DNA of 64,000 nt from assembly GCA_012295275.1 (NCBI GenBank), contig CM022672.1, positions 13,020,001 through 13,084,000 of the forward strand, read 5' to 3'. Every line of letters begins with the position of its first letter. Within the stretch, counting starts at the first letter, position 1. Shown piece by piece: positions 1-64,000 of the stretch. Made by a program: the position numbers and the translations under genes. A model generated the notes under the pieces. The model saw nothing but the letters and a program-made list of their open reading frames with translations, ran no database searches and was not told where the DNA came from. Origin of the DNA: Chrysomallon squamiferum (lineage: Eukaryota > Animalia > Mollusca).

Positions 1-10
1 TATTTTTCAG

Positions 11-692
11 TGTATGCCTGGTCTTGGAACAAAAGTGTTATATCAGTTGCTATATGAACCACCAACCAAAATCATGTTGTTGTCTGGTTGCAGCATAGTT
101 TCCACATTTGTTGCCCAGGCTGCCAAAATGTGGAATTTAGTTGTGGTGAGATATGTGTATTTTATTAAATATTGATTTTATATACATTTTTTAAATTAAG
201 AATTTCATCAACCTTTTTACATTATTTATTTATTTTCGATATGAACATTTTCTTTCTCAAAAATATTATATTATCATCAGCAGAACTGATATTTGAATTA
301 TTTAAAAGATGTTTTTAAATGTAGTTTGCATTATAATTAAAATAAATAATAATGGTAACTAAATAATCACAATATATATTTTTTAACTGTAATATTTTTG
401 CTACTAACAGAATATTATAATATATTTCATTATGAAATGTGTTATATTTCAGCTTGCTTATGGATCTAGCTCACCAGCTCTGTCAAACAGAGAACGATTC
501 CCTACATTTTTCAGAACTCATCCATCAGCAACTCTTCATAATCCAATAAGAGTCAAAGTTCTCAAACGATTTCACTGGACTCGAATTGCAACCATCCATG
601 AAACAGAGGAACTCTTTTCATCTGTACGATTTCTCAGCCATTATTTCTTTATAACTTGGAAAAATGTTACATCTGCACATCTACACATGGAC

Positions 693-759
<67 letters not shown>

Positions 760-2553
760 TACACATATACATATACATATACATACACACAAACACACAG
801 ATGCACACACTTACACACACAGAGAACATATACAATTAACACAAGTTATATATAAATTATGAGAAAGTACATTTTTATAGTTCATAGCTTTGATGGAAAT
901 TTACATTTAGGTGTAAAAAATAATTATGGAAACATTTTTACATCATTTAAAAAAAAATATATTGTGGAACATTTACAGCTAAAAGATTACTTCAGTTAAC
1001 TTAATAGTATATTAATTACATAATATTTTCTGATTGTGATTATGATAATTTTTATAAATATGCTTATAATCACAGCAATTCCCTTTATGTATTTGTATTC
1101 AGTTTAAATGTCAAATTAAATGTAAATTTGTTACTCAAATAGGAGCATTTAATTTTTTCTTAATATTTAATTAACCTCCATCAATGATTAAAATATAATT
1201 CTATAACATTTTTACTTGGAATTATAATACCTGTTTTTAAAACTCAAAATAATTGTAAACATGCCCAGATTTTCATTTATATATAAAAATAACATTAGTA
1301 AATATTATGTATATATTGTACATATTATGCGTGGTACAAGAACTCTGTAAATATATTGATTTACAGACAATAGAAGATCTTGAAACCAGAGTGAAATCAG
1401 CAGGGATTGAGATAGCTATAAGACAAAGTTTTCTCCGAGATCCAGCCAATGCTGTCAGGACTCTGAAGGTAACTTCTGTAATAATGTCAATAGTTCTAAC
1501 ATGTTTATAAAATGAATTCTTCAGTGCTGGTTTTTTTATTATTTTTTTTTTCATCCCTGATGGAAATAGTTAATGCTTGTTTTTTGTCTTGACTAATTGT
1601 CACAAAGCATGTTTTTGTTTAACCTTTTTTCCTTATTGTGGAAATGAACACATAAATAATTCTCTATATTAGTCTGAATGTTCCTTATAAAAAAATGTTG
1701 CTTTGTCCTGTTTAATCATTGTAATTACTGTATGTATGTATGTATGTATTTATTTATATTAATATTATTATTATTATTATTATTATTTTTATTTTTCAGA
1801 AACAGGATGCTCGTATTATTGTTGGTGTATTTTATGAAGATATGGCAAGAAGAGTTTTCTGCCAGGTGATTGTTTTGCTTCAAAATACATTTACAAAAAC
1901 ATTACATATCTTTGCTTATATTTTAAGTTTTAACAAAGGTCGTTTTAATATTTTATTAAAATAATTTTAAACAACATTACTATTTTAAATACATTTAAAT
2001 TTTAAATTAATGTGTCTATGTACATGTTTTTTGATTAATTTTTCAATTAATGTTTACATATATTTTTTTTTATTAATTTTTAAATTAATATGTATATTCA
2101 TTTTTTAAATTAATTATTATTTTCATTCAGGTTTATAAAGAGAAGTTGTATGGAAAGAAGTATGTGTGGTTCATTATAGGCTGGTACCCTGACAACTGGT
2201 ACAAAGTCTCCGATGACAGCATTGACTGCACAGTGGAGCAGATGGAGGAGGCTCTAGAGGGACACTTCACAACTGAGGCTGTCATTTTACACCAAGAACC
2301 CACAGTCACTGATGTTGGCATGGTATGGAACATTGTATAGATATATATTTTTCTTATGTATTGTTTTTATTTATACAGTTTTCTTTTTTAATATACTGTT
2401 ATTATTATTATTATTTGTTTCTTTGTTTGGTATGCTTTCATTTGGTTTGTTTTCTTTTTTTTATTGTTCTTGATTTATTTGATTTGATTTTTTTTTTTAA
2501 TTTCTTTTTATTGTTATTTTCTTTGTTGTAAAGATGTATATATATATATATTG

Positions 2554-2618
<65 letters not shown>

Positions 2619-5600
2619 AAGATGTATATATATATATATTGTTTAATGAATGTCTTTAAATATCTTTACTGTTAACAGTTATTATATAACTTAAACAAAA
2701 CAATAGGATATACTTATTATTTTGATCTACATAAAATTTCATGTCTTCTAACAAGTATACAGCATTTATATAGGATGTTTGTTAATATGATGAGAAATAC
2801 AATTTCATTTTTTTAAGAGTGTACTCTTCTCTGCTTCCAGAATCATCGGGTACAGATTTATTTATATAAAATGGATCTAAATATGTATCTCCGTAAATAT
2901 ACAAGATTTTTGGTAATAAATTATCAATCTTAATGCAGTGCTTTTTAAACTGGTAAATGAAACCTCTGATGGTGAATGACACAGAAATAGTTTAAGAAGC
3001 GCTGTTGTAATGAATAAACATTTGTTTCAGACTGCCAAGCAGTTCACAGCCAGGTTGAATGACATGTTAAATGTAACTAAAGAGGAGACTAACAAGATTG
3101 GAGGCTACCCAGAAGCTCCTCTTGCTTATGATGCTGTGTGGGCTCTTGCTCTAGCACTGAACAGAACAGCAACCAGGTACTACTAGCAGCCTTTTTCACT
3201 AATTAAAACCATAAATCCAAACTCTTTTAGAGTTATTTTTCTCTCTAACTGAAGAAATACACACATTTAACAGAAAGTAGCCGAGTAGTATTGGTGTTTT
3301 TTGTTTTGTTTTTCACTAAATAAAACAATAAATAAAAAATAATACATGCTCTATTATTCTTAAAATTATCTGAATAATAATACACATTTGAAGAATTATA
3401 TACATTGACAGAACAGAAACTTGGTATTGCTGGGGCTTTTCACTAAGTAAAACAATAAATAAAAAAAGGTGCTTACTGTTTTAGAATTAAATGTCTGTCT
3501 AACTGAAGAAAGATATTACTGTTTTTATACTAAATACAAATAATTTTAAAATCCAAATAAATATATTCTGTTTTACTACGTGAATAAATATTAAAATAAA
3601 AAAATACAATTTTATAAAGACACAGTTTGCTCTCATATATATTTTCCTAATAGAAAATATATCTTGTTATTCATTCTGTTTATCATGTCTGAAGCATATT
3701 ATATATGAATAACTGTATTTTTAATGTTATTTTTTTACAGACTTGCTGAAAAAGGTGTGCATTTAGAAGATTTTGATTATTACAACAAGGATATTACTTC
3801 TGAAATTTATTCTGCAATGAATATTACCAAATTTTTAGGAGTTTCTGTAAGTTAAGATTTTTTGTTTTATTATGAGTTAATGAATTTTTTTTTTTAATTA
3901 ATATTTGAATAGGTAATTTTTCAGTTCCACGTTTACATAAAAATTAATATATAAATGTAAATAATACTTTTTAATAGTCACAATTTATTAAAAGTTACTT
4001 TTTTTATATGTAGAATCTATAATCTATAATCTCTAGTTCTTGTAAATTATTCTTTAATAAAAAATTTATTAAATTTATAAAACTTGAGAAACACAGTTTT
4101 AAATTATTATCCTTATTTAATTTTTTATTTTTGTGGATTTTTTAATATTATCATAAATGTATAAATTATTTCATCTTCACTATGATAATTATTTACATAT
4201 ATTTCTTATTAAACAGCTAGTAAAGTTAATTAAAAATAATGTTTTATCTGTTTTATAAATCTGCAGGGAAATGTTGCATTTTCATCACAAGGAGATCGAA
4301 TTGCATGGACTCAAGTAGAACAGTTTATAAGTAATCAGCTTTTTATCAGTTTTTGTTTATAATAATATGATTTTGTGTAAATAAATGACCTGAATTTTAT
4401 AAGAAAACTTATCTCAATGTAAAAGTTATATTTCATTAATAATAATAATTTTTTATTTCAAGATGGAACATACCACAAGCTTGGATATTATGATGCTATG
4501 GCAGACAACCTAACCTGGTTCGGAAAGGAAAAATGGATTGGTAAGTTTTTCAGAATATTTTAATAAAATATTTAATGTATAATTAGATGTGAGATTTTGA
4601 GAGAAAGTGGCTTAATTTATTTTTAATATTTGTTTAATATTTGTATTTATGTCTCAGTGTTACTGAAGATCCATGAATATTTGTATGAAAACCAATAATC
4701 TGTTTTTATTTTAAAAAATAACTTTTTATGCATTGTTTCATGAATAATTAGTAATTTCAATACATTTTAATACCAACAGGTATCATGGGTCAGTCGTATG
4801 GATGTTTTGTAAATAACATGTTCCCAATCCTCCATTGTTTTATATTACCAACAATGTTCCGTATAACAGTAAGGAATACTTTATACACTGCTTTCTGTTG
4901 ACAGAGCAGCACATACCCTTTGCCTTTGACAAAATAGTTATGTGACATACAGATCCTGTTAAACATTACACCTATTCCAGAGCCCTTACCAATGAGTTTG
5001 TGAATTTTTAACTTCAGTATTGTAATGGATTTAACTTCACTTTATTTTCAGGTGGAAAACCTCCGCCCGATCGAACTCGTGTCATTGATCATCTCCGAGT
5101 TGTCTCAAAACTTCTCTATTTTGCTATGTGCGGGCTCGCAGCACTTGGAATATTTGCTGGTGTTGTCTGTCTAATCTTTAACTATGTCAACAGAAACAGA
5201 CGGTAAGTGGTGACTGTGTTCAGTAATTTACTTATTTTATTAATCATGTTAAGGTTTATATGTTAGTCAGTTTGTTTGTAGACTGGGATTTTAATGATTT
5301 AATATAAATTAAAGGACTTATTTGAGTTTAATTTAAACATTAGTTTTGTAAAGGATTTTAGAAATAAATTTATCAATAAAATAATAAAGTAGTAAGTATA
5401 ATGGCATGTGTTGAATATTATTGTCAATAACCTTTATATCCTGTTGTCTTTATTACCAGATACAAAATTACTCAAAGCTTTGTTGTTAGTGTATTTTATA
5501 GCATTTTTAGTTAAATATGAATAATTGTAGAAATTTATTAAATATTTCGTAGTTTAAGCTTTTCTTTATTTTTTTGTCTTTTTATCATTTTTGCTTTTAG

Positions 5601-8600
5601 GGTAAAATATAATGTAAAATATTTTATAAAATATAATTAAACATAAAATAAATATAATGAAGGATCTTTGTTTCAGAATAAAGAAAATCTTATAATTTAA
5701 TAATTTTGTTACATTATTTTTAGTTCTGTTTATCTGTGAAATGTTACTTTTTAAAACTATTTTCAGTTGTGTTGCTCTGTCCCAGCCTAACATAAACAGT
5801 CTAACTGTGTGTGGATGCATGCTGTGTCTGATGTGTATATTTCTGCTAGGACTGGACGGAAAGTTTGTGTCTCACACCACATACCCAATTGTCTGCCAGG
5901 TAGATCAGATACTGTGTCATTATTACTGCAAACAATTTTATATCATATATTTTATATATCTATTAAAATGTTTACTGTTTATGTCATTTATGTATTGATG
6001 GCAGTTTTAATTATTACTATTATTATCCAATATTTATATTATGCGAGCTTATGGTCACATGTTTGAAGCCAATATGAAAACTTGACATCTGCACTGAATA
6101 TGTTTTTTAATGATGTTGACAAAAGTTATCCACTATATTATAAAGCTATGTCTTCATTTATTTTTTTAAATCATTTGATGACTTATTTCTTGTTTATTTC
6201 AACAGGTCCGAGCTTGGCTGCTTTCAATAGGATTCACTCTAGGCTATGGGAGCATGTTCTCAAAGATTTGGACTGTCCATCAGTTGACCACAACACGTAA
6301 GAAGGACAGGAAGGTAATTATATTCTGATCAAGTATAATATTTATTAAAGTTAATTAGTTTTTCTGTAACAGCTAATAATTAAAAACCTCCAAACATCAT
6401 ATCCCGTTCCAGCCATTGCTCCATATTGATTTAGTAAAGCCATCATACGTATGTTTCTCAAAGATAAAGATAGCCCACATGGTGTCTGGGATGTTTTCTT
6501 TCCAGTAATATGATTAACTTAAAAACTTACCAGTATTAATATTTTTAAACAAAATGTTGAAGTAAAGCAAATATTAATTTATTTGGTACATTTATTCTCT
6601 TTTAGAAATTTTTCAGATTTGAAGGTAATTTATTTTTATCAGTTATACAGTGTTATTTTAAAAATAAAATTATTTTCAGACTGTAGAAAGCTGGGAACTG
6701 TACATTGTTCTTGTGATTCTGCTGCTGCTGGATATTGGAGTTCTTACTGCCTGGCAAATCCTTGACCCACTGCAGAGAAAACTGGACTACTTTAGTCTGG
6801 AAGACCCCACAGACACAGATGAAGATATTCAGTACAAACCACAGCTTGAGCAATGTGACTCAGAAAATCTTACTGTCTGGCTAGGTAGGTAGTTTTATCA
6901 TAAGTATTAAAGTGAATTGTTAAATACCAGTATATATACCCATTTGTCCATCAAATGTAGGACAGGTGATGACCTTGGTTTCTGGATAAAGGCTTAATAT
7001 ATATATTAAAATATAAAATAAACAACGACAAAATAAAGATTTAATTTAATTCTATGTGGATATTTTTCACTTTGACTTTATATATTTTGCAATACATATT
7101 TATACAGTGTTTTGTTAAAAACATCTTTTGTTTGAAATATTTAATGTATCCCAGTTAAAACAGTTTTCTGCTAATTCTGGTTTCCAGAAGTCAGATAAAT
7201 GGTCTGGTATATCTATTAATTATTTAGTTATTCTCAAAAAATAACTCCATTTATTAGTTTCATTTTATTTTTAAAAAATGTTTGACTTTTATTAATTCTG
7301 TTAGTATTAAATAACAAAAACAACTTGCTAAGCACTTTACTGCATTAACTCCTTAAATATATTAAATGCCTACAAAAAACACCTAATGAATGGTTTGTTT
7401 TGTCCTTCACTACAGGAGTATTGTTTGGTTACAAGGGCATCTTGCTTATCTTTGGTATTTTCCTGGCTTATGAGACAAGAAGTGTTAAACTGAAACAAGT
7501 GAACGACTCAAGATTTGTTGGCATGAGCATTTATAATGTTGTGGTAAGCTTAAAATTAATTATTTTTATTTATTTTTTCATAACATGTCCTGCATTTACA
7601 TCTGATAATATATATGTCTGTTTAGTCTATATATGATATAGTGAAGAGATATTTGTAAACATTCCAACACATTTCCTCAACCTTTGCAGTATCAGCATAT
7701 GATTTTATCATGTATATATATATATATATGATTTTATCATATATATATATATATATATATAATTGGTCTATATGTTATACCAAATGTATATTTGTATATA
7801 ATTATATTTGTGTAAATAAATAATAGAGATTTATGGGAGGGGGCTTAAGTTCAAAGCTACGTTAAGAAGAAAGAAAGAACTTAATGGGGAAAAAATCATT
7901 GCATTATAATTGTTTAATAATGACTAAAGCTGAAGACTAAAACTGAAAAAGAAAAAAGGTCAGTTAAATAAAAGAGATATATGAAATAAACTTGTTGATT
8001 TATGACTAAATAATATTTCTTGTTCTAATCTGACCAGGTCCTATGTGTGATCACTGCTCCTATAAGTTTGATTATAAGTCATCAAGAAGATGCTACATTT
8101 GCTTTCTGCAGTTTGGCCATTGTGTTGTGCAGTTTTCTCTCAATGGGGCTCATTTTTGCACCAAAGGTATTCATTATAAAACAACAAACAGAGAAACTGA
8201 AATCTGAACATGATTTAAATGTTGTTAGCTAAAGGTTTATCAGGAAGAGCAAGCATATGTGTGCATTCATATATGTTTGCTTGTGTGTGTGTATGTATGT
8301 TTGTGTGCTTGGGTATATGTGTGTGTGTTTGTGTTGGTATGAATCTATATGTGTGCATATATCAGTGTATGAGTGATTAGCCTTGTGATCTTTAATTTTC
8401 TTTTCACAAATTTGAGCTATCATTCTACAAAAATGACAACATCAAAAGCAGTACTACAGCATCATTATGACTATGAAATTAAAGCTATTTTCTAATTAAT
8501 CAGATGATTGAGATTGCACGGAATCCACAAAGAAATGGACAGGAGGTCAGATCACTGACTGACTCTCTTGTAAGTCGAGAGGAAGAAGAACGCCACCAGA

Positions 8601-9453
8601 GACTTCTGGGAGAAAATGAACAACTGAAGAAACAAATTGCTGAGGTAATTTTTATTAAGTTGTACCATCAAACTCAATAACAGTGCTCCCCTCCAAATAA
8701 GAAGTGATTATTTATCATTGTTTTTTTTAACAGAAATTAAACAATTTCAGTAAATATCTTAATAATTGTTTTCAGCAGTTTATGATAATAATTAAGCTAA
8801 CCTTACAAAGATTTGTATGTAGATAACCAACTGTCAGCCTCTGATTTTATGCAATTAACTGACGATATTATTATCTTAAATAGTAAATAATTCCATATGG
8901 ATGTTATCTGATAGATAATAGAATATTCTTTAATCTTGTGCCAATACATATCAGTTATTTGGTAAAATAAATGGTTCCTAGTTGGGCAAGTATCATCACA
9001 AACTACATTATTTCATGTTATAGACCAGTATAAAAATGAATGAAGTTGAGTGGATAAAGTTTGCTTTTATATTTCCAAATGTACATATTTTCAAGATTCT
9101 AATCAGTTTTCATCAAGGAACTATCTTTAATATTTCTAAAACATTAAATGTTTTAGATGGAAGACAGAGTTCGAGAATTAAATCTCCGTGTGCAGGAAAA
9201 GACACAACAGCGAGCTCAACAAACACAAGGAGTTGGAAGCTGCCAGACTGCAAACAAGGTTACCGTGGATACTGGGGAAGTGGAGATGGAGGAGGATGCC
9301 CCTCCTTCCCCTGATGAGCAGTCTCACTTCCACATGATAAAACCAGAAGATGTAGGAATAGCAGCTGATCCTAACTCAGATTCTGGTCTGGCTAGTGGGT
9401 CGTTTGCCAAAAGCTCCAAAACATCAGCTTCTGATTCAGAACCTTTCTGTTAA
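11..9453 (+). CDS. GABBR1: GABA-B receptor subunit 1 (class C GPCR), 5'-partial; 17 coding exons in window
   Basis: GT-AG exons: 11-145, 453-623, 1367-1468, 1800-1865, 2131-2322, 3031-3176, 3741-3846, 4267-4330, 4463-4540, 5052-5202, 5767-5899, 6206-6313, 6680-6884, 7416-7543, 8038-8166, 8504-8644, 9157-9453. Total 2352 nt, all phases consistent (783 aa plus stop). Venus-flytrap motifs [67 protein letters not shown]. 7TM motifs [44 protein letters not shown]. Coiled coil [21 protein letters not shown]. The GABA-contact residues typical of B1 (not B2) are present. Confidence 0.96.
691..820. repeat. (CATACA)n microsatellite
   Basis: Directly visible hexamer array in a GABBR1 intron. Confidence 0.9.
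2529..2646. repeat. (TA)n with duplicated TAAAGATG(TA)nTTGTTTAAT flank
   Basis: Directly visible. Confidence 0.85.
3161..3545 (+). repeat. Degenerate 110-140-bp tandem triplication starting at the GABBR1 exon-6 end and donor
   Basis: ACAGAACAGCAACCAG|GTAC (3161) is echoed by ACAGAACAGAAACTTGGTAT (3408). TTCACTAA.TAAAAC.ATAAAT occurs three times and TCTAACTGAAGAAA occurs at 3244 and 3498. Confidence 0.65.
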
Positions 9454-11870
9454 TTAAATACATTTTTTTACTCAACAAATTCCATTCAATTTTTACCTAT
9501 AATGTTTTTAAAATTGTTATAAAAACTGTTAGTTTGCTGAATAATATGAATACTACTTATATATTTTATTTATAAGATGGCTTTTAACTATGAAATATTT
9601 TCATCCTAAATTAATTTATAAGTCTTTTTAATTTTCTGCTTGTTCAAATAACCATTGAAATTGAAACTGATTTAGTTCAGTTTTTGGAAAGTCTGTCAAA
9701 TGTAAAAACAAGTTACATATTATGAATATTACCAATAAAAATTTATATTGCTGATTTTTATATTGATGAGAAAATGAAGAAAATCATGTAAATCCAAATA
9801 TTTTATAATGACATGCATAAGTTTGTTGTGCTTTAATTGATTTTGTTGTTTTTTACAAGGTTGATTTGAAATTATTCAGAATTTCTGATCTCAGATATTT
9901 TCTTGATAATAATTTTAAAAGTTTACTGGTGCTTTTCTTCTTTGTTTTAATCTGATATCAAGTGGAATATATCTTGCTTTAATTATTGTTTTATAAATAG
10001 TTTTTATATTAATGTAGCAAAGCTTTTTATAATGACATTTAATGCTCTTATGATCATAGTTTGAATATGCTTGATCAAGAGTTCCTGTGACAATTTGTAA
10101 ATCAATTAAATTTGATTTCTGTTTAATCAAAAATAATAAAATCATATCAAATTAGATATTTGTTTTAAAAAAAAAATCAAGAATAAAAAGTTTAATTATA
10201 ATTATATTAAAAATATTATATAAAATAGTTCCAAAAATATTATTGTTTATAAATGACATACATTTAAAAGTGCAATATTTATGTTGATGTCATTGTAACC
10301 ATTTTAATATTGTACTTTTAATATATAATTATTTTTTTTCTTCTTTTTTTCATATATTTTATGACAATGTGCAATATTTTTTTTATTTAGTTTTTAATAA
10401 AATTGTTATACCTATATAGAAGTTTAGTGCTAAGATTTTTATTCTTTTTACTGTTAAAAGTTTTATAATTTTTTTTTATAATAATCTTTTATTTGGATGT
10501 AGAATGTAGATCCTTAAAGGACAAGAAAAATGATGAATAGAGCAGATACTGTTTTTCTTATATATTTAATTAAATTGATTTCAGTGTTATATTTTTCTAC
10601 AAATCGAGTTTATTTCCAAAATGTCAAATGTTATTCAATCGGTAGTTATAAAATTATTTGTATATTTTGTCTTTATTTTTTAAGCTGAATGATCTTGATT
10701 TTGAATTGTAAAGGTCAGATTTGTATTTCATTTATGTCTATTTTATTTCAGTATTTGTTGTTCTGTTGAAAATGTTATGTTTATTTTTTGAAATAAACAT
10801 TACTTTTTGAAAAAGGCTTTGTTTTTATTTGTATGAATTCTTTTTATACTAATTATCTATTGCTAAACAAAATCAATTCTTCTGACTAGATTCACTTCAA
10901 ATTAAAGACCATGTTTTCAGAAATGTTTAATTATTTTCTATTCTACAAAAAACTAAAATGAAATAGATTATACAGTTTACAACAAATTGGCTCTTACTTG
11001 CAGTTAATACTATATATTAATTTAGCAGTTTCATTTGCTTTAGATTCATTTGAATCATGTTCATATAATTATATGACAAGAAACATGCATAACATTTTTT
11101 TTTAATTTTTTTTAAAAAAATGTTCTGTTAAGTAGTATAGTATATTTACTTTTATCTTTGAATTATCTTACACATACCAATGGATGTACCAAAACAGGAG
11201 ATGATATTCTAAGTGATTTGTACATGATGTTATTAACAGGATCACTGGTAATGGTGTGGTGGGACGTACATACTCACACTCTCTTGTTTCTTTTTTATTT
11301 TTAAAGAATAAATTAATAAGTTAATCTTTAAAAAAAATTAAAATATAAAAAAAAAATTAAATTAAAATTAAAATAATGTATTTATTCATTTTATCTAAAT
11401 TTCAAAAAAAAAAAAAAAATGTAAGAAAATGTATTATTATTATTATTATTATTATTTGCATTATTATTTGCATTTGCATTCAGCAAGATAACAGTTGATC
11501 AATCAAAAATGTTTTTAAACTTTGGTGATTTGAACAAATAATCTGAATTTGTTTGCTTTCTTTCTTTCTTATTGGTAAACTTAAAACAATGCAGCAGTAA
11601 CTTATGAGTTTTTAGTGATTTAATATTTATTTTGGGATAAAATAAACGTGCTGTTGCCTTGCACAAATAAAAATAATTAAGGTCAGAAGCCTTTTGAGTT
11701 AGATACCTGAAAAGGTTTTAACCAATAATAACTCGTGTTACAAAAATAGTCTAGTCCAATTGACTGGATTCAGGTCGTATGGTTATTATATTAACACCTT
11801 GCGTCTCATTAGGCGCATCATTTTGGTACATTTTGGTAAAATTGTTTTCCAACATGGAATTGATAAGAAA

Positions 11871-21694
<9,824 letters not shown>

Positions 21695-23078
21695 GACCAC
21701 CAAACATTCCTGCATCCCATGACGCTCACAAAAATTAATCTGACTTGAACAACAACAAAAAATGTATAATTTTAAAAATAAAGATTTAAAAAACGAAATT
21801 ATTAATTAAAAAAAAAAAGCTTTTGATAATTAATCATCCATCAATAAACTTGTTATTATGAGTATAGTTTCATATAAAAAAATACACCTCTAGCAGTTTA
21901 AGTTAAAAAAATTCTTTATATTTTCAGTTTATAATTTCTAAATTTGGACAACCTTTCAAGGTTCATAACAAACTGATAGTGTCAGAAAAGCCATTTTGCC
22001 CCCATCACAACTGGAGTTGCGATACCTTTATGTACATAGAGTATCAATGACTACTTTTTTGACATCACTGGAAAAAACTTCTAAGCAAATCAGTTCACCA
22101 TAAAAAAAACAAAAAATTGGCAGTGCCAGATATTTTTAAACTGTACTGTTATGCTTTGGTATTAAGATTGGAAGGCAAAAAACATAACTTGAAAGTCTGC
22201 AGAATATATTTAGAACACTGGTCTTATCACAAATGATCCACTTTAACTTGAAATTACAAGTCTAAGTCTGTAAGTGGATGCTTTGATGACATAAAAACTA
22301 ATAATTATGTAGTATAAAATCACAGCAACAAATCTTCTGAAAACGTATGTTCAGTATTTAAATGTCTCTGCATCTGTTTTGTTTTTGCCATTTGAGATTC
22401 CGTAAATGTTTTGTCTATGATGTTAAACCACATTTTTTTAATTTTTTTTTTTTTTTTTATGAACTGGCTTAGCTTTCAGTGGTTAATGTTTTCTATGCAT
22501 GGTAAAAATAAAACGCAGCAAAATAAGTTAACAAAGTGAATATTTTTTCTATATATATAGTTACTGTCAACAATGATGATGGTGTATTTAGAATTTTGTG
22601 CTATATACATTTACGTTCTCACATTTAAAATATATATTTATATTAATGGATTAAAGTATTGATATGTTCTTTTTTCAATGTATATTTTATTATTATTTTA
22701 TTTTTTGTGTTGTTTTATTTATTAATGTATTCTTTTATTTTTTTATTTTTTCATCTTAAAGTTTCTTCAATATTCAGTTAATGAAATCACATCACTAGCT
22801 GTTTTTCACTAAAAATAATTATTCATCTTTTTTATTGACATATCATTGGCATATTCACTTATCAGGCGTGGACATTCACATCGTCTATGTGCACCTAAAT
22901 GTTTCTATTTTTTTTATTTTATTTTTTTTTGTCATTTTTCTTTCAAAGCTAATAACAGTTTATCTTAATGGTGGTTTGGTGGAGGTGAATGTTGGGTTTA
23001 TAATTCTTAGATCAAGAGAAAACATTTCTTAAAACCTTAAACATATTGATCTAAGTAGAAATGACATTTTAATTATTC

Positions 23079-23109
<31 letters not shown>

Positions 23110-23539
23110 CCATACAAACTGAATTTCTGATCTGTTGAAATCTAGCAGCAATACAATTTTTATCCTTTTAAACTTATAAACTTTTTAGAAATAGACTAAA
23201 AATGTGTAAATAAGGCGGTCTTCTCTATGTGTTCCTGGTAGTAGAAGCTTTTGTATTTTTTTGAGTGATAGATGTTTTTAGTCATTTAGTTATTTTACAG
23301 TAGAAATCATACTGAGCATCTATCTACCATTGAGAACATATTCTCCCTTTCAGACATCTTGATCCAGCCTGGTCTGTTTATCATTTATTTTGCTCTCCTG
23401 GTGAAAATTCACTTTGCTTCAAGGGTCAGATGATGTACCATCTTGTTTCAGAAGGTGTAATGATCTTGATCCTGTTAAAAACATGAATGTGATGATAAAA
23501 AATTTGATTAAATGTTTTCTTTAAATTTTTATTATTTTG

Positions 23540-23587
<48 letters not shown>

Positions 23588-24983
23588 GGATTTTTCAGCA
23601 AATGCTCAGAATCCTTCATAAATGCTTACATTAAATTCTTATTTATTTTTTTTTTTTTTTTTTTTTTTTTGTTATTATTTATAATGTTTGGTTTTGGTTT
23701 TGTTTTGTATGTATGTACATGTATGGTAAAATGATTTATTTATTTATTTAATTTTCAATCCCATTCTGCAATGGATATCCTTATTTTCAAATATGACATG
23801 CTTAAACCAGAATTATTTTATTAGATCAGCACCAATACAACTAGTCACACAATAATATTTCTTCTAATTAAAGGATGACATGCATCACAGCAGTCTTTAC
23901 TAAAGATCAGGAGTGTTAAAAGCTGCAAGAGATTCGCATTCTCACTGTTGATACAGATCAGACAAGAGCAAGTAACAACTTGAGGCTCTTTTTTTTTCTT
24001 CCTTTTTTTTTTTAATCCTGTATCGATCAGCAACGTCTGCTGTTGTCTTCAGAGGTCATTTAAGTTTCAGAACCCTAGAGCACAGGTTTATAATTGATTA
24101 TCTGGCATTTGGCGATCAGCAGATCATTGTCTTCGTTTTTTTGTTGTTTTTTTTTTTGCAATATCGTCAAATATGCTGTGTATATAAACTGTTTATAATT
24201 ATTTATCATGTTCTCTGAAATTGGTTTATACGTCATTTATTAATAATAAATATTTCTTTTATCATTAATTCTGTTGTTTTACTTTTTCTTTTCGTTTATA
24301 TTACTTCATTTATTCCTTTTTTTAAATTTTATTTTCCTTTTTTTTTTTTTTTTTTTTTTTTTTTGTAGCTGATTAGACGTGTGGCCTATCAGATTACTAC
24401 ATTTTTAATTGTATGACTGGCTCTGTAGAATTATTTTTTCAGAAACACGTATATAGACATTGAAAGAAACACATTCGGTCCATTAGCAGTAGAATAGACA
24501 TAATGATATTTAAAAAAACAGATAATTAAAAAAAAAACAAAAAAAAAAAACATTTAATGTTTCATATCAAACTGACGAGCTTTAATCGTGATCTCCATTC
24601 TGTTAACGTCCTTGACCTTAAACGCACATAAATATTTTTGACGTCATTTTCATATTGGCTCGGCGAGTACATTAATTTTAGACTTACAGCTTAAATCAAC
24701 ATATCTTCAGTAATTTCCGTCAGTACACCATAATTGGTTTTCTCCCGGTGATAAACACATTTAAATATTAACAATGTAAAATGTAGAAATGGTGAAGACA
24801 GTAGTTCGCTAAGTTTCATGTCGCTTCTAAATGGCCAACACATCACATTAAAAATGTAGGTACATATTTATTTGATTTATTCTCTACAGCAGTAATCTGT
24901 TTAGAAGCAGGAGTTACTTGCGACTAAATAATGAAAAACGGCCATTTGGTTTATTTATTTATTTATATATAGCTTTTATATTA

Positions 24984-25014
<31 letters not shown>

Positions 25015-25856
25015 TTTATTTATAGCTTTTATATTATTATTTTATTTTATTTTATTTTTATTTTTATTTTTTTATTATTATTTTTTTTTTTTTTAATGTT
25101 AAGTGCTTAAGAGAGGGATCTCAAAATTAAACAGTCTGCCAGTAATATATTTCGTACTTCTTACTAAAGTGAATTTTAAATATCAGAAATAAAATAATTA
25201 TATACTGTTTGTTTCCATGTGACGTAATACCTTTGTTTTTCCGGCAGTCTAGGCATAATTCTGCCATTTTATTTGCCTTGAACGACAGTGACAAATTTAC
25301 AATTTGTATTTCCCCCGAATTACAGGATGCATACAAAGTTTTATCAGCTAGCTAAGAATATATATGATATATCTCTGTGGTTGAATGTATTTTTGAAACT
25401 TAGAACGTACATCCCTGTCATTTACCATGTTAACCGCCATGGGCTTAGAAAGCAATATGCCCCTGGAGTGTTGCAAACTGGGATAGCTTACACAAACAGA
25501 TGACGTCAGTGAAATAAAGCAATTCCAGTGCGTCTCTATTTGAATGTACCAACTCTCCTCAGGCTTGCAGGAATTAATGATAAAGGGGCCTAAATCTTAT
25601 GACTGTTGTCAGAAAAAGTTTGGAAATAATTATGTGAAGGGCTGAGAAACAGATAAATATAACCCCAGTGGAATAAAAAATGAGTTTGGGTCATACAGAG
25701 ATCACGTTGATACGATTAATCATGATGGTCCAACATTTTTAAATATATTCTTTAACAACTTTGTGAGTATTCCTTTAATTTTGTAATTTTATTTTATTTT
25801 ATTTTTTTAATATTATTATTATTTTTATTTAATCTACTTATTATTGTTATTGTTGC

Positions 25857-25926
<70 letters not shown>

Positions 25927-28432
25927 TAATACCTGAAAAGTTCCTCATCACTTATTTCACAGGTTTTTTTGTGTGTGGTTTAGACCATGCAGATACTATG
26001 CCCATCACAAGGTTTAGAAGTTCTATTAATAGCTGTATTACATCAATAATAAAAATAAATAAATAAATAAATAATAACAATACATTCAAATGGTATAGAG
26101 ATGTTTATTGTTAATTTTTCCTGTATGCAGATATAACAAAATGTATTTTCAGAACAGTGCATAGTTTAACAATAACACTATAATACTTATTAAAGGCAAT
26201 TAAATGTCGGTAAAAATTTCATACTATTGAAAATGTATAAATTAAAAAAAAAAAAGTAAATTCTGTTATTTAATTAGTTTTCATTTTCGGACATGAAATC
26301 TCGTCGATGCTTTTAAATTTTTTATTAATTCTACTCCAGTGATCAAAACACATTTAAAACCAATCTACATATGAAACTAACGTTACCTTTTTTACTATGT
26401 ATATAATATTAAAAATCTGTACAAACATTAAATATAATACAATTAATAATAATAAATAGGTGGTTTATAATGTCTGCTTATCTTTGGTACATGAATCAAA
26501 CTTGAAAAAAAAATAATAATAATAATAATAATAAATAAACAAACAAATAAAGAAATGAAATAAGGATGCATTATTCCATTTTTAATTTAATCATGTTTTA
26601 GCTACACCATGCAGTGAATGCATTAGTTATTCAAACTACCTAGATTTTTTTGTTTTACATAAAAGAATGACAGAAAAGAAAAGGAAAAAAAAAAAGATAG
26701 ATTAAAACACAGGTTTTAAAAAGAATGAACAAGAATAAGTGAGAAAAATAAGAGAAATACAAAAAGCCACAAAAACAAGAGAAGACTTTAAAGAAACCTT
26801 TGAGCTTTTTTTTGTTGTACTGGCTGCAACGAAAGAATGAAGATGGAGCCTGGAGATGCTCGGATGATTAGAAAACTGGCTCCAAGCATTATCACGGTAG
26901 TGTAGAGTGCAAAGTCCCTAACTCGACTGTGTACAGTATTGTTACAGCAATACCATCACGAACTGGCTACGTATTGTATTGTTATACACCACCAACTGCC
27001 TGTGTATCATGTTATATTACGTATTATGAATTAACTATAATTATACCCTGTTGTTATATACTGAAACTCATTGTTTGGTAAATAACTTTATAATTGTGAA
27101 CTCACAGTTATTATAATTTCATTTTTTAAATGAGAAAGACTTGAAGATAAGCCTGCGTATTTTTTATTTTTTATTTATTTTTTTGTTGTTGTATGTAATG
27201 ATTGTGGGTATGTAGATATGTACGTACGTGTGTGTTTACGTACGTAATGTACGTCGATCGAGTTCCGTACGAAAGGATTTTTATATCTTTATCAGTTATT
27301 ATAAATGTGTGTTTAACTGTTAGTTTTCGTGTATTTTAAATTTGTTCCAGTTTCACTATACATATTTACAAAGAAAATACGTTGTATTCTTGACATCTCA
27401 TTAGCGACAGATTCGTTGCAGTATGAAAGTATCATGAGCAGTTGTAACGATGGCAACTGTTCCGTGAAATAATGTAAAAATGATTTTCAAAATTCATCCG
27501 TTGAATATGGTCTATATTTACTGTCGACATTTCTATGTTGTATGCCAGAGCAAGATGTAGAATTTAATAAAATATTACTTTTTACATATATAACAGAACT
27601 TTTTCTCGCTGTTTTTGTTACTAGTAGGAATATAAGAAAAGCATAATTTCATAATACGCCTAATTTTATTTGTTGTTTTTTTTGTTTTGTTTTTGTTTTT
27701 GATATTTCATTTATTCTAGAAAGCATGTAGTTTGAAAGATCTAAATAGCGAAGTAAATAATTCTAGACATACAAATGAAGTTTTCTTACAAGTGCACTTC
27801 GTTTTTGTTTTCTTTATCTAATCTACAATCTAGTTTGTGTACTAGAAACCAACACACATTCCCCTCCCCCCACAAAAAAAAAAAAAGAAAGAAAGAAAAT
27901 TAAAGACAAAAATAAAAGTAACTCGCCACTATTTTTTTTACATAATTCTAAAATATGTTTAATTATATGTTACTTCTCTAACGTATAAAAACACACCAAA
28001 TTTCCATTTCTGAAAGAATTATTAATTTATATATTATGTACACATAAATTAGTATTGTTATAGACATCAGTGATACCCTTCCCTCAATTATTCTTTGACA
28101 AAAACCAATTACTTTTTAAAATATATACCATTATTTTATACTCGGCCAAGCGATGAATAACATCAATCCATTTACACATTATATATGTACATATAGACAC
28201 AAACCAGCTTTATTTATATTCTCTAGATTCCATTAGGTCCATAGAAATATCATTCAAACATAAATGTATTATTTATCCTTCAGAATAGGTTGATTTCAGA
28301 CCAGAATATTTAATGGTATCAATGCTGTAAATCTATTGGCCATAATAAAATTCAAAGAAGTCGAACAGCCAATGAGAATTCTTGTTTCATGCAGAACTCG
28401 TCTGCAGCTAAGTTCTTACATAAATGAATGTA

Positions 28433-55479
<27,047 letters not shown>

Positions 55480-55496
<17 letters not shown>

Positions 55497-55515
55497 TGTT
55501 TTGAACCGGGCCCAT
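55480..55515 (-). other. Overlapping out-of-frame uORF (MGPVQNNGKKE*) in the NCS-1 leader
   Basis: ACC-ATG-G at 55515 lies 19 nt upstream of the NCS-1 ATG (55496). Its TAG at 55482-55480 falls inside the NCS-1 CDS. There is no AG between the two ATGs, so splicing cannot separate them. Confidence 0.6.
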
Positions 55516-58500
55516 GGTATATGAATATAATTGCGTTTAAGAGTAATCCGGAGAACAATGTTGAGTGCACAGTTTCTGGAGTCAGTGCCGCGCTAAGAGG
55601 AGAGGTTGTTTGATGGTAACTCAATCCCTCAACGCCGATTTAGCTACTCTTAGTATTTCCAGGCGATTCATTTCGGAACACGCGCAGACGCCGGTGCAGA
55701 AGACACAGAGAGGCTCAGTAGCAAACTCACCCAACTTGTTATATCGCTTCCTTAGACACCATCGAGGCTTCTGTACGTCAAGACATATTTTATAATTTTC
55801 CAGAAGGAAAAGAAAGGGAGTTAACTAAATATTCCTTGTGCAATAATATTTGTCTTGTGTTAGCTGATCTCAGTCTAATGTTTATCGCATTCTACGCACT
55901 GCAATTACTGGATAACGTAATTTTGGGCTTCCGTTTCAGTGGCACGTGATATATGTGTGTGTGTGTAGAGATATATATTTATGTGTGTGTCTGTTGGTTT
56001 GTGCGTGTACACAAAAACTCATAAACATACATTTATCATTTATGGGACCTTTGTTTCGTAATAATAGGAATTAAAATATAATTATTTGTAATATGTTCAT
56101 TTTATATGTGGAGCTATTATTATTAATACTTTCTTAATTGATTTATCTTAACCTAATATAAATGAATACAGATTAATAATGACGATATCCTCTATATTGT
56201 TAAAATCAAACAGTTACAGAAAGTTGTGGAATGTGTGATGATGGCTTCTTTACTGAGATTTGGATCAAGATAAATCTTTAAAATAATTTATCTAGAGGCA
56301 AATATTATTTTATTACTATTTTATTTTATTTTTTTTATTATTATTTTTTATTATTATTATTAATAATTATTTTTTATTTATATTTTATTATTATTATTAA
56401 ATTTAAAAAAAAAAAATAATAATAAAAAATCCGTGAAAAGCTATTTCCATACACGTTGAATAAGCATAACTGAAAAGTTCAAAACATCATTAAAGGTCTG
56501 ACTTAAATGTGCCAATCATACTTAATTAACCGTAATCTAGGTGTACTTTATCTGAACAAGCATTATGATTTAAATTGACCATCGTTATTGTTGTTGTTAT
56601 TATTATTATCATAATGACCATCCAATGATGCCATCAGAGATGGTGTTTGTATAGAAGCTAAACAAAATATCTGTACTGGGTTACATCTCGGTAGTGGAGT
56701 TTAGCCTGAGCTGCCAAATGTTTTAGGATCAACCCTCGACAAAGTACCAATCTTGTTAAATACTTTTGTATCTGTACAAAAGAATGTCTAAATTGAAAGC
56801 AAGAATAACAAAATCAACGACAAGCATTCTACGGAATATTGTTTTCCAGACAAACAATACTTTTGAAAGAAACAAAAAATCTCTTGAAATAGACAGAAAA
56901 TGAGAACAAATAAGATACAGTTTCCTGTCACGAGATGGCCATATATGGAAACATGACACTAATTACTTAATTAAAAATTCAGATCTGATCTGAAGTCATA
57001 GAAAAATATTTATATTTTATCACTGTTGTCGGGAAAACAAAAGGTCTTAACGGGAAAACCAAAAATTTGCTGTTGTCATTCCTATTGGTTTTAAAGCCTT
57101 TATTTTTTTCTTCTTCTTTATAGCCACTTATATTAAGATAGCTTGCAATCCACGAATCATTGATATAATTTTTTTTTTTTTTTTCAACTCGCATAAAGAT
57201 ATTTATCAGTTTTTTTTCCACCTCCCATTTATGATTACATCACATTGTTGACATTTCGTCTGCTTAGCCGAAAATAGCGTACGACAAAATGAATCGCGAT
57301 TTTTTTTTTAGTCACGTGATACGAATTTGTCCAATTCAAGGACTTACAACAAATGCACTTTACGAAAATGGAATTATTCTTGAATGGATTACTGTGTGGA
57401 ACATGCAACAACTGATGTAAAGATCGACCAACATCATTTTTAATCTTTGTTTTGCTTGTCGTATGCTTAAAGTATAGACCTAAATATAAATTATATACAT
57501 AACATAAAGACAAATAAAAAAAAGTAAAAATATAATTAAAATATATAAAATAAAAACATAACTTAAATACATAAAATAAAAATATAAATGGAATATATAA
57601 AATAAAAACAATATAAATTAGTATATATAATTTACACTGAAATATTTGCTTTTACTTTTTGTTATACAGTAAAGGCACATCATCAGGAACGAATCCAGTT
57701 TTTCTGGGGGGAAAAAAAGGGTAAGGTGTCACCTTTGAAAAATCTATTTCATTATACAAAATAAATAAATATTATTATTTTTTAATTTTTTTGAAAATCA
57801 CACATGAAAAAGATAAGCTCTACATTTCTCATTTTCTAGGTCCATATATAACATGCAACTAGCACAGACGAAATAGTTTTGTGTTTTTTGTTTTTTTTTG
57901 TTTCACTGCAGTTCTTTACGGTATGTTGATGGAATCTTGATACGTACAAAAATCAATGTTGTCGTTTTTCTTTTTCTTTTTTTTAATGCTACAAGCATGA
58001 CAGCTTGAGTAATCCAGTTTATGCCGCAAAGGCAAGAGTTCTAAAAGTACATTAAAGGAAGAATCCTAAATTAGCATATTTATATAACTTAGCAAGATGC
58101 GATTTTTCAATGTGCTTATTAACATCCGATATGAAAAATAAGATCCAACAGATGATGTTTGAGAAAATAAGTTCTTGAGATTTTTAAATATTACGTTAAT
58201 AAATGAATGTTTAACAACACCCCCATCATGAAAAACATATCGGCTATTGGGTGTCAAGCCGAGGCAAATACAACAAAATGGCGATAACTTTATGAAAATT
58301 CAAAAATTAATTAAAACTGCGTAAAGAGCTGTGCAAAAATAAATGTATCGCAATTTAATTAAATTACACTTTATCGTAAAATTCTTTAATTTTCAAATTT
58401 GTTTTAATCAAATTGAGGATGGAATCGAAAGGATTTCATCACACTTATTTGACCTAATATATAGTTCATTAAGAAAAATTAAAAAAAGAAGAACAAGAAA

Positions 58501-59505
58501 TGAAAGGCACTTTATTACGGAGAAATAGATACATACTGAAAGATACAGATAGATGTTGCACAAAGTTATTAGAACTAGAATTTATTGTTTATTACTGCTG
58601 AAATTGAAATGACAAAAATGAACATTTCAAATTTAAATCGAAAGAAAAAATAAAAACCATCCAAAACTTTTCTGGATAAAGGAATAAACTATTAAAGGCT
58701 TAACAATAAATACATTTTATTATTCGGCATTGTGGTTACTCAGTCTGAATAACAAAAGTGGTTTAGTAAGTGAATTCAAATTCATGAATATTGTTATTCA
58801 TTCAGTGAACAGCTGCAGGCTGTACAAATTAACTGATTAACTGACAAATATTTAAAGAAATCTCAAAAACTGAGAAAGGCCCAGTTACTAAAAACATTTT
58901 TATTCTTCAAAACATTGTTACATTTAAAACAAAAGCAAATGATATATTGAATTTTATTTGGTTTGAATTACACTGGATTAATGTTGATCAACAACTAGTC
59001 TTTGACTGCCATTTACCTGCAACTATCTGATGAATGAGGCAAATATTAACTGCCTTTTTGTTAAGCTGTTTTTATTTATTTATTTTCTTTTTTTTAAATT
59101 TTATTAATATATTTTTTTGTCAGAAAATAGCAATTAAAAATCACATTTATAGAGATATACATATATATATATGTTTAAATTAATAAAAAAAAAAAAAAAT
59201 GAAGTTTATAATTAGAACAAAGTTTAAGCAATTTTCAATATGTGTAACAAAACCTCTTTTAAAAAATCAATATGAAACACAAACAGAAAATAAAAGTAAA
59301 AAAACCTCCAATGTCTTTTATGTTGTGACATACAAACAACCACTATCACATTAACAGTAACTTTAACAGATTAAAAAATATATACCTCAAAGAAATGTTA
59401 TCAGTGTATTAAAAAACCGGAAACATTCTGATAAAAATAACTGTTTATTAATATTTGTATTTGATCTGTTCATATAGATGACAGTAAGAATACATTTACA
59501 TTTTG

Positions 59506-61235
59506 TTAATCTGAATTTAATCTGCTGCTTGATGGAAATGTACCAGGGGCATACAAGTCGTATTTTGAAGTTGATCCACCATGATTCATAATGTGATTGA
59601 ACAACTGTTTGGCAGATCTCTTCCTCCTAATTGTCAAGTATCTATTCTCACCTTTACCATAACTGCGAGACAACAGTCCCAGTTGCTGACTGAACTGATG
59701 AAGAATTGCTCTTTCTTCTTTTGTGAAATTTGGTTCAAACACCAAATCATCCTCCCTGTCTGAACGAACATAATTTAAAACTACTTCTTCCAGTTTTGCT
59801 TTCATATCAACAGAGATGCCACTATCTGCATGTAATCCAAGACCCTTGCGGTTTACAACCTGTTCAACAGCAACAGGGTCAGAAATACCCATGCCGTCCT
59901 TACCAACACCCCCTCCAGCCCATCCCATTTTTCTTAACAACTTGTTGCCAATGTTACTCTCAGGAATTTTTTGCGACTCTTTCTCAATGTCACCAAGGAC
60001 ATCGTCTTTGGACAAACGTGCCTGGTCAGTGTCCACTGTTTTCTTGAGACAAACTGTCCAGCACTGCTCCTTCAGCAGCTCTAGTGCCACATCTGAGGCT
60101 TGGATCTGGGCTGCATGTTTAGTACATGCAAGGCACTCGATCACAGGAAGATCATTAATGGCTATACAGCATTTTATTCCACCAATATCAGGATAGTAAT
60201 AGTAAGACAATGCAGCTTTGTTGAAGTCAGTACTCTGTTGTAGTATCTGTGTTGATGACACACGTTCAAAATCCATGGGCAGGATAACCAGAAATTGATT
60301 CAGATGTTTAAGAGATTCTTTGTGTGGTTTTTTCAAATTACTTTCAGGTTTTTGGTTCTGGTTTTGTTCTGAAGAGGTTTCACCATGCGATAATACTCCA
60401 TTAAAAGGGAAATCTGAACTTACCAGTTTTGAAGAAACAACTTTCAGATATTTTTCCCTAAGTTTTTTGCTAATGATTTTGAAAGCGTTATGCTTAGCCA
60501 CCTTTTATTGGGACCTTTTTCTCTGGCTACTTCCACAGAATCAATAAATACAGTGCATTCGTAACAACTCCCGCTTTCAGTAAACTCAGTGTTAAACTGA
60601 ACACTCATATGTAGTTTTGAAGCTGCCTCATAAATAATTTCAATGTCATTTTTAGCTTCATTTTGTAACAGTTTCACAGTTTTGGCAAAGTTTATGAACC
60701 TATTATCTAGTTCTTCTTCATATGCATTCTTTGTTATCTGCTTCAAAGCAGTTTTAAAATTATTTGATGCAAATTTCATTCTTTTCCCATCTTGATTTTG
60801 TGACTGTTTGCCTGCACTAGATGAACTAGATGAACATATATCTGTACTTTTATATGGTGTTCTAGATTTAACAAAACCACACGACATTTCTTTTTCTTTT
60901 AACACATGGCTTACACTCGTATTACCCAAATCTGATGAACTAGTCTCAGATGCTTTAACAAAGTTCATTTTATATTTTCTTTTTCTTACATCTTTCTGTT
61001 CTTCAACAAGGTCTGGTAATTCTTTTTTCAGTTCTGCCAGCTGCTTCATTACCAGCTCAGGATATCTACAACCATCTTGTTCAACATTAACAAAACATTT
61101 AGATAAACAAACCAGTCTGTCTGCGGGAAACTTCCTCCAATGTGCAGACAGAAATTTTTTTCTTAGTTTCCAACTAGAAGGATTTTCATCATTTTCACGA
61201 AAATTATCGACATCAAAATTTTCATCAGTATGCAT
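59506..61235 (-). CDS. NKRF: NKRF-like protein (XRN2-binding XTBD, dsRBD-like domains, G-patch, R3H); intronless, split by a 1-nt frameshift at 60503-60506; about 576 aa when corrected
   Basis: ORF 61235-60444 begins with an XTBD (WKLRKKFL...RLVCLSKCFVNV...GCRYP). ORF 60501-59506 contains a G-patch (IPESNIGNKLLRKMGWAGGGVGKDGMGISDPV...RKGLG) and an R3H domain (FEPNFTKEERAILHQFSQQLGLLSRSYGKGENRYLTI). Adding one A to AAT AAAA GGTG gives GPNKKVAKHNAF, a dsRBD helix-2 KKxAK motif that joins the two ORFs. Confidence 0.88.
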
Positions 61236-61317
61236 ATTTATGTTTAAAGAAAACTACTACTATCTTTTTTGGTGAATAATATAATTTTTAATATTCTAAA
61301 TGTCTATGAACATTTAA

Positions 61318-61557
61318 TTAATTCGTTATTAAGCTTTCTTCCATTTCCTTACCAAGTTCATGTAATTGAGTCATTACTGGTGCTGGATATCTGCATCCAT
61401 CTTGCTTAACATTTACGAAACATTTAGATAAACATACCAGTCGATCTTCTGGGAATTTATCATAATGTGCGATTAAAAAGTTTTTTCGCAATTTCCAACT
61501 CGTTGGATTTTCGTCGTTCTCTTTGTATTGTTCAACTACTTTCAATTTGTTTTCCAT
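61318..61557 (-). CDS. 79-aa XTBD-only (XRN2-binding domain) micro-protein with CDKN2AIPNL-like architecture; tandem paralog of the NKRF N-terminus
   Basis: ATG in strong context (AAACAAAC-ATG-G). 45 of 56 residues are identical to the adjacent NKRF XTBD, the GCRYP motif is intact, and many of the differences between the copies are synonymous. Confidence 0.75.
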   Translation of the reverse strand: MENKLKVVEQYKENDENPTSWKLRKNFLIAHYDKFPEDRLVCLSKCFVNVKQDGCRYPAPVMTQLHELGKEMEESLITN

Positions 61558-61689
61558 GTTTGTTTGTTTTTTCCAATCGCAGCTTTCGAAGAAAAAAAGA
61601 GCGGAAAATCTTAATCTTTTGGACGCTATTATCAGTTTCTAATAACAAATATTAACAAGCGAATGTTTTGTGATAAATTTCACATTTAA

Positions 61690-61790
61690 ACATTAGCGCG
61701 TTGAGCAACGTTTTTCTAACCTCGCGGACGTTGAACACACCGGAAGACCACCATTTTTGTCATATTTGTTTTCTACCGTTGTCGGTGAGT
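61690..61790. promoter_or_regulatory. Candidate compact bidirectional promoter
   Basis: Local CpG cluster, ETS-type CCGGAAG at 61740-61746 and a YY1-like CCATTTT. Outward-facing splice donors sit on both strands: minus GAG|GTTAGA at 61720 and plus TCG|GTGAGT at 61785. Confidence 0.45.
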
Positions 61791-64000
61791 AAAACCATCG
61801 AAATATGGTTTTGGCTAAAACCAAAATATTTAGAACAATATTTTAATGATGTATTTGAAACTTGATAAAAATAAGTTTGCCCTTTTAAAAGGTACAATAA
61901 TTATTATAATAAGAATTATCATGAAATAAAAATAAAATGATAAATGTTTGTGCAGTTTAAAATCCAGTAAATTGTAATGTTAGAATTATTGTTATTTATT
62001 TAATTTAATCTTATTTTACGATTTTAAAATTATTATTGGTATTGTTTAATAGTGTAGTAATGGTGCTGCTCCATAAATTATGAGTAAGTAAAACTTTCAA
62101 ATATTAGACATATAGAGGCAAACATTTAATAAACTCTGATACGATGCATCGAGTGATTATTTTCTGCTTAGTATGGTTTGAATACTTTCCTGTTCTGTGG
62201 AAAGACAGAAGACAGAAAATATTTCAGTGAATGATTAACAAGTACACCTTGTATTTGAAGAAACAGTGTCTGTGTGAATGGGTGAGGGAGAGTGAAAGAT
62301 AAAACAATACTTCGTATTGCTGTCAGTTGTACCAAAACATATATATAAATACAAGTTCACGACTTATACAGATATACACACACTTTAAACAATAACAACA
62401 CAGTTAAAAGATGACATTAGCATTTATTGAATCAAAGCTCTGTGAAAACGACAAGATGGGGAATAAAACAACAGATTTTAAGAACACAATGACACAAGTA
62501 ACGTAACAATACTTTATGATTTAATGCATGTAACAAACTTATATTATCAAAAACAGAAAGAAAAGACATAAATATACAAAAATGATTATTTATTAAAAAT
62601 AAATTATTATCCAGCAATAAAACCTTTAAATTAAATAAAGGGAAACTATTTATAAATTTCGAACCTATCTTTTAAATTTTCTTCGACATAAAAAAAACCT
62701 CATTCTTTCCTGAAAACTAAAGTATCAGTTTCCTTCTTGTCCATTTTGTTCAGTTTCAGATGATTTTAATTTATTAAATGGTAATACATGGGAACACTTA
62801 ATTTCCAATTCAGATATAGCTCTAATTACCTTGTATTCTAAAGTTACACCAACTTTAGGATTTGCTGAATTAAAATATCTGCCACATTAACATAAAATCC
62901 AAGTTATTGTAATCTTATAAGATTCAAGTTGTCAATAAATAAATAAATAAATAAATAAAAATAAATATGCTCAAACTGATTCAGAGAAGATCAACCAAAT
63001 GTTGCAAAGGTAATTTAATTTAAGCCTCTTTACCTAAGTGCAGATTACTCTTCTGTGCAGGAATAGATGTACAATTCATACAATGACCCTCCACACATGC
63101 ACACATTCATACACACACATTCACATTTATATCATCTTTGTGCAATAATTACTTTCTGAACAGTTATTTACATATTTAAATGATGTGATGAATTTAACAC
63201 TCATTTCACCAACGGCTAGACATAACAATCAAACATTACACTATAAATTTCCCTTTTTCATTAAAAAAAAGACAAAATGAAAATGTAGGAGAGACAGATA
63301 TTAGCACACTATTTTACAATACAAATAAATTTCCTCATCTTCTAAAATCAATATCTCATGTGACTGTTTTTCTATTTCCTTTTTTTGCCCACCTATCAAA
63401 AACATAAAAAAGTTCACTGATACATTTATAATAATATAGTTTTAAATCGTATTCCATAAAAAGCCAAATTTCTTTAGATGACAGATTGCCACCGGTAAAT
63501 AAAAAAAAATTTAATTTAAAAAATAGTAATAAATAATTCTGACATAAGAAAAAAAATACTCTTACATTCTCTCTATACATAAACAATCTGAAACAAACAC
63601 TGTTACCTATTTAAAATATTTTTAATAATGAATTATTAATAATTGTTTTTTAATATAAATTGCTATTCACCATTTGCAGTGATATAATGAGGCATTAACA
63701 TTATCATACTGAATGGCCACACTTCTTTAAACTCTTTGAAAAAGTATTTACAAAATTCCTGTTTCTTAAATCTGGCCATACATCACAGTACATTGCTTTC
63801 AAAAGCTGGTGTTGTGTACATCATCTGTGCCAATATCATTTGTGGGTTTTTTCTGAACCTGACACTCTTTAATTTAAAATAAATAAAAAAAATAAAAGTT
63901 CTTATATTTCACTTAATAATGTAAGTTAATTTTTTATATTTTTTATTTATATTAAGCAGATGTTAATAAAGAGAAGATGATTGCCATATTCCGTCCATTC

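What the first reader, a model, noticed from the sequence alone, without database searches (positions are those of the whole stretch)
61000..61557. Stand-alone XTBD micro-protein ORF 82 nt upstream of NKRF: possible two-product XRN2-regulator locus
Seen: a 79-codon ORF with a strong start context ends 82 nt before the NKRF ATG on the same strand and duplicates the NKRF XTBD (45/56 aa identical). Across ENDENP..GCRYP I count about 18 synonymous codon differences among 39 identical residues (e.g. TTG/CTA, CGA/AGA, GGA/GGT). That pattern suggests an old duplicate kept under purifying selection, not a decaying copy. Known: XTBDs (PAXT-1, CDKN2AIP, CDKN2AIPNL, NKRF) bind and stabilise the exonuclease XRN2, and NKRF couples XRN2 to DHX15 through its G-patch. 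Inference: 82 nt leaves little room for a polyA site plus a promoter, so one transcription unit may make both a free XTBD (XRN2 stabiliser or competitor) and full NKRF. This would be an independently evolved counterpart of vertebrate CDKN2AIPNL.
Basis: partly seen in the sequence, partly recalled or inferred. Interest (0 to 1): 0.8.

Follow-up and report, generated by a model that had tools for sequence, protein, structure and literature searches.

The report
XRN2-binding microprotein gene heading snail NKRF
In what is likely a snail, an old, conserved and transcribed copy of the first domain of the ribosome-making factor NKRF sits 82 bases in front of NKRF itself, so one promoter likely makes both a 79-residue protein predicted to hold the RNA-degrading enzyme XRN2 and the full NKRF that would compete with it for that enzyme.

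Summary
A 79-codon ORF (61557-61318, minus strand) encodes only an XTBD and ends 82 nt before the NKRF ATG. It is a real gene. Synonymous sites against the NKRF copy are saturated (pS 0.84, pN 0.13). A 76-aa ortholog (76% identical) shares its longest-contig length with a relative's NKRF. The predicted fold matches PAXT-1 XTBD, with the key tyrosine kept. The gap is not an assembly error; NKRF's frameshift at 60502 is. In trees the small copy branches from gastropod NKRF, apart from other short XTBDs. Two RNA runs of one study cover the ORF. One contig bridges both ORFs unspliced, both runs end near 61740, and the only CpG-rich peak lies there. A shared transcription unit is therefore likely, but contigs cannot prove one mRNA. 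How NKRF is translated is open: leaky scanning has no support (10 intervening ATGs, no depletion). XTBD-only proteins and dicistronic paralog pairs are known kinds. New here are this pairing, and signs that short XTBD copies arose from NKRF repeatedly, on the same contig as NKRF in two further lineages. XRN2 binding and translation are untested.

The parts
61558..61800 (-). Likely promoter and 5' leader shared by both ORFs: CpG-rich, RNA contigs end at 61734 and 61744; short upstream ORFs start at 61763/61754, 61693 and 61685
   Evidence: CpG o/e 1.88 against 0.31-0.44 in the NKRF body; contig ends; ATG list
61318..61557 (-). XTBD-only ORF, 79 aa, strong start context; Cys55 and Tyr57 kept
   Evidence: covered by RNA contigs of X2 and X3
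61236..61317 (-). 82-nt spacer, 17% GC, no CpG; one weak ATG (61313, 5 codons); ATTAAA at 61292 and a GU/U-rich run after 61263 (candidate proximal poly(A) site); candidate splice acceptors at 61304 and 61296
   Evidence: no indel in contigs
59506..61235 (-). NKRF, single coding exon: XTBD, G-patch, R3H; split in the window by a one-base assembly error at about 60502
   Evidence: (148/260 and 212/325 identical to the 587-aa relative P0002)
59320..59505 (-). 3' untranslated region of NKRF, AATAAA at 59449; RNA contigs run at least to 59320, the edge of the stretch laid
61713..61720 (-). Candidate weak splice donor (GAG|GTTAGA); an intron from here to 61304 or 61296 would remove the small ORF. 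No joint was seen.
   Evidence: pattern scan only; no joints

Best explanation
The 79-codon ORF is a conserved, transcribed partial duplicate of NKRF's XTBD that likely shares one promoter near 61.75 kb with NKRF on an unspliced two-ORF RNA, and its product is predicted to fold like the PAXT-1 XTBD and would bind XRN2 without NKRF's RNA-binding and helicase-recruiting parts. Shown: the duplicate, its constraint, its ortholog, its transcription, and one RNA contig bridging both ORFs. Inferred: scanning ribosomes make the microprotein efficiently from its strong start. NKRF is then made at a lower rate from the same RNA by re-initiation or internal entry, not by leaky scanning. Part of the RNA may end at a poly(A) site in the spacer and give microprotein only. 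The free XTBD would stabilise XRN2 and keep a pool outside the nucleolus, competing with NKRF, which recruits XRN2 to pre-rRNA. That is the role that PAXT-1, CDKN2AIPNL and CDKN2AIP fill in nematodes and vertebrates.
For: Purifying selection. Ortholog P0001 is 76 aa and 76% identical, and shares the longest-contig length 95588 with the 587-aa NKRF P0002. In the tree the small copies pair (100/97), the NKRFs pair (99/92), and all four join Haliotis asinina NKRF (99/93). The AlphaFold model has pLDDT 90 and matches 5FIR PAXT-1 at rmsd 1.0-1.4 A, with nothing else under E 1. Tyr57 is invariant in 63 of 63 aligned short XTBDs and aligns with the GCEY tyrosine of PAXT-1. RNA run X2 has one contig 60242-61734 with no joint; X3 has a contig 61263-61744; neither has cover upstream of 61744 or a loose 5' end. 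These runs hold only 51-55 million letters, too few for genome-wide DNA at depth 8-13 if the genome is of the usual molluscan size (inference). There is a single CpG peak at 61500-61900 and none at the NKRF start. Precedent: PMC4528330 (passages) gives 159 dicistronic pairs in Drosophila, about 18% of polycistronic loci with similar genes, and stop-to-start gaps of -34 to 319 nt in exclusively polycistronic loci. PMC10511037 (parts 1-2) says one XTBD binds one XRN2 and that CDKN2AIPNL can replace PAXT-1.
Against: Only 1 of the 3 RNA runs laid bridges the ORFs. X1 laid nothing and X3 has a hole at 61062-61262. Contigs cannot show strand, ends or single molecules, and total-RNA libraries can merge overlapping or nascent transcripts. 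X5, whose contig spans everything, is of unrecorded kind and may well be DNA (535 million letters, depth 48.7 here and 51.3 on an unrelated contig), yet it too stops at 61753, which weakens the 5'-end argument. Ten ATGs lie between the two starts, and out-of-frame ATGs are not depleted (7 seen, 5.8 +/- 1.4 expected). There is no UGGGA motif on the coding strand of the small ORF and no unusual structure around the spacer (z -0.36). Re-initiation falls with uORF length (PMC5972666, passages), so the route to NKRF is unexplained. The spacing and order in the relative were not seen.
Confidence: 0.5

Rival explanations
1. One promoter makes two monocistronic mRNAs. An unspliced short form ends at the poly(A) site in the spacer and makes the microprotein. 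A spliced form joins a leader exon of about 30 nt (donor 61720) to an acceptor in the spacer and makes NKRF.
For: The donor- and acceptor-like sites and ATTAAA plus a GU/U-rich run exist. The X3 contig ends 24 nt after the hexamer. This removes the translation problem. A first exon this short could be lost in contig assembly (inference).
Against: No joint was found in any run, and X2 runs through unspliced. The sites are weak. ATTAAA or AATAAA occurs in 30% of random 82-mers of this window, and X3 has other holes.
Confidence: 0.22
2. These are two closely packed genes. NKRF has its own start site within the small ORF or the spacer, and the bridging contig comes from overlap or read-through.
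For: The small ORF is itself CpG-rich (o/e 1.26). In Drosophila, downstream partners of dicistronic pairs often have their own promoter (PMC4528330, passages). Contigs merge overlapping RNAs.
Against: The spacer has no CpG and 17% GC, and CpG falls steadily from one peak upstream of the small ORF.
Confidence: 0.2
3. The ORF matters only as a regulatory upstream ORF or is a decaying duplicate, and its peptide has no function.
For: There is no protein-level evidence. The Pfam match lacks the last 19 profile positions. Another lineage has many short NKRF 5' copies of varied length.
Against: pN is far below pS. An ortholog is kept at 76% identity while the NKRFs of the same two species are 57-65% identical. 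The fold and the key tyrosine are kept.
Confidence: 0.06
4. The two XTBDs belong to one protein, like the two-XTBD fish CDKN2AIP, and are split here by assembly error or joined by splicing or frameshifting.
For: Two-XTBD proteins exist in fish (PMC10511037). In-ORF donor-like sites lie at 61437 and 61352. The assembly does have an indel error elsewhere in NKRF.
Against: Contigs of X2, X3 and X5 confirm the stop, and X2 and X5 the whole spacer, without indels or joints. The NKRF frame is closed by a stop 18 nt before its ATG. The ortholog also stops at 76 aa.
Confidence: 0.02

Closest known systems
Human CDKN2AIPNL (C2AIL) and the XTBD of C. elegans PAXT-1 (PDB 5FIR; Pfam PF11952)
   Same: The XTBD is the only domain; same predicted fold (rmsd 1.0-1.4 A, 40-42% identity to PAXT-1); conserved tyrosine kept. 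CDKN2AIPNL binds XRN2 and replaces PAXT-1 (PMC10511037, parts 1-2).
   Different: Shorter (79 aa). It branches from gastropod NKRF. It lies 82 nt upstream of NKRF, whereas the vertebrate genes are on different chromosomes (recalled). Vertebrate CDKN2AIPNL was not in my trees.
NKRF (XTBD, dsRBM-like region, G-patch, R3H)
   Same: The downstream ORF has XTBD, G-patch and R3H; the relative P0002 also has a weak dsrm hit. It is the parent of the small copy.
   Different: Single coding exon, with a second XTBD gene in what looks like its 5' leader. No such arrangement was found in the papers returned.
Dicistronic paralog pairs of Drosophila (sloth1/sloth2 and others)
   Same: A small ORF first and a paralog after it on one RNA, by tandem duplication (PMC9681215 and PMC4528330, passages).
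   Different: sloth1 has a weak start, a 5-nt gap and leaky scanning. Here the first start is strong, ATGs are not depleted, and the first product is a truncated copy that could compete with the second.
Other invertebrate XTBD-only proteins (for example Mactra antiquata KAL4219208.1, 74 aa)
   Same: About 75 aa, XTBD only.
   Different: A single clade with the gastropod pair is rejected (p-AU 0.0018); their position relative to NKRF was not seen.

Membership tests
XTBD family (PF11952) | Profile match above the curated cut-off | tested here: met
   77.9 bits against cut-off 27.6
XTBD family (PF11952) | PAXT-1-like helical fold | tested here: met
   Model pLDDT 90; 5FIR chains at E 2e-5 to 8e-5, TM 0.74-0.81 by query length. 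It is a prediction, for a family with a solved member.
XTBD family (PF11952) | Conserved tyrosine needed for XRN2 binding | tested here: met
   Tyr57 aligns to PAXT-1 GCEY and is invariant in 63 of 63 rows. The need for a conserved Tyr is from PMC10511037; that it is PAXT-1 Tyr56 is recalled.
XTBD family (PF11952) | Binds and stabilises XRN2 | not testable with these tools
Ortholog of vertebrate CDKN2AIPNL | Common descent from one stand-alone XTBD gene rather than from the lineage's NKRF | tested here: not met
   Nested among gastropod NKRF XTBDs (99/93 with Haliotis NKRF); a single clade of short copies is rejected. Caveats: 78 columns, no vertebrate row, groups named after an earlier tree was seen, and gene conversion could mimic this.
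Dicistronic mRNA | One mature RNA molecule carries both ORFs | tested here: inconclusive
   1 of 3 RNA runs laid has a bridging contig; contigs are not molecules.
Dicistronic mRNA | Both ORFs are translated from it | not testable with these tools
   Needs ribosome profiling or reporters.
Leaky-scanning dicistron (sloth1/2 type) | Weak first start and few ATGs before the second | tested here: not met
   Strong context, 10 intervening ATGs, no depletion
NKRF (downstream ORF) | XTBD plus G-patch plus R3H in one reading frame | tested here: met
   Domains; frame continuous in X2 and X5 contigs; a full-length relative of 587 aa exists

The most novel reading that the evidence does not exclude
Duplication of NKRF's 5' end into a free XTBD gene placed beside NKRF has happened repeatedly in invertebrates, at least three times by the same-contig pairs seen here. 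In this gastropod lineage it has become a fixed dicistronic module. The choice between a poly(A) site in the 82-nt spacer and read-through would set the ratio of free XTBD to NKRF, and so how much XRN2 stays in the nucleoplasm or goes to the nucleolus. Because XRN2 itself degrades RNA downstream of a cleaved poly(A) site, the locus could be an XRN2-sensing feedback switch for ribosome biogenesis.
Probability: 0.15. Interest if true: 0.75.

Novelty: new variant of a known kind. Interest (0 to 1): 0.45.

Why it matters
Whether NKRF and the other XTBD proteins compete for XRN2 to control ribosome biogenesis is named as an open question in PMC10511037, and the cellular role of XTBD-only CDKN2AIPNL is uncharacterised there. 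A lineage that rebuilt an XTBD-only gene from NKRF, kept it under selection and probably put it under the same promoter suggests that animals need a free XTBD in some ratio to NKRF. It also offers a compact 2.3-kb locus on which to test that. In practice, annotation would likely miss the 79-codon gene and call this NKRF broken because of an assembly error.

Tried and rejected
No whole genome is held for this window, so other XTBD copies and XRN2 of this species could not be searched; within the window there are only these two XTBDs. Scans of metagenome, viral and prokaryotic contigs returned four loci (L001-L004), all chance matches (7 bits or less against the XTBD profile). No relative's DNA was obtained, so no ortholog dN/dS, spacing or gene order. 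ESM Atlas gave only hits of 0.82 or less to unrelated clusters. Rfam found nothing in 56000-64000. There was no unusual RNA structure at the spacer, no UGGGA motif on the coding strand, and no depletion of ATGs. No DNA similarity remains between the flanks of the two copies; blastn matched only about 150 nt of coding sequence. Run X1 laid no contigs despite a word share of 0.76, and the hole in X3 at 61062-61262 proves nothing. The share-of-words test of whether X5 continues upstream was inconclusive (0.83 seen; 0.785 or 0.878 expected). Many short XTBD hits look like first exons read into introns (P0162, P0082, P0087; P0165/P0205 diverge after KVSA), so short length alone was not taken as proof of a stand-alone gene. 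Richter et al. 2016 was not held. No complex prediction was run. Earlier scan notes: none by sequence or place; those found by words concern giant-virus XTBDs and were not used.

Full report
What is there. On the minus strand, an ORF of 79 codons (61557-61318) ends 82 nt before the ATG of an NKRF gene at 61235. Both start with an XTBD (Pfam PF11952, 77.9 and 74.1 bits); the far part of NKRF has G-patch and R3H domains. The window's NKRF is split by a frameshift near 60502. Contigs of two public runs (X2, X5) have an extra T there, and three have a 21-nt insertion near 60918-60925, so the gene is an intact single coding exon of about 583 aa. The same contigs list no indel in the small ORF or the spacer, so the separation of the two XTBDs is real. 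The nearest named NKRF is from Haliotis asinina, so I infer a gastropod. No whole genome was held.

The small ORF is a gene. Between the two copies pS is 0.84 (saturated) and pN 0.13 over 56 codons (Fisher p about 2e-15). A search with the peptide found one near-length relative among 1 candidate: P0001, 76 aa, 76% identical. Among 8 longer candidates it found one NKRF, P0002, of 587 aa. Both have a longest contig of 95588 nt in the same source, which points to the same contig. The small proteins of the two species are 76% identical and their NKRF XTBDs 78%, while the two halves of NKRF align at 57% and 65%. The model (pLDDT 90) matches only the PAXT-1 XTBD of 5FIR (rmsd 1.0-1.4 A). Tyr57 lines up with the GCEY tyrosine of PAXT-1 and is invariant in 63 of 63 aligned short XTBDs. 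PMC10511037 (parts 1-2 of 3 and passages read) says that a conserved tyrosine is needed for XRN2 binding.

Origin. In a 39-row tree (78 columns; long rows P0005 and P0075 left out) the two small proteins pair (100/97) and the two NKRFs pair (99/92). The four group at 94/81, and with Haliotis NKRF at 99/93. The 41-row tree gave the same grouping. The quick 155-row tree also gave the small pair and the clade with Haliotis, but left the NKRF pair unresolved. AU tests reject pairing the small copy with its own NKRF (p 0.0008), joining it to five short XTBDs that branch with or near Mytilus NKRF (p 0.0018), and joining it to the other same-contig short copies (p 4e-34). The groups were named after an earlier tree was seen, no vertebrate sequence was included, and gene conversion could give the same picture. 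The simplest reading is a partial tandem duplication of NKRF in a gastropod ancestor, before the split from the P0001/P0002 species. That makes it an analogue, not an ortholog, of CDKN2AIPNL.

How general is it? XTBD-only proteins are common. The profile search found 443 representatives, and 62 of the 155 XTBD rows taken into the first tree were from proteins of 150 aa or less. Many are first-exon fragments, but some look complete (Mactra antiquata, 74 aa). Among 83 rows for which a longest-contig length was seen, four lengths were shared, each by a short XTBD and the NKRF-like protein of its own lineage: 95588, 138251, 410454 and 2957. That is 4 of 22 long rows, with no match between unrelated rows. 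Two of the pairs belong to one lineage (P0165/P0007 and P0205/P0161), where the short partner may be the first exon of a longer gene. The 2957-nt case (P0178, 77 aa, 88% identical to P0043) leaves at most 1439 nt between the genes, but that lineage has many short copies of varied length. Order, strand and spacing could not be read for any of them. So repeated duplication of NKRF's 5' end is indicated; a repeated dicistronic layout is not shown.

Transcription. Five runs hold the stretch: four RNA runs from one study and one of unrecorded kind. Four were laid on 59320-61960, all as contigs. X1 laid nothing. X2 has one contig from 60242 to 61734, across the small ORF, the spacer and half of NKRF, with no joint. 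X3 has a contig from 61263 to 61744 and others in NKRF, with a hole between. Neither covers the roughly 200 nt upstream that were laid, and neither has a loose 5' end. X5 spans 59320-61753, but its size and even depth suggest DNA. It then confirms the genomic layout rather than the RNA, and its stop at 61753 warns that contig ends here may not mark the start site (could not settle this). Independent of reads, CpG o/e is 1.88 in 61558-61800, 1.26 in the small ORF, 0 in the spacer and 0.31-0.44 through NKRF. That is one promoter-like peak, upstream of the small ORF; reading low CpG as gene-body methylation is from general knowledge of invertebrates. I put a shared promoter at about 0.7.

How NKRF gets made. 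The small ORF has the better start context (ACAAAC-ATG-G against ATAAAT-ATG-C), and ten ATGs lie between the two starts. Out-of-frame ATGs are not depleted (7 seen, 5.8 expected), so leaky scanning of the sloth1/sloth2 type (PMC9681215, passages) is unlikely. There is no UGGGA motif on the coding strand and no unusual structure, and re-initiation falls with uORF length (PMC5972666, passages). Still, in Drosophila most dicistronic pairs do not meet the requirements for scanning either, and 45 of 159 have no known monocistronic form (PMC4528330, passages). I commit to a two-ORF RNA with inefficient re-initiation or internal entry at NKRF (0.5). The main rivals are a spliced NKRF isoform with a very short first exon (0.22) and a second start site (0.2). 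The spacer has ATTAAA, then 24 nt, then a GU/U-rich run, and the X3 contig ends at that point. This hints at a short microprotein-only mRNA, but such hexamers occur in 30% of random 82-mers here.

Function (inferred). NKRF brings XRN2 to the nucleolus through its XTBD (PMC7054742, part 1 and passages). CDKN2AIP holds XRN2 in the nucleoplasm, PAXT-1 stabilises it, CDKN2AIPNL can replace PAXT-1, and one XTBD binds one XRN2 (PMC10511037). A bare XTBD would therefore stabilise XRN2 and compete with NKRF for it. XRN2 also regulates polycistronic units through intercistronic regions in C. elegans (PMC5025045, abstract only), which suggests the feedback reading given as the novel case. None of this was tested here.

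Novelty. Searches of the paper library returned no report of an XTBD-only gene in tandem or co-transcribed with NKRF. I judged this from listings plus the texts named above; subscription papers, including the structure paper, and all supplements were not seen. Both ingredients are known kinds, the XTBD-only XRN2 partner and the dicistronic paralog pair. Their combination and the repeated origin from NKRF appear undescribed. Verdict: real, new variant of a known kind, interest 0.45.

Noticed in passing
window 60502: One-base deletion in a T run splits NKRF in the assembly; contigs of X2 and X5 have the extra base. A 21-nt in-frame insertion near 60918-60925 is in all three runs that cover it.
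   Followed up: yes
P0004 (Haliotis asinina XP_067662478.1), residues 1-76: The NKRF model has two R3H stretches, the extra one apparently before the XTBD, as if the end of an upstream NKRF copy were joined to the next; P0149 (Physella acuta) has its XTBD after the R3H, and P0005 (Branchiostoma lanceolatum) holds two of each domain. NKRF loci seem prone to tandem duplication and fused gene models.
   Followed up: partly
P0178, P0182, P0177, P0170, P0173, P0179, P0183, P0013, P0206: An unnamed lineage with many 77-111 aa XTBD proteins close to its own NKRF-like proteins; one pair shares a 2957-nt longest-contig length.
   Followed up: partly
window 61780-61795, + strand: A donor-like TCG|GTGAGT inside the CpG-rich region may belong to a head-to-head gene on the plus strand; no contig supports it in the stretch laid.
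   Followed up: no
window 408-839, 7349-7636, 9157-9453, + strand: Exon-like frames that resemble a GABA-B receptor subunit (recognised from memory in the translations; not searched).
   Followed up: no
window 14511-15059, + strand: A 182-codon stop-free frame whose middle part looks like a real exon of an unidentified gene.
   Followed up: no
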